Below, one piece after another: positions 1-64,000 of a stretch of 64,000 bases of DNA (the stretch's first letter is position 1; every line of letters starts with the position of its first letter). The translations under genes were made by a program, and so were the position numbers. This stretch comes from Raja brachyura (taxonomy: Eukaryota), in the NCBI GenBank assembly GCA_963514005.1, contig OY740797.1:43524001-43588000 (forward strand). Reading direction: 5' to 3'. The notes under the pieces were generated by a model, which saw only the letters and a list, made by a program, of their open reading frames with translations, was not told where the DNA came from and did not search any database.

Positions 1-604
1 ATCTGAGCCACAGCAAGGCTTCTGCGCCATAACGTAAACTTAGTTCCACCCATCACCGTTAGCAATCATTGCAGTGCTGGCACTTTGAGTAATACACTCA
101 ACAATTCATTGCCACTGTCCTGGTAATTAGTTAGGTTTTTTTTTTTTGCCAAAAGGTTCATTTCAGAAGAAACCTGTCTTGCAAATTGCCCATTTATCTC
201 CAGTTCTATCAGTCAAGCTCCTGTTTGTTTGCTGTTTGTTTTAAACTTTAACCAAGGCAAAGTTAAAATGTGTCCTTGGTTGATGTCTGTGGTGTTAATG
301 GTGTATTGAAGAGAGAAGCAAAAATAAAAGCTGCTGTGTACCGCAGGAGATCAGTGCAATTTAGGATCGATTTTTTGGGAAGTTTCAAGGGGGGGGGGAG
401 GGCAGAAGTTTGCCAGAAAGTCGTGTTTTAAATGAAAACAAACATAAATACATTGGAAAAATAATACGATCCAAAACACTATTTAAAGCATAGCCCCACC
501 CTCACTACACCATTTGACTCTCTTCCCTGGCTACTTCCTTTCATTCCACACCAAGAATTATGACTTTTTCCATTATTTTTCTTTCTGATACTGGCAACAT
601 TTCA

Positions 605-637
605 CCCCCCCCCCCCCCCCACACACACACACACACA
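605..637 (+). repeat. (C)n(CA)n simple repeat
   Basis: Direct read. Confidence 0.9.
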
Positions 638-2102
638 ACTCCCTGCTTGCATCTGTAGCTCCGTAGGGGGAGAATGAGTCGTAGTCCTGTGTTATTAACA
701 TGTTCTTACAAGAATATTGGACTTGGAAAGCTGCCAGAGCACATTATAATACATTAAATGTAATCTCCTGTAGAGTGATTAAAAAAGATCAGAGTGCCCA
801 AGCATATTTTAACGCATGGCACTGAATCTCATGACATCTGCCATTGAGCTCATGTGGTAGTATCTGCATCCTTGTTATATTTCCAGCCGCATTGTTAGAA
901 AGAACCTCTTGGTAATATGACCTTCTTGAGAGTAGGACCAGTGTTGCTTGGTGGGGTTTCCTTGGTCCCCTGTGGTAATGATGGCAGAGTTCCAAAATCG
1001 AGGACGAAGTAAAGCGAAAAGAGGTTGCAGAATTGGGCTCAGATGCTCCCTGGTTTTATTAGGCATAATGTTAAAAAAATATACGGTAATATAGATGGCC
1101 ACAAGATAAGAAATAATCCAAATTACAATACAGATTAAACATTTCTGACTTTAGAATAACTTTATTCATAGTGCTTTTGTCCAATTTTTCAAAAACTAAT
1201 CAATGCATGTGTGGTTTTCTAAATCTGTATACTATGATTTATTATCCATAGGCGTTTTGTTAAAATGATAATTAAAATTGTTGAGTGGTTTAACAATGGT
1301 TTTTAGAATTGCCACAATAAACGTTGTTTGTGGGCTACTATACAAAGGGTTAATCGTATCATGATGCAGATGCCGGCAGTGGTTGAATTGATTAGTGCCA
1401 ATGTGTTATTGCACAGGCTTGTTTGACCCCACGTTTCTTCGCAATAATTAAAAATTGATTGTTGTAACTAATTTTTACCATCTGTTTAATTCTCACGTGA
1501 ATTAGAATGCTTGCATTTGGAGATGTATAATACCAATAGCCCATTTTAATGCCATTCTCAGTTCCTTGGTACTTAGTCTAAAGTTTAAGCTACAGTTGTC
1601 AAACGTTAAGAAACTCTACTGTCAGCTCTGGCACTTCTGTGTTCAGCCTTTAAATTTGAGGCAGATTTGGATTTATTTCTCTATTCGAATCCCCGATTAG
1701 CTGGGTCATTGAGGGTTAAACCATGTCCATGGTAACCTGAATGTTATAAGATGGTCCCCCCTATTTCCAACCTCTCATATCTTAGGACCTCCAACTCAAG
1801 GTCTTACTTAAGATAGACATAAAAAGCTGGAATAACTCAGGGGGTCAGACAACACCCCTGGAGAAAAGGAATAGGTGACGTTTCAGGTCGAGACCCTTCT
1901 TCAGTAAAACCCTTTTACTTCCTTTGTTTATATTTGTGAATACAGTCGTTAACAATGTGAGCAAGGTTCGCACTAAAGAATTAAGAAACATGTTTGATGA
2001 TGTTCAATTAAAAAAATAAGCTTTACCCTAGCAATGTGCTTGATCCCAGTCTTGGTGCCCTTAGTGCCCTTACTCTATCTCACACAGCAGTTATCCTGGT
2101 GT

Positions 2103-2260
2103 GTAAGAAGGAACTGCAGATGCTGGTTTAAACCGAAGATAGACACAAAAAGCTGGAGTAACTCAGCGGGCCAGGCAGCATCTCTGGAGAGAAGCATCTC
2201 TCGACCCAAAACGTCACCCATTCCTTCTCTCCAGAGATGCTGCCTGTCCCGCTGAATTAA
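2103..2260. mobile_element. Palindromic Penelope-end insertion
   Basis: Inverted arms; flanked by direct repeat CCTGGTGT (2095-2102, 2261-2268). Confidence 0.75.
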
Positions 2261-3294
2261 CCTGGTGTCTTGTCTGAAAGAAATAAACAATTGTTTGTAG
2301 GTCAACTCAATAAGAACAGAATTGACAAATGCCCCAGTTCATTTCAAGTGTATTCATCTTGCACTCGAAGGACCCCTCGTGGCAATGGAGTGGGGACTTC
2401 AAGGTAGTCTCAGCTAAATTTGAATCCAGCTACTAAATCTGAAATGTTAAAAATCTGACTATCTCAGTCCTCAGTGTTCATTGATTCAGTCTTCAAAGCT
2501 CTCTGGAATGGAGAATCTATTTTGTCAAGCTCCCTCAGAATCTTTTATCAATAAGACCTCTTCTAAACTCCAATGAACATAAACCCACTCTGCTCAACGT
2601 TTCCTCATATGTCAATCGTTTTATTCCTGTACAATTGCAGTAAGATTTATACTCGATCCCCTTTGCAATAATGACCAACTCTCGATTTGCCTTCATACCT
2701 TCCTGTCTTTCTGTGTCTCACCTTTGAGAAAGCCTACATCTCTAGGAGAATTGGCGATGTGGTGCATATTTCTAAAGCTGTGTGTAATTCTCACAGTAAA
2801 ATCCATCGAAGCTTTGTTAAACTTTGTTAAATGCTGTCTGATTTAGCAACATGATAAGTCATAATTACTCACCGACAAGATATTTTTGTCTATATGTGAC
2901 GCATCTAATTGTTACAAAATATTATTTCAAAATTCCCCTGATTTAAGATAACAGGTTTAAAGGGCCATAGAATCGTAGAGTTTATGACCCTATAATAAGC
3001 TTGATTGTTTTAGTGTTTCTTGTTTCAGCCTCTTCTCAGTCTGAGTGAATGTGCCCATCTTTATTTTGACTTTTGTTAAATAGGGACAAAATGGGATCAA
3101 AACGAGACCCTTTTTTTGCTGTTAAACAGGTTCTTGTAATTCAATTGACCACACAGCCAGTTTGACGATTCCACCATAGCTGGATTCCAGTTGGTTTTGT
3201 GGAAATGGGAAATCCATAGCGTAAATTCCTCTGAAGTTTCGGGGACTGATTTCCTCGAGGTCAATAGCAAGTAGCCGATTTTTGTCAATACAGC

Positions 3295-3365
3295 AAAATC
3301 CGGGCCATTTGAGTAATCCGAGCCAATTACTTGAGTAATCCGGGCCAATTGAGCAATCTGCCATT
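3295..3365 (+). repeat. Short imperfect tandem repeat GAGTAATCCGGGCCAATT, about 4 units
   Basis: aaaatccgggccattt / gagtaatccgagccaattactt / gagtaatccgggccaatt / gagcaatctgccatt. Confidence 0.75.
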
Positions 3366-3954
3366 AATATGAGTAAGAAGGAGGTAGGTAGTGAGGGGAA
3401 AGTGTTAGTGAAGGATTTCAACACCATGAATGGCTAGATGGAACGGCACATTGGAAGTGTTTTTAAGGTTGTCCTCATTTGAACCCATCCATCTTGGTCA
3501 AATCCTCTGACGCAGGAGGTTATAATGGAATAGAACATAGATAAGCGTTCAAGTCACAGACTCAATACAACTAAAATAATTAGGCTTCATTGTAGCTCAT
3601 TTTAATCAGTTAGAAAATAAGAATATAAGTGTGATGTGCTCGTGAGTCAAACATGGCTCATAATTATTTTGTCAGTTCTTTGACTGCAGGGTTAATGCGG
3701 TTGGTAACCAGTTAGTTGATAAGGAAAGGTTTTGCAACTGTTTCTAACGAGTGGGTGAAAGCAAAATGACTATTGAGATTTTAAATATCCAAATATGGGA
3801 ATGAAAATAGTGGTTCTAAAACTAAATACATTTTCCATGGATTAAAAATAGTGCTCTAGACAACATTTGCTGTAAAGAGAAAATGGAGCTAATGCTCTTG
3901 ACCAAAGAGATGCCTTGTGACAAATCCATTCAATATTCAACAATATATCATTAG

Positions 3955-5605
3955 ATTACACAGAATATAGAACATACAACATTACAGCACATGAACAGGC
4001 CATTCGGCCCACATGTCTGTGCTGACCATGATGCTTGCCCGTGATCTCTGTCTCTCCATTCCCTGCATATCCATGTTCCTAGCTAAAGCCCCCTTAAATG
4101 CCCCTATCAAATCTGCCCCTGGCCACTCCCTGTGTAAATAACTTGCCCTGCACACCCCCTTTAAACTTTGCCACTCTCATCCTCAAGCCTCTGGTCTTTG
4201 ACATTTCCATCATGGGAAATTGTGTAGGAAGGAACTGCAGATGCTGGTTTAAACCAAAGAGAGCCGCAAAAAGCTGGAGTAATTCATACGTCTGGCAGCA
4301 TCTCTGGAGAAAAGGAATAGGTGACATTTTGTGTCAAGAACATTCTTCAGACTGAGAATCGGGGGGTGGGGGGGAGGCAAGGTTTTTACTGTCTACCCTG
4401 TCTATGCTTCTCATAATTTTATATAATTCTATCAGGTCTCCCCTCAACCTCTGGCATTCCAGAGAAAACAGTTACATTTGTAGAACCTCTCCTTAGAGCT
4501 GTTAATCTCCAATCCAGGAAGCATTCTGGTTAGTGTATTCAGCGCCCTCTCTAATGCCTCCACATCCTTTCCATAATGGGGTGACCATCATATTCTAAAT
4601 GCAGCTTAACCAAAGTCCTATAAAACTGCAATTTGAATTCCTGGCCTCAGTCTCAGTACCCCAAGCAATGAAGGCGAGGATTCCATGTTACTGTTTTACC
4701 AGTCCATCGTCTTGTGTTGCCACTTTAAGGAAGCTATGGAATCTTGGATTCCCACCTTTCTGTGTGCATCGATGTTGTAAAGGGCCTTGCCATTGACTAT
4801 ATACTTTCCCTTTATATTTGACTTTCCAGAGTGCAACACTTCATTCTTGCTGGGATTAAACTCCATCTGCCAGTTCTCTACCCATTTCTGTCACTGATCT
4901 ATATCCCACTGCATACTTTGACAGGCTTCCTCACTGTCGGTTGCTCCACCAACTCCACTTGTCACAGGCCTTCAGCCAGAATTACACTCTTCCACCACAG
5001 CCCCCTGTCTTCCACGAGTAAGCCAGTTCTATATCAAATCACCAATCAGTGATGTCCCCGAGCTCCAACGTACCCGCTACGTACATTCTACGTGCTTCCA
5101 CGAGTTATTGTTTTTTTTTAAACTCGGGAGAGCTCTTGAATGAACTTGTACAGTGGGACAGGGCTTTAATGCTATAGTGAACAATCCTCTCCAGTAGCTT
5201 CCTTAGCAGTGATGTGAGACACGTCAACCTATTATTTCCTGGAATATCTGACCTTCCCATTTAAAAAAAAGAAAAACATTTCCACTCTCCATCATCCGGG
5301 ACTTCACTTGTGGCTAGAGAAGATACAAAGATCTTGGTCTAGGTTCCTGCATTCTCCTCTCTTGGCTGTCTCCATAACCTGGGACAGATTCCATCAGGCC
5401 CTAGGTGTTTATCCATCTTTTTGTTCTTCAATAGCCACAACACCCCGTCCTACTTGATCTCAAACTGCATTGCGTATTAGTATTCTTCACGTTGATCTCA
5501 CTGTCCTACATGTCCTTCTCCTTGGTGAATGCAGATGGAAAGTACTTGTTCAGTACTTCCTTACATACTCTGACTCCAAGCATAAATTCACCTCCTTTAT
5601 CCTTG
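3955..5605 (-). mobile_element. Old CR1 LINE 3' part, interrupted by a Penelope end and a half MITE
   Basis: CR1 3' tail (acaggccattcggccc, about 3995), KTRG...KFKGGVQGKLFTQ C-terminal motif, degenerate RT segments to about 5600. Confidence 0.7.
5048..5166. mobile_element. Half copy of the 41512-41827 MITE, reverse orientation
   Basis: aaactcgggagagctcttgaatgaacttgtacagtgggacagggctt matches the reverse complement of 41512-41570. Confidence 0.8.
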
Positions 5606-5657
5606 AGCAATAAAAGATTCTTCAAAGACCTTCATTTATATTTTTTATTAACCACTT

Positions 5658-5949
5658 AGGTGTAGCGGTAGAGTTGCTGCTTTACAGTGCCAGAGACCCG
5701 GGTTCTACGGGTGCTATCTGTCTGGAGTTTGTACGTTCTCCTCGTGATCGCCTGGGTTTTCGCCAGGTTCTGCAGTTTCCTCACACGCTCCGAAGACGTA
5801 CAGACCTGTGAGCTAATTGCCTTCTGTAAATTGTCTGTAAATTGTCCCTAATGTGCAGGAGAGTTCTAGTGTATGGAGAATGTTGGTCGGCGTGGATTCG
5901 CTGGGCCGAAGTGCCTGTTTCCATGCTGTATCTCCAAACTAAACTAAAC
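5658..5949 (+). mobile_element. HE1-like V-SINE (tRNA-derived)
   Basis: A box (ggtgtagcggtagag), B-box-like gggttc, V-domain ggagtttgtacgttctcc..gggtttt..gtttcctc, CR1-shared tail gggccgaagtgcctgtttcc, (CTAAA)n end. Confidence 0.85.
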
Positions 5950-6602
5950 ACTTATGAAGATTTACTCTGGTCATCATGTACATCCTAATTACAATCCAGT
6001 TCCTTCTCAATCCTTGGTTGACGCCTGACGATTTTTCCCTAAATTTCCCTTTTCCACAGCTGCAGAAATAAAAACTAAAACCTATTCTTAGTAAACTTTT
6101 GGCTTCCGAGTTTCCGATGCCACCAAAACATGATCATCTGTTTAAAACCACTGTTTATGAATGCTCCTATATCCTGTGAAATTTTGATTGAAGATTGGGA
6201 GGAAAAGTGGGAAGATCCACGTTATATTAATAGTCATAAGATTTTCCCGAAACTCCCTCTTCCTCTCACATACAATTCTTTCATTGTTACTTTAGTAGTA
6301 GTCCAGCCACAAAAAGTAAAACAAATTTTTGAAACTTTTACATAAACCAAGTGAATTAAACCAATACAGATAGCAACTGTATGCTTTTCACAAAACCTAT
6401 AAAATTGGTCTTAAATGTTTGGAACTACTGCGGATTTTTTAGATTTCAAGACAACTTGCCATTTATAAATATTTCACTGGTAAAATATGCCAGCAAATGA
6501 ATCTGACTGTGTTTAGTCTCTGTTGCTCTCTTTCCCTCTCACCATTTTTTTTCTTATTCTGTGTTGGAAAGTGCACTGTCTCATCATTTGTTTCCCAGCA
6601 TG

Positions 6603-6884
6603 TTTAGTTTAGAGAACTCAGCCCACCGAGTCCGCACCGACCAGTGATCCCCACACACTAACACTGTCCAAAACACATTGGGGACAATTTTACATTCATA
6701 CATTGTTACCAATCCTATTAACCTACAAACCTGTATGTCTTTGGAGTGTGGGGGGAAACCGAAGATCTCAGAGAAAACCCACGCAGGTCACTTGCAAACT
6801 CTGTACCGGCAGCACCCATAGTCAGGATCGAACCCGGATCTCTGACACTATAAGGCAGTAGCACTACCGCTGCGCCATCGTACC
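6603..6884 (-). mobile_element. HE1-like V-SINE
   Basis: Reverse-complement copy with intact B box (caggatcgaaccc) and tttagtttagag tail. Confidence 0.85.
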
Positions 6885-7279
6885 TCCCTGTGTGTGGGGA
6901 AAAAATATAACTTTATTTTACTTTGACTTTGCATGTTGCTCTGTTTTTCTTTGGAATTTTAATTTCACATAAGCACTTAGCATGATTTTTTTCCATCAAA
7001 TTCATATTGGGGATGCTTTCCTTGGGCATTTGCTGTAGAAATGTAGGATTTCATTATTCATTTACCCCTTCATTGCATGAACAGCTGGCAGACTCTTTGC
7101 TTCATCATTCACTCTGTTGGTTTGGAAGTGTTTAAGGAGATAGCTGGGACAAATTCAAGGTGTAAAATTCAAAGCGGGTGCAGGTGAAGTTGCTCTGTGT
7201 GTTGTTGTTTACTCGTAGTCAGTGTTTATGTGGACGATGCATTCATATGACAAGTTTATTTCTTCTTGCTGTTGCCATG

Positions 7280-7905
7280 TAGAGGTTGTTTATTTAGGCA
7301 AAAGGAAAATGAAGTTACTACTTAGGTAATAAGTCTCAAAAGTGATAGAGTAAAAGGATCTAATGAACAAATATATGAATCACTTTATAAATCACTTTAT
7401 AGTAAAGTGGTTAAGGCCACTAAAAAAGACAAAGATCTTGGTTCATTGGAAGGGGGTAAATTTTAAAAGCAGAATTGAACTCCCATTGACCATATTTGGA
7501 GGATTGTGTACAGTTATGATCACTGTACTATAACACTACTATGTCATTCTTTCCTAAAGACTGGGAGATGGCCTGATAGATGTCTTTCTGGTTATAGAAA
7601 GGTTTGAAGGGATAGATGTGGAAAAATATATTTTTACTTGCAAGAGAATTCAGACCTCGGCTGCATAGATATGAGATAATCCAAACTAACTCCAATAACG
7701 GTGAAATGTATTTTCCAAATATTGCTAAGAATGTGGAAATCGGTGAAGCCAGGGGCATGGATATGCTCAAAGGGAGGTTAGATAAGCACATGATAGGAAA
7801 CGGACAGAAGGAAAGGTACAATCTACATGGCAACAGCTAGAAGAAAGCTCCTACTGATACTGCAAGCCAAATTCAACAGCATGTCCTGCTCCTTTGCAGT
7901 AAACT
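7280..7905 (+). mobile_element. Highly decayed CR1 3' fragment
   Basis: Remnants resembling the CR1 ORF2 C-terminus (..LEYCVQ.WSP.., KGRLDKHM). Confidence 0.5.
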
Positions 7906-10900
7906 CAGTGTAACAATGAGAATGCTTGAAAATCTGTTCCCAAGTGGTGTCCAACACTTCCCTGACATTGCTGTTCCATTGTGAATTCCGCCAATTTGCT
8001 CATTCATCATTTAATCCTCTTCATGACTTAGAAGGTACCTAAGAGGTCCTCAGCGCTGCTGGTCTTTGGTGTCATATGTCTTCATCGGAATCTCTGCTGA
8101 TCTCCACACTGTGTATTTAGGACTCTCTCTTTCACCCTCCCAAAATAATGTTCATTAAAGAGTGAATCCGCACAGCTCCATTCAATAAATTCCAAGCTAT
8201 CTCCATCTTCCTTTCACCAATTTCTCGCTAGGTTTCCCACGTGGCTTTCTGTTATAGCTCAGAGTCTGAGATTTTTTCCAGCCAAGAGTCCAGCCACTTG
8301 GTTTGGAAAGAGTCTACCTCGTGTGTTTTTCTTTTTGAAGACTTTCTGAGGCTTTTTAACCCATGAAAAGATATTCAATTGTGTTCACAATTAGTTCATA
8401 GGATAGTTCTCCGTTCATAATGGATCTGCCAGAAGATGATGAATGTCACAAACTCTTGCACAGCAACCTTGAATTAAAGGTTATTTTACGGCAACAGCCC
8501 ACTGTGTTTCCAGCTGGAAAATATACCATAGATATGGAACAGTAGTTGTTTGTCACATAAGCATATGCATCAACTAATGAGTGACTGAATAGGAGATGTA
8601 TGGGTGCTGTAATCTGCAGGGCAATGCAGAGCCAACGCTACATAAAATCTCACTTTATTGAATTTCTACTACATAGTGGAGATGGCCAAAAGCAAGACTC
8701 AGTGTGTGATGACAGGGCAATCACAACTCCAATAAAATATACTTGGAACTGAAGCCAAGATCTTCTCTGAGCAGAAGGACTGGGCTAAGTTTAAGTTTAA
8801 ATGTAATGTTGCCTGGTTAACATGCAGCAATCCAGCATTGTAAGCACACCATTGTGCCTGAACACTATTACTGTTGAGAAATGTTGTTGGCCAGCTTGGC
8901 TCAGAACAGTCAAAGGTTCAGATGGCATGGAGCATACTTGTATTGTGCTAGCTGGGCAGCTTTTAGGTAAGGGTACTTTGGCACTGGCATTGTGGGTTTC
9001 CCCCTATGCTGGTAGCTCAATGACTTCTCAACTAGCACAAAATGTCTTGAGAATAGGGCTTCCCAAATGAGAAAGCTCATAAGGTTCATATAGGAGCAGA
9101 TTTAGGGCATTCGGTCCATCAAGTCTACTCCACCATTCAATCATGGCTGATCTATCTTTGTCTCTCAAGTCCATTCTCCTGCATTCTCCCCATATCCTCT
9201 AGCACCCATGTTAATCAAGAATCAAAATTAAAGGTGAATCATCCTTGGTTCCACCATCTCTGTTAGACTTCCAACCAGACAACTGAAGAGAGAAAACATT
9301 TGGAATTTAGCAACAGATCGCCTATTCTTTTGAAGCGGATCAGTATTTGATCAAAAACAATGTGGCAAAGCTGCATTTTGCTGACTCGTTTGGAACATAA
9401 GACGGAGAAGCTTTGGCTCAGAACAGGCTTTGTTTAAAACTGACTGCTCTCTTCAGCAATGATCGTTTTTTAACTTGGAAACCAGATGTCATGTGTTGGA
9501 AGGAACTGCAGATGCTGGTTTGCACTGAAGATAAATACAAAATGATGGAGTAACTCAGTGAGATAGGCTGTAGCTCTGGAGAAAAGGGATAGGTTACGTT
9601 TCAGTTGGAGGCCTTCAGATGGGATGTCATGATGTGTGTAGGGGTGGATTTTCATCAAAGCCCTCCGGTGTAGGTTATCTTACTGGGTGGATTCTACTGA
9701 CAGAATTGAATTGCTATATCACTAGGATTAGTGCTGGAATTCTCTTTGGTCAAGTGGTCCATTGGTTAGCGAGGAACTCTAAATCCAAAGTATAACAGTT
9801 AATCCAAATCGCACATGCTCTCCGTGGACGGGATCCTCCAGTTCATAGCCCTTCCACTAGGTGGAGCATTACGCGGTGGCGGAAAGTCACTTGCGTGGGA
9901 AAGGAGAGCTGGATGGTGGGGAAGGGGTTCAGAGGTGGTGGAAAGCTACAGGTGAAGAGGACGGAATCCATTAGTCTTTCTTTAAAAATGTGAAACCATA
10001 AGCTGCATTTTAAAGTCGACCCTTCCTTGGACTTGAATTTGCTGAAATGAGGGAAGTGCCATTCACGGTTGCTAGGCTTTTGTGCTATAAATAAAGAGCT
10101 TGTTGTTATTAATTTACTGTAAGTTGGACAAGGTCAGCTCTTGGTTTTGTCTGGTCAATGATGTATTAAAGATTGTGTAGTCAGAGGCATTAGACAGATC
10201 TGTGCAGCGCAGAGGTTTTCACCTTCCACTGATGAGCTCACCCATCGTACTGGCACTGACACAACTCTGTTAAATGGATGTATTGACGCCGTAATGGGAT
10301 AATTAGCTCTACCTCGCTGCTGTTGATGACATTACACAAGTTTCACTGCAGCTATTTCAACCTGTTTTCTGTATTGAGTATATTTCATTAGCTTGCCTCT
10401 TTTTTCCTACGCTGTCTATTTTTTCAGCTTGTGGCTGCAATCATTAGGAAGGTTTATTTTTCCGTTTTCTCCTTTGTTGATCAGCAGACTTGGGCCGGCT
10501 TTAAGCCAAATATTAGGTTGGCCGGGGATAAAAAAATCCATATTGTACATATGTAGCATTTTGTTTTAAGATAATATCAAAAAAATCCCTAATGGTGTCT
10601 ATCTAAAATTAAAATGGTGAGAAACACATACAGTAGGTCAGTTAGAAACCACACAAAGAACAGACAATTTACTGTTCAGACATGAAGCAGTCGTTTAGAA
10701 ATTCATTGAAAGGATCTTTGCTCAAAGTGTCCAGATGCTAATTGACTTTGAGTATATTTCCAGCAATTTTATTTGGCCTAATCATCAAAAGATCGGGCAA
10801 TCTTGCCTTTCTCAAGCAAGTAGGCGATGTAAGGAAAACTATTCTAAGTAAAGAAAAGCATCTCCTGGGTTTAGCTAAAAAAATGCTAATTTGGAATGAT

Positions 10901-11590
10901 TTTAATTTTATTTTTGTCCTGCAATAATGATTCATTACCTTGTGACACCAAAATGGTCATCGTAAACCAACATTCTTGGATGCTGATTGTAGGTAAACTA
11001 AATAATACATATTTATTTGAAGATGCATTCTGAGATAACACAACACTTAAAATTGCCTTTTTAAATGATATAATTTTGAGCTACGTTTGGTCACGTTTTA
11101 TGCTTTTCTTTCTATTGCTACATGTATCCTGCATGTTTACCTTTGAAACCTGTACAGGCTAAAGTTTAAATCTAATCTGGCATTAGCTGATAGGAATCAC
11201 TGTCCCTGAAGGCTAATAACTGATCACAAGTAAAATGAGTTTTGACCATCTCAGTCTTGTATTGAGAGACAAGAGCATAAAGCAAACTCTTAAGCACGGT
11301 TTACCATCAACAAATCAAGTAAATAGGCCTCATGCACTCTCATCTCTACCTATTGAACATTGCAGCAGATTGGCCATTTAATTTGTATAAAGAGTTGCCA
11401 TGCTGCAGATTTTATCCCCAGACAATGATGGGAAATTGGACTTTATTGTTAGTACTGGCTTTAGAAGAAGTGTGAAGACTGGTCATTCACCGATGACTAG
11501 AGGGGTTCTTCTCGGGGTTTGAATGTCGCTTTCTGGCACCTGTTCCCAAGTATTTCATCCTTGCTCTTTATTCTCTGGTTTGTCATGCAG

Positions 11591-12087
11591 TTGGCGGTGA
11601 GATTCCTATTGACATGCGACTGGGAGGTGGGCAGCTGGTGTCAGAAGAACTCATGAACCTCGGCGAAACGTTCACGACCACGAACGACCCTTCCTTGAAG
11701 CTTTTCCAGTGTGCTGTCTGCAACCGATTCACCACGGACAACCTGGAGACACTCAGTCTGCACATGAACATTGAGCGACACCTTCCCGAGGAGGAGTGGA
11801 AAGCATTCATTGGCGATTCCTACCAGTGTAAGCTCTGCCGTTACAACACCCAGCTCAAGGCCAACTTCCAGTTGCACTGTAAGACAGATAAGCACGTGCA
11901 GAAATATCAGCTTGTGGCACACATCAAAGAAGGAGGCAAGGCCAACGAGTGGCGACTCAAATGTGTGGCCATTGGGAACCCAGTGCACTTGAAATGCAAC
12001 GCATGCGATTACTACACCAATAGTATTGAGAAGTTGCGACTGCACACTGTCAACTCAAGGCACGAAGCCAGCTTGAAACTCTACAAG
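11591..12087 (+). CDS. ZFHX3: Internal coding exon of zinc finger homeobox protein 3 (ATBF1), three C2H2-type fingers
   Basis: Pyrimidine tract and acceptor ...tgtcatgcAG (11589-11590); donor AAG|GTAAGA at 12088. Translation [25 protein letters not shown]...[14 protein letters not shown]...[89 protein letters not shown] matches ZFHX3 as I recall it (ZFHX4 differs, e.g. CNYNTQ, KSNEW, HTTNHRHEAA). Exon starts in phase 1 and ends in phase 0. Neighbouring exons not seen. Confidence 0.93.
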
Positions 12088-13471
12088 GTAAGAAAAGCAA
12101 CATCTCCCAATGCAGTCCTTCCTTGAATTACAGTGAACAGCAGTCATTAAGTTCTCCATAAATGGAATTTGCAAAGCAAATATTTGTTAATGAAGGATTG
12201 TCCTTTGGAGGATTTTTTTTAGACATTTCAAGTTTGGAAAAAAATGCCCTGTAGAAACTTTATACATTGTTTAATTTACTCAAGAATGTAACAGCTTTGT
12301 ACGAACGTTTAAGGTAAAATTGGTGAAGCCAACAGACCTAGAAGAGGTGTCCTCAGATTAGAAAAAAATATTGTTGAAGTTAAAAATACTTTGACACATC
12401 GAGCAGAAAATAAATGTATCTTTCGGCTGTCAGTTCAAATGATCCAATAAGGTTGGGTGGCTTGAGAATTCCACATTTAATGTAAGCGTAAGGGAGTGAC
12501 ACCAGAGAGCAAATTATTTTGTTTTATTTAAAGAAAAACCTTCCTATTTAATCAGGGCTCAACATCAAGCTTTCTGAAGACTGGCCCCTCAGGCTGTTGT
12601 TCAACAGGCTTCACATGACTGATTGCCTGACTCATTAATCAATACTCTGATCCATTTTAGTCAATTAAGTAAATCTGGAATACAAATGTTGACTCCCATT
12701 GCAGCACCTCCTTGGGTCTATGGAAAACTATCCATAAAGTCAGAATGAAGTTGAGTTAGATAATTAATTTATAGTTATGCCAACTCGTCACTTTATTCCC
12801 ATTCACGACTCCGTGGTTCTGAAACTCTCACTCATGCCTTTCCCTTCCCCTACTAATTACACAATATCAATCCTGCACATGCGCTTCATGTGTTTCTCAA
12901 TGCAAAGTTCAAACTAGATAAGTCAAGGCCATTTGGCCCACATAGCCCGTTAATACAATGAAGCTGCAATCTGCTTCCACATGTCCATTATTCTTGCTTT
13001 CACTTATTTGTATTAAGAAGCAATGCTTTCTTGCATTGTCTATGAAGTTCTTAATTTTCTGTGCTTACTTGTCAAGCAGTTGCAATTTAGCATGATTTAG
13101 TATTCAGGATTTGCCTTTTTGTATTCCACTGGGTGACATATATTTCCCTCTTATCCTAACTGTCTGCTTTCTATGCTGAAAGATTCTTAGGTTTTAGCTT
13201 TTCCCTCATTACTCAGTCCTCTAGGATCATAGATCTGCTTTTTGACCCTCCTCTGCAGCATTTCCGGGGGCTGAAATATTCTCCCGATCACCAGGAATGC
13301 AACTTGGACAGCAAGGTTGTCCAACCGGTTGTCTATTCATTTGACGATGTAGCTCAAACATCAACTGGTTTGTTGATTGCAACACTGTGGTATGCACAGG
13401 TGCTGATTGTTGCATCTTATATTCACTCTCTTTTCATGCTAATCAAGTAATTAACATATTACTACTACCGT

Positions 13472-13850
13472 AGGGAGAGGTTGACCTGGCTGGTTTATTT
13501 TTCCCTTGCAGCACAGGAAGGAAGGTACAAAATCATGAGAGGAATAGATCGGGTAAAAGCACAGAGTATTTTGCCTAGAGTAAGGGAATCGAGAACCAGA
13601 TGACATAGGTTTCAGGTGAGGGGGGAAAAGTTAAAGGGGAACCCGAGGGGGTAACATTTTTACTTTGAGGGTGGCAGGTGTATGGAACATGCTGCCGGAG
13701 GAAATATTTAGACAGGTACATGAATCGGGTAGTTTTAGAGGGATATGGTCCCAAAGCAGGCAGGTGGGACTGGTGCAGATTGGGCAGGTTGGTTGGCGTG
13801 GGCAAATTGGGCTGAAGGGCCTGTTTGCATGCTGTATCTAAGACTCTATA
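13472..13850 (+). mobile_element. CR1 3' fragment with tail
   Basis: ..aaatcatgagaggaatagatcggg..gaaccagatgacataggttt..tttagacaggtacatg..gggctgaagggcctgttt.. typical CR1/HER1 3' end. Confidence 0.75.
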
Positions 13851-13922
13851 ATGTACATGACCTTCTACTTCACTCCATTCTTTATTTCTGAGTTTTTCCC
13901 ACTTATAGTTAATTTCCCTATC

Positions 13923-13988
13923 CCCCCCCCCCCCCCCCGTCCTCCCCCACCGTCCCCCCCCTCCGTTCTCCCCCCTCCGTCCTCCCCA
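13923..13988 (+). repeat. C-rich low-complexity tract (G-quadruplex-prone on - strand)
   Basis: C16 run followed by CCGTCCTCCCC-like units. Confidence 0.8.
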
Positions 13989-16968
13989 ATCACCACCAAT
14001 TCTCCCATTTCTAGTTGATGATCATCAATAAAACTGAACTAATTGTGTTATGTTGCTGCATTCTTCCCCCTAGGACAGATACCTGTCATTTATACCTTGA
14101 TTGCAATAGACTCTGTATTGGCCCATCTCCCTTCTTCTCCAGCATTGCCCTCTCTTCACAATATCTCGGTGTGTCCTTCCATCTCATTCTCCTGCCACCC
14201 TCTTCCCTTCCTACCTCACTGGTCTTTACTGTCTTTTCTTCACTTGCTCTCTCACTTGGTCTACGTGTCTTTCTCATTGTGGGGGGATAAAGAATTGGAG
14301 AACAAAACAACACGACTTAACAGAGTCAAGGAAATGTGCGTGATATGGGGCCCATCTGTCGGGAAGAATAGGAATGGTCATTATCATCATATTCATGTTG
14401 ACTTGTTTTTTCTTCATTGAAATTGCAAAAATCCTCATTGCTGCAATCCTCCAACCATAGGGGTGTCTGTGAATTTTGGTGATATGCTGTTATATTAAAA
14501 AATCAGCGCACTGTTGATCTCAGCTCTAAACTAAACGTAGGTCCATGGACATGTCCTGTAGACAGATTTAAGGTTGATGTGATATTATTCGTCAACATTT
14601 AATTATCTTCCAGAGACAGAAATAACTAATTCTTCTGATACGTTGTGCCTTGTATGATCTGTTGTCCTTTTCCATAGATTTGTGTTTGATGTAGCTCTTG
14701 CTGATAAGTACATTGTGGTGGGGGGGGTGAAATTTGTGCTGGGGAATTGGTAGCCCAGTCGATTCTATTTTTGATTGTCTAGATTTAACAGTTACAGGCT
14801 TACAGCTTTTGGAACCTGAGATATGACAATTTTAATTGTTAGGGCTTTCAGCTAAGATAACCTATGTTCAATTTATTTTTGTTGCTGGCTACATAAATAT
14901 GCAGCACTGTACTCGGAGACTGTACTCCTGGCAAATGTAAGGTCAAACATCTCTGAAATACCTACGCATTTAAGGTCTGGGACAGCATTTTGACCGAATG
15001 GAGCAGAGTCCTACTTGAAATCCCAGAGGTTCAAACTGTTTGTTTTAAGCTTCTTTCAAGGTCACACATGGTATCAATCAAGAAATGTTTTCCACTCAGC
15101 TTCAGAATTAGTCGTTCTATCCATGCTCCACCAAATGACTGACGAGAAATGGACCAGCAAATCCCCTTGACCGTGCTTGGTGCAAGGCTCTGATTTGTTA
15201 CCAAACTTTAAAGGGTTAACCAGCGTGAATGTTAATATTAGCATGTTTGGTGTTTAATTGTTGTGCCAGTCTTGATCTGTACTGTTGTTCAGCTTGTTGA
15301 TTATTTGTTCTGAAAGTAAAAAAGGATAGGAAATGTGAGAAAGGATGTAAAAGGCTTCAGTGGAACTGGTTTGGAGAACATATTTGTTCCATCTTCCTAG
15401 CTTCCTTTCCCTTGTGAACATACTTTACAAAGTGAGAATCGCCCACATGCACAAATTAAACAAAATGGTGCTGTGAAACCTTAATCTACAAATTACCAAA
15501 ACTGTGATGGTACTGAAATAAATTGCCTGATATTTATGTGTAAAAAGTGTAATGTACAGACATTCTTCAATGATACTTTTGTGCGCTTTCCAGTTTGTTT
15601 TGGTGTCGGATAGAGAATATCAATATTATGATGGCGTGGTAAAGATTCTGCTGCAGACAAAGATGATATATTGAGGAGAGGACAGATCAGTATGAATTGG
15701 TGGCAAATGTTAAGAAGCTGTTTCCGTACAGCCTTCGAGCCATTTTAATGATATTGGGTACATTCGAATCTGCAGCAATTTTTAAAAAGCAAAATATTAT
15801 GGTTTATGAAAGGGGTGAAAAAGTCTTAACAATCTGACTTAAGAACACGGTTCAGGTGGGCATGCAACGAGCTTGCACCCAGCTCCCTGAAACCTAAGAC
15901 GGGATAAAGATCCAGTTAATGGTACTCGACTCAGGCAGCTGAATTGCTGTAGACAGTTGTATTGATTTTCACTGGACTTAAAGCTTCACCTTTTTCTCTA
16001 ATCATTCCATAATGGCTTTAGTATGAACAATCAGGTACAAATGGCCATAAATCTACCAGCCTTATTCCACTTACCTTCCACTCAATGTCAGGCACAGGCT
16101 TGTAGTTAACCCAACTTGGCAGTAGCTTTGGGACATTTTTTTTTAGTGCCTCGTTCTTGCCAGTAAAGCTGTTTCATTTAAAAAAAAGCAGAGATAGGAT
16201 CGTAGAGCAGCCTATGTTTTTTGGGAGTAGATTCTGTTTGTAATCTGAATGCATAGTTTATCGAAGAACGATTCTGCAAAGCAGCTCTTTCGTACAATGC
16301 TTTTGAAATATGATTTCACAGGCTTGCCTATGAGAATATGGGCACCAAGTGTTGGCTTCAAGCAGTCCCTTTTTATGTAATTATGTAAACTAATAATTTA
16401 CAAGGAAATTGATTGGACAGGAAAAATTGCTGCTGTACAGTACATTTTTCATTTCATCATGAAAGCATTAAATATGTTCTTATTTCAGGCACCTCCTGAG
16501 CAAATTTCTATTTAGTTATCACTCTCCTTGCCCCTGTAGATTTAGTTAGAAGCCAAAGGGACACCTGGACCAAGAAACACAAATGAAAGTCTATTCCAAT
16601 TTTAAAATCAAGCATTCTGCCGCAGTTTTCATTTTAACGTAATAAATGTCTTTGCCAAGAAATTCCGTGGTGGACAGCCGGGTAATATATGCTCTATTGC
16701 AGCAATAGCATATTACACGTAACATCTGAAATTAGAGTCCACTAAAGGAAATGGAATGAATATTGGAGGCAGATTTCAACAAATGGCTCAGTGTTATTGG
16801 CGCTACTGACCAGGGATGACTTTCTCGGCAACAATGCTGGAGAGGACTTGTCCACATCATCTTGTGCTGTAATGAAGCTATCACACTGGTGGTGGTGCTA
16901 TACCAGACACTGGCAACATTTGCAAAAACTGCATAACATTGTTTTCAACGTAACATTGAGAATTTGAT

Positions 16969-17104
16969 CTTCTTCTTTCGTGTGGCGTGCACAGCCTAAA
17001 GTTGTAGGACAACTTGTTCTATTTGATCTTCTCATTGTGCACGTCGAGTTGATTGCATTAGTCGAAACAGGGCGGACCACGTGAAGGTTGCAATCTTCCA
17101 CCCC
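16969..17104 (-). mobile_element. Short non-autonomous retroelement headed by an HDV-like ribozyme, copy 1
   Basis: Perfect 11-bp TSD GAGAATTTGAT (16958-16968 and 17105-17115); minus-strand 3' tail ...GAAAGAAGAAG; closely similar second copy at 44198-44336; no tRNA A/B box head. Confidence 0.85.
17051..17104 (-). ncRNA. HDV-like (CPEB3-type) self-cleaving ribozyme, minimal P4
   Basis: Minus strand: GGGGUGG(P1) AA GAUUGCA(P2) ACC(P3) UUCACGU(L3) GGU(P3) CCGCCCU(P1, G1-U wobble) G UUUCGA(mini P4) CUAA(J4/2, catalytic C) UGCAAUC(P2). All nested double-pseudoknot pairings can be drawn. Confidence 0.8.
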
Positions 17105-17919
17105 GAGAATTTGATGAAGATTCAGATCTTATCAGTGACGACCATTTACTAGAAATAAGGTGATTTTCAAACCATTGGGACGAAGTAGAACAAATGGGTC
17201 ACCTGTACAATAAATGGTGGCTGTGTATGAAGGCATTTCTGAATTCTGTCAAATAGAAGGAATTTAGTTGACAAAATGTGAATTATTTATTCATATGCTG
17301 TTTCACATTCGTAGTATAGTGCCAATTTTGGTTGCACATAAGCCAGCAGCTAACGTTGGAATACCATCCCATTTCCCAATCCATGAGTCTCACCGAACAT
17401 AGAAACTCAGTGCAGGAGTAGGTCATTCAGCCCTTTGAGCCAGCACTGCCATTCAATATGGTCATGGCTGATCATCCAAAATCAGTACCCCGTTCCTGCC
17501 TTTTCCCCACATCCCTTGATTCCGTTAGCCCTAAGAGCGATATCTAACTCCATCTTGAATATATCCCCCTCCTCACTCAGTGCAACCTCCTCCACAAATC
17601 TGCATTTCTCACGCACTTTGTGTGGATGTTAACCTTTAGAAGGCCAAAGTAAGCACTCAAAATGTGACCATTGAATTGGAATGAAATTCAAGAAATGTCC
17701 TTGAGAGATCATTAAATCGTGTTTTTTTTTGCTCATGGACAATAACTGGACAGAAACAGCCTTAGTCCTCCATCGCGTAGGGTTTGCTCAGGATCAGGTC
17801 ACTGGTAACCTATTATTGACATTAGAAAATAACATATAGATATCGGTTCTATATCACACAATTTATGTGTTTTATGTTAGTATGGGCAAAATAATTCAAG
17901 AGGAGCAAACACTAATCAT

Positions 17920-18129
17920 GTAGATACAAAAAGCTGGAGTAACTCAGCGAGACGGGCAGCATCTCTGGACAGAAGGAATGGGTGACGTTTCGGGTCGAGA
18001 CCCTTCTTCAGACTCGACCCGAAAAGGTCTCGACCCGAAACATCACCCATTCCTCTCCAGAGATGCTGCCTGTACCACGCGTTATGTGCATATCTTCAGT
18101 TTAAACCAGCATCTGCAGTTCCTTCTTAC
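17920..18129. mobile_element. Palindromic Penelope-end insertion with intact hammerhead-like core on - strand (18011 to 17984)
   Basis: Inverted arms of about 90 bp; TSD ACAYTAATCAT (17909-17919, 18130-18140). Confidence 0.8.
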
Positions 18130-18736
18130 ACATTAATCATCGATTGCTTTCAGGCCTGGGTGAATGGAGCTTAATTGCTTTTTGTCCTAATTGTTACAAA
18201 TGCTCAATAATCAAAATGCACATGAGATTAAGAGCATATGGCTCATTCTCCAAATCCATCAATCCATCTGTACACAATTGCAACGTTTAAGAAACATTTA
18301 GACAGGTACATGGAGAGGACAGGTTTGGAGGGATGGGACTAGTGTAGATGAGGCTTTGGTCGGTGTGGGCAGGTTGGGCTGATGGACCTATGTCCATGTT
18401 GTATGACTGTCTGGAACTGACATTCAGAAGATAATATTAAGTATGACCAACAGGAAACCTGAACTAAACGAAAATAGAGGGATATTGATAGGAAAATGTA
18501 ATCCTTTTCCTTATTTCATTTGAAAGACTGAATTAGAAATCATTAAAAGATGCAGAGTAAGCCTGGTCACACTGCCTCTGGCACTCGGATCTTCGTTGAC
18601 TTTGGGTTGCCAGATGCAAATTCTGAGTCATCATGGCCACGCAACTCAAACACAAATCTGCACCTAATACTGATCAGCAGTATTAGGTGAGTGGAAGAAC
18701 ATCTGTTGTAGAAAATGAAACAATCTTGAATTGCAG

Positions 18737-19042
18737 ATTTAGTTTAGAGCTACAGCGTGGAAACAGGCCCTTTGATCGACCAAGTCCTCGTTGACCAATG
18801 ATCACCCATACACTCATTCTATGTTACCCCAGTTTTGCAAACTAGAGGAGCTGTTTACAGAAGACAACTAACCTACAAACCTGCATGCTTTTGGAATGTG
18901 GAAGAAACCGGAGCACCTGGCGGAAACCCACGCGGTCACAGGGAGAACGTACAAACTCCCTACAGAAAGTGCCCACAGTCAGGATCGGACCTGGGTCTCT
19001 GACGCTGTAAGGCAGCAATTCTACTGCTGCGCCACTCTGCCA
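18737..19042 (-). mobile_element. HE1-like V-SINE
   Basis: Full head, V-domain and tail in reverse orientation. Confidence 0.85.
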
Positions 19043-19159
19043 CTAGTTTGCTGAAAAGAGACACAAAGCACTGGGGTAACTCAGCAGGTCAGGCAGCATC
19101 TCTGGAAAATATGGATTGGTGACGTTTCAGGTTGTGACCTTTCTTCAAACAATTAATCC

Positions 19160-19400
19160 AGCTCTTTACATGAACCCATGACATTCAAAGATACACTAGG
19201 CCCATGAAATAGTTTTAGTGTAGTCAGTCATGTTTTGTACGCAAGTGCAGTGGCCAGTCTGTACACAGTAGGGTCACACAAACAGCAACAAGAATAAATG
19301 GACATTGTAGTCTGTAGTTAACCATATTAGCTCAGGAATAAATGTTAGCTAGGATAATTTACTACATGGTTAAATAATGCAAATGATGTACACTTGAATA
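19160..19400 (-). mobile_element. Ancient Deu-domain SINE remnant
   Basis: agtgtagtca..ggccagtctgtacacagtagggtcacacaaacagcaa..ataaatgttagctagga is a reverse-complement match to the same pattern. Confidence 0.45.
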
Positions 19401-22400
19401 GTCAACGTGTGAAATTATTGAATGGAACTCAGAGGATTGTGAAGCTGACTCCTCAAAGGACAATGTCTACACTTCTTCCACACATACCGTTCACAAAGAA
19501 GGGCAATAGTGAGAGGCATCCACTCATGGACTTTCCATCATTTTTTACTTTCGGCTCAGGTATTGTGAATTAGGAAGCAGGTCAATGCTTGGTGCGTCAA
19601 CTGGAAAGGGCATTGTGACTTAGAAAGGTGGTGATAAGACAGGAGTCATTATTATGTTGGACAAAACTGTTCTTTTGGTAGCTGTTACAGGCTAGGAATG
19701 TTTGATTTCACTTTCGGCACTGTGCTGGTACACACATTTGATGACAATATTGTTTATCTCTCTTCTAAAACTGTGTCCAAGAGAACTTCAGACAGCTCAT
19801 TCAGAAGAGGGGAATGGGATGAGGAGAAAAGAGACAGGCGTGCTTGCATTGCGGGGGAGAGAGGTGTGCATGCATGTGAGTGCATATATGCATGGACATT
19901 GCCCTAAAAAAGCTGTTTCTTGCTAACTGTCTCTAATGTACTTCACCCCTTTAGTTTTGAATTCTATTGTTTCATCCCTAAGCTTGGCTGTTATTTTATC
20001 ATGATCTAGTATATGTCCTGATTTATAAATTACACTACGAGCAGTCAGAAGAAGGGCCTCTATTCCTCTCTCCAGAGATGCTGCCTGTCCCGCAGAGTTA
20101 CTCCAGCTTTTTGTGTATAAATTACGCAAAATGCTTAATTGAGGCTTAAATAAACAGCAGGTTGTGAAACCTATGGACATTCTTAACATTATACGATTTA
20201 AAACTTGTGCAGTTCCCATTGAGGTCTTTGCTCCTATTTTCTGCACCCCTTCTCCATTCTCCAGGAATTTGGATGGTCCAGGAAATGGATTTCTCCATGA
20301 ATCTCGTCTCCCTGGTCCACGATCTTGAAGTGCAAACTGCTCCTCCTGGTGGCCAGGGTGGGATGTTGAATTTCAGCTTTTAAGGGGAACGCAGGTCAAA
20401 GTTCAGCACATCTGTCCCAAGGTGACTCTGACCCTGCCAATACCCTGAATATGTTTGTAACATTATTCATATTTGGGCTGCATCAGATTTCAATAAATCA
20501 ACATTTTGCCAATCTTGTATCAATAACATTAAGATATGAATGTTATTAAAAAATAAATCCCAAGTAAATGTCGTTCCTGCCTGCTTGCTGTACTTTCAAT
20601 CTCTTGTGTGAACTTGTAACACTTGTACTGTCCTACCAGTAGAGGCAATGGGAAGCCATGGTCGTCAGATGTCTAAAATTATAGCCTTACGGTTTTACAA
20701 AGGCATTTCCTGTTACTAATGTGGGTGTCAGGAATTCACAATGAAACATAAAAGTACAGAGACAGTGTATGGTTTTAAAACGGGGACCAAATTACATTTG
20801 CCTGGTTTTGTCAAATTCCACCACCGACCTCTATTGCAAAGGTCTGTGAAAACTATACTTCATCCCAACTGTAGAGGGTGGAATCCAAATGGCAGGGGCA
20901 GGATACAATAGGTAGGTGACTGGCTGGTCTTTATGTATAGGCAGGTAGGTATCTAATAGACAGTCAAGCTCTGCTGCCTGAAAAGTTAAACTACATCCCA
21001 TCCTCACCACAATATGTAACGTTCACTCGCAGTTGACTTGTTATTTAACAAATTGAAAACATGGAGACGAACGAATCTCGGAGGGCAGTGCTTTCTAAAA
21101 TAGCTAAATAATGGGCCAGAAAACCCACAGAGAGTGTAACCGCCTCTTTATCGCATGCTGCCACGCAGTGATGGCATTTCCCCATCAGCTACTTTTGTTT
21201 CTGTCTGAATACACCGACCTCTTTCTGTCGAACCGTTGGAGAGGAGAGGAGAGGAGAGGAGGTACAGTTGTGGGTAGTTGCTGGATACTTTCAAGTTTAT
21301 CTGGGCTGGTGTGGTCTGCCGTAATTGAGATTGATTGGATGTTATTTTTCCTCTTGCAAATGTAATCCATTAGTTTGGCACATGCATAATCAGTTTAGAG
21401 CCCAGTTAACTGGATGTAATCTAGTTCTTCAATGTCTGTTGCAGCAAATCTGCTCCAGATGCCAGTTACAGAGTGAGTGCGAGCATAGGTCCTATCACAG
21501 CTGAAATCTCTAATATACTCCCTCTCCCTTTTCCTGCTGTCTGCATTGGCTGAACTTACTCTGTTTATCCGTATTTGTAACCAATTCAATTTGAGTCGTT
21601 GGGCAGCAGAATTCCCCCGGCTTAAATGTAATATTCCTTTATGAAAACCTATCTTTTAAAAGTTGTCTTTAAATTGCGGTATATGTACAAGGCATGGTTA
21701 GATGTTAGCAAGGATGATTGTGTCCAATTAACTTATACATTCTTTGGCGCAGTTAGCAAAATGGTATAAATCTTCTAATTCTATTACCTATTTAACCCTT
21801 AGAGATTTCTTTCAAAGTGGAATTCGTTCAGGCTGAAGCCAGTGTTTCTGAATTATTCCAGACAAGAAAAAGTTCTAATGTATTTTCCTAACTCAGCTGC
21901 ATTTCCAGCCAACCTTTCTTCATCAATCGTGGATCAAAATGATTCAGTAACTGGGTTGTTTTTGTTGCCAGATTTTGACTGTCTCACCTCTAACTTCCAG
22001 TCTCCTGCATTTTAAACAAAAGAAAAACCAGATGCAAAACTTACCTGAAAAATTAATAGAGTACAGAAAGAAGCCTTTGTGGCCCGAAAGGCTTGGTGTG
22101 TGATTGTAGGATTCACGATGCTGTAAAATATATATGATAGACACACAATCATCGCAGGTTCTTTTCCCCCCTGGAAACAACATTGCATTTTAATTTTACC
22201 AGCAACTTGTCAGATTAAGCACTTTGGAGAGATAGAGACATAGATTTATTTTAAAATACTGCCTCCCTGTGCAACTGTAACAACCTCGTGTTTATATGCT
22301 CTATATTTTCTGCAGACCAAGTTGCTTTATAAAGACAGAGGCAATCAAATAAATACTTGTTACCAATGAAACACGAGGGAACTGGGGTTTCTATAAGGGT

Positions 22401-24619
22401 CTACTCAGATATGGCAGCCAGCTCCAAGGAGAGGATATATTTATGTTTAGGTAGAAATATCGTGTGTCCTTTCTCCAGAGGGTCTTTGCACAATGAAAAG
22501 GGTGTTGATACAGGAGGCATTCTGTTGTGCAGCAGACAGGTACAGTTCATCACCAGGAATGTAATAATTGCTTTTGTTACTTCAAAGGCTTGAATGTGAC
22601 CTGACAGGCTTGCGTGAGGCCCCAGGTCTACATTGAGCCTATTGATTAAATGAGTTACAGGCTTAGATCAGGGATTTTTCACAATCAAGAAATTTCAGCT
22701 GAATTAAATACACTATATCAATAGCAAGTTGCAGCTGTGCTCGTTCAAAATGCTTAACCCGCCAAGCGGGCTGGCCAAAATTAAAATGTGATTATGTTTC
22801 CCCAGAAAAGAACTCTAATGGGTTATTGTGTGTCAACCGTGTGTGTGTCAGGAGCTATTTACCACTATATTGTGAATTCTAAATTTACACGCTAACACTT
22901 TTGGACCACAAAGTCTACTTTAAAGACTATTAAAAATAAAATCTTCTCACAGTAGCAGCCATTATAATGGCTCTCACACATGCGAAAGCGCATCAGTAAG
23001 TCTCCATCAGTTCTGTGATATTGAGTTCCTTGGGGGTTTTAGTATAAACTTTCAACCACATTCTGCCTTAACACCTTGCAGATTAGAACCAGTAGGCCAG
23101 TGTTTCTCGCTTTTTTGTATACAGGGCTCACTCTGTCTGACCTGACCCTGGACCCAAGCTCACAATATGCACATGGAATGAATACAGATTTTAAAATGTT
23201 GCTTTTTTCCCCCCTCATCATCTTGGTATCCCACAGGCCTTGCTGTCAAAATCTATGGATGAGCCTGGGGCCAGATGCTGAGAAATCCTCCATCGCTTTA
23301 TTTGGAAATGCATCCTGCATTACACGGCAGTGTTTCTGGCATAGTAATATTATAATTCTTGTCCTTGGAAGGTGGTTGAAGGGCAACTATAAAAGACTCA
23401 AAAGCCTTGCAAGTGTTGTAAGCCTTTGATTGTGAAAAGCCAAGTCCAGTGTATTCAACACAGCATTCTCTTTGTTTCGAGACCATTAGTTTGAATTGTA
23501 AAGCTTAAATACCGAGCTTGTTGCAAGACTATGTAGGGTTGGTTTATTGCAGCAGCCTTGACGTCATGTCCACTGGAGCCATTTTCATCGTGGGTTGCCA
23601 AAAGCCATTAATCACGGTGCCAGTTTCATTTGATGGCACTTACAATTGTTTCACATCTGGGACAGTTGCAGCACTCACTACACTCCTGATTCCACACCTT
23701 TGGTTCACATCTGTCAACGAAAAGGATTTTTGAACACACACACTTTCAAACTTTGCTATCCAATGCTAAACTCGTTTCTCTCTCATAAGCATCGTGGAAC
23801 ATTAACGGAACTGAAATGTGATTAAATCCCCGCAGGTAAATGGCCTGAGAACCAGGATTTTGTAGGGGAGAAGCATGCAGATAATGGATGCACTTGTTGT
23901 CAGCATTCATTGCGCCACCGATTTCTATTTTGGTTCCCATAGATTGTAAAATAAAAAATTGCAACACCTTATGAAACAAAGTAAGGAGAGAGAAAACAGG
24001 AAACTGTAGACCAATTAGCCCGACATCAGAAATATGAAAAATGCTGAATTCTATAAATAAGGAAGTGGTAACATTTAGAAAATAATAATTGGCTTAGGAA
24101 AGTCAATGTGGATTTATTAAATGGGAATTGATTTTGATAACATTGTTGGAGTTTTTTGTGTTTGTAACTAGCAGAATAAATAAGAACAATGCATTTGATC
24201 CACATATAACTATTTACAGAAGGCTTCAATAAGGTACCGCAGGAGATATTATTAAACAGAATTAAATTGCATGGTGGCGGTGCCAAAATGCACTGTGGAT
24301 AGAGAACTTAGTTAGTGAGCAGAACAGAGAGAGTAGAAATGATCAGAACGTTGTTTTCAGGTCGGGAGCCGAGTGGGGTATCAAGCAATCATTGCTGGGG
24401 CTTCAGCTGTTCATACACTGTAATGGTTATCTCGATCGATTCACATATATACATGGTGGAACCTGGCCTGAAAAGCCAGTCTGAAGAAGGGTGGCAATCT
24501 GCAACATCACCCATCCTTTGTCTCCAGAGAAGCTGCCTGACCCGCTGAGATACTCCAGCACTTTGGGTCTATCTTTGGTATAAACCAGCATCAGCAGTTC
24601 CTTGTTTCTACTCTACATG

Positions 24620-25380
24620 TGGTGGTGTGGGTTGTGACAAGGGACTTCAGAAAGACATTACATGGAAAATAATGTGCGGAGAATGTGAGGTTATCTACTT
24701 AAGGAAAAAAAAAGAAAGCTAGAGGATTTTTACATGAGAAAAGATTACAAAGAGTTGATGTTGAGAGGAACATAGATGCCCTTGTACCTGAGTCTTTCAA
24801 AGTTTACATGTGGTAAGGAAAGCAAATGGAATGGTTGTCATTATCGCAACAGGAATGAAGAACAAGATTAGAGATGTCCAGCTCCAATTAGAGAAGGCCC
24901 TGCTGAGATCAGATGTGGAATATTGTACATGGAGGTTGTCACGCCCTCTGAGAAAAGGTACACTTGGGATCGAGGGTGTGCAGCAAAGATTCAGCAGATC
25001 GATTCCAGGGATGTCAGGTGCGATCTCTGGTCCTGAGATTAAAAGAGTGAGTGATGATCTCATTAAAAAACATACTAACTTCCTAGTGGGCTTAACAGGT
25101 AGTTTGAAGGGGAGTCTGGAACCAGGGTTACAGTATCAAACTAAGAGGTTGAACATTCAGGAATGAGATGAGGGAAAATTCCTTCACAAAATACTGGGGA
25201 GTTTTCGGATGGCTTTGGAATCTGAGTTGCTGATTTCACATAAGACAGAGATCAGTAGATTATTAGATAGCAAGACAATCATAGGAAACAAGATTAGTGC
25301 AGAAAAGTGGTGCTGATGCAAAAGATTAATCATGATCTCATTGAAGATTATCTATGATCTTATTGAATGGAGCAAGCAGA
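24620..25380 (+). mobile_element. Decayed CR1 ORF2 3' fragment
   Basis: ORF 24810-25166: VRKANGM...LEKALLRSDVEYCTW...IEGVQQRFSRSIPGM, the CR1 ORF2 C-terminal pattern. Confidence 0.75.
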
Positions 25381-28300
25381 GGTGCTGAATCACCCAAAAA
25401 TACTGCGTCTGCAATCATTCTTCTTAAATTCCTGCACAAAAAAACAAACTGCTGGAGAGACTCAGCTGGCCAGGCAGCATCTAGAGAGGGAAATGGACAG
25501 ACTACGTTTGGGGTTGGAACCCTTCCCTTTGCTGCAGATTCTGGCATCTGCCATCTCTGCGGAGTAGTGTGTAAGCTGTACATCCAGTCAGTGATAGTGG
25601 GACAACAGCACCTTGTTTCTTCATGTTATGTGGAACTTGGTTTGGGCTGTGAACGTGACGTACAGCTGATCACATAACATAGAAGGGAAGGCAGCTGGGT
25701 TACCTTATCGGTCCTAAATCAGGAAAATGTCGGGGTATTGTGTCCGTGTTAATGTGGGCAAAGGAGGAAGTCTTATTTTACTAAAATGTTTCTCATTGAA
25801 AATAAAGTAATAATTAAAACATTTCACAACATTGCCCAGCCCATTATTTGTCATAACCTGTCACAGTCACTGAGTTCAATTTGCTTCTGAACTTTTTTCT
25901 TAGTTTTAACAGCTAATTCTGCATGGCAATCCATTTTAGCTTTATAATATTACCAGCAGCATTACGTTGCTCATTAAAGTAACATTTCGGCTTTATTTAT
26001 GCATAATTAAACTAATGTGTTGATGGGCCCGTGCAAAAAATTAAATAAGCATCTTATCGTTGCTCAGCCCCAAACCTGTGATAACCTCCACAAACAGATG
26101 CTTTTCCAGGTAAAGCAATAAATGCTGGAGGAACTCAGCAGGTCTGGCAGCACCTGTGGAGGGAATGACAGGGGCTTTTTCGGGTCAGGACCCTTCTTCT
26201 GTGTATTCTGCTTATAAAGCACAGTTAAGATCAGAAATGCAATAACTTTGAGAGATTTTTTTAAACTTAGCCGTAACTTTCCATAAAGTGATATTTACTC
26301 TTTAGACCAAACCAACTCCACCCAAGGAACTATGAACTGCATTTCAACTTAAAAGTTTGTGCTGCCCTTTAAAACAAATGAGTTACCGGTAAAATTCAAG
26401 ACGAATATGTAATCGGGCAACTGCATGGTTAACTACATTGACTACTGTATTCACTAAATTCTAAAAATGAGCAAACTATAATTTTAATAGAGGTGGTTTG
26501 TAACTAATCTTAGTATAAAAATACTGAGGAAAGAATGAAATGAGCTGCGTGTTTTTGTTTAATGTAGTGATGGTACTTGAACTTACCTTGCTAATGACAC
26601 CTTCACACAAACATAATGGTTAGTCTGCCTGAGGATGAGGTCATTGACTAATAATTGGAACTTTGTTGAGAATATACTTTAATTAGCGAGCGGATGCACT
26701 ACACTCATAAATTAATGATTTGTCTGTCTAATTCTTATTGTCGGCATTCTTTAGTCTCTTTGGAACCCGAGCTGTGAAAGAGGAGAGAGAGCAGCTTAGT
26801 GGTCTGCCTGTATCATTACACGTCAACACAGATCCGGAGGTGAATGTCTAGACATTATTCTAAGGCACGTATATGGTACTTTAAAGGTAGCTTCGGGGCA
26901 TGTTTGAGAGATTAGTCTCTTTAACATGTCCAGTTTTATCAGAATATCTGTTTAAAGTGGGAGGGGTCATTTTTTTATTTACTTTATTTGGGTTTTCCCA
27001 GATAGGATGCAACTTGCAGATCAGGTCGAGGCTGACGTAAAATATTTTAAAGGAAAGGTGATCTATTTGGCAAGCTGCAGTAGTATGCTTAAAAAATATA
27101 TTTCTGTTTGATACCCTGATATCTATTTTTGTGGGCATTGGTAAATAAATTACTGGTATGGAGAGAGCGTATTAATAGTATCTCGATGATACCAATGCAG
27201 GAGGAGTAACGATCAAGGCCACAACTATATTTTTACTCATGGTGGATATAAATTTTGCACAATATTTTTTTCAAAATACCTCTAGAAATTTGGTTTGTGA
27301 TGTGACTGGAGGAGCCTTTGATTGAAGAAAATGTCGGGGAACACTAGGCATGTGACTGCGCTTGTTGTGGGGTGGTAGACTGTTGTTGGTACTATTGAGT
27401 AGATTAGCTCACGTTTAAGCTTTCAAAAGTACAGTGGTCCCCAACCCCAGCCTATGTACTAGACTGTGAATTGTGAGGAGCCCAGATACAGATGAATGGA
27501 GAGTTTTGGTGCCATGCTTAAAATCTAAGAAATAGTCAGCTCGAAAGGTTCAAAAAAAGTCTAACGGAGCATGTTACTATGAAAATGAAGCTGAGGGATT
27601 GACTGTAAACAGTGAACGGGATAATGAAGAAAGAATATAAGTTGATTCATTTTCAGAAACCATTGTTTTGTTTCTCTACTAATTAATATAAACACCCTGT
27701 TAATGCACAGCCAAAAAACTTCCATCGTCCCGCTCTTGTGTGACTCAGGCTTTCATGACCCACATCACTAGAACCTTTATTACCATACTGTCAGTAGCGT
27801 GCCATGCCTAGTATGTTTTGAATGTCACTCTGTTATATTAAGGAAACTCACAAACAACGTTTTTGTTCGTGCGGTTAAACTATTATATAAAACACATTAA
27901 AAGTTAAATGAAGAACATAATATGAACGTTTGTAAAACCGATGAGTTTTATTTGTTGAAAGTATAAAATCAGCTGTGTTGCTAAATTTAACTGCAACTCC
28001 CTACAAGTTCTATGTAGTGTTATTTGTAATGGATGCTTTACCTTTGGTTTAGATCCCATTTGATAATTGATTAGTACAATTCCAGCAACCAGCATTAAGG
28101 CAGTTGGTATAGACACAGGCACAAACTAATTTAATGTGCTTAAAGTAACATCCTTGTTCATATTCCAAAATACCTTGCTGAAGAAATTTTGCTTCCAATT
28201 ATCAATTGTTACTCCAATCTCTAAAAGAAACATTGAAGTATTAATCGAGATTTAAACAAAAAACTTTAGATGCTGGAAATCAGAAATAAAACAGAAAATG

Positions 28301-31300
28301 CTGGAAACAGACAGCAGTTCAGGCAGCATCTGTGTAAAGATAAAATGATTAAGAGGTTTGAAACCCTTAGCAGAAATATTAACCGGATGTATTTGAGGCA
28401 ACTAGGATTTGATAGTGCCTCTGTTCTTAGGATCACTTCTGATGGCTGTACACTTCATTCTGAAGAATAAATTGAAAGAATCACACGACTGAATAACATG
28501 GTTTCTTAAAGAATGAAATATAAGTAAAGTCACTGTTTTCTGTCAGAAAAAAAAATCAAGAAATTGTGACCTTTTTTTGGAGACTACTCATTTGCATGAA
28601 GAAGCAAATTTAATGTTTTAATCCTCTAATTTGGTCACAGCTAATTAACATACAGTAGGTCTTGAGTCTTAAGATAAAGGGCTAACCATTGGTCTTTGAA
28701 GTTAAAATAAAGATGAAGATTCAGTGTTTAAAATCCTGTTGTTTTGATTTAATGCCAACACATTTCATGTTATTGGTGATCTTTTCCTAAAACTTTATTT
28801 CTGGTCTGCTCTTTTGTGTGGTTAGCACGTAAATGGATGCTAACTATTGAAGACATTGTTGTCCTGGAAATGATTATTGAATTTTAAACCTTTCCCTGTT
28901 AAGCTTTCAAGTTCTGTCATTAATTCAGTATCTTTGTGCAAGATTTCCACAGCATATGTGATGTTATTTCATCACAGTGGCTTAAACAAAACTTTGTTCG
29001 CTATTCAACAAGGCACAGTAGGGTCCACTATTAAACATTTCATTTGGTCTATATGTGTAACCTAACTCTTTGGAAATTTGCTTGTAAATTGTATCTGTGC
29101 CTCCTTCACTTTTTGTTTAAATTTCTCTGCATCTTTAATGCTCGATAAATTTTCGCCAGTCTGATTAATTAAATCCATTGGCTTAAAGTATCTCAGAATT
29201 GCATTTAAATGAAATGTCAGGGAGTAAATGGAGGAGAAAATAAATATCCCATAACAGTGTTCATTGATAGGAAAGGTTTAGAGGAAAATGCTCAAACATG
29301 GGCAAATGGGATTAACATAGAAAGGCTCAAAGAAGGGTCTTGACTACAAACCTATTCCTTTTCTCCAAAGATGCTGTCTGACCTGCTGAGTTACTCCAGC
29401 TTTCTGTGTCTATCTTCATCATAGATAGGCATCTTGGTCAGAATGAATGCTATGGCGGAAGGGCGTGATTTCGTGCTATGTGACCCCATGACTGTACAAA
29501 TCTCCGTGACCTTTACTTAATAATAAAAATAAATTGGAACCAGTTCCTAGCCAGATATGGAGTTGGTAATAATCAGCGAAATGATAGTTCAGACATAGAA
29601 TAACTGATGCCTGATGATTGTCCACTATGCTCTTCCACTCGTCAACGGACTAGAAACATCTACAATGTCCTGAGTGGTCCTACCGATATCTACAGTGCAT
29701 CTGAGCAGATGAAGGCTGAGACAAAGCAGCTTGTAGCTCCCACAGTCTTTGGAACTACGCTGAAGCAGGAGAAAGCTGAAAGCCATCGTAGTCAAAAGAG
29801 CAAAAACACAGCGCCACATTTTTGAGAGGAAGGAGCATTTGGGAAAATGGGAAGAAAAGACAATAATGAAATAAGAAGGAACGACGGTGAACATATTCCT
29901 TCAGAACTAGTAATAGGGAGCAGTATTCCTTCAGGACAGTCGACGTGGTATTTGGTTTAACCAAGACTATTTTGGCAAGTAGAGTTGTAAGGTGAGGAAC
30001 ACTGATCTTTTTTATAATGCGTCCTGTTTCACTTAGCTTAGTTAGGTTGAATTTGGTTGCTTGAATTCCATAGTTTAGAAGAAAAAAACCATAGGCAGTA
30101 AGGGAATGAAACCAGGCTGCTGTTCCTTTGAAAATAATTTCACCGTGCAAGAAAGGGCCGATGTATCGCACAGATTGTGCACTCTCACCCTCTCACTGTT
30201 GGTCAATCGTTATTCTTAGAGGCAAGTTTATAACACAGGTTGCTTGCTGCATTCATGTGCATAACAGCTGTATGGAATGTGATCTGCCCATTAATCTCTC
30301 ATTGTGTCTCCCCCCCTCCCAATTTCTTTTTCTTTTCGCAACAGGATAACAGTGAAATGCCACAGATGTAAAAGAAATAGAATTTCACATATGTAGCTGA
30401 GGACTGGAATGATATTTCACCATGAGGAAGGGTCTCTCGTCCGCCCTTTAACCTCGGGCAGGACCATCCCATTAGTTTATTTTGTATCGATGACCATCAA
30501 GTTACTTGAGAAAGGCAAGGAGGCAAGTTAGAAGCAGTTATAGGCAGTTATAAGCAGTTGCAGTATAAGCAGTACTAGGGGATCTTTAAAAAGAGGGGAA
30601 GTATACATTTCAATTCTGAAAGAATTAACAATGAAATATTTCTGTACCCATTTACTTCCATCTTCATCCAAGACAATTCTAAATATTTTCTCATTGATTA
30701 ATGTTGTTCCTTCTTTCCCCGAGTCTGGGGTTTGTGCGTCCTTGCGATGCATTGGACCTTTCTCATGTAATACTAACAATTTTTTTGCTTAATTGTTGGC
30801 TGCTTTCGCTCTGCAAGCCTGCAGTCTATAAATCATCTGCCATTGCGCGCTCATGTTTTCTCCATTTTCGTTCCTAGGCAGCCGAAAACTGTTTGAAGAT
30901 TACATCCCTTTGTAATAAAGCTCTCCTGTGGTAGAAAGATTGTCATCTGGTTCTCATTGTTGCTCTGGAAAATATCCTTCACACCTTGTTTTCTCATCAA
31001 GAAATATTCTTTTAAATATTTTTTTAAATGAATACAGTACCTTTATAGGAACCATGTGATTTGATTTAAGAGAGAAGGTCATTAAAATTGCAGGTAAGCA
31101 GAAGGGGGTTTGTGAATTCCTCTTTTTTTTATTCACAAGACACAGATGGTTGAAAAAAGGTCAGACAACTCTCACTTCAGTGGTTTCACACATTTGCATT
31201 TTATAAAAACAGCAGGTAACTGTACAGTAAGCGCCGTAGTCAGATATATAAATAATGTTTACACTTCCATTGGATAAAGGGACACCGTCCTCCTTGCCAG

Positions 31301-31904
31301 ACGACTTTAACCCTTTAAAAATATTGTGTGATGTCCAATCAGTCTGAAAAAGGGTCTCGATCCGAGAAGTCACCTGCCCATGCCCTCCCCAGTTGCTGCC
31401 TGCATCTGCGAGTTCCTCCAGCACTTTGTCTTTTCCTCAAGATTCCAGCATCTGCAGTTTCTTATGTAATCTGCAGTAATGTACTTATTCCTCTAACTTA
31501 CCCATGTCTCCCCTTCTTCAGGCTAAGGCCCTGCTGACATTCGCATTGCCTTGAATGCACTCCGGGTTCTGATGGGGCCATGGATCCTTGTGATCCGTAT
31601 GTCCCAGTCACTTCCCAGCTGTATACATTGGTGCCAATGTAATATCTTTATCAAGTTGATACACAAATTTAAGGTGAGCAGATTATTATTGATGAAGCTC
31701 ACTTTAAACTGGGCAGAGTAGAATATGGCACTTAACAGAGCGACCACTTAGGTTCCATGTCATCAATTAAGTTTTGAAGAAAGTTGTGGATATTTAATGG
31801 TTACAAACTTAATGCTTCTTTTGGTGAAGTTGAATGTCACGAAGAATGGAAGGTGAAGATAGTTTATGTGAAGTAGATGCATGAATTCTACTTTAATGGC
31901 AAGG

Positions 31905-32372
31905 GGCACATGTAGTAAGGCTGCTGCCTCAACTCACTGCTCCAGAGACCTGCATGCAATCCTGACTCCAGCAGAGTCTGTCTGAAGTTTCCACATTCTG
32001 CCCGTGACCATATAAGTGTTGCTGGGGTGCTCCGGTTTCCTTCCACATCCCAAAAGCATGTGGGTTGGTAAATCACTGTACATTTATAATTTAAATTCTT
32101 CTTCAATGATATGCCATCAATGGAATCCTGCTGAGTTTCTGGGATCATTTCCTGACTCTTCATATCACTATTTGTACCGGATGGCTCAGGCGCAGATACT
32201 GCAGACTCACCCTGCGCCATCCACAGATCATTTGTGTCCTTGTTTAGCTTTGGAATCCAGGAGGAAGGTGGGGCAAATTAACTGGGATTAGCATAGAAGA
32301 CTGTGGATGAGTATCTGATGGGCGACTCACAGCCGATGGGCGATGGCCTGTTTCCATTCTGTGTAGCTCTGG
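31905..32372 (+). mobile_element. Old V-SINE, interrupted or decayed
   Basis: Head and V-domain at 31905-32075 (gggtgctccggtttccttccacatcccaaa); tail remnant at about 32270-32372. Confidence 0.55.
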
Positions 32373-33137
32373 CTTAATGAATGAGCTGCATATCTGATAT
32401 TCAATATTCCTGTCAAAGACTACAATGAAAAATCAGCAATGCTTTTTTTCCATGCTCAATAGCGTAAAGGTTCTTTGTTTTAGAAAAAGCTCTTTAGATT
32501 GACTGAGCTCTTCTGTGTCGGGCAGAAGATGGTTCTCTGAGGGGCCGTACATATTAGCACAAGTTCTAGGATACCGGTTAATGGGATTGTTAATAACAGG
32601 CTGTGGTGATCGACAACTCCATGGGGCTTGCTGGTTGATGAGGGTTGGGTTATTGCACTGCAGGTAAGAAAGGAGGAATGTAAGGTGAAGAAAACCTCTG
32701 TGATGCAGGGGGCATGAATTTTATTTTGGGCATTGTGATAAAAGATGTACAGGGTTTTGTTTTTCTCGTTTGCCTGCTGTTCTTACTATGCCCTTCATGT
32801 GCTGTACTTTAATTGCCAGACCACTAAGAATAGATACCACGAAAGATCACGGACACTTTATTGCATTTTATGTGGTTCACCCATCATTGTGGATTTCCAC
32901 TTGCCAGTTCCATTCCCAGTGTTAATTGTGGCTCAGTTGGTTGCTCAGAGTTTGGTTTATGGGGTGCAAGCCTCACTCAAAGTGAGCACAGAAATGTCAT
33001 TTGGCCTTGCAGCATATCACTGCACTATGGAAATGTAAAATTCGGAGAAGACTGGAAATTGGGGATACATTTAGTCTCTCTCGAGTGGATGTACATGTTG
33101 CTATGTTGAATTTTAAGGAGGGTGAGGGTGATATTTC

Positions 33138-33590
33138 GAACATAGAATGTTACAGCACAAGAACAGGCCCTTTGGCCCACAATGTCTGTGCTGAACACAG
33201 TGCAAAGGTAAAATCTCATCTGCCTGCACATGATCCATATTCTTCTATTCTCTACATATCTATGTGCCTATCTACAAGACTCTTCACGCCACTATCATAC
33301 CTGCCCCCACCAACATCCCAGGCAGAGCATCCCAGGCACACACCACCCTCCGTGTAAACAAAGAACTCACCCCGCATAACTCCTTTAATTGTTGCCCCTC
33401 TCACCTTAAAACTATTTTCTCTGATTGTTTACCCCAACTTTGCCTCTCATAACTTTATATACTTTTATCAGGTCTCCCCTCAACATCTGGCGTTCCAGAT
33501 GTTGACAGAGAAAACAACCTCTGTCCAACCTGTCCAACCAGGCGAATATCCCATAATCCTGGGGCAGCGTTCTGGTAAAATCCTTGATGT
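33138..33590 (-). mobile_element. CR1 3' fragment
   Basis: Tail (aacaggccctttggcccac) and LRGDLIKVYKVMRG motif. Confidence 0.7.
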
Positions 33591-33826
33591 GCTGGCTAAT
33601 CAACTCTCACCAACTTCACCAACAAATGCCGCTCATCAACTTCACCAAAAGAGCCTCTTTCATAATAATATTTGCCGTGGGAGATTGCTATGTGCAAATT
33701 TGCTGTTGAGTTTCCATTCCAAGTGTGACTACACTTCACAAACAATGCTTCATTAGGTGCAAAGTGCTTCTGGGCCTCCTGGGGTTGTAAACAATGCTAC
33801 ATTGGTGCAAGTCATTAACTTTTCCT
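33590..33826 (+). mobile_element. Ancient Deu-domain SINE (SacSINE1-like) 3' half
   Basis: gtgggagattgctatgtgcaaatttgctg..gtgactacacttca..ttcattaggtgcaaagtgctt..tgcaagtc resembles the DeuSINE consensus as recalled. Confidence 0.55.
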
Positions 33827-35151
33827 TTCTCCATCGTCCCTTCCCAGACAGTTCAGCAAACAATAGAGTGGAGCATTTCAATTGGCACCGCGGTCGTTTT
33901 ATTTTCAGTGGTCATTGTACTTTCCCTTTTTGTAAAAGTGAAAGCACCACTCGCGTATCTGAGGTTAGAGGCTGCAAGCGTGAAGCTGGGGAAACGGCTG
34001 TCACATTTAGCTGTAGCACTAAGCTCAGGGTAACGTGAATTAATGTAAATACTACTATAAATACTGTTATCTTTTGAAGTTTGCGGTGTGCCCGCTGTGG
34101 TTGCTACAGCATCCTGTGGCCTAACATATATGAACCTCAGACAAGATAATGGCTGGGTTTTGAAATACAATTTAAGCAACAGCTATCTACGTTGCATTAG
34201 AGGAATTTGTTTTATTTTCATTGCTTTATACTATGGCAATCTTTACATTATTAATGATGGAGGCCAATGTGTAGGAAGGAACTGGCCAAAGCATGTGAGC
34301 TGTCCCTTTAAATCTAACTGGAGTTGGAAATGGAGGAAGATTTTTGAATTCCGAAAATGTTGCTCTCACCCTGACCTGGTGCTTAAGAAGAGGTCCGAGT
34401 GTACCTTTGAGGGTTCAATCGGATGCTTGTTAAAAGACCATTTAAAAGGAAACATGTACCAGCTCCAAGCAAGGAGTCTGCCCCATCTCTATGAGGGATG
34501 TGCTCACAAGCCAAGGGCTTTAAGGGACTTAGGGCAGGAGAAGATTGGTCCCTGTGGACAGAGAAAGTGCAGTCAAACATGAAATCCTGAAATGCTTCAG
34601 CCACTTCACCTTTGCATTTAGTGCTTGTCCCAATGCTTGTTTGCTGTGTTTAAATGCCTATTTTCTTTATTTGGAAAGATACAGATTTGAGTTTGAGTGA
34701 AGATTAATGAACTGGCTTTCGGGATACTGTCCACTGATGCAAAATATACTTAAAAGCACAGTTAGTGAGTCAACCCGACAATTTAATCCGGTCAGTTTCA
34801 TAGGTGGGGGGGAAAAAATAGGCACTTTACCAGCAAATCCTGTGGCTGACAAAGTTTCACCTGTGAACGTTTGGGGAACAAAATGAAACATGGTTGAAGT
34901 TAAAGAGATGATCAAAAATAACCTAGATCATTTTGAACTTTGCGAAGGAATGCTGTGAAAATTATAATGAACAATATTCAGAAAGCAACCTCAGAAATCA
35001 GTTGGGTAGTAGGGCTTTCTTTGTCTTGCGGGAAAAGGTTGTTGCAGTCCCTGTGGAGCAGAACCAGCCACTTCAAATGTGCTTTTGCGAGATCTGTGGG
35101 GTTGATTCCAGCAAAAAACCAGAATAAATGCTTTTACGAAACGGTAGTTTT

Positions 35152-35527
35152 AATGTCGAGGAAGGAACTGCAGATGCTGGTTTAAACCGAAGGTAGACAC
35201 AAAAAACTGGAGTAACTCAGCGGGTCAGGTAGCATCCCTGAATAAAGGGAATAGGTGGCATTTAGGGTCGAGATGCTTCTTCTGAAGAAGGGCACTTAGA
35301 AAAATGTCACCTATTCCTTTTCTCCAGAGATGCTGTCTGACCCACTGAGTTACTCCAGTTTTATGCTGTAGAAAGAACTGCAGATGCTGGAAAAATCGAC
35401 AGTAGATGCAAAATGCTGGAGAAACTCAGCGGGTGAGGCAGCAACTATGGAGAGAAGGAATAGGCGACGTTTCGGGTCGTGACCCTTCTTCAGACTTCTT
35501 CTCGGTTTTATGTGCCTATCTTTAGTT
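35152..35527. mobile_element. Penelope palindrome with a second Penelope subfamily end nested at about 35367-35497
   Basis: Two arm variants (gagtaactcagc and gagaaactcagc); the outer arm resumes at about 35505. Confidence 0.75.
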
Positions 35528-36361
35528 TTAATGTTGATACTTGCTGTCTTTTGAAATTTACAATCAATATCAATGTTTTTTTTAAATTCTGTATTATTTC
35601 TGAAATAGTTGTAGAAACAATTTTGTTTAGTTAGCACAAATATTCACTAATTGGGAACCCTCCCGAATGGAGTCTGACTTTTACATTATGCAACCCGATA
35701 GTGCTACAAATCTTGTTTGTGATTTGTAAGGAGTGGGTGTGCTGATATTTGAAAACTGTGGTTGTTCTTTAGAAGCTTTAGCCTGAAGGAGGTGGTTTTC
35801 AAGTGTCTGTGCTTCTGCCAGGGAAGCAGTGTTACTGTTTTGCAAGTGAACAATATTGAGATCCCTCATCCATCTTTCCATGCAAATAAATATATAATGA
35901 CCAGTCTGACTATTTGATGAAAAGTACAAATCGCAGAAGATAATTTATAAAATCAATAGTGCAAATATATTTTATCACATTGTTAAAATATAATCTATAT
36001 TTTAAATTGAAGTTTTGCCAAAAGTCAGTTCCAGCGAACGATGAGGCAGCAATTTTTAAAGATTTATTTTGTGGTTATTAAGATGAGGGCTGTCAGTGCT
36101 GCTGAATAGGATATTTTTAAAATGTTTTTAGCATCCAATGTCAATATCAACATCAAATATTTCCAGATTAAATACAGCATTGTTAACCACAACAATGGAG
36201 TTTAACTTTGCCTAATTATTTCAGGATCAACACTAATGCTCTACCAGTGTGGCATTTCCTTTCCCATCTCTGACATCGCTTATGCCTCCGTAGATGAGTT
36301 TAGCATCCAGGTGATAGTTGGTGCCAGATTGTTGAGTGCAAGAGCCACAGGGCTTGGAACA

Positions 36362-36672
36362 CCACAGAGTCATGGAGTGATACAGTGTGGAAACAGGCCC
36401 TTCAGCACAACGTGCCCACACCGGCCGTTTGGTCCATACCCCTCCAGAAAAGTCCTCTCCGTGTGCCTGTCTAACGGTTTCTTAAATGTTGGGATAGTCC
36501 CAGCCTCAACTACCTCCTCTGGCAGCCTATTCCACCCTTTGTGTGAAAAAGGTTACCCCTGAGATTCCTATTAAATATTTCCCCCTTCATCTTAAACCTA
36601 CGTCTGGTCCCCGATTCACCCACTCTGGGCGTGCGACTATGTGCATCTTCCCGATCTATTCCTCTCATGATA
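36362..36672 (-). mobile_element. CR1 3' fragment
   Basis: Tail agagtcatggagtgatacagtgtggaaacaggcccttc and matching 3' body. Confidence 0.7.
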
Positions 36673-38769
36673 GATGTCCATAATAAATGGCCATTTGGTG
36701 GTCACCTGCTTCATCCCACATTGGGCTTGAATTGAAACCAAACTGTCACCACACAGCTTTTAAAAAGTTGCAGATAAAATTGCTCACTGCGTCAGCATCC
36801 CACAGATTTAGAAATTGATCAAAACTACAGTATATTCTTCCGGATCTGCCTCTGTGCAACATACACATCATTCTACATATAACTATTTGAATTGTCTTTC
36901 TTTACCTTGTTCAGCATGGTAACATAGAATGCCACAAATATTACACCATACATTTTTTTCTAAGAAGTCCTATTCTTCAAGCTCTTCGCAATCCCTCTGT
37001 TTTAATCTGTTGGACCTATTGGTTCTTCTTGTTGCCATTGGCAGAATAAGTCATCCTTCGCTCCCTCTGCAAGAGTGAATTCACTTCATTCCAGTCCTCT
37101 GACACTGATTTCAGTGACTTCAGGCTAAATTCCAGTCATTGTCATGACTTTATTCTTATTGCATGGGATGCCATTTCATCTCTTCCTATTCCTTGTGGGA
37201 GACTGACCAATATACAGTAAACAATCCACAGGCCCCCGGCATGTATACCGGCAGTTTGTGTAACTAATCAATCTCAAATTATTTGCCGTGCAGTAAACCT
37301 GACGATGAATGGAATATATCAGGTCGGGCAAGAAGTTGAAAATAACTGCGACGCACAACTCAGAATTTGGAGATAGAACGGGGGCCTGCGAAAAGTTTGT
37401 CTGAATCTTAAGGATTTGTATCGGATTATATTTGGGTTCTCCTAACATGTTAGCACACGGAACTTCACATCAGGAAACGATGTGCTCCCGAACACCTCCT
37501 TTGGTCACGATATTAGATTTAAGGAAATGCAACAGAACTTTAAACTCTCACCTGCTTGGCATTGCCTTTTTAGGTCGTTAAACACAATTAAGACATATTT
37601 TCAGTGCTGTTTACTGCTTTCTACATACAAAAATCAAACAGCCTTTGCCATTTTTGATCAGTAAGAACAGCTGTCAGACTGAATTTACTAAGACATAACA
37701 GGGAAAAAACATTAGCTGCCAATCACTGCATTGATCTCTGAACTACACAGTTCAGCGAAGCACTCTTAAAAGGAAATGAGGAAATCTTTGTCATGCCCTA
37801 AAGTATATTTAAAGGAAGAGGTATTTGAAGAGACAGTATCCCTTATCTGGAGCTTAAATAGATCTGTTTCGACACTGTCACCAGGAAGATCCTGCTCTTT
37901 TATTTGTCAAATCGTGTCATAATGATTGAATAATTTCAAACAAATTGTGTCAAAAGGATAACTTTTTCAGTGAAAGTAAATGATAATCTTTACCTTTTTG
38001 TCTTGGAAGAAAATGTTCAGGATTTTAAGGGGTAAAACAGCATTGTAAATGATAAGGCAGTAACTTTCGCCAATATATTTGACTGGGAACTTGATCCAAG
38101 AGGCAAGAGGAAACAAATAAACAATATCCTGTAGATTTGAACCTGTCATTTGCTGATAAAGAAGTATCTAAACCTCAGCATAGATCCCATGACTTCCTTT
38201 GCAGCACAATGAAGAGAATAGGCCAGATTCATTACCAGAGGAATGATTTAATAGCTGGATGAGTGTGAGGGTCAGGCTAGCAAATTTATTAATAAACTAC
38301 TAACCGGCTAATTGGGGGAAAAAAAAATCTCTACATGATCTCTCGATAGTTACAAGCTTTTACAATGCTATCTTTATTTTTCAACCCATTTTATAACTAC
38401 ACATGTCAAATGAAGCGATTTCCAAAATCCTTGAAGGTTAAAATGCAGGTGCCTTGTTTGGAGGAACAAAATAGCAAAAAGTGGCATTTTAATACCAAGA
38501 AATGTTGCTTCATGCAGTGACAAATGATATCGTGACATTAAAACAAGCATCAGATTTGCATTGAGATGTAGCATTTCCTCTGGAGAGGTAATTCTGGGTT
38601 TTTGCCCTTTGCATTTCTAAAGATCCCAACGCCTGTTTTATTGTGAACTGTCCGATACGTTTTGATTAAAATGCAGCAATGCATTGTTCATTTCTAGCAG
38701 TACAGAGGTTAAAGGACACATTTGAAGTAATTATTTCTCACTGACAAGCCTCTCAGTCTGTGATTACCC

Positions 38770-38848
38770 TGTGTGTGTGTGTGTGTGTGTGTTTTTGTAC
38801 ATGTGTGCATTCTGTGTGCATTTTGTGTGTGCACACACACACGTGTGT
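38770..38848 (+). repeat. (TG)n microsatellite with degenerate TG/CA extension
   Basis: Direct read. Confidence 0.9.
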
Positions 38849-41102
38849 CCATGTAAGATAAGGCCGATGCAAATTAACACAGAGATTAGTGAAACACTGT
38901 TGAGCAGTCCTCCGTAGACGTGCAGTGTTCGTTTTTAATATTGGGACAAGAGGCTTTAAAATTAATGATGAATTGCAAATCAACTGAGCTTTGTCAGTGC
39001 AATTAGATGTGCTAACCAACAGCTCATCAAAAGAAGTGGGCAAACCTGATATTTGACAGGTAACGTGGTTTCATCCGGGGGATGGTGTATGCTGATTTTG
39101 GTTTTCAAATGTGGAATAACACCAAATCACAAGGATTTCTTCACGTGTCCCAGAAAACAGTGCCTTTTCTATGTTTTAATATTTGAATGTACACATTATC
39201 CATAGATTTAAAGCAGAGCTGACCGATCCACACGCTAAACACATAGAGGGAAGCCATTTATTACGTTACTTTGTACAAAATGTCTTGCAGATTTTCGGTT
39301 GATGCCAAGTAATAACTGAGTAGTATAAAATATGGCTCCAAAATCCATTACAGTCTCTATTTTTGTCTGAAGATGTTTATCAGATTTGCCTACTCTTACC
39401 AAATGCTTGACTTCTGCAGTTAAATTATGCACCGTTAATTAAATTACATTCATGTGCAAATATTTGGTGTTATTTATGTATGAAAATAAAAGTCAGGCTT
39501 CTCTTACATTGATGGAAGCTATCAATTTATCTGCATCATAAACTGGCCGCATTTTACCTACTTAATTGAGAATGTTCATCGTAAACCATTTTCTGATTAT
39601 TGAAAGATTTGTATTGTCAGGGCCTTTAGAGCGACAGGCACCCTTTCTCCTCCCCCAGTCCTCCATGCAATAGTTTCCGTCTGATAGCTTGTGTGGTTAA
39701 GACAGTTTGTATAATTGGGAGAGGCTAGTGGTATCCAACAATGAACTGAAGACCTCATTAGCAGAAACATGGCATAATTTATCAAGTGAATCTAATGATC
39801 CCGGAGCAGAGGCCGTTTCAAAAAGTTTTATTTTAAGGATGCATTGGCAGTCTAAAGCCTTGGCATCTTCCTGCGTTGGTTACTTGCTTATCAGCTGCAG
39901 CAAAAGAAAGCATTGATATATTTTTTTTAACATGTTCAGCTTTAAAATGGTACTGAGATGACTGATTTTTATTGCAGCTGCCCTGACAGAGCGTGCTCTC
40001 TCTTCTTCCCCTTCCACCCTCCTATTCCCCACTCCCCCCCCCCCCCGCCACCACTTCCCGTTGCAAAGTTGATAATGAAATGCTCAGTGATGTGATTAGA
40101 GCATTCATACCTACATTAATTTTGCCAAGTGCAGAGGTGCATCTGTAAGACGGATGAGATCCTGAGGTCCAGTTGCCTGATAGTTCCTGCAGACAGATGA
40201 CCCTGCTCTCCTGTTAATGAGGATGCTGGCTTGCCGCTTGCTTGTTTAATTGCTGTGCTGCACTGTATTCCAATACAGACCGCAGATTACGTTTTTCATG
40301 CAATTTATTAATAAGAAAAAAGGCTATTGCTCACCGGCGGAGGTCAGCTGTATGGTCTAGTGATCGTTAAAAGGTCATAATAAGCAAGGGATTTCAGCCA
40401 TGGCTGGAGAAAGGTTAGAAAGGGCAAAATGATGTTTACTTACATAAATAAGTCATTCTCCATTTGAGGGCAGAGCCGTTGGAAATAGATTTATGGGATA
40501 TATGGACCATTCTCCATAAATGGTGTGTGTTTCCACAATATTTTAGAATCATTCAACCCTGTACCTTACCCTGATACACTCTTGAATAAAAAATGCATTA
40601 TTTGTTGCTCCCTTATTAATTTAGAAACCTCGTTTTGACATTGAAATAACACCATCAAAACAGCAGAAAATACACTCGTGCAAATTGTGGTGTTTGCATG
40701 CCAGTCTGGGAAAGATTAATATAAGGGGCAAGGTATGACATTGGCTTTTAAGTTGTCTCTGGTTATTGCGCGCTTTTACTGTGGCACCTTATGACAGCAT
40801 TATGGAAAGGGCTTGCTCTACACTTAATCCTGTTCCTGCTTGATTATGTACGTTATATATCTTGTACAACAGCTGTGAAGGCAGCTCCTCGGAGTGGTGT
40901 GACGCTGATTCCTGCAGGTGAACTTCATGCACTGTGCTGCTGATTTCAGCTGGAGTGCTGACAGAGGGAGGGCTGTCAGGAATGGCACAATCCTGAACTG
41001 GCAACACCGCCAGTTTGTGAGACGGAAGTGCTGAGAAAAAGGGTGTGAAAAATACCAAAGGGAGGATTCAAATGAGACAAAAGTATTAAAAACAAATGCT
41101 TT

Positions 41103-41468
41103 TGAGTTTAGTTTATTGTCAGAGAGTTGAACATTTGCCGCATGCTAACCAGTCAGCAAAAAGACAATATGTATGGGAAGGAGCTGCAGATGCTGGTTTA
41201 CTTTGAAGATCGACACACAGTGCTTGAGTAACACAGCAGGACAGGTAGGATCTCTGGATAGGATTGGGCTGAAGAAGGGCCTCGACCCGAAACGTCACAC
41301 ACTCCTTCTATCCAGAGATGCTGCCTGTCCTGCTGAGTTACTCCAGCCTTTTGTGTCTATCTTCGGCAAAAAGATAATATATGATTACAATCAAACCATC
41401 TGCAATTTACAGACATTATAGAGCGAATAACCTGAATAACGTGTAGTGCAAGATAAACCCAGTAACGT
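41103..41468 (-). mobile_element. Rex1-like 3' UTR interrupted by a Penelope palindrome
   Basis: Similar to 45955-46110 (tgctaaccagtcagc..aaagacaata..atgattacaatc). Confidence 0.65.
41171..41365. mobile_element. Palindromic Penelope-end insertion
   Basis: 15-bp TSD GCAAAAAGAYAATAT (41156-41170, 41366-41380) inside a Rex1-like host; core CTGAAGA..GAAACGTC at 41269-41296. Confidence 0.82.
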
Positions 41469-41511
41469 CAGGTTATTCTTTCACAATTCCTCAGTTATTA
41501 GTGAAGAATTA

Positions 41512-41827
41512 TAGCCCTGTCCCACTGTACGAGTTCATTCAAGTGCTCTCCCGAGTTTAAAAAAAACAAACTTGTGGTAAGCACAGAGAATGAACGTAAC
41601 GGTACGTCGGAGCTCGGGGACGTCTCTGAGCCGCTCGTAACGCTAACGACAGGTGCTCGGGAAACGCGGTAAGCTCGGGAAGACTCGTGAAGATTTTTCA
41701 ACATGTTGAAAAATGTCCACGAGAGCCCCGAGTACCTGCGGGCGGCCATTACCATAAATCTCCGAGTTCGAATCGGGGCAAACTCAGGAGAACTCTTTGA
41801 ATTAACTCGTACAGTGGGACAGGGCTT
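41512..41827. mobile_element. MITE (non-autonomous DNA transposon), TGTCCCAC-TIR group
   Basis: TIR agccctgtcccactgtacgagtt / aactcgtacagtgggacagggct; CpG-rich interior. Confidence 0.85.
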
Positions 41828-44197
41828 TTAATTGCATTTTTGGTTCCGAGCAAAAAGCCAACGCTGTTTTAGGGTGTTGCAATGAAATTTTACATCTGTT
41901 TACAGCTGCTTCATCCATGTTTAACATTTTAACGATCATTTTGCCAGATCAGTGATCATAGATGCTGCTAATCGTGAAGAAAGTTGCTATGATGATCTAG
42001 CAATCGCCACGGTGTGGATTTCCCCCTTCTCCATCATTGTTTACTATCAGCCATCAGCTCAATGGGGCTGAGTGATCACATTAAAAGAATACTGGAAGTC
42101 AGAAAGAAACAGCATAATTTTAATTATTTTGCGGAGCCAAACTCAAAGGTTGGAAAACACAAATGCAATTAAGGCACAAGGTTGGGTCTCATAAATCACC
42201 TTATCTTAAATATATTTTTGTACTTTAAAATCCATTATATTTTGAAATGTTTATGCAGGAGAACTAAATCACATATCTCCAGCAAGTTTTTTTTTAGAGT
42301 AGGGAGTTTGCTGAGCTGCAATTAATCGAGAATATGTCTGTTTAAAACCTTGCGTTTGCCTCATGCAACAGAGCATAACAATTTCAGGGAATTTCCTGGA
42401 AAGACAGCTTTGGTGAATGCCTTACTAATTCGGCTGATCTGCCTTGATTCTGATAGAGAAGGCTACAAAGTAGCAAGGGCTGTAAGCTACTTGGAAATGT
42501 CCTTGTTAAACCGCAGGTCTGTGAAGCTCTCAAGGTCTTTATCTGTTTCATGGTAAAACATTTGCAGTAAAATCCAGGCCAAATTCTTCCTCAATTAATA
42601 ATCAGTATTGTATCTCTTATGCTGGAAATATGACTCATTGCCTTCCAAAAAGCAGTACGGGTGCTAGGATTCAAAGGGCATATTACTTGCATATTTGACG
42701 ACATATCAGAAGGGGTAACTTTGAATAATTGTTCAAAGAATAATATTTGATAAAGCTAAGGATTTTCCGCTTACACCCCTGTAGTAGGGATTTGTGGCCA
42801 GTGTTCTGTCACTGCACCAACAGTCTGGAAGTCTTGAATTTTTTTGAAACTCAATTAATTAAATTTGTAGTATTATATAAAGAAAATAACAATTCAAGCT
42901 GCCAGATTGTCAAAAGCGCCAGCAGATTTGCTGAGGTCCCTGAGGGAGGGAATTTCCACCCCTAACCAGTATTGCCTTTGTGTGGCTCATGTCTCTGAGA
43001 TGGGATGGAAAATTAATGTCTTCGGGGATACTAGAAATGGGAATTATTTACTGCCTTTCCAGGTTCCAGTTGCATCCCAGGAATACATTTTTTGTAATTA
43101 GTGGCACTTCTCTGGGGAAAGGTGAGCCAGCATGAGGTTCATCAGAGATGTCAATATTTCCATTACCATGTTTGCATACTGGATTTTGAAGCTTCAATCC
43201 ATAAAGAAACCGGACAACATGTGCCTTCCAGCTAGGCTGCAAAAGCAGTTCTTGTGCCTGCTTTTGTGTCTGATCAAGCGCACATTTTGAATAACTGTAC
43301 ATGCCAGAAATGCCCTGTAACAATACCGTTTGTGTGGTGTATAGATTGGTATGTTCCAAGGCAATAAAAGGGAGATCGCATTTGGCTGGAGTTTTGGTGG
43401 GACGGAAATGAGAAAGGAAGGCAGCCAATGTTCCTACTCTAAGTATCGTAAATTAAATATTTAATTACCACTTTCAAGCTTACACTTCATGGTGATACTT
43501 ATTCCCTGTCAGAAATGATTTTGGCATGCAGTCTCTTACTTTATACAACCATTTACTTGAGGAACGGGAGGGCATATGATACAATGGTTCACTGGTACTT
43601 TATTTTGACGTGTACGTTAAGTACAGCACCATTCTTCTTATGCCTAGTAGACCACACTGAGACAGTATGCAAGCTTTGCTATTTTTTAGGTACGAACCTG
43701 TATGCTCTGTCAATTTTTTTCTAGATGTTGGAGTCAACTTGGCCATAAAGGCCCATTGTCCTGGCAACGGTATCCTGGCCAGGCGATGTTGGCGGTGTCC
43801 TCTATCGCTGCTTTACCATTCTGTACCTCTGTGGGCCACATCACTTCCGTGCGCTCAACCTTGAGGAGCGCCCCCCCCCCCCCCCGATCTAATTGAGCCC
43901 CAGGCTGCTTCAGGGCCTCCAGCATCCCACTCTGTAAACTCTATAGACATCAGCCCACGAGTGCACCGTCCTTCGCATCCGGCCATTGCCCAGCCTCCGT
44001 GGTCCAGGGGTGCCATCCACAGCCGATGCAGAGCGGCACGGTAAGTCCCCAGTCGACTCAACGGCATCGTTCTCTTCCTCCACCTCCTGCCACTGCCATC
44101 TTGATGAGTCAAACAATGCTTGGAATAACCAGTGTTGTCCATATGGGGGCCAAATTCCGGAGTGTACAGCTCAATCTCCTTCCCTATCCTAGGTCAT

Positions 44198-44336
44198 CTT
44201 CTCCTTCTTGCATATGGCGTGCAGAGCCTAAAGTTGTAGGACAACTTGTTCTATTTGATCTTTTGTTTGTGCACGTCGGGTTGATTGCATTAGTCGAAAC
44301 AGGGTGGACCACGTGAAGTTTGCAATCTCCCACCCC
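44198..44336 (-). mobile_element. Short non-autonomous retroelement headed by an HDV-like ribozyme, copy 2
   Basis: Same family as 16969-17104; degenerate 12-bp TSD ATCCTAGGTCAT (44186-44197) / ATCGTTGGTCAT (44337-44348); minus-strand tail ...CAAGAAGGAGAAG. Confidence 0.82.
44283..44336 (-). ncRNA. HDV-like ribozyme, copy 2 (one P3 mismatch)
   Basis: GGGGUGG GA GAUUGCA AAC UUCACGU GGU CCACCCU G UUUCGA CUAA UGCAAUC; P1 pair 5 is U-A (U-G in copy 1); the middle P3 pair is broken (AAC/GGU). Confidence 0.7.
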
Positions 44337-44724
44337 ATCGTTGGTCATGAGAGATCCACTGTGATCTCCATACGCAAATTGCAGAAACATCACCTCAAAT
44401 TTAATTTGGGCAGTTTAAAACCAGTGGTATGTATGAGTATTGATTTCTCTAATTTCAAGTAACCTTTGCATTCCTTCTCTCTCCATCCCTCCCTCACCCC
44501 TGTCGCCTTGCTCGTTTAACTTTTTGTACCCGTTCGTTATCACCTCTTCCACTGCCAACAATCGACCATTGTGGGCTCCACCTTTCCTGAGTCAGCTTTG
44601 ATTTGTTCTGTACCTTTTCGGATCTCTAATTTCTCTCGCCCCTGACTATCAATCTGAAGAAGGGTCTCGACCCAAAAGTCACCTATTCCTATTCTCCAGA
44701 GATGCTGCCTGGCCCACTGAGTTA

Positions 44725-45386
44725 AGGCCCTGTCCCACTTACATGTCCTTGGCACACAAATTACGCGACCTCGTCGTCGCATTGAGGCGCACGTGCATAC
44801 CCCACTGAGAAACGCGGAGGGGTATGGAGTTGTGTGCGGTATCGCGTGGCGCTCTGAAACTTTCTAGCGAACGAAATCTTCGCTACAAGACCGGCCTGTC
44901 ACGTGACTGACGGCCAAGGTGGGACAGGCCCAAGACTCTGGCGCGACCCAACGTCTCACCACCAACAGCAGCAGAAGCAGGCAAATGATCGTCAAACTCA
45001 ACCTGGGGCTCACGGCCGTTGCGGTCCGGATCCGCCCCCACTTCTACTCCCAGAGCGGGGCCAAGAAAATTGAAGATAGACACAAAATGCTGGAGTAACT
45101 CAACGGGACCGGCAGCATCTCTGGAGAGAAGGAATGGATGACATTTCGGGTCAAATTTCTTTCAGACTGAAGAAGGGTCTCGACCCGAAACATCACCCAT
45201 TGCTTCTCTCCAGAGATGCTGCCGGTCCCACTGAGTTACTCCAGCATTTTGCGTCCATCTTCAAATGACGTCACATGCTCCAGGCGGTTGTGCGGAAGCA
45301 TGAAGTCGCGCGGGACCGTCGCGCCTCAACGCGACTACGTGGTCGCGTAATTAGAGTGCCAAGGACACGTAAGTGGGACAGGAATT
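44725..45386. mobile_element. MITE, TGTCCCAC-TIR group, with internal Penelope palindrome
   Basis: TIRs of about 65 bp (aggccctgtcccacttacatgtccttggcac.. / ..gtgccaaggacacgtaagtgggacagg). Confidence 0.85.
45070..45264. mobile_element. Penelope-end palindrome inside a MITE
   Basis: About 95-bp inverted arms centred on ttcagactgaag. Confidence 0.8.
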
Positions 45387-45942
45387 CACTGCAGCTTTTA
45401 GTGTCGATCTTTGGTGTAAACCAGCAACTGCAGTTCCTTCCTGCACATCTCTCACCACGTGTTGTTTTACCAGTGCAAAGCTTGGCAGGAAGGTATTGGC
45501 AGTGCCATTGTGGGGATGTAGATGCAGCATCTGAAGAACTGGTGATGAACCTTAACTTGTCAGAATATCTCAAACATCAGGGCCAGCTACCAACCAGAAC
45601 ATTTCAGCGAAGAAGGGGTCTATGGGCAGAGGAGTGCATGGAGTTGAAACTAATGAAGAGTGACTGGGTGAATGTCTGTTCCTTCCTTGGGTAGATCATA
45701 AAACCATTGCTTCCTGAGGTCTGTCACCATCTTTCCAATGACCCAGTAGGTGGGATGAGCAGAAAGGAATCCATTGATTACATTCAGAACCGTCCCCTAC
45801 TACATGTCCTCTACAACCACCCCACTCTAATCCTCTCAATTAATGTGACACACTATTGTCGTGGTAGGAAGTAGCACCATCAAAGGGTAAAATTCCCAGT
45901 CCAAGACATGGGGCTTTATCACCTGAATTTTCCCACGTCTAA

Positions 45943-46282
45943 TTTAGTCAGTTCAGTTAGTTTATTGTCACGTGTACCGAGGCACAGTGAAAGGCTTTCG
46001 TTGCGTGCTAACCAGTCAGCAGAAAGACAATACATGATTACAATCGATCCATTTATATTGTAGAGATGCATGATAAGGGAATAACATTTAGTGCGAGGTA
46101 AAGCCAGCAAAGTCCGGTCAAGGATTGTCCGAGGGTCACCAAAGAGGGAGATAGTAGTTCTACACTGCTCTCTGGTTATGGTAGGATGATTCAGTAGCCT
46201 GATAACAGTTGGGAAGAAACTGTCCCTGAACTGTCCCTGAACATCACTCCGGTAGTGTTTGTACCAGACCTCTGGCAGGATA
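45943..46282 (-). mobile_element. Rex1-like LINE 3' fragment
   Basis: ..FRDSFFPTVIRLLNHP.. followed by 3' UTR and (AACT)-type tail; related to 41105-41465. Confidence 0.7.
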
Positions 46283-46958
46283 ATGAAGGATAATCCTACA
46301 TGTTGCCCGAAAGAGCAAAATGGGAAGCAAAAAGCATCCAAAAGTGTTATCCAATCAAAAACCGTCAAACAAAACGCTATGAGTCTCTAAATTTAGTGCC
46401 TGGCAGATATATGCGTTCTCCAGAAAAAAATTCAATGAAAGATTAGCCGGAGTGGGGAAAAAAGGGATCCCTCACTATTATCATAGTAATATTTTATTTA
46501 AATGTGTTATGAAATAGAGCCTCAAATATAGGTCTGTGTATTATGTTCCAGGTTTACAAAGTTACAAATGTGTTGCCTCGCTGTTAGAATTAGATAAGGG
46601 CTAAATCTGGGCAGGAGAGATTGCGACTGACAAAGGGAATGAGAGAATTGATTTGTTCAATAGCATCATTAAGCACTTGGGTCATTAGGAGTATATTTAC
46701 TTATTTTACAACCTAATAGAGATGTTATATCGGAAACTGATAGCATTCAGAGGTTAGGTCGGAGCGCATTAGTTAAGAATGAGTATGCCGGGTAATATGT
46801 GCTCCTTCCTCACTTAATAATGACAGCACAAAAAATAAAATAGCTTTTTATTGTATTTTACACAAATAATAGTCCCGAATTATTGGTTTGGAACCTTGTT
46901 GAAGTAACATTCTACACGTCGATGCTTTCTTTCACCAGAAGAATGCTGCTGATTTCAG

Positions 46959-46980
46959 GAGAGAGAGAGAGAGAGAGAGA
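46959..46980 (+). repeat. (GA)n microsatellite
   Basis: Direct read. Confidence 0.9.
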
Positions 46981-48449
46981 ATTTCACTTCTTTGACCCAG
47001 GATATCAGGTTATGCAGTCTACTCATTTTTTTATGCAGTTCGGTAAATGAGGTAATGTTTCCCAGAAATGGAAAGCTGTAAATAGGAGATGAAAGTGATG
47101 GTTTCTCAATTACCAATTGAAATCGTGTAGTTGTATCCAATTTTATCAAGGCTGCAAATAGCCAATGCTCAGCAGACAGGTGGAGGTGTAACACTATGAT
47201 ACAGTGGGCAGCCCTCACCGTGCACTGCTTTCACTTCTCCAAAAGGAATAGAAAAATAAATTAGTCGCTGCAACATGTTACAAATATTTTCTCCTAAATT
47301 GACAAGGTGGTTAGGTTGCTGTGGTTAAGTTGCTGTGAGGTCAACCAGCACCAGAAGTCAACAGTTTAAACACAAAGACATGCAGATGCTAGAATCTTGC
47401 ATCGAACACAAACTGCTGGATAACTCAGTGGGTCAGGTCTGAAGGGCATGGATAGGTGACGTTTTGGGTCGGGACCCGTGTTCACAGTCTGATGAAGGGA
47501 CTTGACCCAAAGGTTTGTCTATCCATGTTCTCCAGAGATGCTGCCTGAGTTACTCCAACACTTTGTATTCGACCCATTGGATTCGGCCGGTGTGAGATGA
47601 TTATTATTAACCTCTGTAACATTGTCTGTGAGTGTCACAACAAAACATACAATGGTTAAAGTCTCTGATCTAACAAGAGCAGTTCTTCTATTTTAATCAC
47701 ACCAAACAGGCAATCTTTATCTACAGCACCACAGCTAAGTGTGGTTTATTCTCCTGTGAACTTGGCAATGTGTGTCAACAGAATTTTTGGCAGTGCATTC
47801 CATACGTAGTCTTTATTAGATGCCCACAGAATTGCAATGCTCTCAGAGGTGAGTAGATGCACATCAACCCTGGGATTTCTAAACATGAATGACCCAGAAA
47901 CCCAAAAGCCGAAATCTATTGAACTATCATGGGAGTTTAAATGACTTAGTTTAAAGCAGATTAAATCACCAAGACCAGTTCATTGGATGTTTCTTTTATT
48001 AACTCCCACCACCACCGCCAGCTGACTGTGCGTACTGTTTGCACCATATGTTTAGTGTCCTGCAGTTGGATGCTCAGATAGCAATGCCCAAAGTTGTAGC
48101 TTAACAACCGAGAAAGACCATGGCACTTAGCACAGCTGCAACGTCCTCTTCTCATCTTATTTTATCCCGATTTGTATATTTATTGCCATTCCTGTTGGAT
48201 TTGAATCCCTGAACATCCCTCAGGATAAGAGGTTCAAGAAGGCGGCTCTCCACCACCTTCACAAGGAGCAATTGGATAAATGGGCTTCCCAGCAAACCTG
48301 CAAAATTAATAAAATAGGATTGACCAAAGAGCCCTCTGATCTTCTATGTCTGAGCATCACAGCAAGAGCGGCAACAGTGGGAAGGTCATACATTTAACAG
48401 TTACAATGCCTGATGTTAACCTCATCATAGCGACTGAGCTGTAAAGTTA

Positions 48450-48738
48450 AGCCCCTGTCCCACTTTCCCGAGTTACCCACGAATTCTCCAGAGTTTTTCC
48501 CTTGATTCAAACTCGGGGAATGTCCGTAGCGAGCCCGTAGGTATTTCATAGCGGCTTGTAATGCCAGCCGTAGGTACTCGGGGCATCAGGTAAGTCGGGA
48601 TGTTTTTTCAGCATGTCGAAATATCTCAACGAGTAAAGAAAAATATCCCCGAGTACCTATGGCTGGCATCTCAGAGTTTGAATCAAGGGGAAAACTCGGG
48701 AGAATTCGTGAGTAACTTGGGAAAGTGGGACAGGGGCT
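48450..48738. mobile_element. MITE, TGTCCCAC-TIR group
   Basis: TIRs of about 65 bp agcccctgtcccactttcccgagtt.. / ..aacttgggaaagtgggacaggggct, TA on both sides. Confidence 0.88.
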
Positions 48739-49394
48739 TAAGTATGAGGTGTTGGAGACAGTCGAACTCCAGTTTGTTCCGTTAAATTTTCACATTTGAA
48801 AAGTTGTTCAAGGAGATTCTGGTTGAGACTCCTTGGCAAACTGCACACATGATTCGGAACCTTTGCATAATTCTCAAGATTACTTTTTCAGAAGATTACC
48901 TCAAACTACTATACAATAAAAAAGGGATAAAGCTGTAGGAATTACAGCAGAATCATGATATTAACTGCTTAATAATCTATTCAGTTCAGTAAGAATTTGC
49001 TGTATCGCCAATTCCAAGTGGTATTGCTACTGGTCTTTACTTTCACTGTTGATAGACACAAAATGTTGGAGTAACTCAGCGGGTCAGACAGCATCTCTGG
49101 AGTAGAGGAGTAGGTGACTTTTCTGGTCAAGACCCTTCTTTAGACTGAGAGTCGCTCACTAAGGCAAACTGGAAAGATATTTGTTCTGGGAGTGTGGTAA
49201 ATGCTATTACTGAAGTTTTTATTCATTTATTTCAGATAGAATTAATAAATAAAGCAGATGAACATAGTTAAAGAAGGGTCTCGACCCGAAACGGCGCCCA
49301 TTCCTTCTCCCCAGAGATCTTCCCTGTCCCGCTGAGTTACTCCAACATTTTGTGTCTATCGTTGGTTTAATCCAGCATCTGCAGTTTCTTCATG

Positions 49395-52300
49395 AACATC
49401 GAAACATAGAAAATACGTGCAGGAGTAGGCCATTCGGCCCTTCGACCATTCAATATGATCATGGCTGATCATCCAAAATCAGTAGCCCGTTCTGGCTTTT
49501 TCCCCATATCCCGTGATTCCTTTAGACCTAAGAGCTAAATCTGACTCTCTCTTGATAACATTCTGCTAGCCCTAAGAGCTCCATCTAACTATCTTTTGAA
49601 TACATCCAGTGAATCGTCCTCCACTGCCTTCTGAGACAGAGAATTACACAAATTCACAACTCTCTGGGTGAAAAGGTTTTTCCTCAACTTAATTCAAAAT
49701 GGCCTACCCCTTATTGTTAAACTGTGGCCCCTGGTTCTGGACTCCCTCAACATCGGGAACATGTTTTCTGCATCTAGTGTGTCCAATCCCTTAATTAGAT
49801 TAGATAATTCTATATATGATTATGTAATTCTATAATTCTATAAGATATCCTCTCATCCTTCTAAATTCCAGTGAATAAAAGTCCAGTCGCTCCATTCTTT
49901 CATCATATATCAGTCCCACCATCCCGGGAATTAACCTCATGGACCTCCGCTGCACTCCCTCAATAGCAAGAATGTGCGTCCTTAAATTTGGAAAACAAAA
50001 CTACACACAATACTCCAGGTGTGGTCTCTCCAGGGCCCTGTACAACTGCAGAAGGACTTATTTGCTCCTATACTCAACTCCTCTTGTTATGAAGGCTAAC
50101 ATGCCATTAGCTTTCTTCACTGCCTGTTGTACCTATATGCTTACTTTCAGTGACTGATGTACTTGGACACCCAGGTCTTGTTGTACTTCCCCTTTTCCTA
50201 ACCTGACACCATTCAGATAATAATATGCCTTCCCATTCTTGCCTCCAAAGTGGATAACCTCACATTTATCCACATTATACTGCATCTGCCCACTCACCCA
50301 ACTTGTCCAAGTCACTCTGCATCCTCATAGTACCCTCTTTACAGTTCACACTGCCACCCAGATTTGTGTTATCTGCAAATTTGCAAATATTACTTTTAAT
50401 TCCTTCATCTAAATCATGAATATATTTTGTAAATAGCTGCGGTCCCAGCAACAAGTCTTGCGACACCCCACTAGTCACTGCCTGCCATTCTGGAAGGGAC
50501 CCGTTAATTCCTACTCTTTGTTTCCTGTCTGCCAACCAATTTTCTATCCATGTTAATACCCTATCCCCAATACCATGTGCTCTAATTTTGCCCACTAATC
50601 TCCTGTGTGGGACCTTGTCAAAGGCTTTCTGAAAGTCTAGGTACACTACATCCACTGGCCCCTTGTCCATTTTACTTGTTACATCCTCAAAAAATTCCAG
50701 AAGATTTTTCAAGCATGATTTCCCCCTTTGTAAATCCATGCTGACTTGGACCGATCCTGTTACTGCTATCCAAATGTGCCGCTATTACATCTTTGATAAT
50801 CGACTCCAGCATCTTCTCCACCACTGATGTCAGGCTAACTGGTCTATAATTCCCCGCTATCCCTCTCCCTCGTTTCTTGGAAAGTGGGTTAACATTAGCT
50901 ACCGTCCAATCCACAGGAACTGATCCAGAATCTATAGAACATTGGGCAATGATCACCAATGCATCAACGATTTCTAGAGCCACCTCCTTGAGTGCCCTGA
51001 GATGCAGATCATCAGACCCTGGGGATTTATCAGCCTTCAGTCCCATCAGTCTACCCAACACCATTTCCTGACTAATGTGAGTTTCCTTCAGTTCCTCCAT
51101 CACACTAGGTCCTCTGTCCCCTAGTACATATGGGAGATTGTTTTGTGTCTTCCTTATTGGAGAGAACTAAAGTACCTGTTCAACTCGTCTGCCATTTCCT
51201 TGTTACCCATAATATATTCATCTGTTTCTGTCTTCAAGGGACCCACGTTTGTCTAAACAATTTTTTTTCCTCTTCACATACCTAAAGAAGCTTTTACTAT
51301 CCTTTATATTCTTGGGTAGCTTACCTTAATACTTCATCTTTTCTCCCCATATTGACTTCTTAGTTACCTACTGTTTATCTTTAAACGTTTCCCAATCCTT
51401 TGACTTCCCGCTCATCTTTGCTATGTTGTACATCTTCTCTTTTATTTTTATGCTGTCCTTGACTTCCCTTGTCAGCCACGGTCGCCCCTTACTCACCTTT
51501 GAATCTTTATTTATTTTTGGAATGAACTGATCCTGCACCTTCTGTATTATTCCTGGAAATACCTACCATTGCTGTCCCACCATCATTCCTACTAGGATCC
51601 TTTTCCAGTCAACTTTGGCTAGCTCCTCCCTCATGCCTCCATAGTCCCCTTTGTTCAACTGCATTACTGCCACTTCTGATTTTACCTTCTCCCTCTCAAA
51701 TTGCAGATTGCAACTTATCATATTATGGTCACTACCTCCTAATGGCTCCTTTACGTTGAGTTCCTTTATCAAATCAAGTTCATTGCACAATACTAAATCC
51801 AGAATTGCCTTCTCCCTGGTAGGCTCCAGTACCATCTGCTCTCCGAATCCTTCTCAGCGGCACTCGACAGAACTCCCTTTCTTGGGGGTCCAGTACCAAC
51901 TTGATGTTTCCAGCCTACCTGCATGTTCAAATCTCCCATAACCACCGTAGCATTACCTTTACACCATGCTAATTTTAACTCCTAATTCAACTTACACCCA
52001 AGATCCAGGCTAATGTTTGGGGGTCTGTAGATAAGTCCCATTAGGGTCTTTTTACCCTTACAAATTCTCAGTTCTATCCACAATGACTCCACATCTACTG
52101 TTTCAATGTCACCCCTTGCAAGGGACTGAATTTCATTCCTTACCATCAGAGCCACCCCACCCTCCCTGCCCACCTGTCTGTCTTTTTGATAGGACGTATA
52201 CCCCTGAATATTCAGTTCCCAGCTCCGATCCTCTTGCAGCCATGTCTCTGTAATTCCCACAACATCACACTTGCCAATTTCTAACTGAGCCTCCAGTTCA

Positions 52301-53750
52301 CCCACTTTATTTCTTATACTTTGCGCGTTCATATATAACACTTTTTATTTGGTATTCACCTCCACTCTCACACCGGTTCTTATTTCACCTGACCTTACTC
52401 TTTTATCCCATCTTGAACTTTCCGTCCCATTAATTCGGGTGTCTTTCGTAACTTTTCCTGTACTCTCTTCCCCTTTAACTCCATCCTTGCACTCCCAATT
52501 TGTCAACCCCTCCCCTCCGCTATTTAGTTTAAACCCACACCTGTAGCCCTAGCAAACCTGCCTGCCAAAATGTCGGGCCCCCTCCAGTTAAGGTGTAACC
52601 CGTCCCTTTTGTACAGGTCACCCCTACCTCAGAAGAGATCCCAGTGGTCTATAAATCTAAATCCTTGCTCTCTGCTCCAGCCCCTCAGCCACACATTCAG
52701 ATCCCCTATCTCTTTGTTCCTGCCCTCACTAGCACTAGGTACTGGAAGCAATCCAGAGATAACCACCTAGAAGTCCGGCATTTCAGTCTTCATCCTAACT
52801 CTCTAAACTCACGTTGCAGAACCTCCTTCCTCTTCTTCTCGACGCCGTTTGTGCCCACATGCGCAACCACTTCCGCCTGCTCACCTTCCCTCTCGAGGAT
52901 GTTCTAAAGTCGGTCCAAGACATCCTGAACCCTGGCACCAGGGAGGCAACAGACCATCCTCGAATCTCGCCTGCCGCCACAGAATTTCCTGTCCGCACCT
53001 CAGACAATGGAGTCACCCACCATTATGGCTCTGCCCAATGTCGGTCTCGCCGGTCGAGTCTCATCGTTAGGATTGGAGCCACCGACCTCTCTGGCGTTCG
53101 TACTTGAAATGCCGCCTGTCCCGACAGCTCCCAAGAGGGTGTACCTGTTTTCATTGGGTACAGCCACCAGGGTCTCCTGCACTCCACGTTTGCTCCTCTT
53201 TCTTATAGACAACCACCTTCGCTCTTCCGGCATCCTAGGTGTGACAACCTCACTGTAGGTCCTGTCCAGGAAACTCTCGTTTTCCCGGATGGCCCTGAGG
53301 TCATCCAGCTGCGGCTCCAGTTCCCCGACGCGTTCATTCAGGAGCTGCACCTGGACGCAATTTCTGCAGGTGCAGTTGTTAGAAGCACCAGCGCAGTCCT
53401 TGACTTCCCACATCCTGCAGGAAACGCACTGTACCAACGTGCCTGCCATTTCTTCAGTGGACAAAAAAATCACAAATTTTGAATCAAGTGTAGCCTCCTT
53501 GCTCAACCTCCTCGCTGAAGACTCTTGAGCCAAAGACTCGCACTTTACTCACCAAGGCCACCTCAACCAGCCACCCCCACCTCTAGAGCAAGCCTTACTT
53601 TTATTTGCTGTTCAATTAGCTAATGAGCTAATTTACAAATTTAGTTCTCGGTTTTTAAATGGCCCGCTCTTGAAATCTCACCAAGGCTTTAACCTGCAGC
53701 CAATCCCCACACTCGCTCCTTCACCTGCCGCTCCTCTGCCGACCTTGAAG
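49395..53750 (-). mobile_element. Near full-length degenerate CR1-clade LINE (5' UTR, ORF1, ORF2, 3' tail)
   Basis: ORF1 with CxxC...CxCxxC, coiled coil and SGNH/GDSL esterase motif (RAIMVGDSIV) at about 53533-52525; ORF2 APE endonuclease (YMNAQSIRNK, VVGITETWL) from about 52341; RT motifs NYRPVSLTSVV, VYLDFQKAFDKVPH, KFADNTNLGG, YNVDKCEVIHFG; (TTCTATGT)-type tail near 49400; many stops and frameshifts. Confidence 0.93.
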
Positions 53751-54475
53751 GTGGGTAACCTCACATTTATCCACATTATACTGCGTCTGCATCTGCCATG
53801 CTTTTGCCCACTCACCCAACCTATTCAAGTCACGCTGCAGCCGCATAGCATCCTCCTCGCATCTCACACTGCCACCCAACTTTATGTCATCCGCAAACTT
53901 GGAGATGTTACGTTTAATTTCCTCGTCTAAATCATTAATGTATATTGTAAACAACTAGGGTCCCAGCACCGAGCCTTGTGGCACCCAATTAGTCACTGCC
54001 TGCCATTGTGAAAAAGACCCGTTAATTCCAACTCTTTGCTTCCTGCCTGCCAACCAGTTCTCTATCCATGTCAATACCCTCTCCCCAATACCATGTGCTC
54101 TAATCTTGCACACTAATTTCTTGTATGGGACCTTGTCAAAGGCTTTTTGAAAGTCCACATACACCACATCCACTGGCTCTCCCTTATCCATTCTACTGGT
54201 TACATCCTCAAAAAATTCCAAAAGATTAGTCAAGCATGATTTCCCCTTCATAAATCCATGCTGACTTTGACCGATCCTGTCACTGCTTTACAAATGCGCT
54301 GTTGAAACATCTTTAAAAATTGACTCCAGCATCTTCCCCACTTCCGATGTAAGGCTAACTGGTCTATAATTCCCGGTTTTCTCTCTCCCTCCTTTCTTAA
54401 AAAGTGGAGTTACTGTATATTGGCTACCTTACGGCTAATGGCTATTGGCACAGGAACTGATCCAGAGTCGCAAGA
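53750..54475 (-). mobile_element. Second CR1 LINE fragment (RT domain), same orientation, abutting the 5' end of the long copy
   Basis: ORF pieces KGKSCLTNLLEFFEDVT...VDFQKAFDKVP...VPQGSVLGP and FTIYINDLDE...KFADDIKLGG. Confidence 0.92.
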
Positions 54476-55867
54476 ACATAGTTGAATGTGGTTCTTATCC
54501 CAAGAATCTCCTGAAGTTGTGTTCTGGAGCTGTGTTGATGGATCTCCAACAACCACAATGATCTTTTCTTTGTGTAAGTCTTGACTCTAATAATTCAGGT
54601 GTTTGATGGCCATTGCCCTTGATCACCATTGCCTTCAGTTTTACCACAGCTCCATGATGCCACACTCAGTCAATGCAGTTGTGTTGTCCAAGTCAATGCC
54701 TCTCATCTCACCTCTGTATTGTTGACCCAGTACTTCTATTTCCGCTTCATTAATGAAATAAAAGGCGGATAGCACTGCCAATTGTCCCAACATTGAGCAG
54801 CAGGCTTCACCACCAAAGTTTTAAAGTCACCACAGATCTGTGAAAAGTCTTGTCATGGCTCAGTTCGATTTGATACAAGAGAGGGATCAGTTTCCATGCT
54901 TTCTGTTGCACTATTGATTTGCAAGTGACCACAATCATGAGAGTTGACCCTGATTGATGTAATCCCACCTTTGAACTTTCACTGTCCCCAGTTTGCTCTG
55001 GGGTCTTGGAGTCAAGCATTCATGGCCCACCAAGTCCATGCTGGCACAGAGTGAACTAATCCCATTGCATTCTTCCCACAGTGCTGTCAACCATCCCCCA
55101 GATTCTTCCTCTCACCTACTTATTAGGGGCAATTAATTGACCGTCCTGCATGTCTTTGGCTTTGGTAAGAAACCAGAGCACCCAGATGGAACACTGGCGG
55201 CCTCAGGGAGCCTTGCTTCACCACAAAAATCACATTTTCCTTTTGACCCTTGGAGTGTTTGTTTCTGTTTTATGCATTCACGTTTCTGTTTCATTTATTG
55301 CAAAATTGTTTCAATCACAATCATTTTCTCAAAGTGGTTGAATTTAAAATGCCTGTTCATTTCGGGATAGAAACGTCTTTCAATTGTTAAGAAACTCACT
55401 GAGTTGAGCTCATGGAAGTTCAAAGGTCAGTTTTGCCCTTGTTGCTTGATTTATATCCACCCAAACAATCCTCACTGCGATGAGACGCCCACAATTAATT
55501 TTAACCTCGTAGTTGAGATCTGATTAGTTTGGAAAGTTTCTGGGCGTTGTGTATTGGTGGCTCTTGCTTTTTGTACAAGGCAGCACCACAGGTACAAATA
55601 GCTGAAACAATTGGTTGAATTGTTTATGACATCTCCATTATTTAAAAGAATGTTTCCAATTATTTGTTTGCTGCGTTAATCTTTCAACTCTCTCTGCCTC
55701 AGTTTGTTCTCACTGTGTCAATACTCGCACTGAAAATAAACACAGAAATGAGTCGAACAGCTAGCCTTCTGATATTCCTCCCCCCCCCCCATCGCCACCC
55801 CGTATCCCACTCCTCCACTCCCATTGTGATTCTGTTTAACATCTTATGTTCTGTTCTGTTTGTTGAG

Positions 55868-56418
55868 TTTGGGGAGAAGGCTGGCACGGGTTATTGATTG
55901 GGGACGATCAGCCATGGTCACAATGAATGGCGGTGCTGGCTCGAAGGGCCGAATGGCCTCCTCCATATAACCATATAACCATATAACAATTACAGCACGG
56001 AAACAGGCCATCTCGGCCCTTCAAGTCCGTGCCAAACAACTTTTTTCCCTTAGTCCCACCTGCCTGCACTCATACCATAACCCTCCGTACCCTTCTCATC
56101 CATATGCCTATCCAATTTATTTTTAAATGATACCAACAAACCTGCCGCCACCACTTCCACTGGAAGCTCATTCCACACCGCTACCACTCTCTGAGTAAAG
56201 AAGTTCCCCCTCATGTTACCCCTAAACTTCGGTCCCTTAATTCTAAAGTCATGTCCTCTTGTTTGAATCTTCCCTATTCTCAAAGGGAAAAGCTTGGCCA
56301 CATCAACTCTGTCTATCCCTCTCATCATTTTAAAGACCTCTATCAAGTCCCCCCTTAACCTTCTGCGCTCCAGAGAATAAAGACCTAACCTATTTTCTAT
56401 GTTTCTGTCTCTATGTTA
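55868..56418. mobile_element. Young minus-strand CR1 3' fragment (55963-56390) nested in the tail of a plus-strand CR1
   Basis: Open ORF IEVFKMMRGIDRVDVAKLFPL...FFTQRVVAVWNELP with (CCATATAA)3 tail; the host tail gggccgaatggcctcct resumes as cctattttctatgtttct at about 56389. Confidence 0.8.
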
Positions 56419-56463
56419 CTGGTTCAAATTGGCAACAGAAAGCAAACTTAAACATGGCTTCAT

Positions 56464-56748
56464 GGCAGCACAGTGGCGCAGCTAGTAGAGGTACCGCCTC
56501 GTAGCTCCAGAGACCCAGGTTCAATCCTGACCTGGGGTGTGGTCTGTGTGGATTTTGCATATTCTCCCTGTGACCACACGGGTTCTCCCTGGGTTCTCCA
56601 GTTTCCCCGCACAGCCCAAAGATGTAGCAGATGAATTGGCCACTTGTATTTGCCCCTTGTGTGTTGGTCGTGGTAGCATTAGTGTGAGTGGTCATCACAG
56701 ACCCGTAGGGCCAAAGCACCGGTTACTGTGCAGTCCCTCTCCATGACT
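56464..56748 (+). mobile_element. V-SINE
   Basis: ggcagcacagtggcgcagctagtagag..ggttcaatcctgacc..V-domain..tail. Confidence 0.8.
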
Positions 56749-58904
56749 TGATGACGAATGAGCCCAATGCTTTCTGTTGAGTGCTGTTTGTGGTTTAATT
56801 TACACGTTTGAAGAGTGTGGAGGGTCAGGCAATCCTCAGCTGGATTTCTGACATTTTCTTTCGGGGAGATTAATTGCCCTCCATGGCGATGCCCAGCCCC
56901 AAGTGACATCTGGAATTCTGGACTAGGTCAAAAACCTACCAGTTCATGCACGAATCCCCCCAATCACCAACACACAAACACTATGATTTATCATAGTGCT
57001 TTATGATTGATAGCCCACTATCCAAATAAATATTTTACAGATCATTTTTTTATAGGTTTGATAAATGGAGCTATCTTTAAGATCATCTTTACCAAGACAA
57101 CCCTCTTCTTTTTTGGCCTCAAAATCTGTTGATTTGATGCATGGTGTTTTATCATTCCGACACCTATTCCTTTGAATAAACAAGATTCATTAACATAGCG
57201 TTTATCTCTACAAATCATTCTCTTAAAAAAAAAATCTTCCCGGACACAGATCCTGATTTTATTGAGTATTTGTACCCTTGAACCTATTAGCTTGTTGGAT
57301 GTTCAGGTGCGAATTTCTTCCAAGATTGGAAGATTTCATACATTTCCATTGTGAGAATTACATTTATTCTAGATAAATGAATAGATCAAATACATTCTGT
57401 ATTGGACAAGGCACGTTGGAGGAATGACTGCAATTGAGTTTTTACTGAATATCATTGATAAAGGCGATCGTAAAGTTAAAATAAATTGCCCTGGTTACTT
57501 GCTTTTGTACAATTTGGATCTACAAATACCTGAAATATCCAGATGACCTGAGGAAATGTTATTGTATAATGTAAAGATACTTGGCAGTTTCTGAAATTTG
57601 TCTATATGCATCACCATCAGCAGCCTCCTTTAAAAATACAGGGATCACTAATGCTGTACTTTTCTGTTTGCCAAGGTTATGCGAAGGTTATGATTATAGC
57701 CTCCTACAAGACCTGGAGAGCTTATCGAAAGAGTAGGAGATGTAGAAACCTGGAAAGGTCCTATTGTGTATGCTGTCTTTGCTTGGATTGTGGTAGATTC
57801 CAAGCCATCAGGTGCAGCTAGCCTTGGGTAAGAGGAGCTGTCCTCAACCGTGGATAGCCAGCCGCCTTATCATTTCAGTCATAAACTTGGGCTTAAGGAG
57901 GTCTTCTCTTAAAGCGATTTCAGAAACAATGAGCAGCAAATTGAAAATCTGCAGAAATATATTTTAAAACGAGGGAGGAAATCTAATGAGGAATAACATT
58001 ACAAAATAAAAGCAACAGTTCTGCTTTAAGTTGATTAAAGTGGTAGAGTTTTGTGTTGTGTTCATAGAGATCTGGGTTGTCTGATAAGCTTAAGGAGCTT
58101 GGAGAAGTAATGGTTAATAGATCTTTAAAGAAAGAAATCCATGCCGAATATGTTCCAGTGGTTTATTGCAGGGAAATCGTACACGGAAGCTAAGAAGACA
58201 GTTTAGGCGTTTCATATTTTTGCATGTGTAATACTCTTTAAAAACCACATTCAGTGTATTTATATTATGAGCAACTGCTGTGTAATTACACCAAAGAAAA
58301 TTACAGCAGAAACATTATTTTTTAACCCAGAAACATTCTTCGTGAACTCCTTTTACTACAGGGAGCTATTGTTATGATGAACATGGGGCTAATGTTTTAT
58401 TGAAGATATTTACTCAAGGGGTCCACACACACAGGAAATAAGCATTTCTGCCATGAAATATTTCCAGATGTGTTCCTGATACACTTACATTACTTTCAGG
58501 AGTGCATTATTATATGCTGTGAGTAACATTTTATTGAACACATTTACTCAAGGTGATCTACAGTACTAGTCATTTGATTAACTGCCTATTCGCATAGACT
58601 GTTCAGCAGTACATTTTCCGCTCTGGCAATGAGTTACTTTTATTAATTGGAAAATCTCAAGGTGAGCTGTTGCAATTCTTGTAGCAATGTTGTATATAAT
58701 ATTGACTGAATTTAGTTAAAACAGGAAGCGTCTATATGGCTGTTGTACAGGAGAGGGTTATTGTAAAAAACGTTAGTTAATAATTTCCATAACAGCTATC
58801 CTCATTTTCTGACCGCCACGTGCACTCGACTTAATTATAAAGGCTGTCAAATGTCCTTGGTCTTTTGAGCTATCGAAGAGATGTAGCTGTGTTAAATCTT
58901 CTCA

Positions 58905-59201
58905 CATTAGTTGAGAGATACAGTGCGGAAACAGGCCCTTCGGCCCACCGATTCCGTACCGACCAGCGGACCCCGCACATTAGCACTATCCTACACGCGT
59001 TAGGGACAATTTACCCTTACGCCAAGCCAATTAACCAAAAACCTGTACGTCTTTGGAGCGTTGGAGGAAACCGAAGATTTCGGAGAAAACCCAAGAACAT
59101 ACAAACTCCGCATGGACAGCACCCGTGGTCGGGATTGAGCCCGGGTCCCCAGCGCTGCAAGCGCTGGAAGGCAGCGACTCAACTGCTGCGCCACTGTGCC
59201 G
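58905..59201 (-). mobile_element. HE1-like V-SINE
   Basis: Reverse copy with head, V-domain and tail. Confidence 0.85.
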
Positions 59202-59866
59202 TATTTTCCTTCATCTTTCTGCTCCCCCCCTCGCTCACCCCTCTCCCTGCCATGGATTTTCCCCTACTCGTACTCTTCCTATAGAGTTTTCCGCAGTCAA
59301 TTTGTTTTAAGCCTCACGGCTTCAGATATGCTTCATTGCTACACAGTGGAGGCTTAATTGATCTGTGCTCTTTCCCTTTGTTGATGAGAATTATATCAGG
59401 TTGGTTTAACAGTCTCATTTTCTACTCCCAATGCACAGTTGTTTAATGTTTTCCAAGTAATGAAGCGGCAGTTAGAGAGTTTGAGGCATCCACACAGCTG
59501 GCAGTTCGGCAAACCCGGCCTCTGCTGGCATCTTAGACACAAACTGTTCTATTTAATATGAACCGGGGTACAATAAATACCACATAAAACATGTAAACAT
59601 TAATAAATCAGAATTTAAAAGTCTGGCTTGATTCAGTTGGTGAAGCTTGCTAAATAGGTGGGGGAAACAGAAAGAGCTGGTGAATTTTGTTTTGAGGGAT
59701 CATGTTGCTCTTTCTCTCCGCTCGATGCTGGGGCACAGTTGCAAGAATGCTGACCATTGTTTGGCCCCTTGGACTGTCTTCTTGTGTGACACTGGACAAG
59801 ACATTCTAGCATTTGTCATGATGGATGGTGTTTAGGAGGGTGTTAAAGAACTACAGTTAAGCCTGA

Positions 59867-60112
59867 AGGTAGACAAAAGTGCTGGAGAAACTCAGCGGGT
59901 GCAGCAGCATGTATGGAGCGAAGGAAATAGGCAACGTTTCGGGCCGAAACCCTTCTTCAGACTCGAAATAGGCAACGTTTCGAAGGAGATAGACAATGTT
60001 TCAGCCCGAAACGTTGCCTATTTCCTTTGCTCCATCAATGCTGCCGCACCCGCTGAGTTTCTCCAGCACTTTTGTCTACCTTCGATTTTCCAGCATCTGC
60101 AGTTCCTTCTTA
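59867..60112. mobile_element. Palindromic Penelope-end insertion, subfamily 2
   Basis: 15-bp TSD TACAGYTAAGCCTGA (59852-59866, 60113-60127); rearranged centre. Confidence 0.82.
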
Positions 60113-60382
60113 TACAGCTAAGCCTGACCTTAACTCACCTGCCTTTCACATTAATGCACCTTCCTGTTTCAGTCACCATGCAGATATAAGTTATGGGAAT
60201 TTGTTTGATTAACTGTCACTCTCATTAACTTAGCAGCACTAAAGGCAATGATAATAGTCCAGTATTGCACTCTCCTTCAGATCAGCTAATTTCGGGGCAA
60301 GATAGTTTAAGGTATCCAGTGGTGTGCTGTTATAAATTGTTCAACTTTCTTATTCTTGAGCAATGAACCTGCACAACTTTCA

Positions 60383-61100
60383 CGGGACCCGGGTTTGATC
60401 CTGTGTATGGATGCTGTCTGTACGGAGTTTGTATGTTCTCCCCGTGACCGCCTGGGCTTTCAACAGATGCTCTGGTTTCATCTCACACTCCGAAGACATA
60501 CAGGTTTGTAGGTCAATTGGTTTCAGTAAAATTGTAAATTTTCCCTAGTATGTAGGATAATGTTGGTGTATGGGGTTTGCTGGTCAACGTGGACTTGGTG
60601 GGCCGAAGGGTTGTATCTCAAGATTCAAGAGTTTATTTTCATGTGTCCCAGATAGGACAATAAAATTCTTGCTTTGCTTCAGCACAACAGAATATAGTAG
60701 GCATAAATAAATATAGAACAGATTAGTGTGACCATATACCATTGAAAAAAAAAATATATATATATATATACCCACACATAGGCAGATAAAGTGCAATGGG
60801 CTATTAATGTTCAGAGTTTTGTTTGAGTTGAGTTGAATAGCCTGATGACTGTGGGGAAGAGCCTATTCCTGAACCTGGATGTTGCAAATTTCAGGCTCCT
60901 GTACCTTCTACCTGAAGGCAGCGGGGAGATGAGTGTGTGGCCAGGATGGTGTGGGTCCTTGATGATGCTGCCAGCCTTTTTCAGGCAGCGACTGCGATAG
61001 ATCCCCACGATGGTAGGGAGGTCAGAGCCAATGATGGGCTGGGCAGTGGTTACAACCTTTTGCATTTATTCCGCTCCTGGGCGCTCTAAACTAAACTAAA
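60383..61100 (+). mobile_element. 5'-truncated V-SINE whose tail is split by a Rex1-like insertion
   Basis: SINE body 60383-60619; terminal ctctaaactaaactaaa resumes at about 61083. Confidence 0.75.
60620..61082 (-). mobile_element. Rex1/Babar-like LINE 3' fragment
   Basis: ORF QKVVTTAQPIIGSDLP...IIKDPHHPGHTLISPLPSGRRYRSL...SRFRNRLFPTVIRLFN, the characteristic Rex1-type C-terminus; (CTTGAAT)-type tail. Confidence 0.8.
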
Positions 61101-62023
61101 ATTGTTAACACAATGGGTCGGCATATGCTTTTTAAGACCAGCAAATGCCGACTGTTTTCAGAAGCCCCTTCATGCACAAGTTTTCAATTCATTTGATAAT
61201 TTAAAAGTCTGAAGAAGGATATGGACCCAAAACGTTGAGACTCTGTCCATTTCCATTTCCCTCCATAGATGCTGCCTGACCCCCTGAATTCCTCCAGCAC
61301 TTTGTTTTTTTTGCTCAACATTCCAGCATCCGCAGTCTCCATTGTAAAATCTTTGCTTTCGTTGCCGAATGGATGAGTTGATGACAGATCAGTGAAGCAA
61401 AAAGTATGCCTGAGACCCGAGTGAACTGGGCAGACAATTGTGGCCACCTCCTTAACCAAGCAGCATAAAACACTGAGAAGTAAACACAAGGGCTGAGTGG
61501 GCACTTTGAGTTTGAGTGGGTATTAGGAGTAGGAAGGCAAAGGACGTGGATTCGGTTGGAGAAGAGAAAAAAAGAACAATAAATTAAATTTTTTTTAACA
61601 TTTAACATTTCAAAAAAAAACCCATCATCAATTAAAACCTGAAAGAAGAAGACTTCACACCAGTTGTAGTTAATTTGCACTGCCAGCAATGTTGATTGAT
61701 AGTAATTAACAGTTAACGCATCATTCAAAGAGAACTTGTAATACATTGACGTGACTAAACTTGCCATGTTTATTGATCTGCCGTGGAGATGAAACAACTT
61801 CAAGCTTGTCGATGACTTTCCATGATACAGCAGTGAGCTGCCATTTTTACAAATCGAATGGTGGAGTGTGCCAAAGTCAATCACAACTTCCAGATATTTG
61901 TATTTGATCTTGCGTTTACTAGTTGCTGAATTAAGTGTGGAAACAGGCCTTTCAGCCCAACTTGCCCACACTGGATTAGACAAGACCTTTAACATGATTG
62001 ATGTGCAGAGGGACTTGGGGGGT

Positions 62024-62372
62024 CAACAGTCAAGAGTGTTTTATTGTCATATGTCCTGGAATGGAACAACAACATTCTAACATGCAGCAACACAACAGAT
62101 ATGTAAACATAGTACTCAGTAAACTCCATGGTAAACAATGAAAAAAGTGTGTGTGTCTGTGTGTGCGTCAAACAAACAATGATAGTGCAAAGACAAAAAA
62201 CAATGCTCCACAGTCTGTATGTAGTTCAGAGATTATTGTGGAGGTTGCAGTGTTTAGTGCCCTGAAGGTTGTTGGGAAGAAGCTGCTCCTGAACCTGGAC
62301 GTTACAGTTATCAGGCTCCTGGACCTTCTTCCCAATGGCAGGAGTGAAGTAAGAGTCTGGCCAACATGGGGA
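62024..62372 (-). mobile_element. Rex1/Babar-like LINE 3' fragment
   Basis: PHVGQTLTSLLPLGRRSRSL..TSRFRSSFFPTTFRALN. Confidence 0.75.
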
Positions 62373-62539
62373 GGTGTGATCCAGATCCAGAGCTCCCTGA
62401 AAATGGCAACACAAGGAGGTAGAGAGGTGAAGAAGGAGCATGGTTTTCTTTCCTTCATGCTTAGCATCAGAGAAGAGAGAAGCAGTCAGTGTTTCAGATC
62501 AGTGCTGCTTCGGCAGAACTATGGGGCCAGGTCGTTAAT

Positions 62540-63135
62540 GTGTAATTGAGCATCCCACAGTGATCCCACTCTGTGCTCCTAGAACTGCCAGTATTAATAA
62601 CTTGCTGCTTGCTGAGTATGGACATAGTGGGTTCATATTTATTCTATCCCATTCATAGTTGGAAGGTGGAATTCTCTATAGAAATGTGTCATAGGTGCAA
62701 AATCATGAAGGTGTGCTACCTGGATTGGAAGGTATTGCCTACAAGGAGAGGTTGAACAAAATTGGATTGGTTTCTCTGGAACGTTGGAAGTTGGGGTTCC
62801 GACATGATAGACGCTTATAAAATTATAAGAGGCACGGATAAGGTAGACAGTCACGACCTTTTCCCCAGAATGGAATTGGCAAAGAATGGAGGATGTAGCT
62901 TAAAGAAGAGAGGGGCAAGATTTAAAGGAGATGTGCAGAGCACATTTTTTTACACACAGAGTGGTAGATTCCTAGAACCCGCTGCTGGCAGATGGGATGG
63001 TGGCATTTAAGAGGCTTTTCAATAGGCATATGTATATGCAGGGAATGGAGGAATATGCATCAGTTGCAGGCAAAGCAGATTAGTTTAGCATCATGTTTGG
63101 CATAGACATTTTGGACCAAAGGGCTTGTTCCTGTG
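62540..63135 (+). mobile_element. CR1 3' fragment
   Basis: GSDMIDAYKIIRGTDKVD..LFPR..GARFKGDVQSTFFYTQ; tail interrupted by a Penelope end at about 63135. Confidence 0.75.
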
Positions 63136-63338
63136 TAGGAAGGAATGGCAGATGCTGGTTTAAACCGCAGATAGACTCAAAAAGCTGGAGTAACTCAGCG
63201 GGTCAGACAGCATCTCTGGAAAAAAGGAATAGGTGACGTTTCGGGTCGAGACCCTTCCTCAGACTGAGAGTCTGTTCCTTCTCTCCAGAGGTGGTATCTG
63301 AGCCGCTGAGTTACTCCAGATTTGGTGTCTACCTTTGG
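63133..63338. mobile_element. Penelope-end palindrome with intact hammerhead-like core on - strand (63262 to 63235)
   Basis: Minus strand cagtCTGAGGAagggtctcgacccGAAACGTCacc. Confidence 0.78.
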
Positions 63339-63369
63339 CATGTTTCTGCGATGTATTATTTCTATGTTT

Positions 63370-64000
63370 ACTGCGAAGATTCTGCCCTAGTTTGACTTTG
63401 CAAAATGCATCACCTGACTTATCTGAATTAAATTCCATTTGCCACTCTTCAGCCAACTTGCTCAGCTGATGAAGATCTCGCTGCAATTCATGATAACCAT
63501 CTTCACTGTCTATGATACTATCTATTTTAATATCTTCTACAAACGTACTAATCATGTCTTGTGCACTCATCTAAATCATTGATGTGGATGATAAACAGCA
63601 ATAGTCCCAGCATTGATCCCTGAGGCAGACCATTAGTCACAAGCCTCCAGTCCAAAGGACAACTTTCCACTATCGCCCCTGCTTCCTACCATGAAGGCAA
63701 TCGTGCATCCAGTTAGCTATCTCTCCTTGGCTCCCATGCAATCTAACCTGCAAGAGCAGCCTACCATGCAGAACATTTTCAAAGAGTTTGTTAAAGTCCA
63801 TATGGACAATGTGTATGGTATTGTCCTCATCAAACTTCTTGGACACGTCTAAAAAAACCTCAAAATAAATTCATGACATGATTTCCGTTGTACAAAACCC
63901 TGCTGACTATGCCTAAACAGCCAGTCTATCGAAAAGATGTTTTATCTTATCCCTCAGAATCCTCTCCAGTAACTTTTCTACCATAGATGTTATGCTCACT
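63370..64000 (-). mobile_element. CR1 LINE RT fragment running off the window end
   Basis: Degenerate RT translation (MISTFVEDIKI...LQRDLHQLSKLAEEWQMEFNSDK); GLPQGSMLG-like motif near 63620. Confidence 0.8.

What the first reader, a model, noticed from the sequence alone, without database searches (positions are those of the whole stretch)
16969..17104. A 136-nt SINE-like retroelement whose head is an HDV/CPEB3-type self-cleaving ribozyme
Seen: on the - strand the element starts GGGGUGG-AA-GAUUGCA-ACC-UUCACGU-GGU-CCGCCCU-G-UUUCGA-CUAA-UGCAAUC. This gives P1 (7 bp, G1-U wobble), P2 (7 bp), P3 (3 bp), L3, a vestigial P4 and a C-N-A-A J4/2. A perfect 11-bp TSD abuts G1, so the element 5' end is the predicted cleavage site to the nucleotide. 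It ends in a (GAA)n tail and has no tRNA/5S/7SL head. Established: HDV-like ribozymes define the 5' ends of R2, RTE and L1Tc retrotransposons and of R2-derived SIDEs. Inference: a promoterless element that is cut out of read-through transcripts by its own ribozyme and mobilised in trans by a LINE. I do not know of such a family described in cartilaginous fish, but I cannot search.
Basis: partly seen in the sequence, partly recalled or inferred. Interest (0 to 1): 0.92.

Follow-up and report, generated by a model that had tools for sequence, protein, structure and literature searches.

The report
Tiny ribozyme-headed jumping element in fish
A 136-base jumping element, present in thousands of copies in this vertebrate genome, begins with what looks like a very small self-cutting RNA and probably borrows its copying enzyme from Vingi retrotransposons; such parasites are known in flies and trypanosomes, but this one is unusually small and abundant.

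Summary
Window 16969-17104 (-) is one copy of a dispersed retroelement: 7,761 exact matches to an internal 26-mer, roughly 20,000-30,000 copies by two rough scalings. 84 of 108 copies have a target-site duplication (median 11 bp), nearly all ending at G1. A contig from a public run shows the empty site. The first 54 nt fit an HDV-like double pseudoknot with P4 cut to 5 nt. Three Vingi-like LINE families and one RTE family in this genome begin with the same fold. Across them P1, P2 and the P1.1 pair change on both sides, which is the best evidence that the fold is real. The element shares head layout and the last ~16 nt with the Vingi families, so it is most likely a short non-autonomous Vingi derivative (a SIDE), not a tRNA SINE. 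Not shown: cleavage, transcription, absence of a promoter, and the direct parent LINE. Ribozyme-headed non-autonomous elements are known (R2 SIDEs, NARTc). New in my searches: a P4-less ribozyme in a vertebrate, at this copy number, and HDV-like heads on Vingi. Repbase and Dfam could not be checked.

The parts
16969..17104 (-). Whole 136-nt non-autonomous retroelement, youngest subfamily (S3)
   Evidence: empty site in run X15 skips 147 = 136 + 11 bases
17051..17104 (-). Predicted minimal HDV-like ribozyme, element positions 1-54; predicted cleavage between 17105 and 17104
17098..17104 (-). P1 5' strand (1-7), pairs with 17069-17075
17089..17095 (-). P2 5' strand (10-16), pairs with 17051-17057
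17076..17088 (-). P3 (3 bp) and L3 (7 nt; U20, C22, G25)
17069..17075 (-). P1 3' strand (30-36)
17062..17068 (-). G37 (P1.1 partner of C22), U38, and 5-nt P4 remnant
17058..17061 (-). J4/2; C44 at 17061 is the predicted catalytic cytosine
   Evidence: C in 103 of 108 copies
17051..17057 (-). P2 3' strand (48-54)
16985..17050 (-). 3' body; can fold as a hairpin; holds a stop codon at 16996-16998 and may be a decayed end of a Vingi ORF (weak)
16969..16984 (-). Terminal motif and (GAA)n tail, 15 of 16 identical to the 3' end of Vingi-like family B
17105..17115 (-). Target-site duplication, 5' copy, abutting G1
16958..16968 (-). Target-site duplication, 3' copy
44201..44336 (-). Second copy, older subfamily (S1), 91% identical; a C18 change breaks a P3 pair, so probably inactive

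Best explanation
The element is a short non-autonomous retrotransposon of the Vingi clade: a SIDE-type element made of a LINE 5' ribozyme and a LINE 3' end. Step 1 (inferred): a copy is transcribed, from an upstream host promoter or from a weak promoter of its own. Step 2 (inferred from structure): the first 54 nt fold into a P4-less HDV-like ribozyme that cuts just 5' of G1, giving unit-length RNA with a fixed 5' end. Step 3 (inferred from shared ends): a Vingi endonuclease/reverse transcriptase recognises the terminal motif and (GAA)n tail in trans. Step 4 (shown by its footprints): target-primed reverse transcription inserts the copy at dispersed sites with a duplication of about 11 bp. Because the cut is at +1, each new copy carries the whole ribozyme. 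My odds per step: retroelement 0.99, HDV-like fold inherited from a LINE 0.95, catalytically active in source copies 0.75-0.8, Vingi as mobiliser 0.8, no internal promoter 0.5.
For: Dispersed, high copy: 7,761 exact 26-mer matches, control 0. Duplication in 84 of 108 copies against 1.8% in mismatched pairs; 78 of 84 end within -2..+1 of G1. Loose contig ends pile at 17104 in 4 of 4 runs laid (296, 95, 58, 27) and run X15 holds the empty site. Vingi-like families A, B, C and an RTE family start with the same fold at their own 5' ends. On 9 heads aligned without gaps, 94.9% of cells pair, 9 of 11 pairs change on both sides, 0 of 500 shuffles reach the covariation score, slid controls pair 49-56%. 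The P1.1 pair is C-G, U-A or G-C in different families. P2 is 7 bp with different sequence in the element and in A, B, C. Against Vingi-A the head is 27 of 38 identical and six P1/P2 pairs change on both sides (counted by hand). Last 16 nt match Vingi B, C ends and A ends, not the RTE end. The three lineage-level changes in the head (positions 8, 32, 45) all keep the fold; 47 of 162 single changes would. P4-less HDV-like ribozymes cleave in vitro (PMC10879173, passages).
Against: No cleavage or expression data: all 20 holders found are contigs, none raw reads. Rfam score far below cut-off; folding z 0.01 and the minimum-energy fold competes with P1. The covariation lies between families, so it shows that the LINE heads are ribozymes; within the element there is no two-sided change. 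The direct parent was not found: none of four Vingi-like families shares more than ~16 nt of the 3' part, and a pattern aimed at the parent's ORF end gave 41 matches, of which the 30 read were all copies or 5'-cut pieces of the element. The RTE family also ends in (GAA)n and has a similar core. Precise 5' ends would also follow from an internal promoter. Only 35 of 108 copies keep the full fold, and 3 of 31 among copies not picked on the head.
Confidence: 0.65

Rival explanations
1. Same origin from a Vingi-like LINE, but the 5' end is set by an internal promoter that starts at G1. The collapsed ribozyme is inactive or serves only as a protective fold or protein-binding site.
For: Pr77 of L1Tc/NARTc is an internal promoter as well as a ribozyme (PMC3383444, abstract and passages). 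P4 is 5 nt against 18-40 nt in Vingi heads. Some well-folded trypanosome SIDER ribozymes were inactive (PMC4035085, passages). A dispersed element cannot count on a host promoter.
Against: The short P4 leaves G37-U38, C44-N-A-A and a perfect P2 intact, and lineage-level changes avoid the core. Minimal ribozymes without P4 are active. Promoter and ribozyme need not exclude each other.
Confidence: 0.18
2. The element is mobilised by, or derived from, the RTE family or is a hybrid (RTE-type head, foreign tail), like the R2/R1 hybrid SIDEs.
For: The RTE family ends in (GAA)n, has an HDV-like head sharing a 19-nt core at 89%, and is of similar age to subfamilies S1 and S2 (4.3% against 4.5-5%). Hybrid SIDEs exist (PMC3414825, passages).
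Against: No match between the element's 3' part and 20 RTE 3' loci. RTE starts with C1-G, has the P1.1 pair flipped and a P4 of about 90 nt. The terminal motif matches Vingi ends.
Confidence: 0.09
3. A Pol III SINE: the sequence around the P4 remnant acts as a degenerate B box and transcription starts at G1.
For: The remnant holds TTCGA, the core of a B box, and the element has no run of four T.
Against: No A box and no B box at consensus, no tRNA, no 5S, 7SL or tRNA family in Rfam. The head is explained position by position by LINE ribozymes.
Confidence: 0.05
4. The fold is a chance reading of an ordinary repeat.
For: Rfam E 1.8; folding z 0.01; my descriptor was written knowing the element.
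Against: 0 hits in 7.68 Mb of shuffles; the fold starts exactly at the element boundary; same register with two-sided changes in four LINE families.
Confidence: 0.02

Closest known systems
R2 SIDEs and R2/R1 hybrid SIDEs of Drosophila (PMC3414825)
   Same: Non-autonomous, HDV-like ribozyme at the 5' end, LINE 3' end, mobilised in trans, precise 5' junctions.
   Different: Those insert only in 28S rDNA, are few, and are longer (529 bp for R2Dwi_SIDE); their ribozymes were shown to cleave. This one is 136-138 nt, dispersed, in thousands of copies, untested.
NARTc / RIME / SIDER of trypanosomatids, L1Tc-ingi clade (PMC3383444, PMC4035085)
   Same: Short, dispersed derivative of an Ingi-related LINE; ribozyme predicted to cut at +1; only the 5' head and a short 3' end are shared with the LINE.
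   Different: Their head is 77 nt with a P4 helix, is also a Pol II promoter, and the tail is poly(A). Here 54 nt, no P4 helix, (GAA)n tail, vertebrate host.
Non-autonomous Vingi derivatives such as those of Vingi-1_EE, and bipartite non-autonomous LINEs in general (PMC5786205)
   Same: 5' and 3' parts of a Vingi or RTE LINE without an ORF.
   Different: [quoted passage not shown] Known derivatives match their parent LINE; no parent was found here.
Minimal HDV-like and theta ribozymes (PMC10879173)
   Same: Nested double pseudoknot without P4, catalytic C first in J4/2, cut at G1.
   Different: Nearly 99% were in tailed phages, often beside tRNAs; the eukaryote genomes searched there were human, mouse and protists. 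This one heads a vertebrate retroelement.
CPEB3 ribozyme (PMC4836649)
   Same: U20, U21, C22, A23, G25, U26, G28, G37, U38 fall at the same numbers; P1.1 is one G-C plus U-U; J4/2 is 4 nt.
   Different: CPEB3 has a full P4 helix and G at 17 and 19, and is a single conserved locus. The Rfam search did not list the CPEB3 model.

Membership tests
HDV-like ribozyme | Nested double pseudoknot: P1 7 bp, P2, P3 3 bp with 7-nt L3, P1.1 | tested here: met
HDV-like ribozyme | Catalytic C first in J4/2, U20 and G25 in L3, paired G1 | tested here: met
   C44 103, U20 104, G25 99, G1 101 of 108 copies; numbering matches CPEB3 passages
HDV-like ribozyme | Score at an Rfam gathering threshold | tested here: not met
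   16 bits against 44, E 1.8; the model carries a P4 and omits P2
HDV-like ribozyme | Mg2+-dependent self-cleavage abolished by C-to-U | not testable with these tools
   needs an experiment
Non-LTR retroelement insertion | Variable-length target-site duplication, simple-repeat tail, dispersed copies, empty orthologous site | tested here: met
Canonical SINE (SINE1/2/3/U) | Head from tRNA, 5S, 7SL or snRNA with Pol III boxes | tested here: not met
SIDE / bipartite non-autonomous LINE | No ORF; begins with a LINE-type 5' end | tested here: met
   same register as Vingi and RTE heads, 27 of 38 identical to Vingi-A
SIDE / bipartite non-autonomous LINE | Clear sequence identity to both ends of one autonomous parent | tested here: inconclusive
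   only the last ~16 nt match any of four Vingi-like families; genome searches were capped and scored only top candidates
Vingi clade (partner LINEs) | Compact single ORF with APE endonuclease and RT, no RNase H | tested here: met
   family A is ~3.15 kb; intact relatives at 79-81% have Exo_endo_phos and RVT_1 only; definition from PMC13708176 passage
Vingi clade (partner LINEs) | Placement with named Vingi sequences in an RT tree | not testable with these tools
   no named Vingi or Ingi sequence was available; the name rests on architecture and on recalled motifs
RTE-derived non-autonomous element | 3' part shared with an RTE 3' UTR | tested here: not met
   (one RTE family, 20 loci)
Promoterless element | No internal promoter; RNA released only from read-through transcripts | not testable with these tools
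   no raw RNA reads

The most novel reading that the evidence does not exclude
An active 54-nt, P4-less HDV-like ribozyme heads a 136-nt element that needs only that head and a ~16-nt tail motif to be copied by any of several resident Vingi LINEs. Any intact copy lying in sense within a transcript can cut itself free and become a new source. The family has retuned its tail from the older Vingi-A/C-like end to the younger Vingi-B-like end as partners changed. A few thousand intact copies would make this a very large natural set of self-cleaving sites in a vertebrate genome, able to cut host pre-mRNAs.
Probability: 0.3. Interest if true: 0.78.

Novelty: new variant of a known kind. Interest (0 to 1): 0.55.

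Why it matters
It would carry the SIDE strategy, known from fly rDNA and trypanosomes, to a dispersed and abundant vertebrate family. It would place a minimal HDV-like ribozyme, so far reported almost only from gut phages, in a vertebrate genome. The fold at the 5' ends of three Vingi-like families adds Vingi to the LINE clades with ribozyme heads, which I did not find in print. Vingi-1 is used for RNA-based gene insertion with its native UTRs (PMC13708176), so a natural 136-nt passenger points to the smallest cis signals such a protein may need. Thousands of naturally mutated copies, in sense and antisense to genes, allow a test of whether self-cleaving inserts are purged from transcripts.

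Tried and rejected
3' 62 nt as a DNA query in the own genome: no candidates, words too common. RTE family as parent: shares the tail only. Nimb-like family from the endonuclease search: no match to the element in 30 loci. Core pattern with a longer gap: 100 matches, by their listed sequence 99 are element copies with small insertions and one looks like chance, so no long-P4 sister with this core. Codon-style pattern for the parent's ORF end: 41 matches, 30 read, all element copies or 5'-cut pieces. 19 windows guessed for Vingi B and C 5' ends: only 2 reached a head. Descriptor on 11 LINE 5' loci: proper hit in 4, a wrong-P2 hit in 1, none in 6. 3' body as a Vingi ORF end: 122 of 20,000 shuffles score as high, but the test was chosen after seeing the match, the score is -2.2 against a median of 17.6 for true ends, and the conserved Trp is missing; a further protein search gave 7 relatives and no closer ending. 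Selection on inserted copies: head 5.5% against body 7-8% divergence in 25 copies, no clear signal. Runs X19 and X20 held under 5 words and X21-X23 none; not used. Earlier scan findings: none in three look-ups. Two key papers, Ruminski 2011 and Kojima 2011, are not held.

Full report
Observation. On the minus strand G1 is at 17104. Positions 1-54 give P1 (7 bp, G1-U36 and U5-G32 wobbles), a 2-nt J1/2, P2 (7 bp), P3 (3 bp), a 7-nt L3, G37-U38, a 5-nt remnant in place of P4, and C44-U-A-A. An 11-bp duplication flanks the element exactly. Rfam gives nothing at gathering score in the window and only a weak HDV-F-prausnitzii match over 17051-17104 (16 bits, cut-off 44, E 1.8). Folding without pseudoknots is no better than shuffles (z 0.01). 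A descriptor for the fold, written with this element in view, hits this copy alone in the window and 0 times in 7.68 Mb of shuffled window.

It is a high-copy retroelement. An internal 26-mer has 7,761 exact matches in the 2.7-Gb genome, control 0. That is a floor. The 26-mer is exact in 11 of 33 copies not picked on it, which scales to about 23,000. Seven copies turned up in 622 kb fetched for other reasons, which scales to about 30,000 with wide error. I collected 108 near-full copies from several searches, so the set is not a random sample. 84 of 108 have a duplication, median 11 bp, against 1.8% for mismatched flanks; 78 of the 84 end within -2..+1 of G1. In 30 loci picked only on positions 12-37, 16 match positions 1-7 exactly and 23 have at most two differences; upstream identity is 0.26. 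In 4 of 4 public runs laid, loose contig ends pile at 17104 (296, 95, 58, 27). One contig of run X15 joins 16957 to 17105, skipping 147 bases with 11 fitting either side, and differs from the flanks by 25 of 289 and 14 of 300 letters: the empty site in a related genome. Holders carry six organism labels and all are contigs, so nothing is shown about transcription. There are three subfamilies: S1 and S2 at 4.5% and 5.0% non-CpG divergence, S3 (the window copy) at 2.6%, leaving out top BLAST hits.

No small-RNA head. No tRNA, no A or B box at consensus, no 5S or 7SL family. It is not a canonical SINE.

Partner search. An RTE-like family found through PF20049 ends in (GAA)n but shares nothing else with the element's 3' part in 20 loci. 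A Nimb-like family is unrelated. A motif screen of fetched DNA found a 3.15-kb single-ORF LINE. Its intact database relatives at 79-81% have endonuclease and RT domains and no RNase H, which fits the description of Vingi in PMC13708176 (passages). The clade names RTE, Nimb and Vingi rest on architecture and on my recall of motifs; no named reference was aligned. Protein searches show four Vingi-like families, A to D. All end in a short UTR, a CG-containing motif and (GAA)n. The element's last 16 nt match family B at 15 and family C at 14 positions. S1 and S2 mostly end CATACGCAAGAAG, one letter from family A's CATTCGCAAGAAG; S3 mostly ends CACACGAAAGAAG, one letter from family B's CACACGACAGAAG. 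Family B's 3' ends are 2.7% diverged, like S3; family A's are 3.5%. These ages come from best-scoring copies and small samples (8 and 23), so the apparent partner switch is a lead only. No family shares more of the 3' part, so the direct parent is unfound.

The LINE heads test the fold. Family A (15 copies whose match starts within 6 nt of G1), family B (4 copies), family C (2 copies) and the RTE family (24 of 30 loci start at the same CCT) all begin with the same layout. Nine heads align over 38 columns without a gap. 94.9% of cells pair; all 7 P1 pairs, one P3 pair and the P1.1 pair change on both sides; 0 of 500 shuffles reach the covariation score; slid controls pair 49-56%. The rows are related and I chose them, so these are not probabilities. 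The 22-37 pair is C-G in the element and in A and C, U-A in B, G-C in RTE. P2 is 7 bp with different sequence in the element, A and B, and 6 of 7 in the one C copy; P4 is 40, 36 and 18 nt in A, B, C and 5 nt in the element. This shows that the LINE heads are HDV-like folds and that the element keeps the same register. It does not show that the shortened form cuts. Two things favour that it does. The three lineage-level changes in the head (positions 8, 32, 45) all keep the fold, where 47 of 162 single changes would (about 0.02 for three; weak, since position 32 is a CpG-type change). And P4-less ribozymes cleave in vitro (PMC10879173, passages). Most inserted copies have decayed: 35 of 108 keep every pair and core base, 3 of 31 among those not picked on the head.

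Mechanism. Most likely (0.65): transcript, self-cleavage at -1/G1, recognition of the tail by a Vingi protein in trans, target-primed insertion. Insertion is shown by its footprints. The fold is shown by comparison. Cleavage, the source of transcription and the partner are inferred. The main rival (0.18) is an internal promoter with an idle ribozyme; Pr77 of L1Tc/NARTc is both (PMC3383444, abstract and passages), and some well-folded SIDER ribozymes are inactive (PMC4035085, passages). RTE as partner (0.09), Pol III (0.05) and chance (0.02) follow.

What is known. R2 SIDEs are a ribozyme plus a LINE 3' end and were shown to cleave (PMC3414825, passages). [quoted passage not shown] CPEB3 numbering is from PMC4836649 passages. 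PMC5753468 and PMC3747384 (passages) list no such family. Eight searches (listings only, apart from the papers named) showed no description of this family or of a Vingi ribozyme. Ruminski 2011 and Kojima 2011 were not held; they and their supplements may bear on novelty. Repbase, Dfam and patents were not searchable, so the family may already have a name. The window holds an exon with a ZFHX3-type zinc finger.

Verdict. Real, well bounded, and a new variant of a known kind: a very small, very abundant SIDE-type element with a predicted minimal HDV-like ribozyme and a probable Vingi partner. It works like NARTc and the R2 SIDEs. Membership as a Vingi derivative is likely but lacks the parent; membership as a ribozyme lacks the assay. 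Interest 0.55.

Noticed in passing
L271:2858-2946 (+), L414:80-164 (-), L417:137-203 (-): Three Vingi-like LINE families each start with a complete HDV-like fold with different P1, P2 and P1.1 sequences; I found no paper that gives Vingi a ribozyme.
   Followed up: yes
L297:1761-1904 (-); loci L285-L314: The RTE-like family starts with an HDV-like fold of about 144 nt: C1-G pair, P1.1 flipped to G22-C37, P3 of two pairs plus an A-A mismatch, long P4.
   Followed up: partly
L420:~400-3447 read on the minus strand: A fourth, distant Vingi-like element (41% RT identity to family A) with a long nearly open frame; its 5' end was not seen.
   Followed up: partly
L013, L071 (same sequence as L073), L072: Copies of the element sit in antisense inside another copy at the same 10-bp site of the 3' body. 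Three apparently separate cases; may be self-targeting or duplication of one event.
   Followed up: no
loci L111-L140 and the 100 matches: Many copies carry short tandem duplications inside the ribozyme, often at the P3/P1 junction, or a repeated 5' end, as if reverse transcriptase slips on the folded RNA.
   Followed up: no
window 11497-12126 (+): Exon with a ZFHX3-type zinc finger ending in a splice donor; both element copies lie downstream and antisense to it, probably in an intron.
   Followed up: partly
L067, L069, L374: The same short inverted-repeat element is inserted at the same site in two copies of the element's 3' body, and also in a Vingi-A head.
   Followed up: no
91 copies starting GGG: The base just before G1 is T in 45 and G in 23; positions -8 to -2 show no such bias. 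Could be nicking preference or 5' junction formation.
   Followed up: no
window 50275-54416 (-): Broken CR1-like LINE pieces (endonuclease and RT fragments).
   Followed up: no
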